A DNA stretch of 56,648 nt from a virus (taxonomy: Duplodnaviria > Caudoviricetes): the IMG/VR virus record IMGVR_UViG_3300038678_000070, positions 1-56,648 of that record; one strand, 5' to 3'. Shown here piece by piece: positions 1-56,648 of the stretch; the first letter of the stretch is position 1, and every line of letters begins with the position of its first letter. A program made the position numbers and the translations under genes. The notes below the pieces were generated by a model, which saw only the letters and a program-made list of their open reading frames with translations, was not told the DNA's origin and searched no databases.

Positions 1-127
1 GCCGCGCAAATAGTCAGTATAATATTTCTAAACGATGGCGGAAGACATAATGGCTACTTGCAATTGCACAGGACAATGTAGAGATGGGAAAGGGTGCGGT
101 GGTACTAAATTTCAAGAGAAAGAGCCT
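1..127. repeat. Terminal direct repeat, left copy (probable circular-assembly overlap)
   Basis: Identical to 56522-56648; 127 nt equals a common assembler k-mer; the TerL 3' end reads across it. Confidence 0.95.
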
Positions 128-199
128 ATCCGGATTATTGATGAATGGTTAAGAGAAATAGACGAAGAAGAAAGAGAAGCCCTTAACGACGATTTTTAA
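50..199 (+). CDS. Small Cys-rich hypothetical protein (MATCNCTGQCRDGKGC..., 49 aa)
   Basis: Translated by hand; ATG overlaps the TerL stop (TAATG); below ORF-track cutoff. Confidence 0.55.
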   Translation: MATCNCTGQCRDGKGCGGTKFQEKEPIRIIDEWLREIDEEEREALNDDF

Positions 200-236
200 C
201 GGATACCTCTGTAACGACTGACGAAAGACAATCATA

Positions 237-770
237 ATGGATCTTATTGACAGATTTGAAGATAAGTATATCCCCGAGCCTAATAGCGGATGCTGGATAT
301 GGACGGCAAGTTGTAATAATGGTGGTTATGGAAGTTTTGGCGTAGGCAACAAAAAGCACATGTCAGCGCATAGGTTTTCCTATACATACCATAAAGGCCC
401 AATCCCAATCGGCCTAGAACTCGATCATCTATGTCGTGTCCGTTGTTGTGTAAATCCAGATCATCTTGAGCCTGTGACGCGCCGTGAAAACGTAAGGAGA
501 GGCATTAGCGGGGAAGTGACCGCCAGACGACAGAGGATGAAGACCCATTGCCCAAAAGGACACCCATATTCAGGGGCAAACCTGTATATAAGGAAAAACG
601 GAGGCCGGCTATGCAAGCGATGCAGAGCAGATGGCGAAGCTAAAGCCTTGATCGCAGACCCAGATCGGGTGCGTGCCAGAAAAAGAAAGGATGCACGAAA
701 ACATGCGCCAACCAGAAAAGCGCAACAAAAAAGATGGAGAGAAAGACAAGCACCCAACACATTGGGTTGA
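237..770 (+). CDS. HNH endonuclease
   Basis: CWIW...AHRFSY...LDHLCRVRCCVNPDHLEPVTRREN, followed by THCPKGHPY...CKRC. Confidence 0.9.
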   Translation: MDLIDRFEDKYIPEPNSGCWIWTASCNNGGYGSFGVGNKKHMSAHRFSYTYHKGPIPIGLELDHLCRVRCCVNPDHLEPVTRRENVRRGISGEVTARRQRMKTHCPKGHPYSGANLYIRKNGGRLCKRCRADGEAKALIADPDRVRARKRKDARKHAPTRKAQQKRWRERQAPNTLG

Positions 771-923
771 ACCTAATGCACAAGAAATCGAGAATGGTTG
801 GAATTGGGTATCGTTAAATAGATACCTTGATGACCGCAAGAAGGCTCAACTCGTAAATGCTTCTAAACCACAGGAGCCGGAGCGTCCGTCTATGCAAAAT
901 AACCGATATAATCCTCACAAATT

Positions 924-1202
924 ATGGGGGAGATGATGGCTTTAATGCTTGTATGCAGGAAATGCGATATTCCAAAGGACAAATGCTCATGTGATCCTAC
1001 GGTATGTTATAGATGTCTGGTAGATTTTGGGCAATGCACTTGCCCTTGGAGTATTATTGTGTCAGAGGGCTGGACGTTCGGCACGATAACGCATGAACAG
1101 CTAAAAAAAGCTCGTGTCGATAATAGACAAAGACTCTTGACTATCGGCGCGATTAAAGATGTCGCTAAGATGAAGCGAGAAGCAATGCTGGTGTCGCCGT
1201 GA
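924..1202 (+). CDS. Cys-rich hypothetical protein
   Basis: ORF track; several CxxC/CxC motifs; coupled to next gene; start uncertain. Confidence 0.55.
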   Translation: MGEMMALMLVCRKCDIPKDKCSCDPTVCYRCLVDFGQCTCPWSIIVSEGWTFGTITHEQLKKARVDNRQRLLTIGAIKDVAKMKREAMLVSP

Positions 1203-1576
1203 TTGCCCTTGTTATTTTTCACGACAAAGACAGTTCGCACGTCTTTAGCTGGACGCTGAAAAAAGGCTTCAAGCACGTTCTCGTCTGCTTGCAGTCGGAT
1301 GACGTGTGGATTGAACTTGATTATCTTGGAGGTAAGCCGGAGGTCAGGACTATGGCTCCGAAATGCGAGGACATGAAGGAATATTATGAAAGTTACGGGT
1401 TCACGGTTGTAACCACTGTCCAAAAAAGATTAGATACTAAAGTGCGCTCGTTATTCAGGTTCCCGTTCCTTATAAATAACTGCGTTGGGTTAGCTCAATC
1501 CATTCTTGGTATCACAGGATTATTTATCACCCCGTGGAGCCTATATAAGCATATAACAAAAAAAGATACACCGTGA
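1199..1576 (+). CDS. Possible permuted papain-like (NlpC/P60-type) protein
   Basis: His (GFKHV) precedes Cys (NNCV), with C-terminal TPxxLY. Confidence 0.5.
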   Translation: MIALVIFHDKDSSHVFSWTLKKGFKHVLVCLQSDDVWIELDYLGGKPEVRTMAPKCEDMKEYYESYGFTVVTTVQKRLDTKVRSLFRFPFLINNCVGLAQSILGITGLFITPWSLYKHITKKDTP

Positions 1577-1601
1577 AAAAAAGTGTATCTTTTTGTTGAC
1601 A
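1561..1601 (+). promoter_or_regulatory. Inverted GTGTATCTTTT motif pair plus TTGACA upstream of the head operon
   Basis: AAAAGATACAC...GTGTATCTTTT; TTGACA at 1596-1601; 16-mer also at 12513-12528. Confidence 0.5.
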
Positions 1602-1645
1602 TACTGTGTTATGCTCCTCTGGTCTACTAATTTAAGGACGTAATT

Positions 1646-1888
1646 ATGAGCATATTCCCTGGATCGTCTTTGTTTTCATCACCTAAAAGGCCGGAGTTGC
1701 CACCAGCTCCACCGCCGACACCAACTCGGGATGACCCTGCTATTGCGCAGGCGGCTAGAGAGAAGGCTCGCAGGATACAAGCGCAGAAGCGTGGACTTGC
1801 AGCTACTATTCTTACAGGTAGTCGTGGGGATTTAGACCTTGGCACATCTGAGGCCACTGAATCTGGTCGAGCTAAACTATTAGGATAA
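1646..1888 (+). CDS. Small putative virion protein upstream of portal (paralog 1)
   Basis: Pro-rich, RGLAATILT...KLLG C-terminus typical of small pre-portal podovirus genes. Confidence 0.7.
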   Translation: MSIFPGSSLFSSPKRPELPPAPPPTPTRDDPAIAQAAREKARRIQAQKRGLAATILTGSRGDLDLGTSEATESGRAKLLG

Positions 1889-1892
1889 AGAT

Positions 1893-2186
1893 ATGAGTAT
1901 ATTCCCAGGAAAATCGGCCTTATCTATCGCAAAGAAGGGTTTTACTGCTCCTATTAAGCTTTTTCAAGGTAAAAATCCATTTGGAAGTGGCAAAAGAAAT
2001 AAGGACACTCCTGCGCCGGTAATAGCATCCGGCCCTACGGAGACGCCAGCTGTGACGGGGGAAATTTTAAACACGGACATCAACACCATCAAACGTCGCC
2101 GTGCCACCGCATCAGCGAAAGCGTCGGCTCGGTCGGCACTTGGTACATCAGCAGGCGTCACGTCAAGTTCTAAACTCTTAGGATAA
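1893..2186 (+). CDS. Small putative virion protein upstream of portal (paralog 2)
   Basis: Shares MSIFPG start and KLLG end with 1646-1888. Confidence 0.65.
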   Translation: MSIFPGKSALSIAKKGFTAPIKLFQGKNPFGSGKRNKDTPAPVIASGPTETPAVTGEILNTDINTIKRRRATASAKASARSALGTSAGVTSSSKLLG

Positions 2187-2189
2187 GAT

Positions 2190-3860
2190 ATGCCAGAAGA
2201 CGATAAAGATCGGATATCAAAAATATGTAAGCGGTTTGATTCGGCTAAGTCAGGCCGAATGGAGCTTGATTCCCATCTTGAGGATATTACACGGGTTCTC
2301 AGCCCACGCAGACAAGGGTTCACGTCTGATCCTGAAGATGGAGATCGTCGGAATGACGAAATATTTGACGGAACCGGAATGCAGGGCAAGCGTAGCCTAG
2401 CAAATACACTTGGCTCAATGATACGCCCTGAAGGGGCGGTCTTCGCCAAGGTACAGATGGAAGACGACAGTCTTGCGAATGACGAGCAAGCCGCCTTTTG
2501 GCTGGCTGATACTACAGAGCGTCTTGACGCTGGAATCAGAAACCCGAAAGCTCGGTTAAGGCAGGCCGCAGGAGAGGTCGATGACGACCTTGTAGCGCTA
2601 GGAACAGGCGTGATGTCAATGGGCTTGAGCCGTACCGGGAATCATCTTATCTATCAGTCGCTCTGGCTAGGAAACTCTTATCCGTTGTGGGATGACGAGG
2701 GCAATCTTCATGGCATGTTCCGCACTAAAACATACCGAATTTGGCAAGCCATAGACCGATTTGGAAAAGAAAATCTGTCAAAGAAAACAAGGGAACTGAT
2801 TGATGCTGGCAAGCTAGATGAAAAGATAGAAGTGTTACACGCCACCCTGCCGAGAAATCAGATGAATCTTATTGGGGGTGTCTTCCGTAAAAATATGCCT
2901 TGGGCTGATCTCTGGATTGATAAACGCGAGAAGCATATCATCGAAGAGGGCGGCCACATGGAGATGCCGTTTATAGCTCCTCGGTGGGACACATCCTCCG
3001 GCGAAGATTACGGTCGTAGCCCAGGGATGGTGGCGTTGCCTGATGTGAACACATCTCAGGCCATGCAAGAAACAATGCTAGTGGCAGGACAAAGAAATAC
3101 CGACCCGCCTATTATGGCTCCGGGCGATGGTTCGTTTGAGGCGTTGAATACGTTCCCTGGCGGGATATCATATTATGACCCTGAGACAGCCGCTTTGGTT
3201 GGAGGCAACCCATTCTTCCCATTAGCGTCAGGGGCCAATCTGCCTCTGACAAGAGATATGCAACAGGACACGAGAGAGATGATCCTGGCGGCATTCTTTA
3301 AAAACATATTGAACCTCCCGGTTGACGGGCCGCAAATGACGGCTACCGAAATCATACAGCGTAAGGACGAGTTCATCCGTGAGGTAGGCGCGGTTTTCGG
3401 GCGACTAGAGGCCGATTACAACCAGCCTATTGCGGAGAGGTCGTTCAATATAATGTTAAGAGCTGGCGCATTTCTCCCCGTGCCGGAGGTTCTTCAAGGA
3501 CAGAATATTAAATTTGAGTTTGAGCTTCCTGTGACAAAGATCAGGAAGCAGGTTGAGGCCGCCGCTGGTCAAGAGTGGGCAAGAGGTATTTTTGAGATGT
3601 CAGCAGTTCTACCAGAGATGAAACATCTGGTGAACGGGGATGCTTTGGGTAGATTCTCTCACGACGCGCTTGGCTTGCCGCATGAGATCATCAATTCACC
3701 AGAATTCATACAAGAAAAAGTACAAGCAGAACAGGAAGCCGAAGCCGCGCAACAGGAGATGCTTCAGGCGGAACAGATGGCTAACGTGATAGACAAGGGC
3801 GCAGGAGCATTGAAGAAAGCTAATTTAGTTGAGGAGGGTCAACCGGCTCCAGCCGGGTAA
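2190..3860 (+). CDS. Portal (head-to-tail connector), T7 gp8-like
   Basis: 556 aa; PRW..SGEDYGRSPGM.ALPD and MTATEI..R motifs. Confidence 0.93.
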   Translation: MPEDDKDRISKICKRFDSAKSGRMELDSHLEDITRVLSPRRQGFTSDPEDGDRRNDEIFDGTGMQGKRSLANTLGSMIRPEGAVFAKVQMEDDSLANDEQAAFWLADTTERLDAGIRNPKARLRQAAGEVDDDLVALGTGVMSMGLSRTGNHLIYQSLWLGNSYPLWDDEGNLHGMFRTKTYRIWQAIDRFGKENLSKKTRELIDAGKLDEKIEVLHATLPRNQMNLIGGVFRKNMPWADLWIDKREKHIIEEGGHMEMPFIAPRWDTSSGEDYGRSPGMVALPDVNTSQAMQETMLVAGQRNTDPPIMAPGDGSFEALNTFPGGISYYDPETAALVGGNPFFPLASGANLPLTRDMQQDTREMILAAFFKNILNLPVDGPQMTATEIIQRKDEFIREVGAVFGRLEADYNQPIAERSFNIMLRAGAFLPVPEVLQGQNIKFEFELPVTKIRKQVEAAAGQEWARGIFEMSAVLPEMKHLVNGDALGRFSHDALGLPHEIINSPEFIQEKVQAEQEAEAAQQEMLQAEQMANVIDKGAGALKKANLVEEGQPAPAG

Positions 3861-3861
3861 T

Positions 3862-4584
3862 ATGAAGATCGCAATTCTTGGTTTTGGGCCATCGCAGAGT
3901 AAAGCCCCTTGGGAAGACAAATCCTGGGAGAAATGGGGACTCCCGTGGTGTCAGAGATGGGAGGAATATACTCGTTTATTTGAGATGCACTCTCAAGTTT
4001 TATTGAACCTCCAGAATGCTTTCATATTAAAAGAATTCTGGGACGGTGAGAAAATTTATAGCACCAAGAACCGTTCGACAGATTACGGGTCACGTTTACT
4101 CGGGCTTGCAAAAGACCCGAGTAAAAAACTGTATATGCAGGAACCCTTGGAGGGGGTTGATGTTTATCCTTACGATGAAATTATTCCTATGGTTGGTGAT
4201 TACTTCACATCTTCTATCTCTTATATGGTTGCACTTGCGATTCTTGAGATTAAAAAGAAGGGAGATCCAGAGAACACTATCGGGATCTGGGGCGTTGATC
4301 TAAAAGACGATCAGGAATGGTTTTACCAGCGTCCTAATTTAGAGTACCTAGTGGGATTTGCCAAAGGCATGGGGATAAAAACGATGATCCCTGACGAGTC
4401 AAGATTATTTGGGTTCCCTGAGCACGCCATCAGCTTTGGTGGAATCATGGTGACGTACAGCAAAAGATACGGGATGCTGGGAGATCAACCGCAGGAGTTC
4501 CAGAGGCGGGCTATGCCTCCGCAACTATATAATGGCGACATGGAAAAATATTTTAAAAGTGAAAAGGAGATAGGCGATGGCTAG
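3862..4584 (+). CDS. Hypothetical protein, possible Rossmann-like transferase (DUF115/sialyltransferase-like)
   Basis: N-terminal KIAILGxGPS; TSSISYM.ALA; IGIWGVD; start moved to the ATG after the portal stop. Confidence 0.5.
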   Translation: MKIAILGFGPSQSKAPWEDKSWEKWGLPWCQRWEEYTRLFEMHSQVLLNLQNAFILKEFWDGEKIYSTKNRSTDYGSRLLGLAKDPSKKLYMQEPLEGVDVYPYDEIIPMVGDYFTSSISYMVALAILEIKKKGDPENTIGIWGVDLKDDQEWFYQRPNLEYLVGFAKGMGIKTMIPDESRLFGFPEHAISFGGIMVTYSKRYGMLGDQPQEFQRRAMPPQLYNGDMEKYFKSEKEIGDG

Positions 4585-4870
4585 CCTTCAATTAAGTGTT
4601 TTCAGCAACGCGAGTTCTACTGCGGCGGGGGATGTATTGCAAGAGGAAGTTGTTAATATCAGCAACTCGTCAGTCCAGTCTAATGTGATTGTCGGATCAA
4701 ACAACTACCGTGTTGTCCGAATGTATGCTGACGTTGACTGCTTTGTGACATGGGGGTCGGATCCAACGGCACTAAGCGATGGCACGGATGGCAGGTTTAT
4801 CGGCGCGAATAACCCTGAATATTTTCGATTGCAAGCCGGTGAAAAGGTCGCAACAATTGAGCGAGTATAA
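4577..4870 (+). CDS. Small beta-rich putative virion protein
   Basis: ORF track, GGAG RBS, beta-strand composition. Confidence 0.6.
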   Translation: MASLQLSVFSNASSTAAGDVLQEEVVNISNSSVQSNVIVGSNNYRVVRMYADVDCFVTWGSDPTALSDGTDGRFIGANNPEYFRLQAGEKVATIERV

Positions 4871-4888
4871 AAAGGAGAGGACTGTATT

Positions 4889-5455
4889 ATGTTGAGTACT
4901 ACCGGAAGTTTAAAGACACTGATCCGCCCATCTTCTGAAGCGATAGTCGAGGGTACACGGTTGCTCTCTGCTCTTGGTGGCGGAGATAAGGCGGTTAGAA
5001 AAGCCTTAAAAGAAATGCTTGACATACAGACCCATAATGAGGCTGTCGCAAAAGAAACAAAAGCACGGATTACTGATCTTAGCAAGCGCGAGCGGATCTT
5101 GTCTAAAGAACGAGACGAGCTTCAGATGAGTATTATCAGCGATGCAAAAGATAGGGCGAAGTCTTACTCGCATCTTAAGATGCTTCAGGGCAGGCTGACT
5201 ATCCGAGAAAAAGATTTTGAAAGCAACTGCTGGGAATACGACAAGAAACTCCATGCAGATCAAAAGATTGCTTTGGACATGAAAGAAGCAAACGAACAGC
5301 TCAAGGCAAAGATGGACGGGGAGATTTCAAGGCTGAGTGTCTCGATCACAAAGCACAATATGTCTGAAAAAGAATATATCAGGAAGAAGTCAAGACTAGA
5401 TCAAGCTATGGCTGGGATTAAAAAAGTTTTTGAGCGGTTAGACGGCAACTATTAG
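4889..5455 (+). CDS. Coiled-coil hypothetical protein
   Basis: K/E-rich helical pattern; good RBS. Confidence 0.6.
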   Translation: MLSTTGSLKTLIRPSSEAIVEGTRLLSALGGGDKAVRKALKEMLDIQTHNEAVAKETKARITDLSKRERILSKERDELQMSIISDAKDRAKSYSHLKMLQGRLTIREKDFESNCWEYDKKLHADQKIALDMKEANEQLKAKMDGEISRLSVSITKHNMSEKEYIRKKSRLDQAMAGIKKVFERLDGNY

Positions 5456-5475
5456 TTAATAATGGAGGAGCTGTA

Positions 5476-5730
5476 ATGGCAGTTATATGGACAGTTGATA
5501 GTCATCACACCGCCGGGGCCAGGCGTTACGTGACGTTAAAAAGAATGGTTGATGGTAATGTGGATACTGCTCAAACCATCTCCGGGAGATTTCACGTAAA
5601 CGATACGAAACTTGAAATCAAAGCCAAATTTAAAGAGAATTATTTAGCGGAAAAGGCACGGAGAATCGCATTGAACTCAGTTATAAAAGATTCTGATCTC
5701 TCTAGTTTTGAATCTGAGGTAAATAGCTAA
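5476..5730 (+). CDS. Hypothetical protein
   Basis: GGAGGAG RBS; coupled to next gene. Confidence 0.65.
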   Translation: MAVIWTVDSHHTAGARRYVTLKRMVDGNVDTAQTISGRFHVNDTKLEIKAKFKENYLAEKARRIALNSVIKDSDLSSFESEVNS

Positions 5731-6221
5731 TGGCAAATTTAATACTTGGGACTACTGGAACCCCGGTTGCGTGGACAGATAGCACTGGTGACTTAGCTAT
5801 GACCCTTAATAACTTAGCGGCGGGTGCTGGCAGGCAAGGTGCAATTAAAAGTTTCGGGACAGCAGATAAAGCCAATCGGTATATGTGGAGAGCATTTGTT
5901 CAGTTCGCAACTGCTCCTGTCGTTGGAGAGAGCGTGGAGATTTACCTCAAGACTTCTGATGGAACCCACCCAGACAACGATGACGGGACAGGCGATATTG
6001 CTGTCAGCGCGGAGGATAAATTGAAAAATCTGATGTATATCGGATCAATTATTGTGGATGAGGCTGCCACTGGTGTAAAGATGGTAGCTCAGGGGTTTAT
6101 TGATAATTTGGATGTGGATAACGTGATGCCAATTTTCTTCAACCAAACGGCTGATAACCTTGTAGCCACAGATAATTTAAACGGTTTTATAATCACGCCG
6201 ATGCCTTTTGAAATTCAATAG
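5730..6221 (+). CDS. Putative virion structural protein
   Basis: Beta-rich, acidic, T/A/G-rich; TAATG coupling. Confidence 0.6.
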   Translation: MANLILGTTGTPVAWTDSTGDLAMTLNNLAAGAGRQGAIKSFGTADKANRYMWRAFVQFATAPVVGESVEIYLKTSDGTHPDNDDGTGDIAVSAEDKLKNLMYIGSIIVDEAATGVKMVAQGFIDNLDVDNVMPIFFNQTADNLVATDNLNGFIITPMPFEIQ

Positions 6222-6223
6222 TC

Positions 6224-7057
6224 ATGAGTTTGATAATAAAGCCTCATAGTCCGTCTTTTCCGAGGTATGACCAGAATCATTCTCTGGCTAAGGGGCTGAT
6301 TTTCGCAACCACACCCGGAGGGCACCAGAGAACTAATCTGCTGAATGGGGACCAAGGGACTTTGCACGCTAGCGGGTCTTGGTCCGGACGAACTGAGATT
6401 GGATCAGCTCTTGAATCAGCTTCATCGACCGCAGGAGGTGCTTATTGGCCTTCAACACCAGCAGTTGAGAGTATTGGTCCTAATCACACTGTACTGGTTT
6501 GGGCAAATGTTATTACATCTGCAAAAGATTCTAACCTGTTGTGTGTGCCGTCCAGAAATGGAAGTTGGACCACTCCATTCGCGGGGATCAGGCTTGCCCG
6601 AAGGAATGATACGAATGGGCGGTTCACGAAAGATGTTGGGGGAGTAAATGACGCGGTTGAATCTGATGCTGGGTTTATAGATAGCAACGATGGGTTTAAT
6701 TTATATGGTGCAACCGCAGAAGGGCAAACAGTAACTTTTTATAGGAACGGTTTTCAACATGGGGGCACAAAGTCGTATGCTAGTGCTGGCGCGCCTGAGT
6801 TTATTGAAACAACAACGGTAAATTTAATGAATCGCTCTGATTCATCCCCTGCGGAGGGGCTTATTGGTTCATGCCCTATGGCGTTAATTTGGAATAGGGT
6901 ACTCACTCAACGTGAGATATATCAAGTCTATCTTGACCCTTGGGGGCTTATAAAGGTTTCCCGCCACCCTTTCGCCCGAGTACCAGTGATATTATCAAAT
7001 CCTAAAGGCCCACTTGGGCATCCACTGCACGGGCCATTTGGAGGGCCGATTTCATAA
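6224..7057 (+). CDS. Concanavalin A/LamG-like lectin domain protein
   Basis: TVLVW...VTFYRNG...IWNRVLTQREIYQVY pattern of LamG-like folds. Confidence 0.75.
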   Translation: MSLIIKPHSPSFPRYDQNHSLAKGLIFATTPGGHQRTNLLNGDQGTLHASGSWSGRTEIGSALESASSTAGGAYWPSTPAVESIGPNHTVLVWANVITSAKDSNLLCVPSRNGSWTTPFAGIRLARRNDTNGRFTKDVGGVNDAVESDAGFIDSNDGFNLYGATAEGQTVTFYRNGFQHGGTKSYASAGAPEFIETTTVNLMNRSDSSPAEGLIGSCPMALIWNRVLTQREIYQVYLDPWGLIKVSRHPFARVPVILSNPKGPLGHPLHGPFGGPIS

Positions 7058-7533
7058 TGCCTTATAAAAACCCAGAAGCAAGAGCGGATTGCAAGCGGAG
7101 ATGGGCCAAGGCAAACCCGGAAAAGGTTCTAGCAACCCAAAAGAAATACTATGAGGCCAATAAAGTGCAGGTGCTGACTTTGGCGCGGGATTATTACAAG
7201 GCTAACCCAGAAGTAAGGGCGGCCACCTGTAGAAAATATTATAAGGGCAATAAAGAAGAAATCCTCGCCCGTAACAAGAGATGGGCTAAAGCTAACCCCG
7301 GCAAGGTGAACGCTAGGGGGGCTAAATATCGCGCAGACAGGCTTCAAAGAACACCGTCGTGGGCTGACATGGAGGCCATAAAGCGCTTTTACGAGTGTTG
7401 CCCTAGCGGACACGAGGTAGACCATATCATTCCCTTAAAAGGGAAGAACATTAGCGGCCTTCACATTGCGGAAAATCTCCAATGGCTAACTGTATCAGAA
7501 AATCGGCAAAAAGGTAATAGGTGTAATCTATGA
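7057..7533 (+). CDS. HNH endonuclease
   Basis: TPSWAD...HEVDHIIPLKGKNISGLHIAENLQWLT..EN..K.N; N-terminal basic helical repeats. Confidence 0.9.
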   Translation: MPYKNPEARADCKRRWAKANPEKVLATQKKYYEANKVQVLTLARDYYKANPEVRAATCRKYYKGNKEEILARNKRWAKANPGKVNARGAKYRADRLQRTPSWADMEAIKRFYECCPSGHEVDHIIPLKGKNISGLHIAENLQWLTVSENRQKGNRCNL

Positions 7534-10500
7534 TTAGTTATTTTGGAGATTTTGCTGAGGATGATACGGTTTTAATACCGTTTAACACCTTCAGCAGTGA
7601 CGATCCATCAGCCTCGGTTACTATCACAAACTTGGCTGACGCTGACATCAAGGTCCATAAGGATGCCAGTCTGACCCAGATAGTTACCGATGGGGCAACT
7701 GTGGTCATCAACTTTGACAGCATCACCGGTAATCACATGGTGACAATTGACACCAGTGCTGACGCCGCTTACGCTACCGGGTCTGAATACGCAGTCAGAG
7801 TTGAAGGGACAACGGTTGACGGTGGAACTATCAACGCATGGATCGGGGCATTCTCTATCGAACGAGCTGGAGGAGCCTTGGCTGTTACTAAGTTGATTCA
7901 AGCCGCTGTCATCACGAACGCCGCAGGAGATGATGTTGCCGCTGATATCATCGCTATCAAAGCTGAGACAGCTACTATTGTGGCGGATACGAATGAACTG
8001 CAAGGGGATGATGTGCCGGGCTTGATAGCGGCTGTGCAGTCAGACACCGATGATATTCAAACTCGCCTTCCGGCTGCTCTAGTTGGCGGTCTTATGTCAT
8101 CCGATGTGACGGCAATCAGCACAGACACAACTGCCGCAGACAATCTTGAGCTCCAATACGATACAACGGGTTTGACCGGGGATACTTTCCCTGCCACACA
8201 GAGCCAAGCCAACGCAACCAGCGCAAGTGCTGGAGGAAGTGTGAATATCGCGGCAACGCATGACAATACAATCACCGACACGATAGATAATGCGGGGGCT
8301 GTTGATAAGGGTTCCGGCCTTGTTGGTATCCCAGTTACAGGGCACGCCTTCATTGCGGGAAATGAGGTCACGATAGCCGGAACTACAAATTACAATGGCG
8401 TGGAGGATATTGTAAGTCAGACTACTAATGAAATTGTCATAACAGCGTCGTTCGTTTCAGAGACTTTTGGTGGCTCAGAAACAATAGTCTCATCCATCAA
8501 GGGTGTTGTATTCGTGGGTTCTGTCCAAAGTGGTACTTTCTCTGCCACTCAAGCTGTAGATGGCGTTTACCATGATATTGATGATGTTGGCAACGTGATT
8601 GATGTTGTATATGAGTACGCTGTTGGCGGTGGCCGGGCGGCGAATCAACTAATTCTTACAGGTTTTGCTCAAGGAAACGGAGACGTAATAACGACCCAGA
8701 TATACGATTTTGTTGGTGCTGATTGGGAGACTATTGGCGTTATCACCGGGGCAAACGGAACAGCCAATATAGTTGTTGATCCTAGAATTTTGTTGAAGCA
8801 TACGGGTACTGGTTCAGATTTAGGGAAAGTTTATATAAGACTCATATCGCTAGCCACAACCCCATCCAATCTCAGTGTTGATGGAAGTACTATTTCCGCA
8901 GTCAGCATAAATCAGACAGCGGGCTACCAGGATGGGCAAGTCTGGGTTAATACAGTTGGCGGAACAGCAGGAACTGAAATCAATGTTAATGGGGTGGCCG
9001 ATAACGCAGTTTTAAGCATTGGAGACGCTTTTACTATCGCGTCAGCTTTGACGCTCAGTGATTTCCACATCATAAATGGGTCAACCATAACGCTTACGGC
9101 ATCTACTGTAAATAAATCGTTCTTTGGCGATAACTGGACATTGGCTCTTGGTGGGCAAAATATAGCTGGGTCTTATTTTGAAGGCTCTAATGTGGTTACG
9201 GGGGTAGGTGTATCGGCGGCGGAAGTCCGTTTTGATAATTGTGAATTTGGGACTGCTTCTGTTCAGCTATTACACGCAGAATCCTGTAGCTTCACTAGCA
9301 CAGTAACAATGACTCTGGCAGGCGATTATCATATTATCAACAGTCAATCAGGAGTCGCGGGCGCCGGAGGGCCGACTTTTACAAAAACAGCAGGGCAAAC
9401 TATCACTACCGAGTGGAGAAGATGGTCGGGTACTCTTACAGTGTCAGGTTTAGAGGCAGGGGATGTGATTACCATCAGTGGTGAACTCGGAACCGTTACA
9501 TTAAACGGAGCCGATGCGTCCGTTGAGATTCGCGGAACCTATAAAGCGTTGGTAAATAACCTCACCGGAAGCCCAACAGTCAACACGGATGGGGCTATCA
9601 AAGGCGTTGATGTTGCGTCAACTCTCGCTGACACAGTAGACATACAATCCCGCCTCCCTGCCGCTCTTGTGAATAGCCGCATGGACAGCACGATTGATGC
9701 TACTGGGTTTGAAGATGCCGCAGTAGATAAAGTTTGGGATGAGGCTCTAACTGGAGCAACTCATGATGTGTCTAATTCGGCTGGTCGTCGTCTTCGCAAG
9801 TTAAATGAAGGATTGGTTTCGACAGATTCTGCTGTTGATGATCCTGGGGCCGCCGCTACAACGACAGTGTTTAATACAGATTTAACCGAGGTCGATGATT
9901 TCTGGAATGACGGTGTGGTGGTATTTACTTCTGGCGCATTAACTGGACAAGCGCGTCCGATTTTGGATTTTGCTAACACTAATGGGCAGATTACTTTGGA
10001 TGAAGTTTTAACATCAGCACCTAGCAACAACGATGGATTTCTTATTGTTGCTACACATATCCACCCAGTATCACAAATTGCTGACGGAGTGTGGGACGAG
10101 GCTACAAGCGGCCATACAACCGCAGGGACAACCGGGAAAGCTCTCAGCGATGTCCTTGTAGACACCAGCACCACATTACAGGGCGAGCTAGACGGGATTC
10201 AGGCTGACACAGAGGATATCCAATCTCGCCTGCCAGCGGCATTATCCAGCGGGAACATGAAGTCAGACTTGCTGGCAATCAGCACAAGTTCTACCGCCGC
10301 TGACAACCTTGAGAAGTCAGCATTGCAAATTATTCCTGGGATAGCAGCAGGAACGCCAAGCACCACAGTTATAAACACCGACCTTGCGGGTGGCGATGAT
10401 ATCTACATCGGCAGGACAGTTATTTTCACAAGTGGTGCGGCTATAAATGAAGCAACAGATATAACGGACTTTGCCGATACAGATGGCGTACTGACCGTGA

Positions 10501-10550
10501 CAGCGTTGTCAAACGCCCCATCATCGGGTGACACCTTTATCATTATATAA
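7530..10550 (+). CDS. Large repetitive fibre/appendage-like virion protein (1006 aa)
   Basis: Three DTxDIQ(S/T)RLPAAL repeats, two VWDE, duplicated NTDL...VFTSGA domain; T/D/A/G-rich. Confidence 0.7.
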   Translation: MISYFGDFAEDDTVLIPFNTFSSDDPSASVTITNLADADIKVHKDASLTQIVTDGATVVINFDSITGNHMVTIDTSADAAYATGSEYAVRVEGTTVDGGTINAWIGAFSIERAGGALAVTKLIQAAVITNAAGDDVAADIIAIKAETATIVADTNELQGDDVPGLIAAVQSDTDDIQTRLPAALVGGLMSSDVTAISTDTTAADNLELQYDTTGLTGDTFPATQSQANATSASAGGSVNIAATHDNTITDTIDNAGAVDKGSGLVGIPVTGHAFIAGNEVTIAGTTNYNGVEDIVSQTTNEIVITASFVSETFGGSETIVSSIKGVVFVGSVQSGTFSATQAVDGVYHDIDDVGNVIDVVYEYAVGGGRAANQLILTGFAQGNGDVITTQIYDFVGADWETIGVITGANGTANIVVDPRILLKHTGTGSDLGKVYIRLISLATTPSNLSVDGSTISAVSINQTAGYQDGQVWVNTVGGTAGTEINVNGVADNAVLSIGDAFTIASALTLSDFHIINGSTITLTASTVNKSFFGDNWTLALGGQNIAGSYFEGSNVVTGVGVSAAEVRFDNCEFGTASVQLLHAESCSFTSTVTMTLAGDYHIINSQSGVAGAGGPTFTKTAGQTITTEWRRWSGTLTVSGLEAGDVITISGELGTVTLNGADASVEIRGTYKALVNNLTGSPTVNTDGAIKGVDVASTLADTVDIQSRLPAALVNSRMDSTIDATGFEDAAVDKVWDEALTGATHDVSNSAGRRLRKLNEGLVSTDSAVDDPGAAATTTVFNTDLTEVDDFWNDGVVVFTSGALTGQARPILDFANTNGQITLDEVLTSAPSNNDGFLIVATHIHPVSQIADGVWDEATSGHTTAGTTGKALSDVLVDTSTTLQGELDGIQADTEDIQSRLPAALSSGNMKSDLLAISTSSTAADNLEKSALQIIPGIAAGTPSTTVINTDLAGGDDIYIGRTVIFTSGAAINEATDITDFADTDGVLTVTALSNAPSSGDTFIII

Positions 10551-10552
10551 CT

Positions 10553-10690
10553 ATGGCTATTACTCGATTAGGATTATATGGCGGCGCTAGGATACCTTAC
10601 GGTAGTTTCGCTGGGAAGGTAGAAGCTGTGCCGTCAGACCTTGTTTTGCATGAGGGATTTCGCCAAAACGTCGGAAAGATGATGAGATAG
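10553..10690 (+). CDS. Small hypothetical protein (MAITRLGLYGG..., 45 aa)
   Basis: Translated by hand; fills the gap between two genes exactly. Confidence 0.6.
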   Translation: MAITRLGLYGGARIPYGSFAGKVEAVPSDLVLHEGFRQNVGKMMR

Positions 10691-10691
10691 C

Positions 10692-11009
10692 ATGGATGAC
10701 ATCCAAGAGTTTATAGGGAGCCTCGCTGAAGGGTTTTACGGCAGGGGAGAATACACCAAGATGGATAGATACCGTGATTTCAGGCGGTTGTTTCTTGGTA
10801 CTGAGGAAGGTAAGCGTGTTCTTTATGAGCTGATGGGTTGGGGGAAATTGTACGGCGCAATCCCTGCCAACCGTGAACAGCAAGACCGAGATATATTTGT
10901 GATGCTCGGCGAAAGAAACCTTGTCTTGCAATTATTAAGGACAATCAATTTAGAACCAAAAATGAATCCACCTAAAAAAGCAGTCAGTAAAAAACCAAAG
11001 AAAAGGTAA
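10692..11009 (+). CDS. Conserved pre-scaffold protein (Bbp19-like)
   Basis: FRRLF.GTEEGKRVL.EL...GERNLVL motif and position before the scaffold. Confidence 0.7.
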   Translation: MDDIQEFIGSLAEGFYGRGEYTKMDRYRDFRRLFLGTEEGKRVLYELMGWGKLYGAIPANREQQDRDIFVMLGERNLVLQLLRTINLEPKMNPPKKAVSKKPKKR

Positions 11010-11016
11010 CGACGCA

Positions 11017-11913
11017 ATGACCGATGAGACTACAGAAGAAACTACGGAAGACACCACGGCAGAGACGAAAGAAGAAACTACGGAAGAGACTACCACTGAA
11101 ACCGAGAAAACTGAGGAGTCCCCGTTTAGCACTCTCAGGGCCAGCATTACGGATGATAAGATTCGTGCGAATGCAGAGCGTTTCAATAGCTTTGAGGACT
11201 TGGCTAAAGGACACTTGGAGCTACGTCAGAAACTTTCTAAGGGCGGACTGAAACCAGGGAAAGACGCCTCAGACGATGAAATGAAAACTTTCCGTAAAGC
11301 ATGGGATATCCCTGAATCTTCAGATAAGTACGACTTCGGGATTGAGGAAGGCCAGGAATTGTCGGAGACTCAGCAGGAGTCTTTCGACAAATGGGGCAAG
11401 GTCTTCCATGACAACAACATTAGTTCTTCCGCGGCTAAAGCCCTGATCGAAGGTTTTAAGGCTGATATGGTGCAAGAGGCGGATGCTGGTAAAATCATCC
11501 AAGAGGAGTTCGCGGAGCAGGCCTCTAAAGACCTAAAGGAAGACTGGGGCAAGGACTACGATAAGAACTTGAGCGCCGCTAATCGTGGTGCAGTCGAGAT
11601 GTTTGGAGAAGATTTTGAATCAGCTAAAACGATGGAGGTTGATGGCAAGTTCCTTTTGGACCACCCTACTATCGTCCGAATGTTTGCCAAGGTAGGTCGT
11701 GAAATGTCTGAGGCTGGACTCGGAGACTCTATGAGCGATAGCGAGAAAGGCGATGTCCGTGAGGAAATCGAGACTGCTATCACGAAGCGTAATGAAGCTC
11801 AAGCCGCAGGACGTAATAAAGAAGCACAGCGTTGGAGCGACAAAGAACAGGCGCTTTACGCCAAGATGAATGGTAGCGTCGATGTCGTTGGACGATCAGG
11901 GAGAAAAAGCTAA
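11017..11913 (+). CDS. Capsid scaffolding protein
   Basis: Acidic T/E-rich N-terminus; LKEDWGKDYDKNL and DHPTIVRMFAKVG..MSE; upstream of major capsid gene. Confidence 0.85.
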   Translation: MTDETTEETTEDTTAETKEETTEETTTETEKTEESPFSTLRASITDDKIRANAERFNSFEDLAKGHLELRQKLSKGGLKPGKDASDDEMKTFRKAWDIPESSDKYDFGIEEGQELSETQQESFDKWGKVFHDNNISSSAAKALIEGFKADMVQEADAGKIIQEEFAEQASKDLKEDWGKDYDKNLSAANRGAVEMFGEDFESAKTMEVDGKFLLDHPTIVRMFAKVGREMSEAGLGDSMSDSEKGDVREEIETAITKRNEAQAAGRNKEAQRWSDKEQALYAKMNGSVDVVGRSGRKS

Positions 11914-12395
11914 TGCCGTATATTACTTTAACGCAAGGGAAACGTGCCTTAGTTGATTATGACGACTACCACATATTGAATGCTTTTAAGTGGTATTATT
12001 CAAACGGATATGCCGTGCGCAAGGTACAGAGATTCGGGCGCTCGAGAACCATCCTGATGCACAGGGTGATAAATGACACCCCTAAAGGGATGGAGACGGA
12101 CCATATTAACCGGAGCACGCTAGATAATAGACGGTTGAATTTGCGCTCTGTTACAAATACGCAAAATCATTATAATCGTCATGCTATCCCAAAATCTAAA
12201 TCAAAATACAAGGGGGTATGGTGGCATACTGAGCGGTCCAAATGGGCCGCCCAAATCACATTTGATGGCAAAAAGATCCTCTTGGGAAGGTTTGATAAGG
12301 AGGAAGACGCCGCTGAGACTTACAATGTTGCCGCATACCACCTTCATGGCAGTTACGCATGTTTTAATAAAATTCCGGAGAGTCGCTATGCCTAA
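11913..12395 (+). CDS. HNH-AP2 homing endonuclease (copy 1)
   Basis: LTQGKRALVD; MHR; TDHINRSTLDNRRLNLR; SKYKGV..W.AQI...LG.F..EEDAA..YN. Confidence 0.92.
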   Translation: MPYITLTQGKRALVDYDDYHILNAFKWYYSNGYAVRKVQRFGRSRTILMHRVINDTPKGMETDHINRSTLDNRRLNLRSVTNTQNHYNRHAIPKSKSKYKGVWWHTERSKWAAQITFDGKKILLGRFDKEEDAAETYNVAAYHLHGSYACFNKIPESRYA

Positions 12396-12577
12396 GCACG
12401 GAAGCAAGCCGAAGCCGAAGAAACCTAGAAAATAGGTCGGGAACTTCGCTACCGGACCAGCAGGTTTGGCCTCGGGTTCCTGTATAAAATAAAACCCTTG
12501 GACCATCTAACGAAGTGTATCTTTTTGTATACACTTAAAAAAAATATGCGTATCTTTTATAATACAGTAAAAAAGTA

Positions 12578-12606
12578 TTGACAATATATCATACACCTGA
12601 TACAGA
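12578..12606 (+). promoter_or_regulatory. Putative capsid-operon promoter
   Basis: TTGACA-17-TACAGA with upstream TG, in an AT-rich intergenic region. Confidence 0.5.
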
Positions 12607-12607
12607 T

Positions 12608-12752
12608 AGGGTGTCGGATCACCCAATACGGCCCCGGCACCTTATTATAGCGTAACAACACATATCCGAAAAGCCCCGCACAAGCGACGAAACGGCCCCT
12701 GAAAAGGCTACCCCGTCAGCCGCTATTATCTAGCGGCTCCCTCGACGATGTG
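12608..12752 (+). ncRNA. Structured 5' leader of the major capsid gene
   Basis: Hairpins AGGGTGTCGG/CCGGCACCTT, ACGG..CCT-GAAA-AGG..CCGT, GCCGCTA/TAGCGGC. Confidence 0.55.
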
Positions 12753-12780
12753 ACCCTCTTAATTTCTTCACGAGGTAATC

Positions 12781-13683
12781 ATGTCAACTTCAATTGACAC
12801 AGCGTTTATTACCGCCTACGAGCGGAAAGTACACGACGTCTTCCAGCTAAACGGAGCAAAGCTCCGCCCAGCAGTACGAATGCAAACAGGCGTTATCGGC
12901 TCAACCGCCGTATTCCAAAAGATTGGTAAAGGCACGGCGACCACTAAGGCTCGTCACGGCACGATCACTCCCATGAACCAGACTCATACGGCACCTGTCG
13001 CAACTTTGGCTGACTTTTATGCCGGTGACTGGGTAGATCGTTTGGACTTGGCGAAAACCAACATCAACGAGCGTGATGCTATCGCCCGTGGTGGTGCTAT
13101 GGCTCTTGGCCGTAAGGTTGACAGTCAGATCCTCACCGCTCTTGACGGCACTTCTCAGACTGTTGTTACTGTCACTGTCACGAACTTTGTTGATGTCCGT
13201 GTTGGTATCACTCAGATGGTAGGTGACTTGGTTCGTCTTGACTCCTATGAGCCCGGCAGGATGTGGGGCGTGCTTTCTCCTGTTGGTTGGGAACGACTGA
13301 TGGGCGTTGAGCAGTTCCAGAATGCTGATTTCGTTGGTCCTAACGGGTTGGAGCATAACAAATCAGTGCCACTGGGAACTCCAATGTTTAAAGAATGGCT
13401 TGGCGTTAAGTGGATGGTTCATTCCGCAGTACCGGGAGTCGGCACCGCCACCTCCAAGTTCTTTGTTTGGAACGAGGATGCCATCGCCTATGCAACCGGT
13501 GAACACGCCGCTAATTTAGCTTCATCAGACAGTGAAGTTTCTGTTGGTGCTGATATTACTTGGCATGGCGACCGTGCGGCTCATTTCGTCAACCATGCTA
13601 TGTCGGGTGGTGCAGTTCTCATTGATGACACTGGTGTTATCGAGGGCAACTGGGCTGATACCACGGCTCCAGCACAGTCATAA
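12781..13683 (+). CDS. Major capsid protein
   Basis: MSTSIDTAFI..Y...V...FQ..G.KLR..V start, ALGRKVD..IL.AL; 300 aa; position after scaffold. Confidence 0.9.
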   Translation: MSTSIDTAFITAYERKVHDVFQLNGAKLRPAVRMQTGVIGSTAVFQKIGKGTATTKARHGTITPMNQTHTAPVATLADFYAGDWVDRLDLAKTNINERDAIARGGAMALGRKVDSQILTALDGTSQTVVTVTVTNFVDVRVGITQMVGDLVRLDSYEPGRMWGVLSPVGWERLMGVEQFQNADFVGPNGLEHNKSVPLGTPMFKEWLGVKWMVHSAVPGVGTATSKFFVWNEDAIAYATGEHAANLASSDSEVSVGADITWHGDRAAHFVNHAMSGGAVLIDDTGVIEGNWADTTAPAQS

Positions 13684-13696
13684 GGGAGGTTATACG

Positions 13697-13990
13697 ATGG
13701 CTTACACACCGGGTAATCTCACTCAGATCAGTTCAGTGAATGGCTTTTCGATCTATCGTTACGATGATCTTGATGCCAACTCGCTGGTTGATATCGCAGG
13801 TTATTTCAATAACTCTGACGATACCCTGAACATGGCTCCAGGGGACATTGTTCTAGCGGTTGATTGGGCTACGGCAGTCCGAAGCGGAACTATTTCTGGT
13901 TGGGGCATCCACATGGTCATGACCGTTTCAGCGGCAGGGGTAGTTGACTTGGCTGAAGCATTGGCTGGCAACGTTACTAACAGCGACTAA
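13697..13990 (+). CDS. Putative capsid cement/decoration protein (bare domain, paralog 1)
   Basis: Start moved to ATG after GGGAGG; AGYFNNSDD motif; directly after capsid gene. Confidence 0.75.
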   Translation: MAYTPGNLTQISSVNGFSIYRYDDLDANSLVDIAGYFNNSDDTLNMAPGDIVLAVDWATAVRSGTISGWGIHMVMTVSAAGVVDLAEALAGNVTNSD

Positions 13991-13997
13991 TCAGGAG

Positions 13998-14033
13998 GGT
14001 GGTCCCTTAGCGGGGGCCACCAGCCTTTCTTTT
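13998..14033 (+). terminator. Rho-independent terminator
   Basis: GGTGGTCCCT-TAGC-GGGGGCCACC followed by a T-rich tail. Confidence 0.75.
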
Positions 14034-14045
14034 GGAGTTTAAAAA

Positions 14046-14723
14046 ATGGCTTTTACTACAGCTAACTTATTGAACGTCTATAGCGGACCTCAAGGCTATG
14101 GGATCTATCTGTATAAATCAGATACCGATGCCCGTGCTGTCGTGGAAGCCGCTGGATACTTCAATAACGACGACGACAATCAGGTTTTGGCAGTTGATGA
14201 CATGGTTACGGTCATTGGCGACGAAGGCGGTTACAGCCTTTATGTTTCAAGTCTTTCCTCAGGCGCAGTTTCTACCGGGTCAGTTTCAGGGGCGAGCTCC
14301 GTTCCTTTGGCAGCAGGTAGCACGTTAACATTAACGAAGCTGGCGCACGATGGCAGAACTATCGCTTGGGATACGGCGGCAGGGTCAGTTGTGACTCTTC
14401 CGGCGGCTACTGGTACTGGGATGAAGTTTCGATTTGTGGTCACTACCTTAGCTACGTCCAACGGTCATGAAGTGAAATGTGTCGGTACTGACGAGTTCGT
14501 AGGTCACTGCTCTATTATCGACGTTGACACGGCTGACGCAACGATTTCGTTTGCGGCACAGGCCGCTGACGACTTTGACAGGATCTTGTTTGCTCGGTCT
14601 ACGACTGGACTTGCAACTCCGGGTGACTGGGTTGAAGTTGAAGATATCGTCACTGGATCATGGGCTATCAAGGGATCAGCAGTAGCTACCGGGACGGTAG
14701 CAACACCTTTCATTAGCACCTAA
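14046..14723 (+). CDS. Cement-like domain fused to a beta-rich domain (paralog 2)
   Basis: AGYFNNDDD motif in first ~80 aa, then VVTLPAATGTGMKFRFVV domain. Confidence 0.75.
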   Translation: MAFTTANLLNVYSGPQGYGIYLYKSDTDARAVVEAAGYFNNDDDNQVLAVDDMVTVIGDEGGYSLYVSSLSSGAVSTGSVSGASSVPLAAGSTLTLTKLAHDGRTIAWDTAAGSVVTLPAATGTGMKFRFVVTTLATSNGHEVKCVGTDEFVGHCSIIDVDTADATISFAAQAADDFDRILFARSTTGLATPGDWVEVEDIVTGSWAIKGSAVATGTVATPFIST

Positions 14724-14738
14724 GTTATAAATCAGCAC

Positions 14739-14768
14739 ACTGGGGGTTTCACGACCCCCAGTTGTTTT
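14739..14768 (+). terminator. Rho-independent terminator
   Basis: ACTGGGGGT-TTCACG-ACCCCCAGT followed by TGTTTT. Confidence 0.75.
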
Positions 14769-14778
14769 GAAGGTTTTT

Positions 14779-14970
14779 ATGTTCAATGATAACGGCACAA
14801 AAATGACTCTTTGCGGGATTTTGAAAAAGATTTCTGAGAGTACAGACGACGAAAAGATTCAAGGAATGCTAAAAGAAGCCACCAAAATAGCAAAGAAGAT
14901 AGATTTGCGATTAAAACACTATTCCCGTTGGTGCAGGCGGAGTGGACAATACCCGGATATGGAATCGTAA
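14779..14970 (+). CDS. Hypothetical protein
   Basis: ORF track; TAATG coupling to next gene. Confidence 0.55.
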   Translation: MFNDNGTKMTLCGILKKISESTDDEKIQGMLKEATKIAKKIDLRLKHYSRWCRRSGQYPDMES

Positions 14971-16733
14971 TGGCATTCAATAAAATTAATCTCTACAACC
15001 TGAACAGTATGCCGCCTGGGTTTGCGACATATAAGTACCAATCGGACGTGGATACCAGAGTGGATGTTTCCGATGCCGGATATTTCAACAACTCTGACGA
15101 CACCCAAAACCTTGCTGTCAACGATACTATAAATGTCGTTGGGACTGAAGGGGAGTATGCGTTAAAAGTTTCCTCTATCTCCAGTGGAGTAGTGACAACA
15201 TTTTCCACGACCCCTACGAATAATCCGGCGCTAATTCCCCCGCCAAAACTTCTAGAGACAAGAATTACCGATTTCAGTGGCTCGCATGGATTTGCTTTAT
15301 CCGGCAATGGCACAGTAGCTAATGATGCTGTAGTCCATCTAAACGGTACGCAAAGCCTAAAATACACCTCTCCTGGGGACAGCTCCTTTGGCGCGGCGAG
15401 GAGCGGTGCTTTCTCGCCAACCATTGACATGACCGGGAAGGGTTTTATTATACGGGTTTTATTGGCGGACATAGCAAATGTTGAGAGTGGCGACAACAAT
15501 CTTAATTTCTACGCATCCTCTGATACAAATTTTGCTAGCGATTGGTACACATGGGATTTCTTAAAAAACAGCAATGGGAAGCAATATGTTGTCGAGGGTG
15601 AGTGGGCGGTGATTTCTCTAGGGTTCGGTGACGCCACTACCTCTGGAACCCCGGATAGGACGGCCATCATTAAAGTCCAAATGGTCCTAGATGACGCCGG
15701 AACCGGAACTATAAAACTCAATTGGGCGACTCTCGGGACTTTTAAAGAACAACCGAGAGGCAAGGTTGTTCTTGCTTTTGACCAAGGGCATGACGATCAA
15801 TACGACCAAGGAAAAAAGAAAATGTCTGAATACGGATTCCCTGGCATGTCTTACATACGAACCGATCTGGTAGGTGTTAGCGGTAGAGTCACTTATGACG
15901 AGTTGCTTGAGTTGCAGGATTTGCATGGATGGGAGATAGCGCTCAGAACGCAGGGCACGCACCCGGATGATTCTGGGACAATTCAGGACAAGGAAGAACT
16001 GATTGATGCAGACATACAGATCATGAGCGAGGAAGGGTTCCCGAGTATCTACCATTTTGCCTATGCGAATACTGATTTTGACAAGCTATTGTATGACCTC
16101 ATTAAGAGAAAGTTTCGATCCGGCAGACACGGTGGAAATGAGACTATCCTAGAAACGTACCCGCCGGGTGATTGGAATGCCGTGCGATGCAATTCGGTTG
16201 GTCCGTCAACCTCAACCGCGACATTGGCAGGTTTTGTTGATCAAGCTGTTACCAATAAGCAGATGATTGTTATTCTGTTTCATCAAATTACGGCGGCTGG
16301 AACAGAAGAGAGTGCGATCTCAATTGCTAAATTCGGGACTTTCATAGATGATCTCCAAACTCATGTTGTGGCCGGGGATATTGATGTTGTCACGATGAGT
16401 CAAGCGATGGATGATGTTGTCACGGATATCGACATTTCTCAGTCACTTTCCGGGGCCGGTGCAGTTGATATTCTCTCAAGGATTACCGAATTCACAAGTA
16501 CCGGAGTTGCTGATGCGCTTACCCTCGCTGATGGTGCTTATATAGGGCAGAGAAAAACGGTTGCCCATGTGGTAGATGGGGGAAGTGGTGTTTTAACTCC
16601 TGCAAATGCTTTGGGATTTACGGATATAACATTCACTACAGCCGGAGAATCTGTAGAATTGGTTTTCCTTTTGGGCGGGTGGTTAGTCGTCGGGATTGGT
16701 GGTGTGTCCGCAACATTACCTGTCGTAGCATAG
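14970..16733 (+). CDS. Cement-like domain fused to CBM-like and degenerate NodB polysaccharide deacetylase domains (paralog 3)
   Basis: AGYFNNSDD N-terminus; VVLAFDQG, GWEIALRTQGTH, ILFHQ; start moved to 14970. Confidence 0.75.
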   Translation: MAFNKINLYNLNSMPPGFATYKYQSDVDTRVDVSDAGYFNNSDDTQNLAVNDTINVVGTEGEYALKVSSISSGVVTTFSTTPTNNPALIPPPKLLETRITDFSGSHGFALSGNGTVANDAVVHLNGTQSLKYTSPGDSSFGAARSGAFSPTIDMTGKGFIIRVLLADIANVESGDNNLNFYASSDTNFASDWYTWDFLKNSNGKQYVVEGEWAVISLGFGDATTSGTPDRTAIIKVQMVLDDAGTGTIKLNWATLGTFKEQPRGKVVLAFDQGHDDQYDQGKKKMSEYGFPGMSYIRTDLVGVSGRVTYDELLELQDLHGWEIALRTQGTHPDDSGTIQDKEELIDADIQIMSEEGFPSIYHFAYANTDFDKLLYDLIKRKFRSGRHGGNETILETYPPGDWNAVRCNSVGPSTSTATLAGFVDQAVTNKQMIVILFHQITAAGTEESAISIAKFGTFIDDLQTHVVAGDIDVVTMSQAMDDVVTDIDISQSLSGAGAVDILSRITEFTSTGVADALTLADGAYIGQRKTVAHVVDGGSGVLTPANALGFTDITFTTAGESVELVFLLGGWLVVGIGGVSATLPVVA

Positions 16734-16739
16734 AATAAA

Positions 16740-16931
16740 ATGACTAGAGCCGAATTCATGGAAGTCTGCAAGATACTAGAACAAATGGGCTTCGCCGTCT
16801 ATGCTGTAGGCGACCCTCGTGCCACAGACTTAGGTGAAGAGCGCCAGATGTCGCCAGAAAAAAAGAAAATCAGGAAACCCTTGGTGAATTGGGATCGTGA
16901 AATGAAGATCTTAATGAAGCAAGGCAAATAA
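16740..16931 (+). CDS. Hypothetical protein
   Basis: ORF track; fills gap in operon. Confidence 0.55.
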   Translation: MTRAEFMEVCKILEQMGFAVYAVGDPRATDLGEERQMSPEKKKIRKPLVNWDREMKILMKQGK

Positions 16932-16948
16932 AACACACAGGAGAACTT

Positions 16949-17473
16949 ATGTCTAGGGAAATCAGCATGGCAAATGCCACTAACTTAACGAAGCCTGAAG
17001 ATGGCACAACTGGCAAGCTGTACAACTATCTTTGCTACGGGCATCCGTTGGATGTCTGTTTTGACAAGGATTTTTTCCGTTCCATGCGCGGGAACTTCCT
17101 TCCGGGTGACAAGATTTGCTTGATGGAGTTCGATACGAAGAACCCGGAACTGAGAGAACAAGTATTGCGTTCTATGTGCGAGGGAATAGTCGTGTCCATC
17201 AGGAACGATACGGTAGACTTTAGACCTCTTGGCAATTCCATCACACGATTCAAAGACATCGACGAGACGGAAGAGGTTATCGAGCCGGGATTTGACGAGC
17301 CTGCTCCTGAGTTTATCAAGTCCGAAGATGCAAAAGTCAAGTGGATTGTAGGGTCCAGAAGCTACCATGTCATCGCTGATGGCCTTGTGGTAGCTGATGT
17401 GAAAGACAAAGCCGATGCGTACTCTATAGCCAGAGGCGATCTCCCGTTACCAGCCTTAACTGCCGAGGTTTAA
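16949..17473 (+). CDS. Hypothetical protein
   Basis: ORF track, AGGAG RBS. Confidence 0.7.
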   Translation: MSREISMANATNLTKPEDGTTGKLYNYLCYGHPLDVCFDKDFFRSMRGNFLPGDKICLMEFDTKNPELREQVLRSMCEGIVVSIRNDTVDFRPLGNSITRFKDIDETEEVIEPGFDEPAPEFIKSEDAKVKWIVGSRSYHVIADGLVVADVKDKADAYSIARGDLPLPALTAEV

Positions 17474-18091
17474 ATGCCAAGCAAGGTACAGGTGGCAAAC
17501 AGATCATTCCGAATGATTGGGTCCGGTGTCATCACATCGTTCGATCAGGGAACCAAACCAGCGAATGTTGTCAGTGATATCTATGATGAGGTTCTGAAGA
17601 CATTACTAGCGTCCGGCAAATGGAAATTTGCCAGCACGCGGGTACAGTTAGCCAAGTCTTCCACCGCCCCTGCCACTGAGTTTGACAATGCTTTTGTTCT
17701 GCCTGCTGACTGGATACGAACAATTTCAGTGTCAAATAACGACGTGACTATCGGGAACGTGATGTACAAACACGGCCAGGTCGGCTCTCAAAACGTGCTG
17801 GAGTCTAGCTCAGAGGATCTCTTCCTAAACTATGTCAGGTTTGAGGAAGACCCTAACCTAATGACAGCGTTGTTCAGGAATGCTTTTACGATTGCTTTAG
17901 CCAGAGACATGGCTGTTCCATTAGCCAACTCGAACACGCTGGAAGAGCAACTTGCGAAGAAAGCAAGAGTTGCACTAGGGCGTGCTATGGCTGTTGATTC
18001 TATGGGTTCCTTCCCGGTGAACAGACCGCGTGGATCATGGGTAACATCCAGATTCAGATCACATAATTCTGTTGGCGGACGGGAGTTTTAA
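17474..18091 (+). CDS. Tail tubular protein A / adaptor (T7 gp11-like)
   Basis: VANRSF..IG; WKFA..RVQL; F.LPADWIR; LA..MA.PL. Confidence 0.88.
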   Translation: MPSKVQVANRSFRMIGSGVITSFDQGTKPANVVSDIYDEVLKTLLASGKWKFASTRVQLAKSSTAPATEFDNAFVLPADWIRTISVSNNDVTIGNVMYKHGQVGSQNVLESSSEDLFLNYVRFEEDPNLMTALFRNAFTIALARDMAVPLANSNTLEEQLAKKARVALGRAMAVDSMGSFPVNRPRGSWVTSRFRSHNSVGGREF

Positions 18092-20578
18092 TTGCCAAAA
18101 TTAAACCCTTTAAAAACATCTAGTAACGCAGGGGAACTCAGCCCAAGATTAGCGGCACGGGTGGACTTTGTAAAGTTCCCGAACGGCGTTGAAATACTGG
18201 AAAACATGGTGCCATTGTCGGAGGGTGGGGCTATGCGAAGATCAGGTACTAGGTTTATTAAGGAGACAACCGACTCTGCCGTTAAAAGCAGATTAAAGAG
18301 GTTCCAGTTTTCCACAACACAGGCGTATATAGTTGAGATGGGCGAGCAGAAGTTTCGATTCTACAGGAACCAAGCTCAGATTCAGACGAACGATGTGACC
18401 GCATCCATCACTAACAGCACGTTTGAATCGAATATTACTAACTGGACAGATCAGTCTGGTGCCGGTGGGTCTATCGCTCATGATGCGACTAATCGCAGGA
18501 TGACACTGACTTCAGACGGGAACGACGATGCCCATGCTGAACAGCAGGTCACGAACGCTTTGGTCGTGGAACACGTTCTTAGATTTAAAGTCATAGGTGC
18601 TCCGGGAGACAAAATCAAACTCAGGATCGGGACTTCCAGTAAAGGCACACAAATTGTTGATGATTTTGAGGCTGGGGTAGGCTGGCACAGTTATGCCTTC
18701 ACATCTACCGCGGCAGACTTCTATGTTCAATTCCTGCATACTATAGATAAGTTTTTGCAAATTGACGATGTATTCCTATTTGACAATGAGCCGCTGATGC
18801 TGGTCACTCCTTATACGGAGGGGCAACTCTATCAGGTTGACGGACCACAATCCGCCGACGTTCTATATTTATTCCATGCAGATCATCCTGTCTATAAGCT
18901 GGAAAGGCGAGGTCATACCACATGGTCGCTAGTCGAGGTTGCTTGGCAGGATGGTCCTTGGCTTGAGGACAACACGACAACCACGACGATCAATCCTGCC
19001 GCTGACACGGGCAATGAAATTGATTTTGTTGCCTCATCTACCGTTGGCATTAACGGTGGGCTTGGGTTCCAGACTACAGATATAGGGCGATCTATCAGAT
19101 ACACGCAGACCCCAACAAAATGGGGATGGGGTGTCATCACAAGTATTACATCTACCACTACAGCTGTTGTTGATATTAAAAGGGTGGTAGGCTCCACATC
19201 CGGGGCAGAAACAACGTGGGCGTTAGGCGCGTGGTCTTCGACAACCGGGTATCCATCTACAGGGGCTTTCTTTGAGCAAAGGCTGTTCGCCGCTAATACG
19301 GCGGACCAGCCGCAAACTTTCTGGGCCTCCCAAACTTCTGATATTGAGAATCAAGGACCAGATTCAGACCCGACTACAGGGGTTTTCGACGGCACAGTGG
19401 AAGATGACGATGCTATCACCGTCACAATCTCAGCCGATGATGTCAACGCTATCTTCTGGATGAGCGCAGGCGAGGATACCTTGGCTATGGGTACGGCAGG
19501 AGGAGAATGGATACCGTCGGCCACCAACGGCGGGGTACTCAAACCATCAGATATTGCTGTCAGGCGACAGATTACCCGCAAGTCAGCGGACATTGAACCA
19601 CTACGAGTAGACAATATAGTCCTGTTTGTCCAGCGGGGCTTGAGGAAAATCCTTGAATTTGGCTTTACTTTTGAGTCTGATGGGTATCAGGCGTTCGATA
19701 TGACAAGGCTTGCAGAGCATATCACACGTAACGGGACCGTGGAGATGGACTTCGCTGAAGAGCCGGACTCTCTTGTGTGGACAGTCAGATCCGATGGCGT
19801 AATGCCGGTAATGACGTTCCGGCGAAAAGAAGATGTGGTTGCTTGGGCAAGGTATATCCTTGGGGGTTCTTTTGGTTCTGGCGATGCAGTTGCCGAGAGT
19901 GTAGCGGTTATGCCCGGCACAAACGGATCAGGGCAGACACATGATTCTACTGATCGTGATGAGGTTTGGGTGATCGTGAAGCGCACAATCAACAGCGTAA
20001 CCAAGCGGTACGTGGAGATGTTTGAGCAGGACTACGAGGATAATGACGATCAGGAGGATGCGTACTACATTGATTCCTTATTGACCTATGATTCAACTTC
20101 AACTACAAGTATTACAGGGTTGAGCCATCTTGAGGGTGAGACGGTTAGGATATGGGCTGACGGAGCTATCCAGCCGGATAAGACGGTTTCTAGCGGGTCA
20201 ATCACTTTAGATATCGCCGCTTCCGTGGTGCAGGTAGGGCTTGGATATACGCACCAGTACAAGACATTGAGATTTGAGGGTGGCAACCCAGCAGGGACAG
20301 CGTTGAATAAAACGCAGAGAATCGTTGGGGTCGGGTTCATCTTAAAAGATAGCCATACTATTAAGTTCGGCCCTAACGCTGATACCCTAGAGACTCGGGC
20401 TTTCCGGCAGGCGTCTGACCCTATGGACACGGCGACCCCTCTGTTTACCGGGGATGTCTACTATGAGTTTGATGACGGCTGGACAACAGACAGCCGCATT
20501 GTGATTAAAAGCGACGATCCTGCCCCTTTTACGGTGCTGGCTATCGCTCCTGAAATTCAACTGAACGCGGTATCATGA
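18092..20578 (+). CDS. Tail tubular protein B / nozzle (T7 gp12-like)
   Basis: NAGELSPRLAARVD; GYPS...FFEQRL; GLSHLEGETV..ADG; TTG start. Confidence 0.92.
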   Translation: MPKLNPLKTSSNAGELSPRLAARVDFVKFPNGVEILENMVPLSEGGAMRRSGTRFIKETTDSAVKSRLKRFQFSTTQAYIVEMGEQKFRFYRNQAQIQTNDVTASITNSTFESNITNWTDQSGAGGSIAHDATNRRMTLTSDGNDDAHAEQQVTNALVVEHVLRFKVIGAPGDKIKLRIGTSSKGTQIVDDFEAGVGWHSYAFTSTAADFYVQFLHTIDKFLQIDDVFLFDNEPLMLVTPYTEGQLYQVDGPQSADVLYLFHADHPVYKLERRGHTTWSLVEVAWQDGPWLEDNTTTTTINPAADTGNEIDFVASSTVGINGGLGFQTTDIGRSIRYTQTPTKWGWGVITSITSTTTAVVDIKRVVGSTSGAETTWALGAWSSTTGYPSTGAFFEQRLFAANTADQPQTFWASQTSDIENQGPDSDPTTGVFDGTVEDDDAITVTISADDVNAIFWMSAGEDTLAMGTAGGEWIPSATNGGVLKPSDIAVRRQITRKSADIEPLRVDNIVLFVQRGLRKILEFGFTFESDGYQAFDMTRLAEHITRNGTVEMDFAEEPDSLVWTVRSDGVMPVMTFRRKEDVVAWARYILGGSFGSGDAVAESVAVMPGTNGSGQTHDSTDRDEVWVIVKRTINSVTKRYVEMFEQDYEDNDDQEDAYYIDSLLTYDSTSTTSITGLSHLEGETVRIWADGAIQPDKTVSSGSITLDIAASVVQVGLGYTHQYKTLRFEGGNPAGTALNKTQRIVGVGFILKDSHTIKFGPNADTLETRAFRQASDPMDTATPLFTGDVYYEFDDGWTTDSRIVIKSDDPAPFTVLAIAPEIQLNAVS

Positions 20579-21009
20579 GACATGACGACTGGGTAGAGAG
20601 ACTAGATGCTTATATTATCCAAGAATCGACACGCCCCTTCAAATGGGGGGGTGCGGACTGCGGGACATTCATCGCCGGGGCTATCAAAGTGATGAATGGG
20701 GTAGATATAACGCATTGGCGTGATCGCTACCATAGCAAGTTTGGGGCATGGCGGCTCGTGTCCGCCATGTCATGCAAGACATTTGGAGAGTTAGAAGCGA
20801 AGATTGTAGATGGAGTGGCACAGCGTATGCCCCTCTGCTCACAGCCGACCTACGGGAACATTGTTTTGGCAGATGCAAAAAAAACAGACCCCAATGATCT
20901 CGGTTTGACGCTTGGGTTGATTTCCAGGGCAGGGCAGTTCATCGCACCGGGGGATGCCGGTCTAATGATAACCTCCGAATTTAAACCGGAAATATTATGG
21001 AATGTGTGA
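20575..21009 (+). CDS. NlpC/P60-like (DUF6950-like) protein
   Basis: DWVERLDAYI...RPFKWGGADC..F. Confidence 0.65.
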   Translation: MRHDDWVERLDAYIIQESTRPFKWGGADCGTFIAGAIKVMNGVDITHWRDRYHSKFGAWRLVSAMSCKTFGELEAKIVDGVAQRMPLCSQPTYGNIVLADAKKTDPNDLGLTLGLISRAGQFIAPGDAGLMITSEFKPEILWNV

Positions 21010-21571
21010 ATGGAGCGACGTCATGATTGACGAGCGTATGCTGGATCAGGCTTGCGGGGTAAGCTCCGAGATCCCGCGACTACTAAAACACGCTAATTGC
21101 ATCAGCTTGGCGGCTGGGGCTTTGATTATGGGGGGTATTGGGACCGCTGTCAGCTTCCTTGGCTCTCTGCGACAAGGGGAGGCGGCTCAGAACCAAGCTG
21201 ATTTTCAAGCTGACGTTGCCGGTCAACAGGCGCAACGAGAGACAGAGAACGCTAAGATCAAGGCTTCTGATTTCGCAAGGCAGGCTTCACGAGCGCAGGC
21301 GACTAACCGTGCTGAGGCAGGGGCACTCGGAAAGGCATTCAGCGGTAGTGCTGTCGATGTTTCCGAAGACCTTGAGATAGAAAAGGAATTAAACATCCAA
21401 AAGCTCTTGAACCAAGGGGAAGTCAGTTCTACCCGGCTCCTGCAAAGTGCTGAGTTAACGAGGTCGGCTGGGCGTAGCGCCAAGTCCGCCTCGCAGATCA
21501 AAGCCGGGTCTACTTTGATATCAGGGGCGAGTTCTTTCTTAGTTGGCGGTCGCAAGGCCGGATTATTCTAA
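21002..21571 (+). CDS. Internal virion (ejection) protein, gp14-like
   Basis: Hydrophobic Gly/Ala segment, Ala/Gln-rich helix, position after nozzle. Confidence 0.7.
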   Translation: MCEWSDVMIDERMLDQACGVSSEIPRLLKHANCISLAAGALIMGGIGTAVSFLGSLRQGEAAQNQADFQADVAGQQAQRETENAKIKASDFARQASRAQATNRAEAGALGKAFSGSAVDVSEDLEIEKELNIQKLLNQGEVSSTRLLQSAELTRSAGRSAKSASQIKAGSTLISGASSFLVGGRKAGLF

Positions 21572-21590
21572 TTTAAATTATAGGTAAGCT

Positions 21591-24206
21591 ATGGCAACTC
21601 TCCCTAAGCGAGGAACATCAAGAAGCGCAAGACGCAGAAATTCACAGCAGACTACTGGCGGTGACATCACCCGAGTTGCACCTGTATCTGACCCTGGGAT
21701 TAACGCTCCAGCAGGCGCTTTTGGTGGGCTGGAAGGGCGAGCTCTTGAGAGTGCTGGGGCTAATGTGTCAAACACGTTCACTCAAATTGGCGCGCAACTT
21801 GGCAGGGAGGATGCTTTAGCTAAGGAACGTGCGGCTAAACTAGAAGATGACACCAGAAAAGCTAACGCCAGCGTCAAGCGGTCAGTTGCCATCAAGAATT
21901 ACGAGGATAATTTACACGAAACGATGAATACTTTCCGGCAGAATAGCTCTCTGACGGACCTAGATGAGCTTGCTGAGTTTGGGAAAGCGCTGGATAGCCA
22001 GATACAACTGACAGTGAACGAGCATCTTGATGTCACTGGCGATGAGGATAGCTCCGCCAAACTATTCCAGTCTCTTAGTAATCTTCGACGATCCGCCACA
22101 GCCGGACTGTCAAAAGAATCAAAAATTGAGATTGACAACATCCAACAAGACCAGAGAAACAAAGAGAAGGATGAGTTGCGTGTCCAAACAAGGTCTAACC
22201 CTATTAATTTCCGTGACGCCCTAGAGCAAGGGGAAAAAATAGTCGACAGAAATGTTGATGACCTCACCCCAGATCAGGAGCGTGCCGAGCGTATGGAGAT
22301 TAGAAACTTTGTAACGCTTGATACAATTGACGGGTTGATAGATTCAGGGAAGCTAGCGGATGCTCGGAGAATGCTAGAAGACGCGCACATCCAGAGAAAC
22401 ATCACCGATCAGTCTGACATCCGCAGGCTAGAAACTGAGATCACCACATTGCAGAACGAGCCTTTAGTTGAAGTAGAGGGTCCAGATGGCAATCCAATCC
22501 TTCTGCCGCGAAGTCTTGCCGCAGGGAAGAACGTAATCCCTAAGGAAACCAAAGCAGAGGAGCTTGCGAACAGTGCCGCCATAGGTGTCGCATTATTCAA
22601 GCAGTTTGAAGGCGACCCTGAGGCACAGGAGATGGTGCGGTCTGTGTTCGGGAACCGTGGCATCCAGATCAATACAGCCGGGAAAAGTGAAACCGCTTTC
22701 CAGGCGGCGCAAGGCGGAAACGACGCTGACAGGCTTCGATTGATGCAAGAAGATTCTTTAAGCTCCACAAAAGTCCTAAACTCTGTCAAGCAGATTAAAG
22801 CCGCGCTTGATTCTGGAGCTTTTAAGACGGGTACTTTAGGCGGTGCGCGTCAGGTAATTGCCCGTTTTGGGAATACCTTTGGGGTTGATCTGAATATTGA
22901 AGGTTTGACTGGCGCTGAAGCGGCAGATGCTCTGGAGAACGGAATTAACACAATAGCTCAGGAGTTTTTAGCGCAAATTAAGAAAGGTCGTTCCGGGCAA
23001 CCGCTCATTAATCTCATTCAGTCACGCTTACCTCAGTTGTTTAGGACTGAAGAGGGTAATAAAATTGTCGCTGATATTCTTGAAGGGCAGTCTCTCCGTG
23101 TTATCGAGATGGCGCAGATGGCGGATGATTTTGTTGCTGAGAACGGTGAGCTTTCTCCTCCCGGTAAGAACTCATTTTTCTCTGAATTCCAGAAGTTTGA
23201 GGAGAAGAACCCGGTGTTTTCTAAAGAGCTTGAGCAGAGGATTCGTGGGCTAGGCACAAAGAAGCCAAGAAAAATCAAAGAACTTCTGAACGAGACTCGC
23301 AAGAAAGTTTCAAAGATGACAGCTGAGGATATACCGTCCATGAGTCAGGAGGAGGCGCAGGTATTTCTTGATAAAACAGGCAAGGAAACGATCAAAGCGA
23401 CATTTACCTCTGAGCAGAAGCAGGCGTTGATTGACGCAATAGAAGGGAATACGCCGAAGCAGGCTGATGATTTCTCTGGATCATCCGTCAGCCAAGGGGC
23501 TGAGTTCTCATTTGAAGGCGTGGATGACGGTAAAAAAAAAATCCAAAATAGCGAAGAGAAAGAAGACTCAATAGTCCAAAAGGGAGTGACGCTAGATGAG
23601 ATTGGCAATGGCGCTGATGATGGTCTTAGTAGCTCTGGGGGAGTTGGTAGCGGTCGCATAGCTGAACAGGTCGCCACACCTGAAGGGGCCGCTAAATTTG
23701 GGGCTGTAAACTATAACGCCGCCGGAAAGCAAGAACAAGCAACATGGAACAAAAACGCCCAGCTCGGAATATCCCAAGAGAAAGCAGGTAAGCTTAATAA
23801 GCAAGAGCGGATTAATGTTACGCGCATGAAGTCTGTCTTGAATAAGGCTAAATCTGCTATTAAAGATGACCTGCAGTTTCTTGGATTGTCTCACGACAAG
23901 TTCCTGCAATTGATGGTTGGTGTTTACGCGGCAGAAACCCGCTTCGGGACGTCAAAAAGCAAAGTGTCTAAGACCGGAGTAGTAGGAGAACTTCAGATAA
24001 CCAGAGAAACCTTTCGAGATGCCATCAAACCACGCGGAGTGTTTGGGCCAAAGATGGCTAAAGCTTCAGGGTTTTCTATTGAAAAACTGAGAGCTATGAA
24101 AGACAGGGAGTTAAGGAAGTTGCTAGGTAGCAACAACGACTTTAACTACCTTGCGGGTGCCGCAGTTATGGTAGGGAAAATGATCAATAAACAGCAAGGC
24201 AAATAA
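21591..24206 (+). CDS. Internal virion (ejection) protein with possible C-terminal lytic transglycosylase-like domain
   Basis: Helical 871 aa; AAETRFG...SKTGVVGELQIT...N..AGA resembles SLT motifs. Confidence 0.65.
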   Translation: MATLPKRGTSRSARRRNSQQTTGGDITRVAPVSDPGINAPAGAFGGLEGRALESAGANVSNTFTQIGAQLGREDALAKERAAKLEDDTRKANASVKRSVAIKNYEDNLHETMNTFRQNSSLTDLDELAEFGKALDSQIQLTVNEHLDVTGDEDSSAKLFQSLSNLRRSATAGLSKESKIEIDNIQQDQRNKEKDELRVQTRSNPINFRDALEQGEKIVDRNVDDLTPDQERAERMEIRNFVTLDTIDGLIDSGKLADARRMLEDAHIQRNITDQSDIRRLETEITTLQNEPLVEVEGPDGNPILLPRSLAAGKNVIPKETKAEELANSAAIGVALFKQFEGDPEAQEMVRSVFGNRGIQINTAGKSETAFQAAQGGNDADRLRLMQEDSLSSTKVLNSVKQIKAALDSGAFKTGTLGGARQVIARFGNTFGVDLNIEGLTGAEAADALENGINTIAQEFLAQIKKGRSGQPLINLIQSRLPQLFRTEEGNKIVADILEGQSLRVIEMAQMADDFVAENGELSPPGKNSFFSEFQKFEEKNPVFSKELEQRIRGLGTKKPRKIKELLNETRKKVSKMTAEDIPSMSQEEAQVFLDKTGKETIKATFTSEQKQALIDAIEGNTPKQADDFSGSSVSQGAEFSFEGVDDGKKKIQNSEEKEDSIVQKGVTLDEIGNGADDGLSSSGGVGSGRIAEQVATPEGAAKFGAVNYNAAGKQEQATWNKNAQLGISQEKAGKLNKQERINVTRMKSVLNKAKSAIKDDLQFLGLSHDKFLQLMVGVYAAETRFGTSKSKVSKTGVVGELQITRETFRDAIKPRGVFGPKMAKASGFSIEKLRAMKDRELRKLLGSNNDFNYLAGAAVMVGKMINKQQGK

Positions 24207-26611
24207 TGGTTGAAAATACCGTACTCCCAGATCACACAAGCAAGGCTAAGTCCGAGCGCGTCCCTATACCTGAAAAGGAAGAGACTATATCAGACCAGCC
24301 GTTCTCCGTTTCAGAAGGCAAGGCTGATAATCTCGAGCGATCTGACGGCGAGAAAAAGTTCCTTGATTTTGTTGAAGGGATTCCTAGCTCTATAGCGGAG
24401 TCCGGGAAACAGGCTATTTCAGATTTGCGCGGTTTGTTTGCGGGTCCGCAACCTGAAGTTGCTGAAGTCAAGCCATTGTCAGATGAAGACTTGGACTCGA
24501 AAATCAATTCGCTCTTTGATGAGGATGCGTTCGGCGGAGATGACATGGACGCACGCCTTGAGGCATTGAGGACAGGCGAGCCTTTTGCTGAGAGAACTGT
24601 CGGGACGAAGATACTAGACCGTATTACAGGAGAAGATGTTGACGACCCAATGCCTTTTATCAGGATGGGGTCCACGATCACCAGTCAGCTCGGCGGGGCC
24701 GCCGCTGGCGCTAGATTTGGCGCTAGATTAGGGGCAAGGCTTCCTGTGGTTGGCCCGATTATTGGCACGGGTGTTGGCGCAGTTGCCGGAGCAATCGCGG
24801 GCACAGTAGTGGGCACAGCCTTGCCGGAAGGGGTGCTTGAGATGGGCGAATTCTTTAATGTAATCGACCCTGAAGGCCCGTTGGCGAGAGAGATCGCAGG
24901 ATTGTCTCCTCAAGATCTAAGGATAGTTCTTGAAGGAGAAATTCTCCTTGAGTTTGCCACAGCAGGAGGCTTGACGTTAGCACGAGCCGCAACCAAAGGA
25001 GCTACGAAGATATTTGTTGGTGCGGGTGGAGAGGAGATGGCTCTTGCCAAGCGCGCTAAAGCTAGAGGGATTGACTTGATCCCGGTCCAGCTAGGGACTC
25101 GGCTCATTCCTAGAGCATTCGTTGTCATTATGGGGAAGTTCCCATTGATCGCTGGGCCACTCAGAAAAGGTGCGGCGGCAGGAGAGAAGCAGATTGAGAA
25201 ATCTATCAAAGGATTATCCGCGAGGCTAGCTCCGTTCCAGAGGACAGCAGATGAGCTAGGGATTAGCATGTTCCGTGAGGCTAAAGGGCTGGCAAAGGCT
25301 ATCAGTAAAGACTTTAGTAGGAGATACGATGAGGTTTATAAACTAGCGGCAAAACATAACGTGAGAGTTGTCCCTGCAAACTTGAATCGTGTTGCGGCTC
25401 AAACCGCAAACCGATTGAAAAATAAAAGAACCAGGATAGTAGACCCGAAAACAGGAAAGGTCAAGCTGGGGCCATTAAGCCCTGTCAGACAGAAAGTGTC
25501 TGATTTCATCACCGCGAACTTTAAAGGATTGAAAAGAACCCCACAGACACTTGAACAGATGGACGAGTTGGTATCAAGTATTGACGAATTTATAGCCACC
25601 CTTGAGCCATCGCAAAAGAAATTCGCTATCAAATTAATGACTGGCCTGCGAACCGCTGCGCAAAGAGACATGGTGACAAATGCTCGCGGCGTCAATGCGG
25701 CTGAAATAGCCCAAAGGCTTAGGAACATAGATAAAGATTTTTCATTCATGCTGACTGATGTGATGGAAACTTCCATTGCCAAGCAGTTCGGATCATTCAG
25801 TAAGAAGGGACTACGTGGGGTCGTTTCCGATGAGGTAACACGTCTTCCAGTCGATACATTGACTAAGATCGTGAAACTTGAAAGCCCAGAGGCTATGGCT
25901 GATCTGTCGAAGCTACTGACCCCAAAACTATACAGAGAACTCACATCTCAGGTTCTAGACAATGCCGTTGTCGGATCAATGGATGACATCGCACAGGTCG
26001 GCAAGCGGTTTGATGTGCAGAAGTTTAAAAGAACTCTTGGCCTGGACAATGTAAAGTCCAGCAAATACCAGACATTAAAAACAATGCTAGAGAAGACCGG
26101 CGGCGTAACGATAAGGGAGCTAGAGGACATTGCTGACGCGGCAAAAGTGATTGAAGGTTTCCCGATTGAATCAGCATCCACTTTTGTCATGCGCCGAGCA
26201 GTCCTTGGCGGGACTAGCGCATTTATCGGAGCTTTGTTGCCAGGGATAACCGCTGGAACGGCGGCTGGCGGTGTTATAGCAGGATTTGGATTACAATCTC
26301 TTGTTATGGTCACTATGTTTTTAGGTGGAAGTAGAATGTTGGCGAATGCTATCGCAAACCCGAACACTGTACAGGCGCTAAGGCAGGTTATGGCGGCTGA
26401 GACAACGGACGTAATCAGACGTCAGGCGTACATTAAGATCGCAAGATTTGCGGTCGAGGGCGCTACTGGCGACCCGGGTGTTCTTCTTGAAAACCTCGGG
26501 GAAGGATTCTCTGAGCGTGATAGGCGTGAATTTAAGGACGGGATGGATGAATCGTGGGGCATAATACTCGATTCCCTTGATAACATAGGAACCGATGAGG
26601 AAGACCAATGA
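24206..26611 (+). CDS. Internal virion (ejection) protein
   Basis: Gly/Ala hydrophobic hairpins (GAAAGARFG...GAVAGAIAG), basic helical core. Confidence 0.7.
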   Translation: MVENTVLPDHTSKAKSERVPIPEKEETISDQPFSVSEGKADNLERSDGEKKFLDFVEGIPSSIAESGKQAISDLRGLFAGPQPEVAEVKPLSDEDLDSKINSLFDEDAFGGDDMDARLEALRTGEPFAERTVGTKILDRITGEDVDDPMPFIRMGSTITSQLGGAAAGARFGARLGARLPVVGPIIGTGVGAVAGAIAGTVVGTALPEGVLEMGEFFNVIDPEGPLAREIAGLSPQDLRIVLEGEILLEFATAGGLTLARAATKGATKIFVGAGGEEMALAKRAKARGIDLIPVQLGTRLIPRAFVVIMGKFPLIAGPLRKGAAAGEKQIEKSIKGLSARLAPFQRTADELGISMFREAKGLAKAISKDFSRRYDEVYKLAAKHNVRVVPANLNRVAAQTANRLKNKRTRIVDPKTGKVKLGPLSPVRQKVSDFITANFKGLKRTPQTLEQMDELVSSIDEFIATLEPSQKKFAIKLMTGLRTAAQRDMVTNARGVNAAEIAQRLRNIDKDFSFMLTDVMETSIAKQFGSFSKKGLRGVVSDEVTRLPVDTLTKIVKLESPEAMADLSKLLTPKLYRELTSQVLDNAVVGSMDDIAQVGKRFDVQKFKRTLGLDNVKSSKYQTLKTMLEKTGGVTIRELEDIADAAKVIEGFPIESASTFVMRRAVLGGTSAFIGALLPGITAGTAAGGVIAGFGLQSLVMVTMFLGGSRMLANAIANPNTVQALRQVMAAETTDVIRRQAYIKIARFAVEGATGDPGVLLENLGEGFSERDRREFKDGMDESWGIILDSLDNIGTDEEDQ

Positions 26612-28032
26612 CGCTCACTAGCTCAGTAAACAAACTTTCATACGACGGCGATGATGCTACCGCGTCCTTCCCTATTACATTCATATTCTGGGATGAGACA
26701 GATATTAAGGCCATCCTGCGTGACTCCGCTGGCGTTGAGACGACCTGGGTGAACGGGACTCAGTACAACTTGAGTGGTGGTAACGGCACGACAGGGACGC
26801 TGACTGTTGACACTTCCCCGACTGACTACACCCCGGCTACAGGCGAAACTCTGATTATTAAAAGCATCCGCTCTGACACTCAGGACGTAGACTTAATAAC
26901 TGGCGATGCCTTCCCCTCTGTCAGCGTAGAGGAAGGGATGGATAAAATAGTGCGCTTGGTTCAACAGCGCGGGGAAGAGGTAGACAGGTCGTTAAAATTA
27001 GGAGAGTCTACACCTACTGACGGAACGTCTTTGACGGTGCCGGAGCCGTCAGCAGATAAGCTGATCGGCTGGAACAGCGCCGGGGATGACCTTGCTAATA
27101 TAGAGGTTGGAGATGTGACAGCGTTCGGGGATATCTTGTTCACCAGCAAGGCTACTGGTGACATGATCCGATTCGACGGCACAAACTGGGTCAACCGTAC
27201 TGCCGCCGAAACTGTATCAGACTTGAGCGTACCGTCTTTGACGGTCGCTAACACCTTCACGAAGACACAGACATTTACCAAGGGCTCCGATGTATCTAGT
27301 GCTAACCCGCTGGTCTTAGGAGACGGCAATCAATTCGACGTCACTGGCACGACTGGTTTCGCGTCCATAACGACTAAGGCAGCGGGAACGACTGTGGTAT
27401 TGCATTTTGACGCCGCTGTTATTATGACTCACAGCGCGGCAGACTTGGTATTGCCTGGGGCCGGTAATGTGACCACGGCGGCAGGCGATGAGTTCATCTT
27501 CCATGAATATGCTACTGGGGATTGGCGTTGTGTAGGGTACGCCCTGGCGACGGGTAAAGCCATCGTTGAAACAGCTTCTACGCCTGAAGTGGTCCAAATG
27601 GTCAACACCCAGGACGGGGCAGTAGCAACAGGGACAACTTCCATCCCGGTTGACGATACCATCCCGCAGAACACTGAGGGGGACGAGTACATGACGCTTG
27701 CGATCACGCCAACTAGCGCGACCAACAAGCTAAAGATTGAGGTTGTCCTTTTCTATGCTCATACGGTTGTAGATAACTTTACCGCGGCGCTCTTCCAAGA
27801 TTCCACCGCCGGGGCTTTAGCCGCTGGCGGAACAAACCCGAAGACAATTAACGTACTCAACACAATTGTATTCACACACTGGATGACATCCGGCACCACA
27901 TCCGCTACTACTTTTAAGGTCAGGGCAGGGGGCAACACAGGGGCGACTACCACAATCAACGGGCAAGCTGGTGCTAGAAGGTACGGTGGAGTCTCGGCTA
28001 GCTCTATTACTATTTCAGAAATTACAAATTAA
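26608..28032 (+). CDS. Tail fibre protein
   Basis: gp17-like N-terminal adaptor (YDGD...SFPITF...MDKIVRLVQQ) then beta-rich domains. Confidence 0.85.
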   Translation: MTLTSSVNKLSYDGDDATASFPITFIFWDETDIKAILRDSAGVETTWVNGTQYNLSGGNGTTGTLTVDTSPTDYTPATGETLIIKSIRSDTQDVDLITGDAFPSVSVEEGMDKIVRLVQQRGEEVDRSLKLGESTPTDGTSLTVPEPSADKLIGWNSAGDDLANIEVGDVTAFGDILFTSKATGDMIRFDGTNWVNRTAAETVSDLSVPSLTVANTFTKTQTFTKGSDVSSANPLVLGDGNQFDVTGTTGFASITTKAAGTTVVLHFDAAVIMTHSAADLVLPGAGNVTTAAGDEFIFHEYATGDWRCVGYALATGKAIVETASTPEVVQMVNTQDGAVATGTTSIPVDDTIPQNTEGDEYMTLAITPTSATNKLKIEVVLFYAHTVVDNFTAALFQDSTAGALAAGGTNPKTINVLNTIVFTHWMTSGTTSATTFKVRAGGNTGATTTINGQAGARRYGGVSASSITISEITN

Positions 28033-28109
28033 TGTAGTATTTGTTCGGAGGCAATCGGAATAGGAGTCGGTTGTATTATTGTAGGTGTACTTGATCGGAG
28101 AATTGCCTC

Positions 28110-28376
28110 ATGGGAGACGAAGTGGACAAAGCAGACTTTCACGAATTCAAAGATGATATGAAAGAGTTCATAACGGAACGGTTTGACTCGCACGAAGAGA
28201 AAGAACTGCTCATGATAAAGCCCTTGATTGACAAGGTTCAGGAGCATGATAAGATCTTACGTGGACGGTCAGGCCGAGGAGGGCTGGTCAAGGACGTGAA
28301 TATGTTCCAATGGGTAGCCAGTGGCGGTCTGTTAACCGCCGCTAGCAAGTGGATCTCTGACTTCTTTAGCCGGTAG
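28110..28376 (+). CDS. Hypothetical protein with C-terminal hydrophobic helix
   Basis: GGAG RBS; last gene of the + block. Confidence 0.6.
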   Translation: MGDEVDKADFHEFKDDMKEFITERFDSHEEKELLMIKPLIDKVQEHDKILRGRSGRGGLVKDVNMFQWVASGGLLTAASKWISDFFSR

Positions 28377-28462
28377 CTGTCCGTGCTAGCTAATGCATAC
28401 ATCCGTTGATTAATAAACCCCAAAATATGCACCAGCCCGCCACTGTGATTGCTTCTGCTAGC

Positions 28463-28819
28463 TCAGTCATCGCATTTAATCCTTGAGAAGTCATTCTGAT
28501 TCGGCACACAGAAAGCCCCAAACTTCTCTTCAGGTTTCTTGAATGGTTCCTTTGGTATGACATACCCATAATCAAACTGGATCTTATACCTCGGGTCAAA
28601 CGGATGAGCGCAGGTAAAAGGTTCGTTCTCAATGAACCGAACCACAGGATACCTTTCCACGACTACAACGCCATCGACTATAAAGGTTATCACCAGCTCC
28701 CTTGTCGGGGTCAGCTTGGCTGACTGTACCTGATCGTAAGCCTCTGATTCTGCTATAAATAAAACCAGTACAAGCATTGCCGTAAACAACAACGCGACGA
28801 TAACATCTAATCTCTTCAT
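28463..28819 (-). CDS. Exported/membrane-anchored hypothetical protein
   Basis: N-terminal hydrophobic signal; CAHPFDPRY motif; GGAGGAG RBS. Confidence 0.65.
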   Translation of the reverse strand: MKRLDVIVALLFTAMLVLVLFIAESEAYDQVQSAKLTPTRELVITFIVDGVVVVERYPVVRFIENEPFTCAHPFDPRYKIQFDYGYVIPKEPFKKPEEKFGAFCVPNQNDFSRIKCDD

Positions 28820-28867
28820 TGTCTCCTCCCGGTGAAGTGAAAACCGTCTCTAATCCTAACAAACAAG

Positions 28868-28940
28868 AGCCGCAGGGAGGAATCGAACCCCCGACATACT
28901 GCTTACAAGGCAGTTGCTCTTCCAACTGAGCTACAACGGC
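28868..28940 (-). tRNA. tRNA-Thr(UGU), no encoded CCA
   Basis: GCCGTTG acceptor (one U-U mismatch), GCTC-AGTTGGAA-GAGC D arm, ACTGC-CTTGTAA-GCAGT anticodon arm, GGGGG-TTCGATT-CCTCC T arm. Confidence 0.92.
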
Positions 28941-29302
28941 TTTTTCATCCTCTGCGCTTCATTGTATTTCTTGGCATAGACTTTCTGGTAAGCTCGTTTG
29001 TACTTCTTGTGACAAGCGTCACATCTGACCTTGGTAAGCATCCGCCTCTTCCCTTCTACCTTGCAGTCCTTGCAAGTAAAAGGCTTGTCTGCGCCTACAT
29101 TCCGGCTGTTGTAGTTGCATGAACCGTTGTCGTCTTCCCCCATGTCCTTAGCTTTGATAGTCTTGAAAAGATACTCCTCCCCTGTCCTCTTGTTGATCCT
29201 GAAAATCTTACAGTCGCCATAGCCCTTTGAACCCTCTTCTACCGTGGTCACTACGTTGCGATCTTGTCCGTAAGGCAAGGTAAGCGTGTACGTGTCATTC
29301 AT
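28931..29302 (-). CDS. Hypothetical zinc-finger protein
   Basis: CKDC...CDAC; start moved to MNDTY; stop lies inside the tRNA 5' end. Confidence 0.65.
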   Translation of the reverse strand: MNDTYTLTLPYGQDRNVVTTVEEGSKGYGDCKIFRINKRTGEEYLFKTIKAKDMGEDDNGSCNYNSRNVGADKPFTCKDCKVEGKRRMLTKVRCDACHKKYKRAYQKVYAKKYNEAQRMKKPL

Positions 29303-29304
29303 TG

Positions 29305-29697
29305 TTACACTTTCTTTAGAAGTTCTAAGACAGCAAGGAGCAGAGCGTGTTGACGGGTTTTTGCGTGACCGTACTCTCGTGATAAAGGAAATTGGATAGT
29401 CACCTCCCAATCTCTTTGAACAGAATAATATTTGCAAGTGAACCATTGGGCTTCCCCCAACCGATCCATCACCGCACTCTGACCTTTGGGAGAGTAGAGG
29501 TATTCTCTTAAGAACCTGTCTGGTGTGACAATATGAGGGGAAACTTCATTCGTGTACCGCCCTATTTCTTCATAGAAAATAGTGTCCTGCTTCCCATCAC
29601 CACGAATACCAGAATCACCAAACTCGCACTTCTCTGACTTTACCCCCAACCACTCGGCAATCTCCACCGCCTGCTCTTGTGTTATTCGGTCATCCAT
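29305..29697 (-). CDS. Hypothetical protein
   Basis: ORF track; start uncertain. Confidence 0.6.
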   Translation of the reverse strand: MDDRITQEQAVEIAEWLGVKSEKCEFGDSGIRGDGKQDTIFYEEIGRYTNEVSPHIVTPDRFLREYLYSPKGQSAVMDRLGEAQWFTCKYYSVQRDWEVTIQFPLSREYGHAKTRQHALLLAVLELLKKV

Positions 29698-29944
29698 CAG
29701 GGCATTCACCTAGTCTTTCATTATTGTTCGAAATATTATCCAGAAAATCAACTACTGCGGGCGTGGCTTTGGGCCTCGCCGCCACAAACCAGTCCTTCAC
29801 TTCTTGTTTCATTGGAACCTTCTTGAAGATGATACAGTCGCGGGTAACGACCTGATACTTTGCAGCGCACCCGCTAGTCAGAATCAAACCGATCAATAGC
29901 ATCCCCAAGAGTCTTACTTTTCTTTCTGTTCTTATCCTCTTCAT
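29690..29944 (-). CDS. Outer-membrane spanin (lipoprotein)
   Basis: Lipobox-like LTSG-C after hydrophobic stretch; overlaps 3' end of i-spanin; alternative start 29902. Confidence 0.72.
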   Translation of the reverse strand: MKRIRTERKVRLLGMLLIGLILTSGCAAKYQVVTRDCIIFKKVPMKQEVKDWFVAARPKATPAVVDFLDNISNNNERLGECPDG

Positions 29945-30101
29945 CCAACCTCTTCCTTAGCTCAATGTTTTTCTTTAACCTCGCGTTCTCTGCGGCGATC
30001 TCAGCGGCCTTCTCGCGTGAACGATCAGACCGCCAAATGCGAAACGCACTGAATGCGGAATCCATGAAGCCTTTTACAATAGCACCCAGCCATGCAAACA
30101 T
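29874..30101 (-). CDS. Inner-membrane spanin
   Basis: N-terminal membrane anchor plus coiled coil; overlapping lipoprotein gene. Confidence 0.65.
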   Translation of the reverse strand: MFAWLGAIVKGFMDSAFSAFRIWRSDRSREKAAEIAAENARLKKNIELRKRLDEEDKNRKKSKTLGDAIDRFDSD

Positions 30102-30110
30102 AACGCTCTC

Positions 30111-30569
30111 CTAACTTTTTGCTCCTGCACGCATTTTTCCGAGTACCAAGGTACTGATGTGCGATTGCACAACCCCATATAAACTAGCAAGAGCCTTCTG
30201 CGTAACACCGCCAGCGGAGTACCGGGAGCGAATCTCTAATACTTGGCGATCGGACAGTTTTGCATACCCGTGGTTCTCCCCGCGCAATATAACTGTCCTT
30301 CCTTTGTTATCACGGTCCCGGTTGTTGTCTGCTCTTGTGCCAATAAATAGATGCTCTGGATTAACACATCTTCTGTTATCGCATTTATGCAGAACACACA
30401 TATCTTTTGGGATGGGACCGTTGGCCATTTCCCAGGATATTCTATGAGATGAGCTAACACCTCCATGCCAGAAAATATGACCATACCCTGAAGAGTCACG
30501 GGCGGCGATCCACTCCCAGCAATCGCCGCTCATGTCAACCTTGAGCCAGAACCGTAAAGCGTCACTCAT
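30111..30569 (-). CDS. HNH endonuclease with C-terminal HTH
   Basis: CWEW...SHRISW...VLHKCDNRRCVNPEHLFIGT..DN; TQKALASLYGV. Confidence 0.92.
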   Translation of the reverse strand: MSDALRFWLKVDMSGDCWEWIAARDSSGYGHIFWHGGVSSSHRISWEMANGPIPKDMCVLHKCDNRRCVNPEHLFIGTRADNNRDRDNKGRTVILRGENHGYAKLSDRQVLEIRSRYSAGGVTQKALASLYGVVQSHISTLVLGKMRAGAKS

Positions 30570-30754
30570 TTAGAGGCAACTCCCATGCGCAGGAATCCAA
30601 GCCCAAGACCCTCAAACATCATACGAGCCTCTTCACTCATCAGCAGGCCAAACACTCCCTGGACACTCATGTCGCTGGCTAGCATATTGACAGTGCCAAT
30701 AACAAACATCAATACTGCGACTATCAGGGTCTTTTTTCCTCGAAACCAATCCAT
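30566..30754 (-). CDS. Putative holin
   Basis: 62 aa, GKKT.I start, hydrophobic segments, upstream of spanins. Confidence 0.65.
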   Translation of the reverse strand: MDWFRGKKTLIVAVLMFVIGTVNMLASDMSVQGVFGLLMSEEARMMFEGLGLGFLRMGVASK

Positions 30755-30870
30755 ATTGCTTCTCCTTATAAGGTCAGATATATATCACAACCATTGTAAC
30801 ACGGATTTGTCAACCATTAAATCTTAATAATCCCAGGAGATAGATTGCCGTCTGGCCTCCGTCAAGTTTT

Positions 30871-31038
30871 TTATTCCTTTTCTTTTGGCAGTCTATAGCG
30901 AACCGCACCCACCGCATCTTTCCATCGCTCTACGTCTTCTAACCATATCCAGAAATGCCCACCAGTATTTGCATAGTAATTCGTGCACATTACCGGATAC
31001 CATGCAAACCATATATGCGTTTCGCTCCAACTTCTCAT
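30871..31038 (-). CDS. Small phage protein (MRSWSETHIWFAWYPV...WIWLEDVER, 55 aa)
   Basis: Translated by hand; WFAWxPV...WLExV pattern; ATG overlaps upstream stop. Confidence 0.65.
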   Translation of the reverse strand: MRSWSETHIWFAWYPVMCTNYYANTGGHFWIWLEDVERWKDAVGAVRYRLPKEKE

Positions 31039-31268
31039 CACTTCTCCTTTTCTTTCCAGTGGATACAGCCGAAGTCAGGCAAACGATTTTCGTGCAACTT
31101 TTCACAGTAAATATAACCCGCTCCGTATGGACCGGCACGCCGACAATCCCCGCAAGTGCCGATCAGGGTTTTGCCCATGCGTTTTATGATTTCTCGTATC
31201 TCAACATCCTGTCCTTGACAATTCTCGTCTCCGCAAATTGGGCATTCCCCTTCAAAATAATTCATCAC
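31038..31268 (-). CDS. Cys-rich GKTLIGTC-family protein (copy 1)
   Basis: CPIC...GKTLIGTCGDCR...C...FGCIHW. Confidence 0.7.
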   Translation of the reverse strand: MMNYFEGECPICGDENCQGQDVEIREIIKRMGKTLIGTCGDCRRAGPYGAGYIYCEKLHENRLPDFGCIHWKEKEK

Positions 31269-31282
31269 TCACTCCTATTTAA

Positions 31283-31465
31283 TAGGCTGGCCCCTTGTGT
31301 AGAGGGACCAGCCCCGTTACCAGCACTTTCGTCTCTTCGCTCGCGTTTCTATGAACATGCCCCTTAAGCCTTGCCGCGCAAGCGTGCCACACCGCACATT
31401 GCAGAGACGACGTGATTACCCAGTCTGTGCCTATGGACCCTGGGAGAAGGATTGGCAGGCAGGGC
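31283..31465 (-). ncRNA. Candidate structured non-coding RNA (element B)
   Basis: GC-rich intergenic nested stems plus strong terminal hairpin. Confidence 0.45.
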
Positions 31466-31575
31466 GAATTAGAAAAATATCCATTTAACAATGAAGCATC
31501 CAGTTACGAACCAAGCTAACCATTTTACTATCGAGATAGCCGTTACAACAAGCACCGCTTTGTCAACTGGGTTCA

Positions 31576-32091
31576 TCACTTTCCCCTTTCATGGTCGTTC
31601 CAATAACTGTATTCGTTATTCAAAAGATGAGGCTTGATGCTATCAAGACCTAAATACCAAGATAACACATCAAATGCCTCGTCTTGCCCGCAACATATCT
31701 CAAACATCCAACCATTACGCCTCACAAAATCCCCAAACTCTTGCTGATCTTTGCTAGGCTTGTGGTAGCTGATTGATCCACGCACAGGAGAAATAGAGGG
31801 CGCTCTTTTGAGTTCTATGTAGAGGCCGGTGTATATGACAGGTGTGGTAGAATCATATAATTCTTGCCGCCACCGTGGAACCGGGTGGCATATATCAGAT
31901 ACGCCAGCCTTTAATCCTTCGGCAACCATTCTAACGCCTCTTCTTATGCCGTTCACCCCTGACCCTCCGGCATTCGGTATCGCATGAGTCCACCTGACCT
32001 CTGGATATTTAGGCAGGAGGATCGTGTTGATTCTCTGGAACAGAGCAATTTGTTCGTCGCTTTCACTCAGAACTAATTTATTTTTTGACAT
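31576..32091 (-). CDS. VRR-NUC domain nuclease
   Basis: HAIPNAG...EGLKAGVSDI...GLYIELKR...S.DQ.EF. Confidence 0.85.
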   Translation of the reverse strand: MSKNKLVLSESDEQIALFQRINTILLPKYPEVRWTHAIPNAGGSGVNGIRRGVRMVAEGLKAGVSDICHPVPRWRQELYDSTTPVIYTGLYIELKRAPSISPVRGSISYHKPSKDQQEFGDFVRRNGWMFEICCGQDEAFDVLSWYLGLDSIKPHLLNNEYSYWNDHERGK

Positions 32092-32096
32092 GAGCG

Positions 32097-32567
32097 TTAT
32101 CCCGTAAAATTAGTGTATGCAAATTCTCCGTGCAGCTTGACCGCGTATACATCGTAGCACTTAGCTGCATCGGATTCGGAGTCAAAGAATCCTAGGAATA
32201 TTAGTTTCTTGTTAAACTGTATCTGCGCAACCCATTTGCCTGCGGCTGCACGAAAAGACACGCCCTTGTATTTTGAGGATGACGTTTTCCTTGCCCCGCA
32301 ATTCAACATATTTTCAGCATGAGTGACAGATCTTAAATTAGATCTACGATTGTCTAATCCATTGCGGTTCACATGGTCCGTAACCAAATGGTCTGGCGGC
32401 TCTAGGATCTTACGGTGCATAAAAACTGATTGCCGTCTCCCATCCGGCTGCATTATATTGCTTCTAGCATAGCCTAAGGCGTAATGCCAATTCCATTGAC
32501 TAAGCCAGGCATAATCGTCATCATCAACTAAAGCGACTTTTCCTTGGCTTAGCTTAATTTCTTTCAT
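32097..32567 (-). CDS. HNH-AP2 homing endonuclease (copy 2)
   Basis: LSQGKVALVDD; TDHVNRNGLDNRRSNLR; SSKYKGV; HGEFA. Confidence 0.92.
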   Translation of the reverse strand: MKEIKLSQGKVALVDDDDYAWLSQWNWHYALGYARSNIMQPDGRRQSVFMHRKILEPPDHLVTDHVNRNGLDNRRSNLRSVTHAENMLNCGARKTSSSKYKGVSFRAAAGKWVAQIQFNKKLIFLGFFDSESDAAKCYDVYAVKLHGEFAYTNFTG

Positions 32568-32591
32568 CGTGTTCGCTTGCTACAAGTTTAG

Positions 32592-32882
32592 TCATTTGCA
32601 CGCCATGCAATCGCAATATTTTGGGTCCGGGGCTGTTTCCCCACTCAATACTGAGATATAAACTTCTCTTATCGGGTAAGTTGTGCACCCGTCGTGGTAC
32701 TGGAATGAGTGAGTATCAAAACCCATTTCCTTTATTACTTCACCATAATAACTGATAGGATGGCGGTTAGGTCGCATTGCAATTAATTTTTCTAAAATTT
32801 GTTCTTTGTTCAATTTTCTTAGCATCGCTTTAATAGATTTGCCATATTCAGTGCCCTCAATGTTAATCATTCGCATGTCCAT
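32592..32882 (-). CDS. Hypothetical protein
   Basis: ORF track. Confidence 0.55.
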   Translation of the reverse strand: MDMRMINIEGTEYGKSIKAMLRKLNKEQILEKLIAMRPNRHPISYYGEVIKEMGFDTHSFQYHDGCTTYPIREVYISVLSGETAPDPKYCDCMACK

Positions 32883-33196
32883 CCTTCCTCGCCTCTCAGC
32901 ACCGTCATATAGCCCGTGTTCACATCGAGTACCTCTCGGCTATCACCTGACCCTAAAGTGGCTTCAGCGTCATCTGAGGCCGGATAAGAGACAATGTACT
33001 CAGGATTAAGAGGGTGAGTGCAGACAATGATTTGAGATGGCTCAACGTCCCCTTGTATTGGGGCTAGTTTGATGACGATTCTGCCGTCGATTGGCTCTTC
33101 TTGGTGGTTCACCGCCCATATTGTTCCAGTAGCCACGAGAGCAAACGTCATAATCATCAGGAGCGTGATCCTGCCTGTATGATCTTTTTTATTCAT
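32867..33196 (-). CDS. Membrane-anchored hypothetical protein
   Basis: N-terminal TM; CTHPLNPEY motif resembles 28463-28819. Confidence 0.6.
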   Translation of the reverse strand: MNKKDHTGRITLLMIMTFALVATGTIWAVNHQEEPIDGRIVIKLAPIQGDVEPSQIIVCTHPLNPEYIVSYPASDDAEATLGSGDSREVLDVNTGYMTVLRGEEGWTCE

Positions 33197-33237
33197 TTTG
33201 AGTTTCCCTTAATGTGATGTTTACAGTTTACTAGTCT

Positions 33238-33435
33238 TTAGACCTCTTTGCCTTCAGCGACAATCTTTTTTACGCAATGCCGACATATTTCGCCAGAGTC
33301 CGGGTTGCCGTTTTGTCTGATGCTAATATCTGCTTTAAAATTCTTACCGTTTGCGTAGACCCAAGGGCGGTATCTATCTGATATGTAATTGCGGGTTATC
33401 TCTGTTTTGCACATATCGCAGAAGTATTTAATCAT
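33238..33435 (-). CDS. Zinc-ribbon-like hypothetical protein
   Basis: CDMC...CRHC. Confidence 0.65.
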   Translation of the reverse strand: MIKYFCDMCKTEITRNYISDRYRPWVYANGKNFKADISIRQNGNPDSGEICRHCVKKIVAEGKEV

Positions 33436-33794
33436 GGCGTTGCGTGCTCCACCTTGGCCTGGACAACAACATTAGCAAGCGCCTCTTGGAGCGCACTACC
33501 ATCCAGAGGGGTTTCGATATTAGTGGTTTCCGCCTTTAGCTGCGCATGAAGACCAGTAATGATAAGTTGACGTTCCGCGTAGTGCCTGTTCAAGGAACGC
33601 AGGCACTTCTTCCTGTTCCTCGCCTTGATTCTTAGCCTCTCGTATTTAACCAGAAGCTCGGCGTGGTCGTGCAGTAAAGTGGCGTAGTTGAGCGTCTCGC
33701 CCTCCTGTGTCTTCCACGGTGGAGTTTGCTTTGTGTTCCCGTTTCGGCATGGTCGTGCAGTAAATGGGTCATTGATCTTGGCTTTCATTGTCAT
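33432..33794 (-). CDS. Hypothetical protein
   Basis: ORF track; coupled to neighbours. Confidence 0.55.
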   Translation of the reverse strand: MTMKAKINDPFTARPCRNGNTKQTPPWKTQEGETLNYATLLHDHAELLVKYERLRIKARNRKKCLRSLNRHYAERQLIITGLHAQLKAETTNIETPLDGSALQEALANVVVQAKVEHATP

Positions 33795-34002
33795 TACTCC
33801 TTTTTAATTGGTTCATAGCTTTAATGTATGCCGCCGCCCCAGAATCAAACCCGCCACGCTCAATTTTCTCGTCACACTCCTTGTCGGACCAGATTTTTAC
33901 CGAATCCAAAGGGTCTTCCTCAACAGATTCATTTTGAATCCTCCTGTAATATTGCTCCGATAATGATTTTCTCTTAAAAATATTTTTGATCCAATCAATC
34001 AT
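33769..34002 (-). CDS. Hypothetical protein
   Basis: ORF track; ATGA coupling. Confidence 0.6.
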   Translation of the reverse strand: MIDWIKNIFKRKSLSEQYYRRIQNESVEEDPLDSVKIWSDKECDEKIERGGFDSGAAAYIKAMNQLKRSNDNESQDQ

Positions 34003-34304
34003 TCAGTCTTCTCCTGTTTGTTATGGCTGGGGTTCTTTTTTGCCATGTTTCTGAAATTCTCTTTCTGCTTATCAGACATTCCTCTTTTAAACTTGTTCGG
34101 GTTGTATGGATGGCTGTCATACAATGGGCATTCTGGCGTCTTGCAGTCGGCAACGCCGTCAGCATAGCCCCCCATGCAATCATAGCAAAATGCTACTATC
34201 TGCTCCGATTTTGTTAGTCGGAGCCCGTCCAAAAACTTCTTGTACTGGGCCGCCCCTTTGACACCGGTCAGTCCGTTTTCATACACCGTTCTTTTGGGTT
34301 TCAT
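33999..34304 (-). CDS. Cys-rich hypothetical protein
   Basis: CYDCMGG...DC..PECPLY. Confidence 0.7.
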   Translation of the reverse strand: MKPKRTVYENGLTGVKGAAQYKKFLDGLRLTKSEQIVAFCYDCMGGYADGVADCKTPECPLYDSHPYNPNKFKRGMSDKQKENFRNMAKKNPSHNKQEKTE

Positions 34305-34314
34305 TGTTTACCCT

Positions 34315-34575
34315 CTAGTTTACTGTTGGGTCAGGCTCGCTATCCATAATGCAGGCCCGCATCAAACGGTTAGCGTCTTCAGGGGACATACTGGAGACAA
34401 CGCGTACAAGGCCATCTGTTTCTGGATCTCCAACCGGGGCTACCATTAAAACGTAGGCGTACCCCGTCGTGCCTAGATGCCCGTCCACTTCAGGGTTTAA
34501 TGTTTCATCCAGCGTGTCCACTACACGCTCCATCATCTTCTCAATATCGTCGTTTGGCTCTTTTCTGGTATCCAT
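34315..34575 (-). CDS. Hypothetical protein
   Basis: AGGAGG RBS; downstream of a TTGACA-17-CATTAT promoter candidate. Confidence 0.65.
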   Translation of the reverse strand: MDTRKEPNDDIEKMMERVVDTLDETLNPEVDGHLGTTGYAYVLMVAPVGDPETDGLVRVVSSMSPEDANRLMRACIMDSEPDPTVN

Positions 34576-34637
34576 AATTTCCTCCTTTGGTTATTAATTC
34601 ATAATGACAAATGAAACTATACTTGTCAACTAGTGGG

Positions 34638-34853
34638 TCAGGCTTTTTTCATCATTTCATCGAAATCTTTTTTCATGATTTCTGCTGCGACCGCTTTTAT
34701 CTTCTCCGCCTCTGCCGGGTCCATAAATTGCAGAAACTCTGGCTCTGCGGGCGGTTCTGGGTACGGCGGGAGTGGCGGGAGGCCGCCCTGTTTTATAGCC
34801 CACTCCAACATTGTTATGGTTTGTTTGTAGTGTTCGCATTTTAAACAAGTCAT
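34638..34853 (-). CDS. Hypothetical protein
   Basis: ORF track; ATGA coupling. Confidence 0.55.
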   Translation of the reverse strand: MTCLKCEHYKQTITMLEWAIKQGGLPPLPPYPEPPAEPEFLQFMDPAEAEKIKAVAAEIMKKDFDEMMKKA

Positions 34854-35206
34854 TGCTTTTCCCCCATTTCGTTATAAATAAATTTCTTGATTTCAGCTTT
34901 CAACTCAGCGTTTTCAGATTTTAAAGCAATTACATCGTCACTGAAATTAAAGTTAGCCTCTTCAAGTTTTCTTACGCCATCCCTTAGGAAACTGTTTCTG
35001 GCCTCCATCTCATCCCATTCATCTGCTTTACTTGCAATAGCCTTGTTTAATTTTATGGCCAGCTCCTCCCAATACTTCTCCGCTTCCCTTGCACGCTTGG
35101 CCTCAAACAATAACCTTGTATACGGGCTATGTTTTTTGGACGGTTTAATAGCATACAGTTCCCCGAACTGGCTCAAAAACTCCTTATCACTCATTCTTTG
35201 TTTCAT
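34850..35206 (-). CDS. Coiled-coil hypothetical protein
   Basis: ORF track; GGAGG RBS. Confidence 0.65.
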   Translation of the reverse strand: MKQRMSDKEFLSQFGELYAIKPSKKHSPYTRLLFEAKRAREAEKYWEELAIKLNKAIASKADEWDEMEARNSFLRDGVRKLEEANFNFSDDVIALKSENAELKAEIKKFIYNEMGEKQ

Positions 35207-35689
35207 TTATTTACCTCCAAGGTTGAAAACGGCGAACTCGCCGTGCAGATGATACGCCGCAACGTCATAAGTTTCAGCGGCGTCACGCTCACTGTCAAAG
35301 AGGCCTAAGTTTAAATGCGTTGCTCCAGCTTTAATCCTGGCCCTCCATTTCCTTTTCTGCTTAGACCAATCTACGCCCTTATACATCGAGGTTGCAATTT
35401 TATTGCCGCCGCGGTTAAACCCGTTCTGGCTGTTGGTCACTGTTCGCAGGTTATCAACCCTATTATCTAGCTTGTCTCCGTTAATATGGTCGGTATATTT
35501 TCCCTTGCCAGTACGGTTAATTTCTCTGTGCATATAAAGCATCACCCCATACGGTTTACTGGCGTCCTCATAAGAGCGACGCATGGCATATCCGCAACCA
35601 CTATAATGCCACTTCCACTGCGCCAGATTGTGGTATTCGTCGTCATCAACTAGTGCTACTTTTCCTTGGGTTAATTGAATTTCTTTCAT
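35207..35689 (-). CDS. HNH-AP2 homing endonuclease (copy 3)
   Basis: LTQGKVALVDD; TDHINGDKLDNRVDNLR; YKGV; HGEFA. Confidence 0.92.
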   Translation of the reverse strand: MKEIQLTQGKVALVDDDEYHNLAQWKWHYSGCGYAMRRSYEDASKPYGVMLYMHREINRTGKGKYTDHINGDKLDNRVDNLRTVTNSQNGFNRGGNKIATSMYKGVDWSKQKRKWRARIKAGATHLNLGLFDSERDAAETYDVAAYHLHGEFAVFNLGGK

Positions 35690-37344
35690 TGGTCTAAATA
35701 CCTCCCAGTTTTATATTCAAAGTCTAATTTCACCATACCGTGCTTGCCAACTTCAGGCTGACATTTTATTTTTTGTACATGGACATGCACTTCAGGGCTG
35801 TAAAGATCGTCCATATCACGCCAAACACAAATAATACAATCCGCGCTATTATACCAGAAGCTAGACCCGCTGATATCGAACGGTTGTGGCACAGGTTGCT
35901 TCGCACCGGGCCTTTCCTTGCGTAGTTTTGTCGGGTGAGCAACAACCCAAATATGAATATTATGCTTTGTGGCAAACCGAACAATCTTTCCTAACATACG
36001 TCCTGTGTACTGATGTTCTGTCATCCCGTGATCAACCACATGGTCGCAAGCCCCCCAAGGGTCGAACACAAACCCATTCAATCCATGCCTAGCAACTAGT
36101 TTCTCAGCATAATTCAAGAGGGACATGATATCCATCTTATCTTCCGAAGGAGTGATAAAAAAGAAATGGTCCCTCACCCACTGCATTTCTGGTATTAATT
36201 CTGAGTCAGGGAGTCTGTCTGGCAAACCAAGCCTGACAGACTTGCCAGAATGCAAGCCGACGAAATTACGAACATGGCGAGCGGGTGGCCTTGTCTCTGG
36301 CGAGAACAAGGCGAATTTCCAATCTTCACCAGTAGCTAAGTTCACAAGCAAAGCGTCAAGGAACGTACTTTTCCCATGAGAAGGTATTCCGCAAAGTATA
36401 GTCAACTCGCCAAGTTTTACCGTATAATTTTCATCCAAGGAGTACCACCCTGTGCTTGCCCCTGGCGGCAGACCATTATGGAATATATCAACAACCTCGT
36501 CTGCAAAGTCGTCAACCGTTGACACCCCCTCCATAGGGGGCCATTTCGCGGTGTCAACAGCAACACGCAACCCTTCGACCCCGTATTTCATTAGGCACGC
36601 GTTCGCATCTTTGATCCCTTCAGGCCATGTTAATACCTTACATAGATCGGCAGGGAGCAACCGGAGTAGCGTCTCTTTGAGCTTCTCTCCAGCTTCGTCA
36701 TTGTCCAGCGCGAGTACATGGCAAGACGCATCTTTCCATTTGGTGCTGTCGGATAGAAATTCCAGCTTATCACTAGCCCCATTCGGGACGGATACACAGC
36801 TTTTGAAACCGGCAACTTCGAGTGAGAGCGCATCAATCTCACCCTCCGTCCAGAATAAAGGCTCTCCTGCAATAATGTCGTCATATTTGTATAGGGTCTT
36901 CTCAGCTTCCTTGACCATCTTGAAGTTTTTATTACCATCACGAAACTTTATATTAACGATTTCCCCGTCTTTGCAATAAGGGAACCTGATTGCGTTGACC
37001 GTCTCGCCCAACTGGGGCATGTGTTCAGGGCCATCAGTGATCTTGTTGCGGGCTAGCACTTCTCCGGTAATCCCGCGACCGGCAAACCAAGCCCTCGCTT
37101 TGTCTGATAGGCCATCGACCACTGAATATTTAGGCTTGACAATGCGTTTGATTTTTTCGTCGTAGTTCAAACCCAGGGAACCGGCGAACGAGCAATTGTG
37201 GCAATTCCATAGCCCTTGCTCTACGTTCACGCTTAAGCAGGCGTCCCTGCTGTTCCTGCGGGACGCAGAGCATTCAGGACAGGTCGTCTTAAACGAACCT
37301 GTCCGCCCCTCGACGTTTATGCCGACGTCTTGGAATGACTTCAC
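35686..37344 (-). CDS. Primase-helicase (T7 gp4/Twinkle-like)
   Basis: CPEC...CHNC zinc finger; TOPRIM EGEIDALS and LDNDEAG; Walker A GIPSHGKS; VVAHPTK. Confidence 0.93.
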   Translation of the reverse strand: MKSFQDVGINVEGRTGSFKTTCPECSASRRNSRDACLSVNVEQGLWNCHNCSFAGSLGLNYDEKIKRIVKPKYSVVDGLSDKARAWFAGRGITGEVLARNKITDGPEHMPQLGETVNAIRFPYCKDGEIVNIKFRDGNKNFKMVKEAEKTLYKYDDIIAGEPLFWTEGEIDALSLEVAGFKSCVSVPNGASDKLEFLSDSTKWKDASCHVLALDNDEAGEKLKETLLRLLPADLCKVLTWPEGIKDANACLMKYGVEGLRVAVDTAKWPPMEGVSTVDDFADEVVDIFHNGLPPGASTGWYSLDENYTVKLGELTILCGIPSHGKSTFLDALLVNLATGEDWKFALFSPETRPPARHVRNFVGLHSGKSVRLGLPDRLPDSELIPEMQWVRDHFFFITPSEDKMDIMSLLNYAEKLVARHGLNGFVFDPWGACDHVVDHGMTEHQYTGRMLGKIVRFATKHNIHIWVVAHPTKLRKERPGAKQPVPQPFDISGSSFWYNSADCIICVWRDMDDLYSPEVHVHVQKIKCQPEVGKHGMVKLDFEYKTGRYLDQ

Positions 37345-37745
37345 GTTTCAAGTAATTCAGGGGACTCGTAAATATTGCCGATTACTTCAAATGAATCAAT
37401 CAAGTGATTGTGAAATAGTGTTTTCCCGGCCTGATTCTTCGTTGCAAATCCCCCAAACTCTTCAACAAAAACAACCTCGCCCTCGTGCGGCAGAATATCG
37501 TTTTGAGTGATCATTTTGCATTTAACAACGTCGCCTTCAAAAATCTCCTTACCGTTCTTGTCTTTCAGGCCGGTGAATTGCATTAAGATTGCCTGAATCC
37601 CGTGATCCAGTTCTGCATCTTCAACAGAGTTCAAGAATTCCGCTAAAGACCTATCTTCCATCATTGACATTATTTGAGAGTCAAAAGTCTTATGCTTGCC
37701 ATTAATAAACCAAGCGCGGAGTTTGATAGCCCTAGAATTGCTCAT
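37341..37745 (-). CDS. YopX-family protein
   Basis: IKLRAW; MQFTGLKDKNGKEIFEGDVV; EVIGNIYESPELL. Confidence 0.9.
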   Translation of the reverse strand: MSNSRAIKLRAWFINGKHKTFDSQIMSMMEDRSLAEFLNSVEDAELDHGIQAILMQFTGLKDKNGKEIFEGDVVKCKMITQNDILPHEGEVVFVEEFGGFATKNQAGKTLFHNHLIDSFEVIGNIYESPELLET

Positions 37746-37930
37746 TGTTCCCCCTCCGGTAAGTACGGCGGTTGTTTAGAGGTTTCATAGCACCCCGCCG
37801 CGATTAGTTCGTCTTCCAGCATCATTTGATTAGCGGTTGCTCTGCACTCTTTCAATGTCCCATCAAATACCTTCTGCGTGCTACCCAGTGTGTCGAGAGA
37901 CAACACCCAAAGGATTATTAAGATTTTCAT
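37742..37930 (-). CDS. Small exported hypothetical protein
   Basis: Hydrophobic N-terminus, two Cys; ATGA coupling at 37927-37930. Confidence 0.6.
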   Translation of the reverse strand: MKILIILWVLSLDTLGSTQKVFDGTLKECRATANQMMLEDELIAAGCYETSKQPPYLPEGEQ

Positions 37931-38175
37931 TTGAAAATAGCCCAAGCGACAACCGATAACATTGCAAAGAAAGAGAAATAAGCAAAAGATTCAGGCCAAG
38001 TCATTGAGTCGCTCCATTGGTTTTCGAGGTTTGGCGCTTTGAGGTTTAGCGCAAAGTGCCTTCACGCGAAGCCCAAGGCTGTCAACGTGAAGATTAAGCT
38101 CCAGGTTGGTCATGGTCTTGATCGTTCTCACTGCTTTCTTTGGCTTGAAGAACATTATAGCCTCCTTCTTGCTGG

Positions 38176-38844
38176 TTAAAATACCCTCGTCATTTTATAC
38201 CCTTCCGTCTTCTTTAAATAATCAGGACAAGGGCTATTAAACCTTACAGTCACAAGCAAAGGAATTTTTTTATCTTGTAGCACCTTGAAATGTGTCCGTA
38301 TTGCTCGTTTTCTCTCTTTGAGCATTCTTTTCATCAACCCCCTGTAGTCATTTGTTGATATTGATAACAATGGCCCCTGTTCCATGATGAATAAGTCTTT
38401 AGAATGTGATTCGATGGAATATTGGCCATCTAGCATAGTCTCAAAGACAAATACCGCCCCCACACAGAGTTGCAAAAGGTACTGCTCTTCCGCAAGAAAA
38501 GATTGAACGTACTTTGTAAGCGAGATTGCCTGCTCATGCGTCAATGGTTCCCCATCCAATTTCGGAGAACCAAACGCAGGCATGGCTGTTCCTGGCACTC
38601 CATGTAAAATTGTGTGCACAATCGCATGAGTATCCCCGGAAAGATGCCGCATCTTGTTATAGTCTGTAAAGTCTCGCGGCTTTGGATTCAAATGCTCCGC
38701 TAAAACGCCTTGCCCATCACCATAAACTCCGTGGCAGGTCATACAACGCTCTTGGTACAAACGACCTACTTGGGAATCATCGGCCAGCACTACTTCAGCC
38801 ATAAAAAATGATAAACAAGCTAAAAGTAATAATTTAATTTTCAC
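38176..38844 (-). CDS. Secreted class I c-type cytochrome with C-terminal extension
   Basis: Signal peptide; CMTCH heme motif; G.G.G, PKPRDFT; GVPGTAMPAF with distal Met. Confidence 0.9.
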   Translation of the reverse strand: MKIKLLLLACLSFFMAEVVLADDSQVGRLYQERCMTCHGVYGDGQGVLAEHLNPKPRDFTDYNKMRHLSGDTHAIVHTILHGVPGTAMPAFGSPKLDGEPLTHEQAISLTKYVQSFLAEEQYLLQLCVGAVFVFETMLDGQYSIESHSKDLFIMEQGPLLSISTNDYRGLMKRMLKERKRAIRTHFKVLQDKKIPLLVTVRFNSPCPDYLKKTEGYKMTRVF

Positions 38845-39041
38845 TTATTATTCTCCTTTTCTTCCCAGTGGATACAGCCGAAATGCTCCCTAGTGGTTAA
38901 TTCGCTGGTTTCAATTATATCGCACTCCATACAATTCCCGAATTGATCCCCTTTGATCTCTTCCCAATGCCGACAATCCCCGCAAGTGCCGATCAAGGTT
39001 TTGCCTCTCACTGAAAAAGCCTTTTGGTGCCGGGAGGTCAT
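38841..39041 (-). CDS. Cys-rich GKTLIGTC-family protein (copy 2)
   Basis: GKTLIGTCGDCR...C...FGCIHW. Confidence 0.7.
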   Translation of the reverse strand: MTSRHQKAFSVRGKTLIGTCGDCRHWEEIKGDQFGNCMECDIIETSELTTREHFGCIHWEEKENNK

Positions 39042-39207
39042 TCATGCCACCTCAAAGAATAAGTTAATGCAGTTACATAAAATTCTGAATATCCTGCCAT
39101 TATTAAACGATAGATGAACGTAGCATTGCTCGCTTCATATCTTGATATCACCCTTCTACCTCCGTTCACTGGGAAACATGAAGGTTCATGCTTCGCGTTT
39201 AAGTTTA

Positions 39208-39366
39208 GAACGTGGCCGGATTCCCCACCCGGCTCCGAGTACCCATGCTACTCCGACATCTCTGGTACAGGCAGTTACTGCTTTCAAAACGGGATTAGCT
39301 AGTTCCCTGTTCAGCGCTTCCCTCTAATCCCGGTATGAGCTACAGTCGCGCTCACGCCGCACGTCC
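39208..39366 (-). ncRNA. tRNA-like structured RNA (element A)
   Basis: 7-bp GGACGTG/CACGTTC closing stem adjacent to a GCCGG/CCGGC T-arm-like hairpin; internal stems GGGATTAG/CTAATCCC and GTACC/GGTAC. Confidence 0.55.
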
Positions 39367-39390
39367 ATAATATTTAGTTCAGGTCGGGTC

Positions 39391-39864
39391 TTAAAAATTC
39401 GTCCAAGCGAATTCACCAAAATACCGTCCCGCCGCTTCGTCGTAAGCGCGTGCCGCTTCAATTTCAGTTTTGTAATAACCAATGTGTTGGGTTTTATTTT
39501 TTTCAGTGTTTACTTGGACACGCCACAATTCCCGCTTCCACGCCTTGCATACTCCCTTGTATTTAGAGGTTGATCGTTTTGTGAGTTTCTTCGGTGAATT
39601 CATCTGGTTTTGAGAGTTAGTACAATTTCTTAAATTGGGTTTCTGGCAATCAAGCCTATCCCCATTTATGTGATCTGTCTGCATTCCCTTTGGCGTTTTA
39701 TTAACAATCCGGTGGATATAAATTGTTTTTATTTTTCCGGCTATACGTTCATTTCTAGCGGCATAACCATCAGAAACTAATTTCCAATTAAATTCATTCA
39801 AAAACTCGAAATCCCCATCGTCAACTAATGCAAACTTTCCTTGGGTTAATGGTATTTTTTTCAT
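39391..39864 (-). CDS. HNH-AP2 homing endonuclease (copy 4)
   Basis: LTQGKFALVDD; TDHINGDRLD; SKYKGV; EAARAYD..A..YFGEFA. Confidence 0.9.
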   Translation of the reverse strand: MKKIPLTQGKFALVDDGDFEFLNEFNWKLVSDGYAARNERIAGKIKTIYIHRIVNKTPKGMQTDHINGDRLDCQKPNLRNCTNSQNQMNSPKKLTKRSTSKYKGVCKAWKRELWRVQVNTEKNKTQHIGYYKTEIEAARAYDEAAGRYFGEFAWTNF

Positions 39865-39887
39865 AATTGACCTTATTGATTAAATGA

Positions 39888-40022
39888 AACCGGCTGTGAT
39901 TGGTGCGCATCCCTCGCGTCACCGCTTTTCCGCATGATCCTGTCCTGCGGCTAAGGGGCCAACCACACCGCCTTGCCATAGCACCTTATACTGCGATGGT
40001 ATTCAAGGTCGGTTGCCGGGTT
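39888..40022 (-). ncRNA. Three-way-junction structured RNA (element C)
   Basis: CCGGC-A-ACCG...CGGT-GTGGTTGG...CCAATCAC-A-GCCGG; core shared with 41866-42011. Confidence 0.6.
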
Positions 40023-40031
40023 TTAAAAGTT

Positions 40032-40310
40032 TCATAGATTGCGTAACTCTTTGTCCCAGTCTGAATTTTTCGGCAAGCTATCAGATGTTTCAGGTTTCCA
40101 TGTCAACGGCTTCCACCGATCAGCCCCTATGTCTGCCAGAGGGGTTGTCCATTTTATAAAGCTATCAGTAACCACAACCCATTCACCTGATATGGAACTT
40201 TTCAGCCTACACACGACCCAAACGCTGGGAATCCATTGGTACTCATGCTTGCAATAAAGAATATAGTGCCAACCAAACAGATAGTGGGCTAGCTTTTGGA
40301 ATATGCTCAT
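40032..40310 (-). CDS. Hypothetical protein
   Basis: AGGAGG RBS. Confidence 0.6.
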   Translation of the reverse strand: MSIFQKLAHYLFGWHYILYCKHEYQWIPSVWVVCRLKSSISGEWVVVTDSFIKWTTPLADIGADRWKPLTWKPETSDSLPKNSDWDKELRNL

Positions 40311-40347
40311 GATTCAATCCTCCTTTCACACTTTAGAAGGGTATTCA

Positions 40348-41205
40348 TCAGAACGGTATATCCGGCACATCTCCGTGGTCAGACTGGTCGCCGCCACCGT
40401 GAGGCCACTCCTTTTCAACATACGTGCATACCCTCTCATAATCTTTCCAGCCCAAGCCATCAATCCCATCCACCTTGTAATGTTCTTTCAGGTGAGCGTT
40501 CAAGTCTTCGATGGCGACTCCGGCGCCCATCGTAATAGCGTACAGGCGCTTGCCTTGTGCTTTGCTGATCGGGGTGCCACGGTCGCCCATGCCAGGGTGT
40601 TTATTCGGAGCAGACTTGGTGTATGTTTTCTTTGGCTGTTGAGTCGGAGCGTGGGCTTCTCTTTGAGAGAATTCCTGCCCACCAACCACTTCCTTGGCGA
40701 CCTTCATAACGTCACGCTCAGGGATTGCATCGCTACTCTCGCCAGTAACATATTTGTTACTATCCCATTGGCTACAAAAAACATCAGCTCCCGCCCCTAT
40801 GAAGCTGGCGGCCTTAGTAATTGCGTCCGTCAACGATTTCTTCGGGGCGTCCTCGTCAGTTACCCAGCCTCGGACTGCCTCTTTCCTGGTGAAGTACGTT
40901 TGCCCGTAGGCGGGGATTTCTTCTGACTTTACATCATTCTCTATGTACCAAAGGCCAATGCGAACAACATGAAGGATGGTCTTGTTGCCCTCGTCTCCAT
41001 GCCCGACATGGTAGCCCTCATCATGGACATTGTACCCCCACCCAATACCGCAAGGACCGAAACGCTCGGTCAGACTGTGGATAGTATAATACGCATTGAT
41101 AGCTGTCATAGCGTATCCCTTCCCGGTCACATCTTTCAATGCTTTAGGGTCAGTAGTTTTTAGCGCATTCCATATTTCTAAATTATCTGGTTTCTCTTCT
41201 TTCAA
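40348..41205 (-). CDS. Putative single-strand annealing protein (Rad52/Sak-like)
   Basis: LTERFGPCGIGWG; DEDAPKKSLTDAITKAAS; acidic DIPF C-terminus; probable TTG start after AGGAG. Confidence 0.7.
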   Translation of the reverse strand: MKEEKPDNLEIWNALKTTDPKALKDVTGKGYAMTAINAYYTIHSLTERFGPCGIGWGYNVHDEGYHVGHGDEGNKTILHVVRIGLWYIENDVKSEEIPAYGQTYFTRKEAVRGWVTDEDAPKKSLTDAITKAASFIGAGADVFCSQWDSNKYVTGESSDAIPERDVMKVAKEVVGGQEFSQREAHAPTQQPKKTYTKSAPNKHPGMGDRGTPISKAQGKRLYAITMGAGVAIEDLNAHLKEHYKVDGIDGLGWKDYERVCTYVEKEWPHGGGDQSDHGDVPDIPF

Positions 41206-41269
41206 AACTGTTCTCCTTTGGTTTTTATTTACCTGGAAGCGATTACATCGCAACAGGCTAGTTTAAATT

Positions 41270-41740
41270 TTAGATCCGGGATTCTTCGTCAAACCGCTCC
41301 CAGCATTTAGATTTATCCTTAAAATGCTTGCAATCTGAGAAAGCTCCACATCCCGCACACTCATCCCAATTTGGTTTTTTATCGTAATCAGCGGATTGAT
41401 ACCACCAAGCTGGACAGGTGAATTTCCTGTTCTCACTCTTTTTAGGAAAGTTCTGTCCTTCATCCCAAAGTTCATAGGGCATGCCCCCAAAGTCCTTGAG
41501 AATATATCCGTTGCCTGTGCCGATTGTCATTCCAGGGTTAGCCTTATAAACTCGCTTGACCCCGGATTTCGCTTTTCTTTTCAAGAAATCATTGTATTTA
41601 TGAACCCGATGAACTTTCCCCGTTCCGTTGCAATGAAAACAGACGACAGCAGCTCCATCACGCTCACCAAGACCAATGTAAAGTCCTGTCGCTTTGCATG
41701 AAGTGCATTCGCAGTCATATTCAATTATAATATGCTCCAT
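41270..41740 (-). CDS. CxxCxxxG zinc-finger hypothetical protein
   Basis: CTSCKATG...CFHCNGTG plus C-terminal Cys cluster. Confidence 0.7.
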   Translation of the reverse strand: MEHIIIEYDCECTSCKATGLYIGLGERDGAAVVCFHCNGTGKVHRVHKYNDFLKRKAKSGVKRVYKANPGMTIGTGNGYILKDFGGMPYELWDEGQNFPKKSENRKFTCPAWWYQSADYDKKPNWDECAGCGAFSDCKHFKDKSKCWERFDEESRI

Positions 41741-41768
41741 CTCATCTCCTTTGTATTTTAAATTTTTA

Positions 41769-41857
41769 AGCACCTCTAGGCCCGGCAGGTTTCGTCGCCA
41801 GAGTTCCGTCTGCCGTCACAATGAGGCCAGTCTCGCGTTGGCTGGCCTAAAGGTGCT
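41769..41857 (-). ncRNA. Candidate structured RNA (element E)
   Basis: 14-bp AGCACCTTTAGGCC/GGCCTAGAGGTGCT stem enclosing CGGCAG/CTGCCG. Confidence 0.45.
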
Positions 41858-41865
41858 CATTTATC

Positions 41866-42011
41866 CCCGACTGTGGCTGTCGTACGCCCCGAATTTATAA
41901 GCGAACTCGTTTAGACGTTAGGCCGTCTTTCGGGACAGCCACACCGCTAAGTGGATGCTTTTTTATACCCCAGCATAACCTGTAGGGGGCATTTTAAGCG
42001 GTTGCCGGGTT
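41866..42011 (-). ncRNA. Three-way-junction structured RNA (element D)
   Basis: CCCGGC-A-ACCGCT...AGCGGT-GTGGCTGTC...GACAGCCAC-A-GTCGGG. Confidence 0.6.
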
Positions 42012-42017
42012 GGATTG

Positions 42018-42215
42018 TTAGTAGCCAGGATACTTGCGTTCCCGTCTAAATTGTCTCCTTCCAATCGGCTGGAAGTAGCCGTCACTCTCCCCTGGCTTCA
42101 GTTCGATGTGATGAGGTTTGTTGACAAAGTGAACCCGGCAAGATCCGGGCACACGGGATGGGGTTTTATCTCCCGGCTTAATCTTTAATTCCCATGTTTC
42201 AAAGCTATCCACCAT
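42018..42215 (-). CDS. Hypothetical protein
   Basis: ORF track. Confidence 0.5.
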   Translation of the reverse strand: MVDSFETWELKIKPGDKTPSRVPGSCRVHFVNKPHHIELKPGESDGYFQPIGRRQFRRERKYPGY

Positions 42216-42372
42216 CGTTATCCGCCAACAGCCCTTCGGCTTCTAGTCTGTTATCGTTTATAGCGTCTAACCATTCCTTGTATTCTTCCTCCCATTTCTC
42301 CTGACATGATTCGCTACAGAACAAGTCGTTCTCTTTAGGCATTTCCGCTTGGCAATTATGGCATTGGTTCAT
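42205..42372 (-). CDS. Small Zn-ribbon protein (MNQCHNC...FCSESC, 55 aa)
   Basis: Translated by hand; CxxC...FCSxxC. Confidence 0.55.
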   Translation of the reverse strand: MNQCHNCQAEMPKENDLFCSESCQEKWEEEYKEWLDAINDNRLEAEGLLADNDGG

Positions 42373-42595
42373 TTTCAACATCCTCCTCGATTAATTCATA
42401 GGTAACTTTGTACTGGGCAATGCGGTACTTTTCTGTGTCTTCAAAGATCCCATGGCAATTGGCGTGTCTGGCCTCTGATGCCGAATCAAAATCGTACTCA
42501 TTGCAGTAAGCCCGACTGTAACTCCCAACTGCCATGCCGGTTGCCCTATCTATTATCCTAAAAACAGTGGAAGGTTTTTTCTCTGCTGGTTTCAT
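42356..42595 (-). CDS. Hypothetical protein
   Basis: Start moved to MKPAEKK after AGGAG. Confidence 0.6.
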   Translation of the reverse strand: MKPAEKKPSTVFRIIDRATGMAVGSYSRAYCNEYDFDSASEARHANCHGIFEDTEKYRIAQYKVTYELIEEDVENEPMP

Positions 42596-42658
42596 TCTAA
42601 ACGCTCCTTTTAATACCGCATACTTATAAAATAGCAGATGAGACTGGTTTGTCAAATT

Positions 42659-42994
42659 TTAAATAGAATTAACCTGTTGCAATAGCAGCTCCTCTTCGTG
42701 GGTCAATAGTTCAGGGAAATTATCCGCAAGGTTTGCGAGGCGTTTAGACCCTTGGACGTCCCATATCTTCCTAACAATATCGTCTATAGTGAGTGATGAG
42801 CTTTGCTCTGGAGATAGCTTTTCTTGCATTATTGCTTGAGCTACCACCCACTCAATGAAGCTGGAAACAGTTCTTCTTTGTCTCCGTGAAGCCAGTTCAA
42901 GTGCAAACCTCAGCTTTGGATCAAATCGTACCGTCACCACTTCAGAGCGTGATAATTTACCTCCGCCATGCTTTGTGTCTGTTGTATGTTTCAT
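42659..42994 (-). CDS. Ribbon-helix-helix-like DNA-binding protein
   Basis: VVTVRFDPKLRFALELASRRQRRTVSSFIEW. Confidence 0.7.
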   Translation of the reverse strand: MKHTTDTKHGGGKLSRSEVVTVRFDPKLRFALELASRRQRRTVSSFIEWVVAQAIMQEKLSPEQSSSLTIDDIVRKIWDVQGSKRLANLADNFPELLTHEEELLLQQVNSI

Positions 42995-44560
42995 ATAGAA
43001 TTAACCCATTTTATAAAAAGTTTATCGTCTTTCAGGTGAGCCAAGTCTTTTTTGGCGAGCTCTGACAGCGTTGGGGCTTCGACCTTTTCGAGCTTGCCGT
43101 GTTTATTGTAGGTGCGGCACTCAAAGAGTTGCTTGACGTGTGCCCCTGTCCTGATCTGGAAGTCTTCGCCCTCGTATATTTGTTTTAGTTGTGTGTAGTT
43201 CATGAGGATTCCCTCAGTTTGATTCTGCCTCGAATGTCGCATTCTAGCCCAATGAGTTGAGCTTGGTGTGAGCGGGTTAGCTCTCCACTAAGGGCGATAT
43301 TTAAGATATATTTTTTACTGCCTGATTCATCCCTGCCAACCAACCACATACCGGGTGGGTCGCCAGCCTCTAGCCAAAACTCGATAACGGGGTTACGGGT
43401 TTCTTTTTCTTCAGTTGCTGGGTTGTTTAAAATAATTGCTTTCATGATTCAGTCTCCTTTGATTTAGGTTCGCTAGTAACTCTTTCAATTTCTTCCCAAT
43501 ACCCCGGGTCTTTCAGGTATTTTACAAACGCGGCGACCTCCATAGGAAAGCCCATGCTTAACGCCATAAGCTCGTCATTGTCGGCGAGGGACATAGCTTC
43601 AAACAGTGCGTTTGTGAATGGTCCATATTGATAGGTTTGCCATGAATAAATAAATGCTTGCTCCGCATCCAGCCCCCACCTGTCCATTGCCCCCTTGTAG
43701 TATGGTGTCATTGTTCAGTTCCTTGCTTTGATTCGGCAATCATGTAATCTGCCCACTCGTAGCACTCTCTGACATCTACTGCTGTTGCAGGCTTGCCCGC
43801 CCGAGCCTGCATTGCCAAACCAGCCAGCCAGTTACGGCGGGTGATGCCATTTCTAGCTTCAGGCCAAGCATCTTCAAAAGGGTGCTTGGTCATTTCAAAA
43901 CTTGGCGGATATACATATCCACCTTCATCAATTTTATTAGTCATTGTTTCCCCTGTCTTAAGGTTTAGTTTTTCCCGGCAAGGCGTTCATTAAATTCACG
44001 CCCTGACCGGGGCAGTTGCTTTGCTAGCCGTGCCATTGCCATGAGTTGCAAGTCAGGAACAGCGCCCCTGTGTTGTTCAAGGTATGCTTTCATGACATCG
44101 ACAACACCGTGCCAGTCGAATATAGTCAAGCCGATGGTGAGCGTTTCTATTGGCCTGAATGGTGAGTTTTTCATAGGGTGTTATCCTTTTAAAATTGTTT
44201 CAGAATAGTAAGTTCCTGAATCCACGTCCAAGGTCAAGCCCAGATCACCCGCTTCCTCTTTGGTCCCGTAAATATCGGAAAAAACTTCCCTGACAACCAC
44301 AATCTGTCCGGGCTGGAGATTTTCGGCGCTGTTTCCTTCAGGCGTAATGTATATTATTATGGCTTTCACGATTCCTTCTCCTCTAGGTTAAAGAAGGCCG
44401 GGTCACTGTGTTTATAATACGCGCCTCCTGTTACTGTCGATTCAGTCGTGGTGGCATGTATAAATTTACTTCCGATTGTCTTCCGAATAGCTTCTTCAAT
44501 CGTATCGGCTTCGTTAACAACTACTTCTTGTAGTTTTCGTGTAATGATCCATTTTTTCAT
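42991..44560 (-). other. Cluster of seven short, coupled early-region hypothetical CDSs
   Basis: ORFs 42991-43203, 43200-43445, 43442-43711, 43708-43944, 43965-44174, 44181-44369, 44366-44560; mostly ATGA/GTGA overlaps. Confidence 0.65.
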
Positions 44561-44573
44561 TGTCTTCTCCTTT

Positions 44574-45053
44574 TTAGGTTGCTACGTTGTTGTCTGTGAT
44601 AATGATAGTCCCTATATCGTCCCATTCTTCACCGCGCCAATCTACTGACCCATTTAGCTTATAGCCAGATGGGGCAAGGAAGTTCTTGATAATATACTCA
44701 AGCCATTCCACGTAGGCGTAGAATTTTTCGCATCCATTCCACTCGATTCCTTCCCCGTCTTCAGTCGGAACCCATTGACACCATAGTCCCGGTTGGGTGG
44801 TTGGAGGAGTGTTGTAATCAACAATGTCTGATGAGCGAGTTTGCCCGCAAATGCCTCCAGCGTCCACATAAAATTCCCCTTCAACTTCAGTTCGCAAGGT
44901 TTCTTGACTCCATACCGTTTTCCTGTCTAGTATTTTTGCCGTGTCTCTCTTCATTCTTCTTGAGTCGGAGAATTTATTGAGGTAGTCGATGTGGTCTTGG
45001 CTAAGGGCTGGGGTTACTTGAAATGATCCTCTAAAGTCTGTTGTATATCCCAC
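44574..45053 (-). CDS. Conserved phage hypothetical protein (MGYTTDF...QPGLWCQW...EKFY)
   Basis: Probable GTG start after GAGGA; motif-rich sequence. Confidence 0.7.
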   Translation of the reverse strand: MGYTTDFRGSFQVTPALSQDHIDYLNKFSDSRRMKRDTAKILDRKTVWSQETLRTEVEGEFYVDAGGICGQTRSSDIVDYNTPPTTQPGLWCQWVPTEDGEGIEWNGCEKFYAYVEWLEYIIKNFLAPSGYKLNGSVDWRGEEWDDIGTIIITDNNVAT

Positions 45054-45152
45054 AATTTTATCCTCTAGTTGCAAAACATTAGTGTCACCAGGACACCGGA
45101 CATGAAAGCACCGGCTATTGATAGTGCTAGTATTTGGTGGAAGTATGGCATT

Positions 45153-45446
45153 TTAATGAACCTCGTGCTTTCTTATGCCTTCTTGGATGCCGTCAATGTA
45201 GGCGTTCAGGAGAGCCATTAGCTCTTTTTTCGGATAGAATCCCCCAATAACTTTACGCACACCGCCACCTTCTGACATCTGCGCAAGTCCATGTCCGCCG
45301 TAAGCAGAGTCAAGATGATAGTTGCCCGGGTTAGGCGTCACATGTAAATCTTTTTGTGTTGTGTATGGATCTGGCGGGTTGTTTGTCAGCTTATTCAACC
45401 AGTCTATCCTGCCTTGCAGATCCTTCTCTGTTATTCGCTGTGTCAT
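45153..45446 (-). CDS. Hypothetical protein
   Basis: MTQRITEKDL start after AGGAG. Confidence 0.65.
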   Translation of the reverse strand: MTQRITEKDLQGRIDWLNKLTNNPPDPYTTQKDLHVTPNPGNYHLDSAYGGHGLAQMSEGGGVRKVIGGFYPKKELMALLNAYIDGIQEGIRKHEVH

Positions 45447-45617
45447 TGTACTGTCTCCTTTTTTAGATGGCGACACCAAATAGAGACAGTGTTCTCTGGG
45501 TGGTGAACGCCTGCCCTGCTGATCATAAGCTGGACAGCGGCTTTCCTGTTTATTTTACCTTTCTTCAGAAACCTGTAGATACAGGCAACTGTAATGCTTT
45601 GTTTATCTCTCATAATT

Positions 45618-46015
45618 TTATCCTCCGTTTACAAATATTGTGTGATTGGGGTTGAGCGCGGCAATAGCCCTCTCAACTTCTATCCCTTTGGCGTGCCTGG
45701 TGAAAGCAGTTGCAATGGCCGGTATGTTCCCGTATCGGTCAGCGTGGTCAGAAAACTTAGCGAACCAGCCGTGCTGAGTCTTGAATAGGTCGATTATTTT
45801 TGATTGGTTCATCATATTTCCTCTTTAAGGTAAAACTCTGTTTCGGCTCCATTAAGTGTTTTGCCATCGGTCCACGTCAGACCGATGCAACTACGGTTAT
45901 CAATACACTGAATTACGTAGCCATTATGGTAATCACCGATAACCTGATAAGCTTCATTTGCCCAGTGGACTATCTTGCCCCCATCAACCCTGGCTTTTAT
46001 CTGCTCTAATGTCAT
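45618..46015 (-). other. Two short early hypothetical CDSs (45618-45815, 45812-46015)
   Basis: ORF track; ATGA coupling; RBS. Confidence 0.6.
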
Positions 46016-46179
46016 TGCCTTGTCCTCCTATAATGTCATGAATAAAATGATTGTGATTATCAGCGTGGCGACCAGCACCAAGCAAGCTATGATGTTTTGG
46101 AATGTTTCCATTGTCTTGATCCTCTTGGTTAGTTAGTATTTTGCATGGTTTTTAGTCTAAATTTCATGCAAAGGTTTGG

Positions 46180-46353
46180 TTATTCATTTGGTAGATATTC
46201 GCGGATGCGATAAACTCCGCCGAGTTCAGCGTATTTTCGCTCACGGTATTCTTTCCCCCATTTGGATTGTTCCTCAGTGTAGAATACCTCAGTTATTTCC
46301 CATTCAGGGTCGTCGTCATCCTGCCATTCAATAACCCATAAACATTTTTTCAT
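46180..46353 (-). CDS. Hypothetical protein
   Basis: ATGA coupling with upstream gene. Confidence 0.55.
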   Translation of the reverse strand: MKKCLWVIEWQDDDDPEWEITEVFYTEEQSKWGKEYRERKYAELGGVYRIREYLPNE

Positions 46354-46595
46354 GGTTTCCCCTCCCACTTATTACATCCGTCATCGTCATCAAAATTGGC
46401 GCACTTGTCTTTCATGATAGGATTCCAGCAGACAAAAGCAATTCCTTCATTCATTCGCCTGCTTATACCGGCCCTTAGATACCATTTACATCCAAAGCAA
46501 GTGCCGATCAGGGTTTTGCCTTGGTGTTGTTCGCACCTGCCATTCTTAAATTTTTTAGTTAAATACCCACATATTTCACAGCTATCCGTTATCAT
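46350..46595 (-). CDS. Cys-rich GKTLIGTC-family protein (copy 3)
   Basis: CEIC...GKTLIGTCFGCKW...C...GCNKWE. Confidence 0.65.
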   Translation of the reverse strand: MITDSCEICGYLTKKFKNGRCEQHQGKTLIGTCFGCKWYLRAGISRRMNEGIAFVCWNPIMKDKCANFDDDDGCNKWEGKP

Positions 46596-46912
46596 GATAG
46601 GTCACTATCCTTCTTTGAGGTTCTATCTTCCCATCCATCAGCCCAAGGCCCATCTTCGTATCCTGGGCCTTCATTTGGTGGTCCGAATTTTGAGCCATGA
46701 TGAGGGAACCTTTTATAAAGTGAATGCCATTCAAACGGCAAGGATTCGGCGTAGCTTTCAGCCTCTTGGATAGTTTTGAACGGTCCAAAGTTTTCATGAC
46801 CCAGGTTGTTGCCAATGCACAGTCCTACAGTGTAGCAGCCTTCTTTTGACCGCTTAAACTTCGAGGCATTTGCTGATGATGGGTATGCGTAGCTAATATC
46901 TTTGTATGTCAT
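46592..46912 (-). CDS. Early hypothetical protein
   Basis: Preceded by conserved AGAGGATCAAGACA leader. Confidence 0.65.
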   Translation of the reverse strand: MTYKDISYAYPSSANASKFKRSKEGCYTVGLCIGNNLGHENFGPFKTIQEAESYAESLPFEWHSLYKRFPHHGSKFGPPNEGPGYEDGPWADGWEDRTSKKDSDLS

Positions 46913-46988
46913 TGTCTTGATCCTCTTTAGGGTTAGTTCCTTAATACTCTACTTGTCGGAGCGTGGCTCCTTCCCAGTTAACCTAACA

Positions 46989-47017
46989 AGTATACTATGT
47001 TTAGTCAATCCTTTCAA
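46989..47017 (-). promoter_or_regulatory. Sigma70-type early promoter
   Basis: TTGAAA-17-TATACT. Confidence 0.6.
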
Positions 47018-47306
47018 GGTATTCGTAAAGATATAGGGATTTATTTTCAGTCGAATTTACGAGTGCCCTTCTGACTACGATTAAACTGTAAACCCCGTCA
47101 ACTTTTGGCAGGCTGATAATTAGTTCATGCCCTTTTCGTGGCATTTTTTCAGCTAGTCTATAGTTGGTGTTTAATATTTCATTGACTTGATCTTTAGTGT
47201 AAAGGTTATAAAAACCTGATTTGTATAATCCTGATTTTAGGAAGCTATTCGCCTCCTTGATTATTTGCGGATTTATTTGTTGTTCGACTGGAGTGTTAAT
47301 TTTCAT
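47001..47306 (-). CDS. Early hypothetical protein
   Basis: ORF track; AGGATAAGACA leader. Confidence 0.65.
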   Translation of the reverse strand: MKINTPVEQQINPQIIKEANSFLKSGLYKSGFYNLYTKDQVNEILNTNYRLAEKMPRKGHELIISLPKVDGVYSLIVVRRALVNSTENKSLYLYEYLERID

Positions 47307-47336
47307 TGTCTTATCCTATTTGTTGGTTAGTAGTTA

Positions 47337-47528
47337 TTACATAGTTACTGAAATATACTTTCGGGTTTTGATGTTCTTAAAGTAATCCCTGTCATCCTTA
47401 CTGTACATATACATCCAGCTTCCAGCATAGTTATAATCTTCTGACTTATCCGGGTCAGAGTGAAAGGTTCCTTTATGAATTGCGTTATCAAATGCCCATT
47501 GTTCAAGGTTGACGTGGTAGCTTGTCAT
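47337..47528 (-). CDS. First early hypothetical protein
   Basis: AGAGGACAAGACA leader; just downstream of promoter. Confidence 0.65.
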   Translation of the reverse strand: MTSYHVNLEQWAFDNAIHKGTFHSDPDKSEDYNYAGSWMYMYSKDDRDYFKNIKTRKYISVTM

Positions 47529-47577
47529 TGTCTTGTCCTCTTTAGTTTGGTTTGCTTTCGCTCCTTAACACTCTACA

Positions 47578-47605
47578 AGTATACTATCCTTTACGGCAGA
47601 GTCAA
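47578..47605 (-). promoter_or_regulatory. Leftward sigma70-type promoter
   Basis: TTGACT-16-TATACT at the strand switch. Confidence 0.7.
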
Positions 47606-47664
47606 TAGGTTTAATGTCACAATTGTGTCACAGTTAGATTAAAATATTTTAATGTTGAAAGGTA

Positions 47665-47693
47665 TTGACAAGGCGTGTAGATTGCATTACATT
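47665..47693 (+). promoter_or_regulatory. Rightward sigma70-type promoter
   Basis: TTGACA-17-TACATT. Confidence 0.7.
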
Positions 47694-47697
47694 ATTA

Positions 47698-47797
47698 GGT
47701 GAGAGTCAGAGTCGAAAGAATCTAAGATAGTTTAATGGCATCCACTGGTTTATAGGGCTTCGACTCCCTGACTCGCCAGTGGGTGTCATTTTTTTTG
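47698..47797 (+). terminator. Attenuator-like leader with terminator
   Basis: ATGGCATCCACTGG/CCAGTGGGTGTCAT followed by a T run; loop complementary to upstream GAGTCAGAGTCGAA. Confidence 0.55.
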
Positions 47798-47884
47798 AGG
47801 TTAAGTTATGAGTGAAACTACAATGGTTGCTTTGGGGTTTGCGCTTGGCGTTGTAATAGGGTTTGTTGGCATATTGGTGGCGTT

Positions 47885-48097
47885 ATGAGATTAAAGCATT
47901 GCAACGGCAAGATAAAGAAGGGTGGCAAGATTCACGAGGTATCGGAGTTTGCCGGGTATAAGGAAACGAAGTGCGGGATCAGGTTTGACGGGATTATATT
48001 CTCCCCTGGCAAGCTGGACTCTGAAAAAGTTTCTTGCAAGAATTGCTTTAGTTTGATATGGTCTACGAATAGCTTGGAAAAGTCACATATCTTTTAG
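47885..48097 (+). CDS. Hypothetical protein
   Basis: ORF track; H...CG...CKNC. Confidence 0.55.
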   Translation: MRLKHCNGKIKKGGKIHEVSEFAGYKETKCGIRFDGIIFSPGKLDSEKVSCKNCFSLIWSTNSLEKSHIF

Positions 48098-48099
48098 CA

Positions 48100-48800
48100 G
48101 GATATCCACCCGTTGAGACTTTAAGGCCGTAAGGCCGGAACCGTCAATGGTAAGGGATAAGGGATTGCCGGGTAACTCTGTACGCGCCAGTCAACCGCCA
48201 ATCAGTTCAGATAGACACATTGCCGGGTGTCATATCTTTTTTTATTCGCCCGGTCTATAAAGGGCGTGTTGTATCTAAAATCAGTGGAGCGTTAGCGTAA
48301 CTGACACCTTTGAAGCTTTCCGCTTTGCCTGTCGGCAGCGTCAAGCGTAAGCCGACTGAAGAAAGGCAACTCTAAAGGAAAGCGTATTAGGGTGTGATTA
48401 ACAGAATACAAAAGATAATGAACATGAGCAACTATCCTCTTGGCGAGGAAGTTGCCTCAATCAGTTAGTAGTCGTTTAAACATATAGATTTATATGCAAA
48501 TGTGTTGTTAAGGTATATGGTTAAGACTATTAGAATCATTCTCAAAATCATATCCACAGTGTCTCCCTGAATGTTTCACACGATGTTTCACAGAGCATTG
48601 GAAGTGTTCAACTCATTACCTTCGGCAATTCATTGAACTAAGAACTTAAGGTATGTTTGTATTAATGTTTGAGTATAGATTTGTAGGTGAGATTGGATGT
48701 AAAAAATGTGTATATGGGAGGGGGGGGGGGCTGGGATTGAGGTACCCCTGTAAGTTTGAGTCCAAACCCCGCATGTCATTTCTAATAAAAACCATATAAT
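48100..48800. other. Large non-coding region, candidate replication origin / control locus
   Basis: Hairpins, AT-rich tract, DnaA-box-like nonamers, G-run; no credible ORF. Confidence 0.5.
48209..48243 (+). terminator. Rho-independent terminator
   Basis: AGATA-GACAC...GTGTC-A-TATCT followed by a T run. Confidence 0.55.
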
Positions 48801-48813
48801 ACTTCTAAACAAC

Positions 48814-48841
48814 TTGACAACGGCTGATGATGTGGTATACT
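48814..48841 (+). promoter_or_regulatory. Sigma70-type promoter
   Basis: TTGACA-16-TATACT with extended TG. Confidence 0.7.
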
Positions 48842-48848
48842 AGTATAT

Positions 48849-49274
48849 ATGATATCTACTACGTTTGACAACGCATGTACTTGCGACCGAACAACGACAG
48901 AGATATGCGAGGTGCATGACTACAGGCGCAGAGCTACAAGCTACGATGAGCATGCGTACACCTCAACGACAGCAGACGTCTATGACTACCAGAGTCCTGC
49001 TATACAGTGCTTGAGCAGACGTATGCGTCGTGTCAATGCCGTCTACGCAAGGCGTGAACTAAAATTAAAAAAAGGCTTCAACCACTGGAACAAATACCAC
49101 CGGCACTACCAGTTAGCTAGGGCTTGGTCTGAATACTGGAGAAAACTATTGCCTGTGTGTGTTGCAGGTTACTTGCCGCACATCTCCCTTGTCTCTACTT
49201 GCAGGACAGACCATTCCGGGGCTTACCGGGACCGCATGGTCAACAAGAGAAAAAGGTTCTTGCGATCACTTTGA
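48849..49274 (+). CDS. Hypothetical protein (possibly leaderless)
   Basis: ORF track; ATG 8 nt after -10. Confidence 0.45.
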   Translation: MISTTFDNACTCDRTTTEICEVHDYRRRATSYDEHAYTSTTADVYDYQSPAIQCLSRRMRRVNAVYARRELKLKKGFNHWNKYHRHYQLARAWSEYWRKLLPVCVAGYLPHISLVSTCRTDHSGAYRDRMVNKRKRFLRSL

Positions 49275-49332
49275 CTTCCCACATGTTCTTCATCATGTTT
49301 TCCAATGCTAACAAGATAGCTCAATAAAATAT

Positions 49333-49361
49333 TTGACAAAACAGAGAACAGGCAGTATACT
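49333..49361 (+). promoter_or_regulatory. Sigma70-type promoter
   Basis: TTGACA-17-TATACT. Confidence 0.75.
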
Positions 49362-49367
49362 TGTACT

Positions 49368-50008
49368 ATGAATAATAAACCGCCAACATTACCAGACAGT
49401 GAGCTTATTAAGCTATACCAAGAGACACTACGTGAGGAGTACAGAATAAACAGTGCCCTGACAGAAGAGAATGAGGGTCTAAGGATAGAATTGCTTGACT
49501 TAAAGATACAGATAACCAATGGCGTCCCTGATACGGTGTACAAATTGATCGAGGAGAACATGAAGCTAAGGAATACAGATGAACGGCATTAAAACAGGTT
49601 CACACGGACGCAGGAACACGCCCGGTGTTCATGCTGACGCCTGCGAGAAATGCGGCGCTCTCAAAGAGTACGACGTCTCTGGTTCTTTAGTTGTTATGAA
49701 TCAAGGGCACGGCAGGGTATGTCCTAAGTGCGATGTTGTATGGGACGAAGAGCTAGTTAAAATTTTTAAAAAACACAAAATACCACTGTACCCAGGAGAA
49801 AAGAATGCTGATGAGAGATGAACGGTTCACTAAGGTCAACCTAGAACATCTAAAACAAGAGAAGAGAGAGTGGGAGACTTCTGGCCCTGTGGTGATCAGC
49901 AGTGACTTTGGATCGTTGGTCGGTCATGCAATACAGGAAATCGAGATGCACAGGAAGTTCCAGAAGAACTACCAAGACTACGTTAAGTTTGTTGTAGGTG
50001 GTGGATGA
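49368..50008 (+). other. Three short hypothetical CDSs (49368-49592, 49579-49821, 49805-50008)
   Basis: ORF track; overlapping operon-like arrangement. Confidence 0.6.
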
Positions 50009-50087
50009 TGGAAGACATACAACCGTGGGTCAATCTATTTATAATAATCTTGATACCAGCAGCTATTATCTTTCTACTATCACAGGA

Positions 50088-50306
50088 CTAACTACCTCCA
50101 ATCTCCTCAATGATCTTCCATTCCCATTCTTTCTGCTTGACAACCTTAGCCTTCGGCAAGTTTTTATAGGATAACCCGCAGTCAGAGCAGACGTAGCCGT
50201 CTAGCTCCTCTATGTCAGGGCCCCCGTCCTCGTCTTCAGTAATTGTCACCGTCTGGGCTACGAGTTTGCCAAAACACACAATGCAATGTATCTGTCGCTT
50301 GCTCAT
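50088..50306 (-). CDS. Zinc-ribbon hypothetical protein
   Basis: CIVC...CSDCG. Confidence 0.6.
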   Translation of the reverse strand: MSKRQIHCIVCFGKLVAQTVTITEDEDGGPDIEELDGYVCSDCGLSYKNLPKAKVVKQKEWEWKIIEEIGGS

Positions 50307-50319
50307 GCCTCTACCTCCC

Positions 50320-50868
50320 TTAACAGCCAGCGTCCTTCTGTTCAGTTTTAATGCAGTCGTCTAACCACGGGTGACGCCCGTTTGCTGTGCCTTCTTGGTG
50401 AGTAAATCTATCTGTCTCGACAAAAGCCTTATCCCTAAACTCCCCGTTCTCATAGAAAATACCGTTCTTCCAGTAGCCAGGAACACCCGGTAGTCTTATA
50501 ATCCCGTCATATTTCATGCTATCAGGAGTCGGAGCGCCAGCGCTGAATCCTCCTGGAAGATCTCCTGAGCGCTCTTCCTCTTCATCCAATATTACCACGG
50601 CAAGTAAGCTGTAAACAGCTAGATCTATGAGACTGTCCCTGAAAGACTCGTTGACCAAGTTGCCTTTCTTCAAGAAACTCTCAATACGGCACATCTTGTC
50701 CTGAATCCTTGTGACTGTCCCGACAATAGGGTCAAGCCCTAACCTTGTGCAGTTCTTCAGGTTCGCCAACGGATCTTCGTCCGTGGCGTAGTCCTGATTT
50801 TTCTTGTCGTGCATCACCTTGATCTCATCTAACAGCTTGTCAAATGCTGGGTTACGAGCCATTGTCAT
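50320..50868 (-). CDS. DUF1599 / nucleotide-modification-associated domain 1 protein
   Basis: KKNQDYA...RIQDKMCRI...ESFRDSLIDLAVY. Confidence 0.78.
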   Translation of the reverse strand: MTMARNPAFDKLLDEIKVMHDKKNQDYATDEDPLANLKNCTRLGLDPIVGTVTRIQDKMCRIESFLKKGNLVNESFRDSLIDLAVYSLLAVVILDEEEERSGDLPGGFSAGAPTPDSMKYDGIIRLPGVPGYWKNGIFYENGEFRDKAFVETDRFTHQEGTANGRHPWLDDCIKTEQKDAGC

Positions 50869-51040
50869 CGTCCTCCCCTAAACGTCGTCCGTGCATCTCT
50901 GAAGGTTTTTCTAAATTTCCGTCCTCATCATGGATATCCCAGTAATGAGATGGTTTTCCGTCTAACACGTTCTGGAAGTCTTTCACGATATCCTTGATTT
51001 CCGCTTCCTCCAGCAACTCATCTTCTTTGTTTTTATCCAT
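50852..51040 (-). CDS. Acidic hypothetical protein
   Basis: ORF track. Confidence 0.55.
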   Translation of the reverse strand: MDKNKEDELLEEAEIKDIVKDFQNVLDGKPSHYWDIHDEDGNLEKPSEMHGRRLGEDDDNGS

Positions 51041-51233
51041 TGTTTTTCCTCTTGTTTTCGTTTAAAGAAGTTTGGATGAACTTGAGCAACCGCTCTCCAC
51101 GACCTGACATAACCATCCTAAACGGCGATACCCCGCCTAAAAGCGGGTTATCCGCCATGTACCATTGGTTAGATTTATTATGGTCTTTGAAGAACTTGTT
51201 TACTGCTCTGATAGGTATCTCGTGGTCTGTCAT
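51033..51233 (-). CDS. Xre/MbcA/ParS antitoxin C-terminal-like domain protein
   Basis: F.D...W...DNPLLGGVSPFRMV.SG pattern. Confidence 0.65.
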   Translation of the reverse strand: MTDHEIPIRAVNKFFKDHNKSNQWYMADNPLLGGVSPFRMVMSGRGERLLKFIQTSLNENKRKNNG

Positions 51234-51418
51234 TCTATTCTATGTCCTTCAGTTAAAAATTTCGGCTCAACCCAATCGTAATAAGGGGAAGACTCGCCGC
51301 ACCAGTGGCAAACGTAGTAATACAAATAATGTCCGTAAGCATCTTCTTCGTTCTTAATTCTCTCAATGACGCCGTTCTTGCCGTTCACGTTATTGTAAAC
51401 TTTAGCTCCGATAATCAT
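51230..51418 (-). CDS. Hypothetical protein
   Basis: ORF track; ATGA coupling. Confidence 0.6.
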   Translation of the reverse strand: MIIGAKVYNNVNGKNGVIERIKNEEDAYGHYLYYYVCHWCGESSPYYDWVEPKFLTEGHRIE

Positions 51419-51897
51419 TCTTCTACCTCGTTTAGGTTAGCGTATTCGCCAAAATATCGCTTCGCCATGACGTTATAAGCCAGACCAGCTCCCTCCTCTG
51501 TGAAGAACCACTTGATCAACGCTTTTTCTCCTTTTTTGCGAAGCTGGGCACACCATCTCCGCTTGCCAGCCGCCTTGTAGGTCACACCCTTGTATTTTGA
51601 TAGATTGCCATCAGATCGTTTCTTTTGATTTATGCAATTCTGAGATCTAGTCGCAACCCGCAGATTGCCTCGCCTGTTGTCCAGCTTATCTCGGTTGATG
51701 TGGTCTGTGTCGACCCCCTCTTCAGGGTTTAATACGGCACGGTGCATGTATATTTTACCTTGCTTCCCGTTGTCCTTCCGAAAATTTCTCAACGCGTACC
51801 CTTGATGGTGATAGTACCATTGATGCTTTGATAATTCATCAAAATCTTCATCGTCCACCAAAGCAAATTTACCCCTACTTAATTCTATTTTTTTCAT
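51415..51897 (-). CDS. HNH-AP2 homing endonuclease (copy 5)
   Basis: LSRGKFALVDD; TDHINRDKLDNRRGNLR; SKYKGV; YFGEYA. Confidence 0.92.
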   Translation of the reverse strand: MKKIELSRGKFALVDDEDFDELSKHQWYYHHQGYALRNFRKDNGKQGKIYMHRAVLNPEEGVDTDHINRDKLDNRRGNLRVATRSQNCINQKKRSDGNLSKYKGVTYKAAGKRRWCAQLRKKGEKALIKWFFTEEGAGLAYNVMAKRYFGEYANLNEVEE

Positions 51898-51903
51898 ATT
51901 CTC

Positions 51904-53121
51904 CTATTCTGGGATTGAAACCCAATTTGTTGGCTTGCCTCTGTGTTTCTCCTCGTGGAGATGAACAGGCATTGATATTGTGATCCCACGGGTGGGGTGT
52001 GTTAGCCACAACGCTTGTTGTGGATGTTCAAAAGAAAAATTATTTGCCCAAGCGTAACAGTCGTATCCCTTCAATGAACCATTCACAATAACACGACTCA
52101 TCTGCATCAATTGATGGAAATGCCCAAGGAGAAGAGTATCGTAGGGCTGGTCTATTTGCCCTTGACGTGTCCTTTTCCTGTGATCGCCTCGAATAATAGG
52201 TCCGAGGCTTCCGATCATTCCGTCTCCACCCCGAAACTGATCTCCGTGGGACAACAAGTACCTATGGTTGTAAATTTTAAAATAGGCGTCACTGCCGTCT
52301 GATATCAAAAACGATACCCGCTTGTCATTTTTGTACCGCTTCTGTAACAAGCAGGCGATAAGCCAGTCGAGATTCGTGTAGACCCGGTTCTTATTTCTCG
52401 GCTTACGCGTCAAGCGGCCATGATTCCCAGTTACAGCAGGGACAAATACTTTAGGGAAGTGCAATAATAGTGTATCCACCATCCAAGACAGGCAATCGTA
52501 AAGCTCGACCACGGTTTGAAGGCCGGAAATCTCGTTTGTCTCGCTCAATTCCTCGTGGATGTCCCCAGAAGTCATGTCACCTCCTAAAATCAATACAATC
52601 CCCGGATAAACCGGGTCTGTCAGGTGATTTTTCAACAGGTTGACCGTATTTTCGACCAATCGGCGGATTCTGGCCTTCGCAATCTTCACGCTGTACGAAT
52701 TCTTCCCGGCAATCTGGTCTGGGTCGACGTATTCACCGAAATGCCAGTCAGAGCAGAACAAGGAAGGGATACCTGGCAAATGGTCGTGTTTCTTTGGAGC
52801 TTTGAGTATCCATGACGGAGGATCGGCCTCTAAAGCGCCGATCTTCATAATCCTATCTTTTATCATCTTGGCATCAAGGCTCTCCTTTTCTATCATGACT
52901 ACATGTTTCTTCAACTCCTTTACTTGGCGCTTCAAAGCCTGCAATTCAGACTCTACCTTGGATACTTGAGGCTTGAACCCTTTCTTTAGGCCAATGCGGT
53001 TCCTATCTCTGAGCGTCGCGGCGGGAACGCCGGACTCCCTCTCAGCATGATACGTCGTCCCGTATCTGTAAAGAAGATCAACGGCGCTCTGAAGGTCTTC
53101 GTCCTTATGTTTCATCGCCAT
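51904..53121 (-). CDS. Calcineurin-like metallophosphoesterase with N-terminal HTH/coiled coil
   Basis: SDWHFG, GGD..SG.IH, GNHGR, HGD, GHFH motifs. Confidence 0.88.
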   Translation of the reverse strand: MAMKHKDEDLQSAVDLLYRYGTTYHAERESGVPAATLRDRNRIGLKKGFKPQVSKVESELQALKRQVKELKKHVVMIEKESLDAKMIKDRIMKIGALEADPPSWILKAPKKHDHLPGIPSLFCSDWHFGEYVDPDQIAGKNSYSVKIAKARIRRLVENTVNLLKNHLTDPVYPGIVLILGGDMTSGDIHEELSETNEISGLQTVVELYDCLSWMVDTLLLHFPKVFVPAVTGNHGRLTRKPRNKNRVYTNLDWLIACLLQKRYKNDKRVSFLISDGSDAYFKIYNHRYLLSHGDQFRGGDGMIGSLGPIIRGDHRKRTRQGQIDQPYDTLLLGHFHQLMQMSRVIVNGSLKGYDCYAWANNFSFEHPQQALWLTHPTRGITISMPVHLHEEKHRGKPTNWVSIPE

Positions 53122-53149
53122 GCCTAGCTCCGGGTTAAGTAGTTAAAAT

Positions 53150-53178
53150 ATTATAAGCTATTTTGGGCGTACTTGCAA
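53150..53178 (-). promoter_or_regulatory. Sigma70-type promoter
   Basis: TTGCAA-17-TATAAT. Confidence 0.65.
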
Positions 53179-53234
53179 TAGCTAACTTGTAGATTATTCT
53201 TATTAAGAATAATGGGGGGGGGTGTTATTTATAC

Positions 53235-53263
53235 TTGACACAATAGTAAAAACTATGTACAAA
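53235..53263 (+). promoter_or_regulatory. Putative promoter of the terminase operon
   Basis: TTGACA-17-TACAAA, divergent from 53150-53178. Confidence 0.5.
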
Positions 53264-53289
53264 ATTACTAGTAACGAAAAAGGAGCGAC

Positions 53290-54035
53290 ATGATTACGCA
53301 AGAAGTAGATGAAACTATCGCCGTGTATCATAGGCAGAGAAGCGCTTTGATTAATGTTATTAGGCGGAACAACGGGCAACTTCATCAGGATAATTTTGAC
53401 GAGATCTTTAGAGATCGAATGAAAGTGTACTCATTCTATCTTGGCAGAGGGCCGATTCCCCAAACTAGACAGACAGTGATCCTAGGCGCAATGTTACAGC
53501 AGTCAGATTGGCATAAATGGCTGTCTTTGTTGCAACACATGGTATCAATCAAAGATAGCGTGCGGTTGGAAGTGAAAGACAAGGAATGCGTGTACGTGTT
53601 AATGCGGGGCTGACCAAGGGATTGAGTTATGTGGTTTATAGTGCTAATTATTCTGTTAGGCCCAGCGCAGGATACAGAGCGGGCCGAGATCTCATTCGGA
53701 AAGTTTAAAAATCTCGACGACTGCATATTCGCCAGGGACTTCTTGACCGACCCTATGTTCAATAAAAGCAAGAACCTTGAAAAAGTGCAGATATATTGTA
53801 AACGAGAAGAAGAGGAGAAAAAAGCGTAATGAGTATTTGTCGCAAGGAATACATGAAAAATTATCAGCGAGAGCGCCGTAAAAAGCATAATGTCCGTCTT
53901 TTGTGTGTCGAATTATTCGGCCCAGAGGAACACGCTATTCTTGATGAGCTACGCTACCACGCAGAGAACCAGAACACGACTATACGTGACTTGGTTGTGA
54001 TGTCTCTGAAAGGGGCTTGCGCTCATGAGCAATGA
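53290..54035 (+). other. Three hypothetical CDSs (53290-53613; 53629-53829 exported; 53829-54035 possible DNA-binding)
   Basis: ORF track; RBS and coupling. Confidence 0.6.
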
Positions 54036-54657
54036 GAAAAAAGAAAAGAGGGTCTTCCCGGTAAACGCAGACGGGGACAAGTACAACCCGGACACGGGTC
54101 GTATATATAAGAAGCAAAGCGCCTTGTCTACACGCGACCCTGAACGTGACAAGATCGTCATCAAGAAGAGAAAATCAAACGCAGGCAGGAAAGCGTTTAA
54201 AAATAAAAAGCTTGAAGTCACTGACGAGATGCGTGAGCAAGTTCGGGTCTGGGCTTCTAATAAAGGCACCAGCGTTCAAACTATAGCCAGATTGCTCGGC
54301 ACGGAGGTAAAGACGGTCAACCAGAAATTCACGCTGGAACTTAAGGAAGGCAAGGAAATGTGCGTGGCGAGAGTCCACGCTAAGATTTACGAGCAAGCCA
54401 TGTCTGAGAAGCGTGACAGCTTGACGGCTCAGAGCCAGAAAATGTTTATGCAGAACGTAGGTGACTGGAAGAATACCACTCAGATTATGGATTCTCAGCA
54501 CGGAGGGAATACTGAGAACATAATGAAAGGGATGACTGAGACAGAGAAGATGCAAAGGTGGTTATCAATCAACAAGGGCATCGCCGCGGAACATAAAGAA
54601 GACAATAAAAAAGCTAAGGTTGACAAAGTAAAACCTAAAAATATCGAGTTCAATTGA
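54025..54657 (+). CDS. terS: Terminase small subunit
   Basis: NAGRK, HTH-like IARLLG, ELKEGK...IYEQAM; upstream of TerL. Confidence 0.7.
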   Translation: MSNEKKEKRVFPVNADGDKYNPDTGRIYKKQSALSTRDPERDKIVIKKRKSNAGRKAFKNKKLEVTDEMREQVRVWASNKGTSVQTIARLLGTEVKTVNQKFTLELKEGKEMCVARVHAKIYEQAMSEKRDSLTAQSQKMFMQNVGDWKNTTQIMDSQHGGNTENIMKGMTETEKMQRWLSINKGIAAEHKEDNKKAKVDKVKPKNIEFN

Positions 54658-54995
54658 TGAGAAAAAGTATAAACCACGGATCTATGTTGCCTTTTGGGTA
54701 CGGGGTGGCTTGGTTTGACGGTTGTAGGGCTGAATATATTTGTTACCCTTGGCCGTTTAATATTTCAATAAGTTTGGTCAGAAAGATCTGGTTGTTTTGT
54801 AGATACAGATATTTTAAATGGCAGTATGACCACATGATGTGCATATTTTTACCTCCATACGGAGAAGTTAGACTGATTAATAATGAGAGCAACCGGATGT
54901 TGCTATCGGAACTAAAAGGATATAAAGAAGCTTTTGATAAAATATACAAAGAAAGCCAAGATTTAAAAAAGACAATCAATGACAACAAAAGCTGA
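54654..54995 (+). CDS. Hypothetical protein between terS and terL
   Basis: ORF track; AT-rich. Confidence 0.55.
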   Translation: MMRKSINHGSMLPFGYGVAWFDGCRAEYICYPWPFNISISLVRKIWLFCRYRYFKWQYDHMMCIFLPPYGEVRLINNESNRMLLSELKGYKEAFDKIYKESQDLKKTINDNKS

Positions 54996-56571
54996 GTTTT
55001 CAGCCTTCTACGAAGAGCTGTCGCCTAAAGAAAAGAAAGAGTTTGATGCGGTGATTGAGCAGGATGTGTCCAGATCTATCTGGATTCCGCTTGTCAACGA
55101 GAAAGACTCGGCCCAAAAGACCCCGCAACAATTGGCGGTAGATTCAGAAGCCGACATACTCCTGTATGGAGGCGCCGCCTTTGGGGGCAAGACAAACATG
55201 CTGTGCGGGCTTGCCCTGACAGCCCACAAAAGGACTTCTATCTTTCGTAGGAAGAAGGAAGACCTGATGCCGATATCAGAAGAACTGATTAAAATCAGAG
55301 GCACTAAAAAAGGGTACAACAGTCAACTCAAGAGGTTGAATACTGAAGATGGACGAAACATACGACTGGCGGGGATGCAGTACGAACAGGACAAGCAATC
55401 CTTTAAAGGGGATGCAAGGGATGGTTATTTTTTCGACGAGATCGTTGACTTCTCCGAGAGTCAGTTTCGATTCGTTATCACTTGGAACCGATCTGCTGAT
55501 CCCAAGCAAAGATGTCGAGTCATTTGCACAACGAATCCGCCGACCAATAATGATGGAGACTGGATTATCGGATTCTGGGGGCCGTGGTTGGACCCGGATT
55601 ACCCTAATCCCGCGCTCCCAGGAGAGTTAAGATGGTTTATTTCAGATGAAGAGGGAAAGGACAGAGAGGTTCCCGGCCCAGAACCAGTTCCCGTTAATGG
55701 GGAACCGGCCTATCCGAAAAGCAGGACTTTCATTCCATCGTCTATTGACGATAATCCTTTCGCGACAATCGCATACCGCGCAACGCTGCAATCATTACCG
55801 GAACCTCTCCGTTCTCAAATGCTCACAGGTGACTTCTTGGCAGGCAGAGAAGATGACCCGTGGCAGGTTATTCCTACCGAGTGGGTAGAAGCGGCGATGG
55901 ACCGCTGGCCTGAGAAGAAGCCTCCTCACTTGAAGATGGATACAATTGGGGTAGATACAGCCAGAGGCGGCAAGGACTTATTCGTCCTTGCGCCGAGATA
56001 TGACTGGTGGTTTGATGAGTTGGTAATAGTTAAAGGGGAGGACGTCCCTGATGGTCCTAAAGGTGCGGCTCTAGTCACACAACACGTCAGAAACGGGGCC
56101 AGTATCAACATTGATATCATTGGCGGGTCAGGGACTTCAGTATACGACCATCTTAAACAAGTTGGCGCAAATGTCAACCCTGTTGATGGTCGGCACGAAA
56201 GTCATGCCAGAGACATGACTGGCTCAATCGGGTTTTTTAATAAGCGCGCCGAGAACTACTGGAGGCTCAGAGAAGCTCTTGACCCAGACTCAGGAGAGAA
56301 CATCGCCCTGCCGTTTGACAGACTCCTAAAGTCTGATCTGACAACTCCGAGATGGAGGATGACGGCACGGGGCATACAGGTTGAAGGGAAATATTCTCAG
56401 ACCTCCGACGGCTTTGGTGACATCATAAAACGCATCGGCAGGTCAACGGATAGGGGTGACGCGATTGTCTATGCCTTTGTTGAGGGCAAGAAGAAATTCA
56501 CTCGATTTGCGCGTGGGCCAAGCCGCGCAAATAGTCAGTATAATATTTCTAAACGATGGCGGAAGACATAA
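54979..56571 (+). CDS. terL: Terminase large subunit
   Basis: Walker A YGGAAFGGKT, Walker B FFDE, TTNP, nuclease GVDTARGGKD, RSTDRGDA. Confidence 0.95.
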   Translation: MTTKAEFSAFYEELSPKEKKEFDAVIEQDVSRSIWIPLVNEKDSAQKTPQQLAVDSEADILLYGGAAFGGKTNMLCGLALTAHKRTSIFRRKKEDLMPISEELIKIRGTKKGYNSQLKRLNTEDGRNIRLAGMQYEQDKQSFKGDARDGYFFDEIVDFSESQFRFVITWNRSADPKQRCRVICTTNPPTNNDGDWIIGFWGPWLDPDYPNPALPGELRWFISDEEGKDREVPGPEPVPVNGEPAYPKSRTFIPSSIDDNPFATIAYRATLQSLPEPLRSQMLTGDFLAGREDDPWQVIPTEWVEAAMDRWPEKKPPHLKMDTIGVDTARGGKDLFVLAPRYDWWFDELVIVKGEDVPDGPKGAALVTQHVRNGASINIDIIGGSGTSVYDHLKQVGANVNPVDGRHESHARDMTGSIGFFNKRAENYWRLREALDPDSGENIALPFDRLLKSDLTTPRWRMTARGIQVEGKYSQTSDGFGDIIKRIGRSTDRGDAIVYAFVEGKKKFTRFARGPSRANSQYNISKRWRKT

Positions 56572-56648
56572 TGGCTACTTGCAATTGCACAGGACAATGT
56601 AGAGATGGGAAAGGGTGCGGTGGTACTAAATTTCAAGAGAAAGAGCCT
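56522..56648. repeat. Terminal direct repeat, right copy
   Basis: Identical to 1-127. Confidence 0.95.

Follow-up and report, generated by a model that had tools for sequence, protein, structure and literature searches.

Two intergenic stretches in the genome of an uncultivated marine-sediment phage, element C at 39888-40022 and element D at 41867-42011, both on the - strand, are copies of a real, lineage-specific structured element. The window analysed is the whole 56,648-nucleotide IMG/VR record IMGVR_UViG_3300038678_000070. Both copies encode a three-way junction, both lie between genes on the sense strand, and neither belongs to a known RNA family. Most likely they would function at the RNA level, from the sense strand of a tightly packed leftward operon.

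Conserved boxes and junction architecture

The initial annotation described start, middle, and end boxes common to both elements on the - strand, and we recovered them exactly, with a single Y position in the 3' box. A search of the window found the 13-nt 5' box, AACCCGGCAACCG, exactly twice (40010-40022 and 41999-42011); a third listed match carries 2 mismatches and lies inside a coding ORF. The 9-nt middle box, GCGGTGTGG, is exact at 39963-39971 in C and at 41939-41947 in D, and its further site at 31387-31395 is unrelated and lacks the other boxes. The 9-nt 3' box is CACAGCCGG at 39890-39898 in C and CACAGTCGG at 41867-41875 in D. Box positions are identical at 31/32 between C and D, and the arms are unalignable. 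A shared 13-mer is not rare in 56 kb and by itself is weak evidence; three collinear boxes complementary to one another in a nested cycle are beyond chance. In a fuzzy three-box search, intact boxes occurred only in C and D, and the 56.6-kb phage genome holds no third copy. None of the remaining intergenic regions in the - strand block is similar to either element.

The boxes pair as a closed cycle in the order P1, A, P2, P3, A, P1'. P1 is formed by CCGGC/GYCGG and P2 by ACCG/CGGT, while P3 is GTGGTTGG/CCAATCAC in C and GTGGCTGT(C)/(G)ACAGCCAC in D. In element D (- strand throughout), the 5' strand of P1 occupies 42008-42004 (plus 42009), followed by the 5' junction A at 42003 and the 5' strand of P2 at 42002-41999; the 3' strand of P2 (41946-41943) leads directly into the 5' strand of P3 (41942-41934), and the 3' strand of P3 (41881-41873) is followed by the 3' junction A at 41872 and the 3' strand of P1 at 41871-41867 (plus 41866). 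The same order holds in element C, also on the - strand: P1 5' at 40019-40015, junction A at 40014, P2 5' at 40013-40010, P2 3' at 39970-39967 leading directly into P3 5' at 39966-39959, P3 3' at 39903-39896, junction A at 39895, and P1 3' at 39894-39890, after which comes TTTCATTT. These are the helices that had been written down at the outset, and in alignment A1 all core pairs form in each copy (17/17 in C and 17/17 in D). Every difference between C and D within a helix preserves pairing, as had also been claimed: two pair changes are compensatory (U-A to C-G and G-C to U-A) and two are one-sided, both G-C/G-U. The core shares just two unpaired nucleotides, the junction A residues.

Unconstrained folding recovered the proposed three-way junction, with its constant core and unalignable arms, in both copies. 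The MFE is -53.2 kcal/mol for element C (z -2.18; 5/200 shuffles as good) and -55.6 kcal/mol for element D (z -3.55; 1/200 shuffles as good), and in the MFE folds of both copies the arms are mostly base-paired internally. Core pair probabilities are 0.72-1.0 with 0-100 nt of flanking sequence. With 200-nt flanks on element C, the probability of P1 falls to 0.14 and that of P3 to 0.39; the junction of element D is retained when the entire 277-nt gap is folded. A possible loop-loop pairing between the P2 and P3 arms, 5 bp in both copies, was rejected since it involves non-equivalent positions and occurs at chance-level frequency.

Two results count against the cis-acting RNA role preferred below. 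In the shuffle control for covariation, 109/500 shuffles were as good; with two sequences only, covariation statistics are powerless. In addition, the + strand folds nearly as well (z -2.46 and -1.87). G-U pairs, 2/44 and 3/44, leave the mirrored + strand structure weaker by 4.6 and 6.6 kcal/mol, which favours the - strand, the coding strand here.

Genomic setting

The phage encodes a terminase large subunit, and the elements sit in its replication/early block. The leftward block is tightly packed: 24/52 neighbouring gene pairs overlap or touch, in 14 cases with a 4-nt overlap. Only 8 called gaps in the block exceed 100 nt, and the D gap is among the eight, measuring 244 nt as called from a GTG start and 277 nt to the ATG used elsewhere in this analysis. 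The true gap at C is 167 nt; it is understated in the gap list because a spurious ORF overlaps it.

The initial annotation placed both elements in intergenic gaps just past stop codons, and this held within a co-directional gene block. Element C starts 9 nt past the TGA stop of a 92-aa ORF of unknown family (40032..40310, - strand), and element D starts 6 nt past the TAA stop of a 65-aa ORF (42018..42215, - strand), likewise of unknown family and without a PHROG or Pfam match. The two ORFs are not paralogs and the proteins flanking C and D are unrelated; what is conserved is therefore the RNA core as such. Between C and D lies the gene for a 285-aa protein (40348..41205, - strand) matching phrog_7838, which is labelled exonuclease (E 9e-50).

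The sequences downstream of the two copies differ. An HNH_3 + AP2 homing-endonuclease gene (39391..39864, - strand), one of four paralogs with a common 5' end, starts 25 nt past the 3' strand of P1 in C. Directly 3' of D is a second structured domain, D2 (41767..41859, - strand), in which a 16-bp stem closes a branched top (MFE -42.7, z -3.66; 0/200 shuffles as good). D2 stops 26 nt short of the start codon in the gene for a 156-aa cysteine-rich protein (41270..41740, - strand), which is downstream of D and D2 and has its own AAGGAG Shine-Dalgarno sequence and an ATG. No counterpart of D2 follows element C. The next start codon lies 25 nt past C but 126 nt past D, a difference that counts against the cis-acting role preferred below. 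C runs into U-rich sequence (5 U in 8 nt); D has no U tract and is followed by the strongly structured D2.

Contigs of the probable source DNA run, the only run listed, matched the window in four short pieces: three unrelated look-alikes of the HNH genes, and one of 34 nt at 41825-41858, inside D2. They showed no sequence variants or joints.

Searches for homologs and known families

At the gathering threshold, the sole match of Rfam 15 in the whole window was a tRNA at 28868-28940, the tRNA-Thr that ARAGORN places at 28867-28940. Lax scans (E<=10 over 39700-42200, 28000-48900, 39875-40035, and 41745-42025) gave only weak matches to unrelated families. SOX2OT_exon3 scored 7.9 bits over element C (gathering score 70, E 1.2), and mir-203 scored 12.6 bits where it reached into D2 (gathering score 65, E 4.3); both lie on the + strand, and no other weak match touched the elements or D2. 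Rfam 15 thus agrees with the initial annotation, which did not recognise the family.

Several known classes of element were tried and rejected. ARAGORN finds only the tRNA-Thr, and the Rfam tRNA clan agrees, which leaves no place for a tRNA- or tmRNA-like RNA. The self-cleaving ribozyme classes of Rfam gave no model match, and the core has just two shared unpaired nucleotides. Intrinsic terminators do not fit either element, C being branched before its 5 U in 8 nt and D having no U tract. A MITE- or REP-like repeat was set aside on the grounds of two copies, unalignable arms, inverted termini that amount to the 5-6 bp of P1, and flanks without duplication. As for a promoter within the arms, each P2 arm has an unpaired TATAA-like stretch, but it has no -35 partner at a usable distance, and the promoter scan reported nothing at these positions.

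Among INPHARED phages, the region 39300-42400 had no blastn match. The pattern searches covered set arm-length ranges and cores like those of C and D. In IMG/VR, the 5' and middle boxes together gave 19 stretches, which were judged by eye to be chance matches in GC-rich sequence; only one of these (L007) reappears with the three-box pattern, and in it 3/6 P1 positions pair. A relaxed three-box search of IMG/VR returned 76 stretches, including four matches outside the window with at least 5/6 P1 pairs; none of the four folds as the junction, and all are in open frames. When the P3 arm was allowed to be shorter, the search reported 88 stretches; when P1 was checked in these pooled with other loci (95 matches), six had at least 5/6 P1 pairs, and each of the six is in an open frame. 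From JGI and other metagenome contigs came 62 stretches, 0 with 5/5 P1 pairs and the best four in open frames. Among 79 stretches from GTDB genome contigs, 0 had 5/5 P1 pairs; five had at least 4/5 P1 pairs and a good P3, of which four are in open frames and L265 is inside an ORF.

Relatives of the neighbouring genes were searched as well. The 285-aa protein has 58 relatives, the nearest being 58% identical and located on a 17.9-kb Logan/ENA contig. In 80 IMG/VR loci with at most 49% identity to this protein, model R1 gave one 9-bit match (E 9), and a descriptor search of 102 sequences gave nothing convincing. For the primase-helicase, the one relative (38% identity) contained no element. The 156-aa gene also has one relative (52% identity, in locus L404), a separate ORF whose N-terminus falls at the same point and which lies 50 nt after the preceding ORF. 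No element was found upstream of this homolog, and the element is therefore dispensable for the 156-aa gene, which counts against the cis-acting role preferred below.

The new RNA motif put forward in the initial annotation is upheld as to structure in both copies; no homologs with covariation were found in any collection searched, which is part of what that annotation named as refuting it, so that two paralogous copies within a single genome carry the claim of a new family. The candidate is well defined, but hardly any relatives of its phage lineage have been sequenced, and its value hinges on finding homologs or transcripts.

Possible roles and known systems

Under the reading we tentatively prefer, whose probability we put below an even chance, the junction is a site recognised by a protein or RNase and acts in cis in processing, stabilisation, or read-through. 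C and D would be copies of one lineage-specific RNA module, transcribed on the - strand within a polycistronic leftward operon. P1 would close the element, with single unpaired A residues on either side of it, and because P2 runs into P3 without a linker, these two helices would be able to stack as one long helix. The identical nucleotides are those of the junction-proximal helices and not of the loops, for which reason we read the junction as a recognition site that a protein would know by shape plus sequence; having only two unpaired core nucleotides fits helix recognition and not a catalytic or ligand pocket. The arms would have been replaced, or have drifted past recognition. Action at the RNA level, a protein partner for the junction, and the ensuing effect are all inferred, as are the processing site and protein scaffold suggested in the initial annotation; the partner might be phage-encoded, or it might be a host RNase or RNA polymerase. 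By flagging where the upstream cistron stops, the junction would direct processing or protect the 3' end; alternatively, it would modify read-through into the next gene. In favour of this reading are the helices that form in both copies with every difference preserving pairing, the recovery of the junction by unconstrained folding, the tight packing of a block in which long gaps are few, and the U-rich sequence past C and the structured D2 past D. Against this reading, a simple scan of 37600-44700 placed 0/9 terminator-like sites on the - strand. No RNA-related family was found among the phage proteins compared (28 different proteins against PHROGs, 9 of them also against Pfam), so there is no candidate RNA-binding protein, which likewise counts against it. 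If the reading is correct, a branched, sequence-defined punctuation signal would be added to the small set of means by which phages are known to organise long polycistronic transcripts, and it would offer a compact natural three-way-junction scaffold with exchangeable arms.

It is rather unlikely that the elements are a selfish or neutral structured insertion, a MITE-, REP-, or GC-cluster-like module that spread to two intergenic sites and has no dedicated phage function. P1 could serve as short terminal inverted repeats, and excision would leave a normal short gene junction. The unrelated genes around C and D are consistent with this, as is the relative that has no element upstream of the homologous gene. 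The GC content of the elements (0.53-0.58) is also above that of the surrounding kilobases (about 0.44-0.49), and the genome contains five HNH genes, one of which adjoins C. However, the core alone is conserved while the arms are unalignable, which argues for selection on the junction and not for recent transposition. No target-site duplication was seen in the flanks, and there were no further copies in the genome or in the collections searched.

We regard as improbable that C and D are stable trans-acting small RNAs, in which a constant junction scaffold would present variable arms that guide the RNA, or act antisense, to targets in the host or phage. The constant core with fully variable arms would suit such RNAs, as would discrete units closed by P1 and the end of C in a stem and U-rich tail. 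In contrast, no promoter-like site lies directly upstream of C or D, there is no - strand terminator-like site, and the arms are mostly paired internally. The longest arm complement in the phage genome is 11 nt, versus a mean of 10.3-10.9 and maxima of 12-14 for shuffled arms, and the suggestion in the initial annotation of antisense or guide arms thus gains no support from the phage genome. It is similarly improbable that the elements represent a new phage RNA class, in which the invariant, near-linker-free junction would dock a dedicated phage or host protein and the exchangeable arms would carry copy-specific targets, timing, or partners, making a modular RNA system and not a plain processing hairpin.

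Still more doubtful is a single-stranded DNA structure that would act as a priming, helicase-loading, or recombination signal for the primase-helicase or for nearby annealing/exonuclease proteins. A DNA-encoded junction would form on either strand, and the primase-helicase gene (35686-37344) and exonuclease-labelled genes are within a few kb of the elements. However, G-T wobbles weaken the DNA form and the complementary strand is less stable; both copies are transcription-oriented and directly past stops, neither of which a replication signal needs, and we know of no origin with such an architecture. Ribozymes and introns are common beside phage homing-endonuclease genes, and the element is compact and present more than once, but a new self-cleaving ribozyme or intron remnant tied to the HNH gene is very improbable, given that no ribozyme or group I/II intron model matched even with lax filters on short stretches (Intron_gpI had no match at E<=10 in 28000-48900, 39875-40035, or 39000-39420), that two conserved unpaired core nucleotides leave no evident active-site loop, that each downstream gene has a ribosome-binding site and an ATG of its own, and that no unusual structure is seen in the 349-nt gap past the HNH gene (z -0.16).

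Returning to the cis-acting junction, C and D are the same class of object as the intergenic structured motifs predicted in uncultivated phages from IMG/VR (PMC10690425). As outlined in that report, the pipeline kept motifs with at least three unique IMG/VR regions and significant covariation; being in one record, in two copies and with no other match, C and D probably fall below these criteria. The phi29 pRNA is also phage-encoded, of similar size, and built round a three-way junction; however, cmscan against Rfam 15 gave no pRNA match, and C and D lie in the replication/early block. The put sites of HK022 consist of two adjacent hairpins without a closing stem, and lambda nut consists of boxA and one hairpin; both kinds of site are cis-acting antitermination RNAs of early transcripts and are located just downstream of divergent early promoters. 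Such sites are structured, intergenic, mutually conserved, present in two copies per genome, and read by RNA polymerase or a protein. C and D, in contrast, have the same orientation, are 2 kb apart, and lie several kb from the likely promoter region; the resemblance would be an analogy of position and copy number only. The RNase III processing sites of T7-like phages are unbranched hairpins with an internal loop, about ten per genome, and cleavage at such sites leaves a protective 3' hairpin. C and D differ in being a branched three-way junction in two copies; like the T7 sites, they would be repeated structured intergenic elements past stops in a polycistronic mRNA.

A two-copy three-way junction on the minus strand

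The initial annotation had described two dispersed copies of a junction with a constant core and variable arms, each placed just after a stop codon, and both points were borne out. Element D (minus strand, 42011-41867) starts 6 nt past a TAA stop, and element C (minus strand, 40022-39888) starts 9 nt past a TGA stop. Their 5' ends carry an identical 13-mer with only two exact occurrences in the window, both contain the middle box GCGGTGTGG, and both end in CACAGYCGG. The three boxes of each element pair with one another as a closed, nested cycle: P1 (CCGGC/GYCGG) is followed by one unpaired A, P2 (ACCG/CGGT) passes directly into P3 (GTGG.../...CCAC), and a second unpaired A joins P3 back to P1.

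In the MAFFT alignment of C and D, the core pairs are all formed in both copies (17/17). In two P3 pairs both partners differ, and a G-C/G-U exchange is seen in one P1 pair and in one P3 pair; outside the boxes there is no meaningful alignment. Unconstrained folding gave the same junction in C and D, in which P2 is a single long, irregular hairpin and P3 branches into two. The folding z scores are -2.18 for C (5 of 200 shuffles were as good) and -3.55 for D (1 of 200). With up to 100 nt of flanking sequence, the core pair probabilities are 0.72-1.0; with 200 nt, those of C fall to 0.14 in P1 and 0.39 in P3, and those of D stay at 0.78 or more. A 13-mer common to two sites in 56 kb is unremarkable alone; chance would not produce three collinear shared boxes that complement one another in a three-way cycle. 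The comparative evidence comprises two paralogs from one genome. C and D are two copies of a real three-way-junction element that had not been catalogued before.

Genomic setting

The IMG/VR virus record is complete: it spans 56,648 bp and carries a direct terminal repeat of 127 bp. The sole sequencing run containing it, a marine sediment metagenome, is probably its source. Structural and packaging genes occupy the plus strand. The minus strand carries, from about 47.5 kb to 28.4 kb, a dense block of small genes that encodes a primase-helicase, exonuclease-labelled proteins and five HNH endonucleases, with a tRNA-Thr (TGT; minus strand, 28867-28940, 65.5 bits) at its end. By a rough gene map, 24 of the 52 gene junctions in the block overlap or abut (14 of these 24 by a 4-nt overlap), and just 8 gaps are longer than 100 nt.

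D has a 65-aa ORF upstream and the gene for a 156-aa cysteine-rich protein downstream; C is flanked upstream by a 92-aa ORF and downstream by an HNH_3 + AP2 endonuclease gene. Neither the two upstream ORFs nor the two downstream genes are paralogous, so the conserved unit is the RNA core and not a duplicated segment. Directly 3' of D, a second structured domain, D2 (minus strand, 41859-41767), folds into a 16-bp stem with a branched top (z -3.66; none of 200 shuffles did as well); it has no counterpart at C and matched no family. A possible ORF of 14 codons, whose start lies just after GGGGA, is overlapped by D2 from about 41858. C is followed by a U-rich stretch. Simple scans found no terminator-like site on the minus strand of 37600-44700, nor any promoter-like site immediately 5' of C or D.

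Four of the five HNH genes (minus strand; 32097-32567, 35207-35689, 39391-39864, 51415-51897 and 30111-30569) share a conserved 56-nt 5' end, with 70-84% identity to the reference copy. A 222-aa ORF (minus strand, 38176-38844) has a hydrophobic N-terminus and passes the Pfam cut-offs in its matches to cytochrome c domains (Cytochrome_CBB3, E 1.5e-8; Cytochrom_C, E 4.1e-7); for a phage it is an unusual auxiliary gene. Two small cysteine-rich ORFs (minus strand, 31038-31268 and 38841-39041) are paralogous to each other (47% identity, E 5e-12); DNA segments of 37 nt and 32 nt common to the two are 97% identical, which suggests gene conversion. Long non-coding gaps lie upstream of them (about 200 nt and 349 nt, respectively). 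Near the head of the block, a repeated 26-49-nt sequence (46016-46179, 46913-47000 and 47529-48848), ending Shine-Dalgarno-like in AAAGAGGA...CAAGACA, precedes several genes and probably serves as a promoter or leader present in several copies. The lowest-GC kilobase of the genome is 47001-48000 (0.379), and 47307-48848 is without any ORF of 75 aa or more.

Further copies and homologs

The annotation had proposed a covariance model and a search for homologs. The model of the core was built and, run on the window with no filters, recovered both copies (159 and 148 bits); the collections searched yielded no homologs. The model found no third copy in the window, where everything else scored 10 bits or less, and none of the other intergenic regions of the minus strand block resembles C or D. 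No real homolog was found in the phage collection, in IMG/VR (three pattern scans), in metagenome contigs (one scan) or in prokaryote contigs with one genome per species (one scan). In four three-box scans, the matches able to pair P1 all lay in an open reading frame or did not fold as a junction; a two-box IMG/VR scan gave 19 matches, which were judged by eye. Seven metagenome contigs (L180, L184, L197, L206, L216, L234 and L238) have in common a sequence that looks non-coding, since every frame is interrupted by stops near the match; P1 is unpaired there and the pattern match is by chance, and the sequence is a recurrent conserved stretch.

Judged by its genes, the phage is isolated: the gene lying between C and D has its closest relative at 58% identity, and its IMG/VR relatives reach 49% at most; the primase-helicase has one relative (38% identity). 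The model detected no element in 81 loci (these IMG/VR relatives plus the primase-helicase relative), nor in L404, a locus whose homolog of the gene downstream of D is 52% identical and lies only 50 nt past the preceding ORF. Since no homologs were found and the L404 homolog is without the element, C and D are lineage-specific and not an obligatory leader of the gene downstream of D. The IMG/VR catalogue of structured-RNA candidates required at least three unique regions (PMC10690425).

Possible action of the element

The conserved nucleotides form the junction-proximal helices, only two unpaired residues are common to both copies, and the arms vary. That pattern fits protein recognition of a shaped, sequence-defined junction, and not a catalytic core or ligand pocket. 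As no linker separates them, P2 and P3 could stack end to end as one long, quasi-continuous duplex from whose side P1 exits. Any function we can only infer. Tentatively, and at somewhat under even chances, we read C and D as cis-acting elements of a polycistronic transcript: the junction would mark where the upstream cistron ends, for its processing or for protection of the 3' end, or would alter read-through into the next gene.

The two copies could also be a selfish structured insertion, which we think unlikely. A trans-acting small RNA is less probable again; the arms had been proposed as guides, an idea that found no support in the phage's own genome, where each of the four arms has a complement of 11 nt at most (shuffle means 10.3-10.9). 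We give little credence to a single-stranded DNA signal.

Folding of the plus strand versions is almost as good (z -2.46 and -1.87); owing to G-U pairs in the minus strand structures (2/44 and 3/44), the mirrored plus strand structure is weaker by 4.6 and 6.6 kcal/mol. This asymmetry, together with the sense orientation, modestly favours an RNA read from the minus strand, and the element most likely acts as RNA.

A ribozyme or intron remnant is very improbable. At gathering thresholds, Rfam 15 matched only the tRNA-Thr in the window (28868-28940) and no family on C or D. Lax scans of the region, the whole minus strand block, each element alone and the gap behind the HNH gene gave only weak unrelated matches (E >1, far below gathering), of which two touch the elements or D2, SOX2OT_exon3 over C on the plus strand (7.9 bits) and mir-203 reaching into D2 (12.6 bits), and no intron, ribozyme or phage RNA family; the family is, as first noted, unrecognised. 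Support was lacking for a group I intron surrounding the HNH gene: the lax scans gave no intron match, each downstream gene has a ribosome-binding site of its own, and the 349-nt gap that follows the HNH gene shows no unusual degree of structure (z -0.16). This gap (minus strand, 39042-39390), without a long ORF or an Rfam match, may be decayed coding sequence.

C and D are a fresh example of a structured intergenic phage RNA motif, a kind already known. Although they are not members of either family, as cis-acting elements they would work in a mode like that of the T7 RNase III sites or the put/nut sites.
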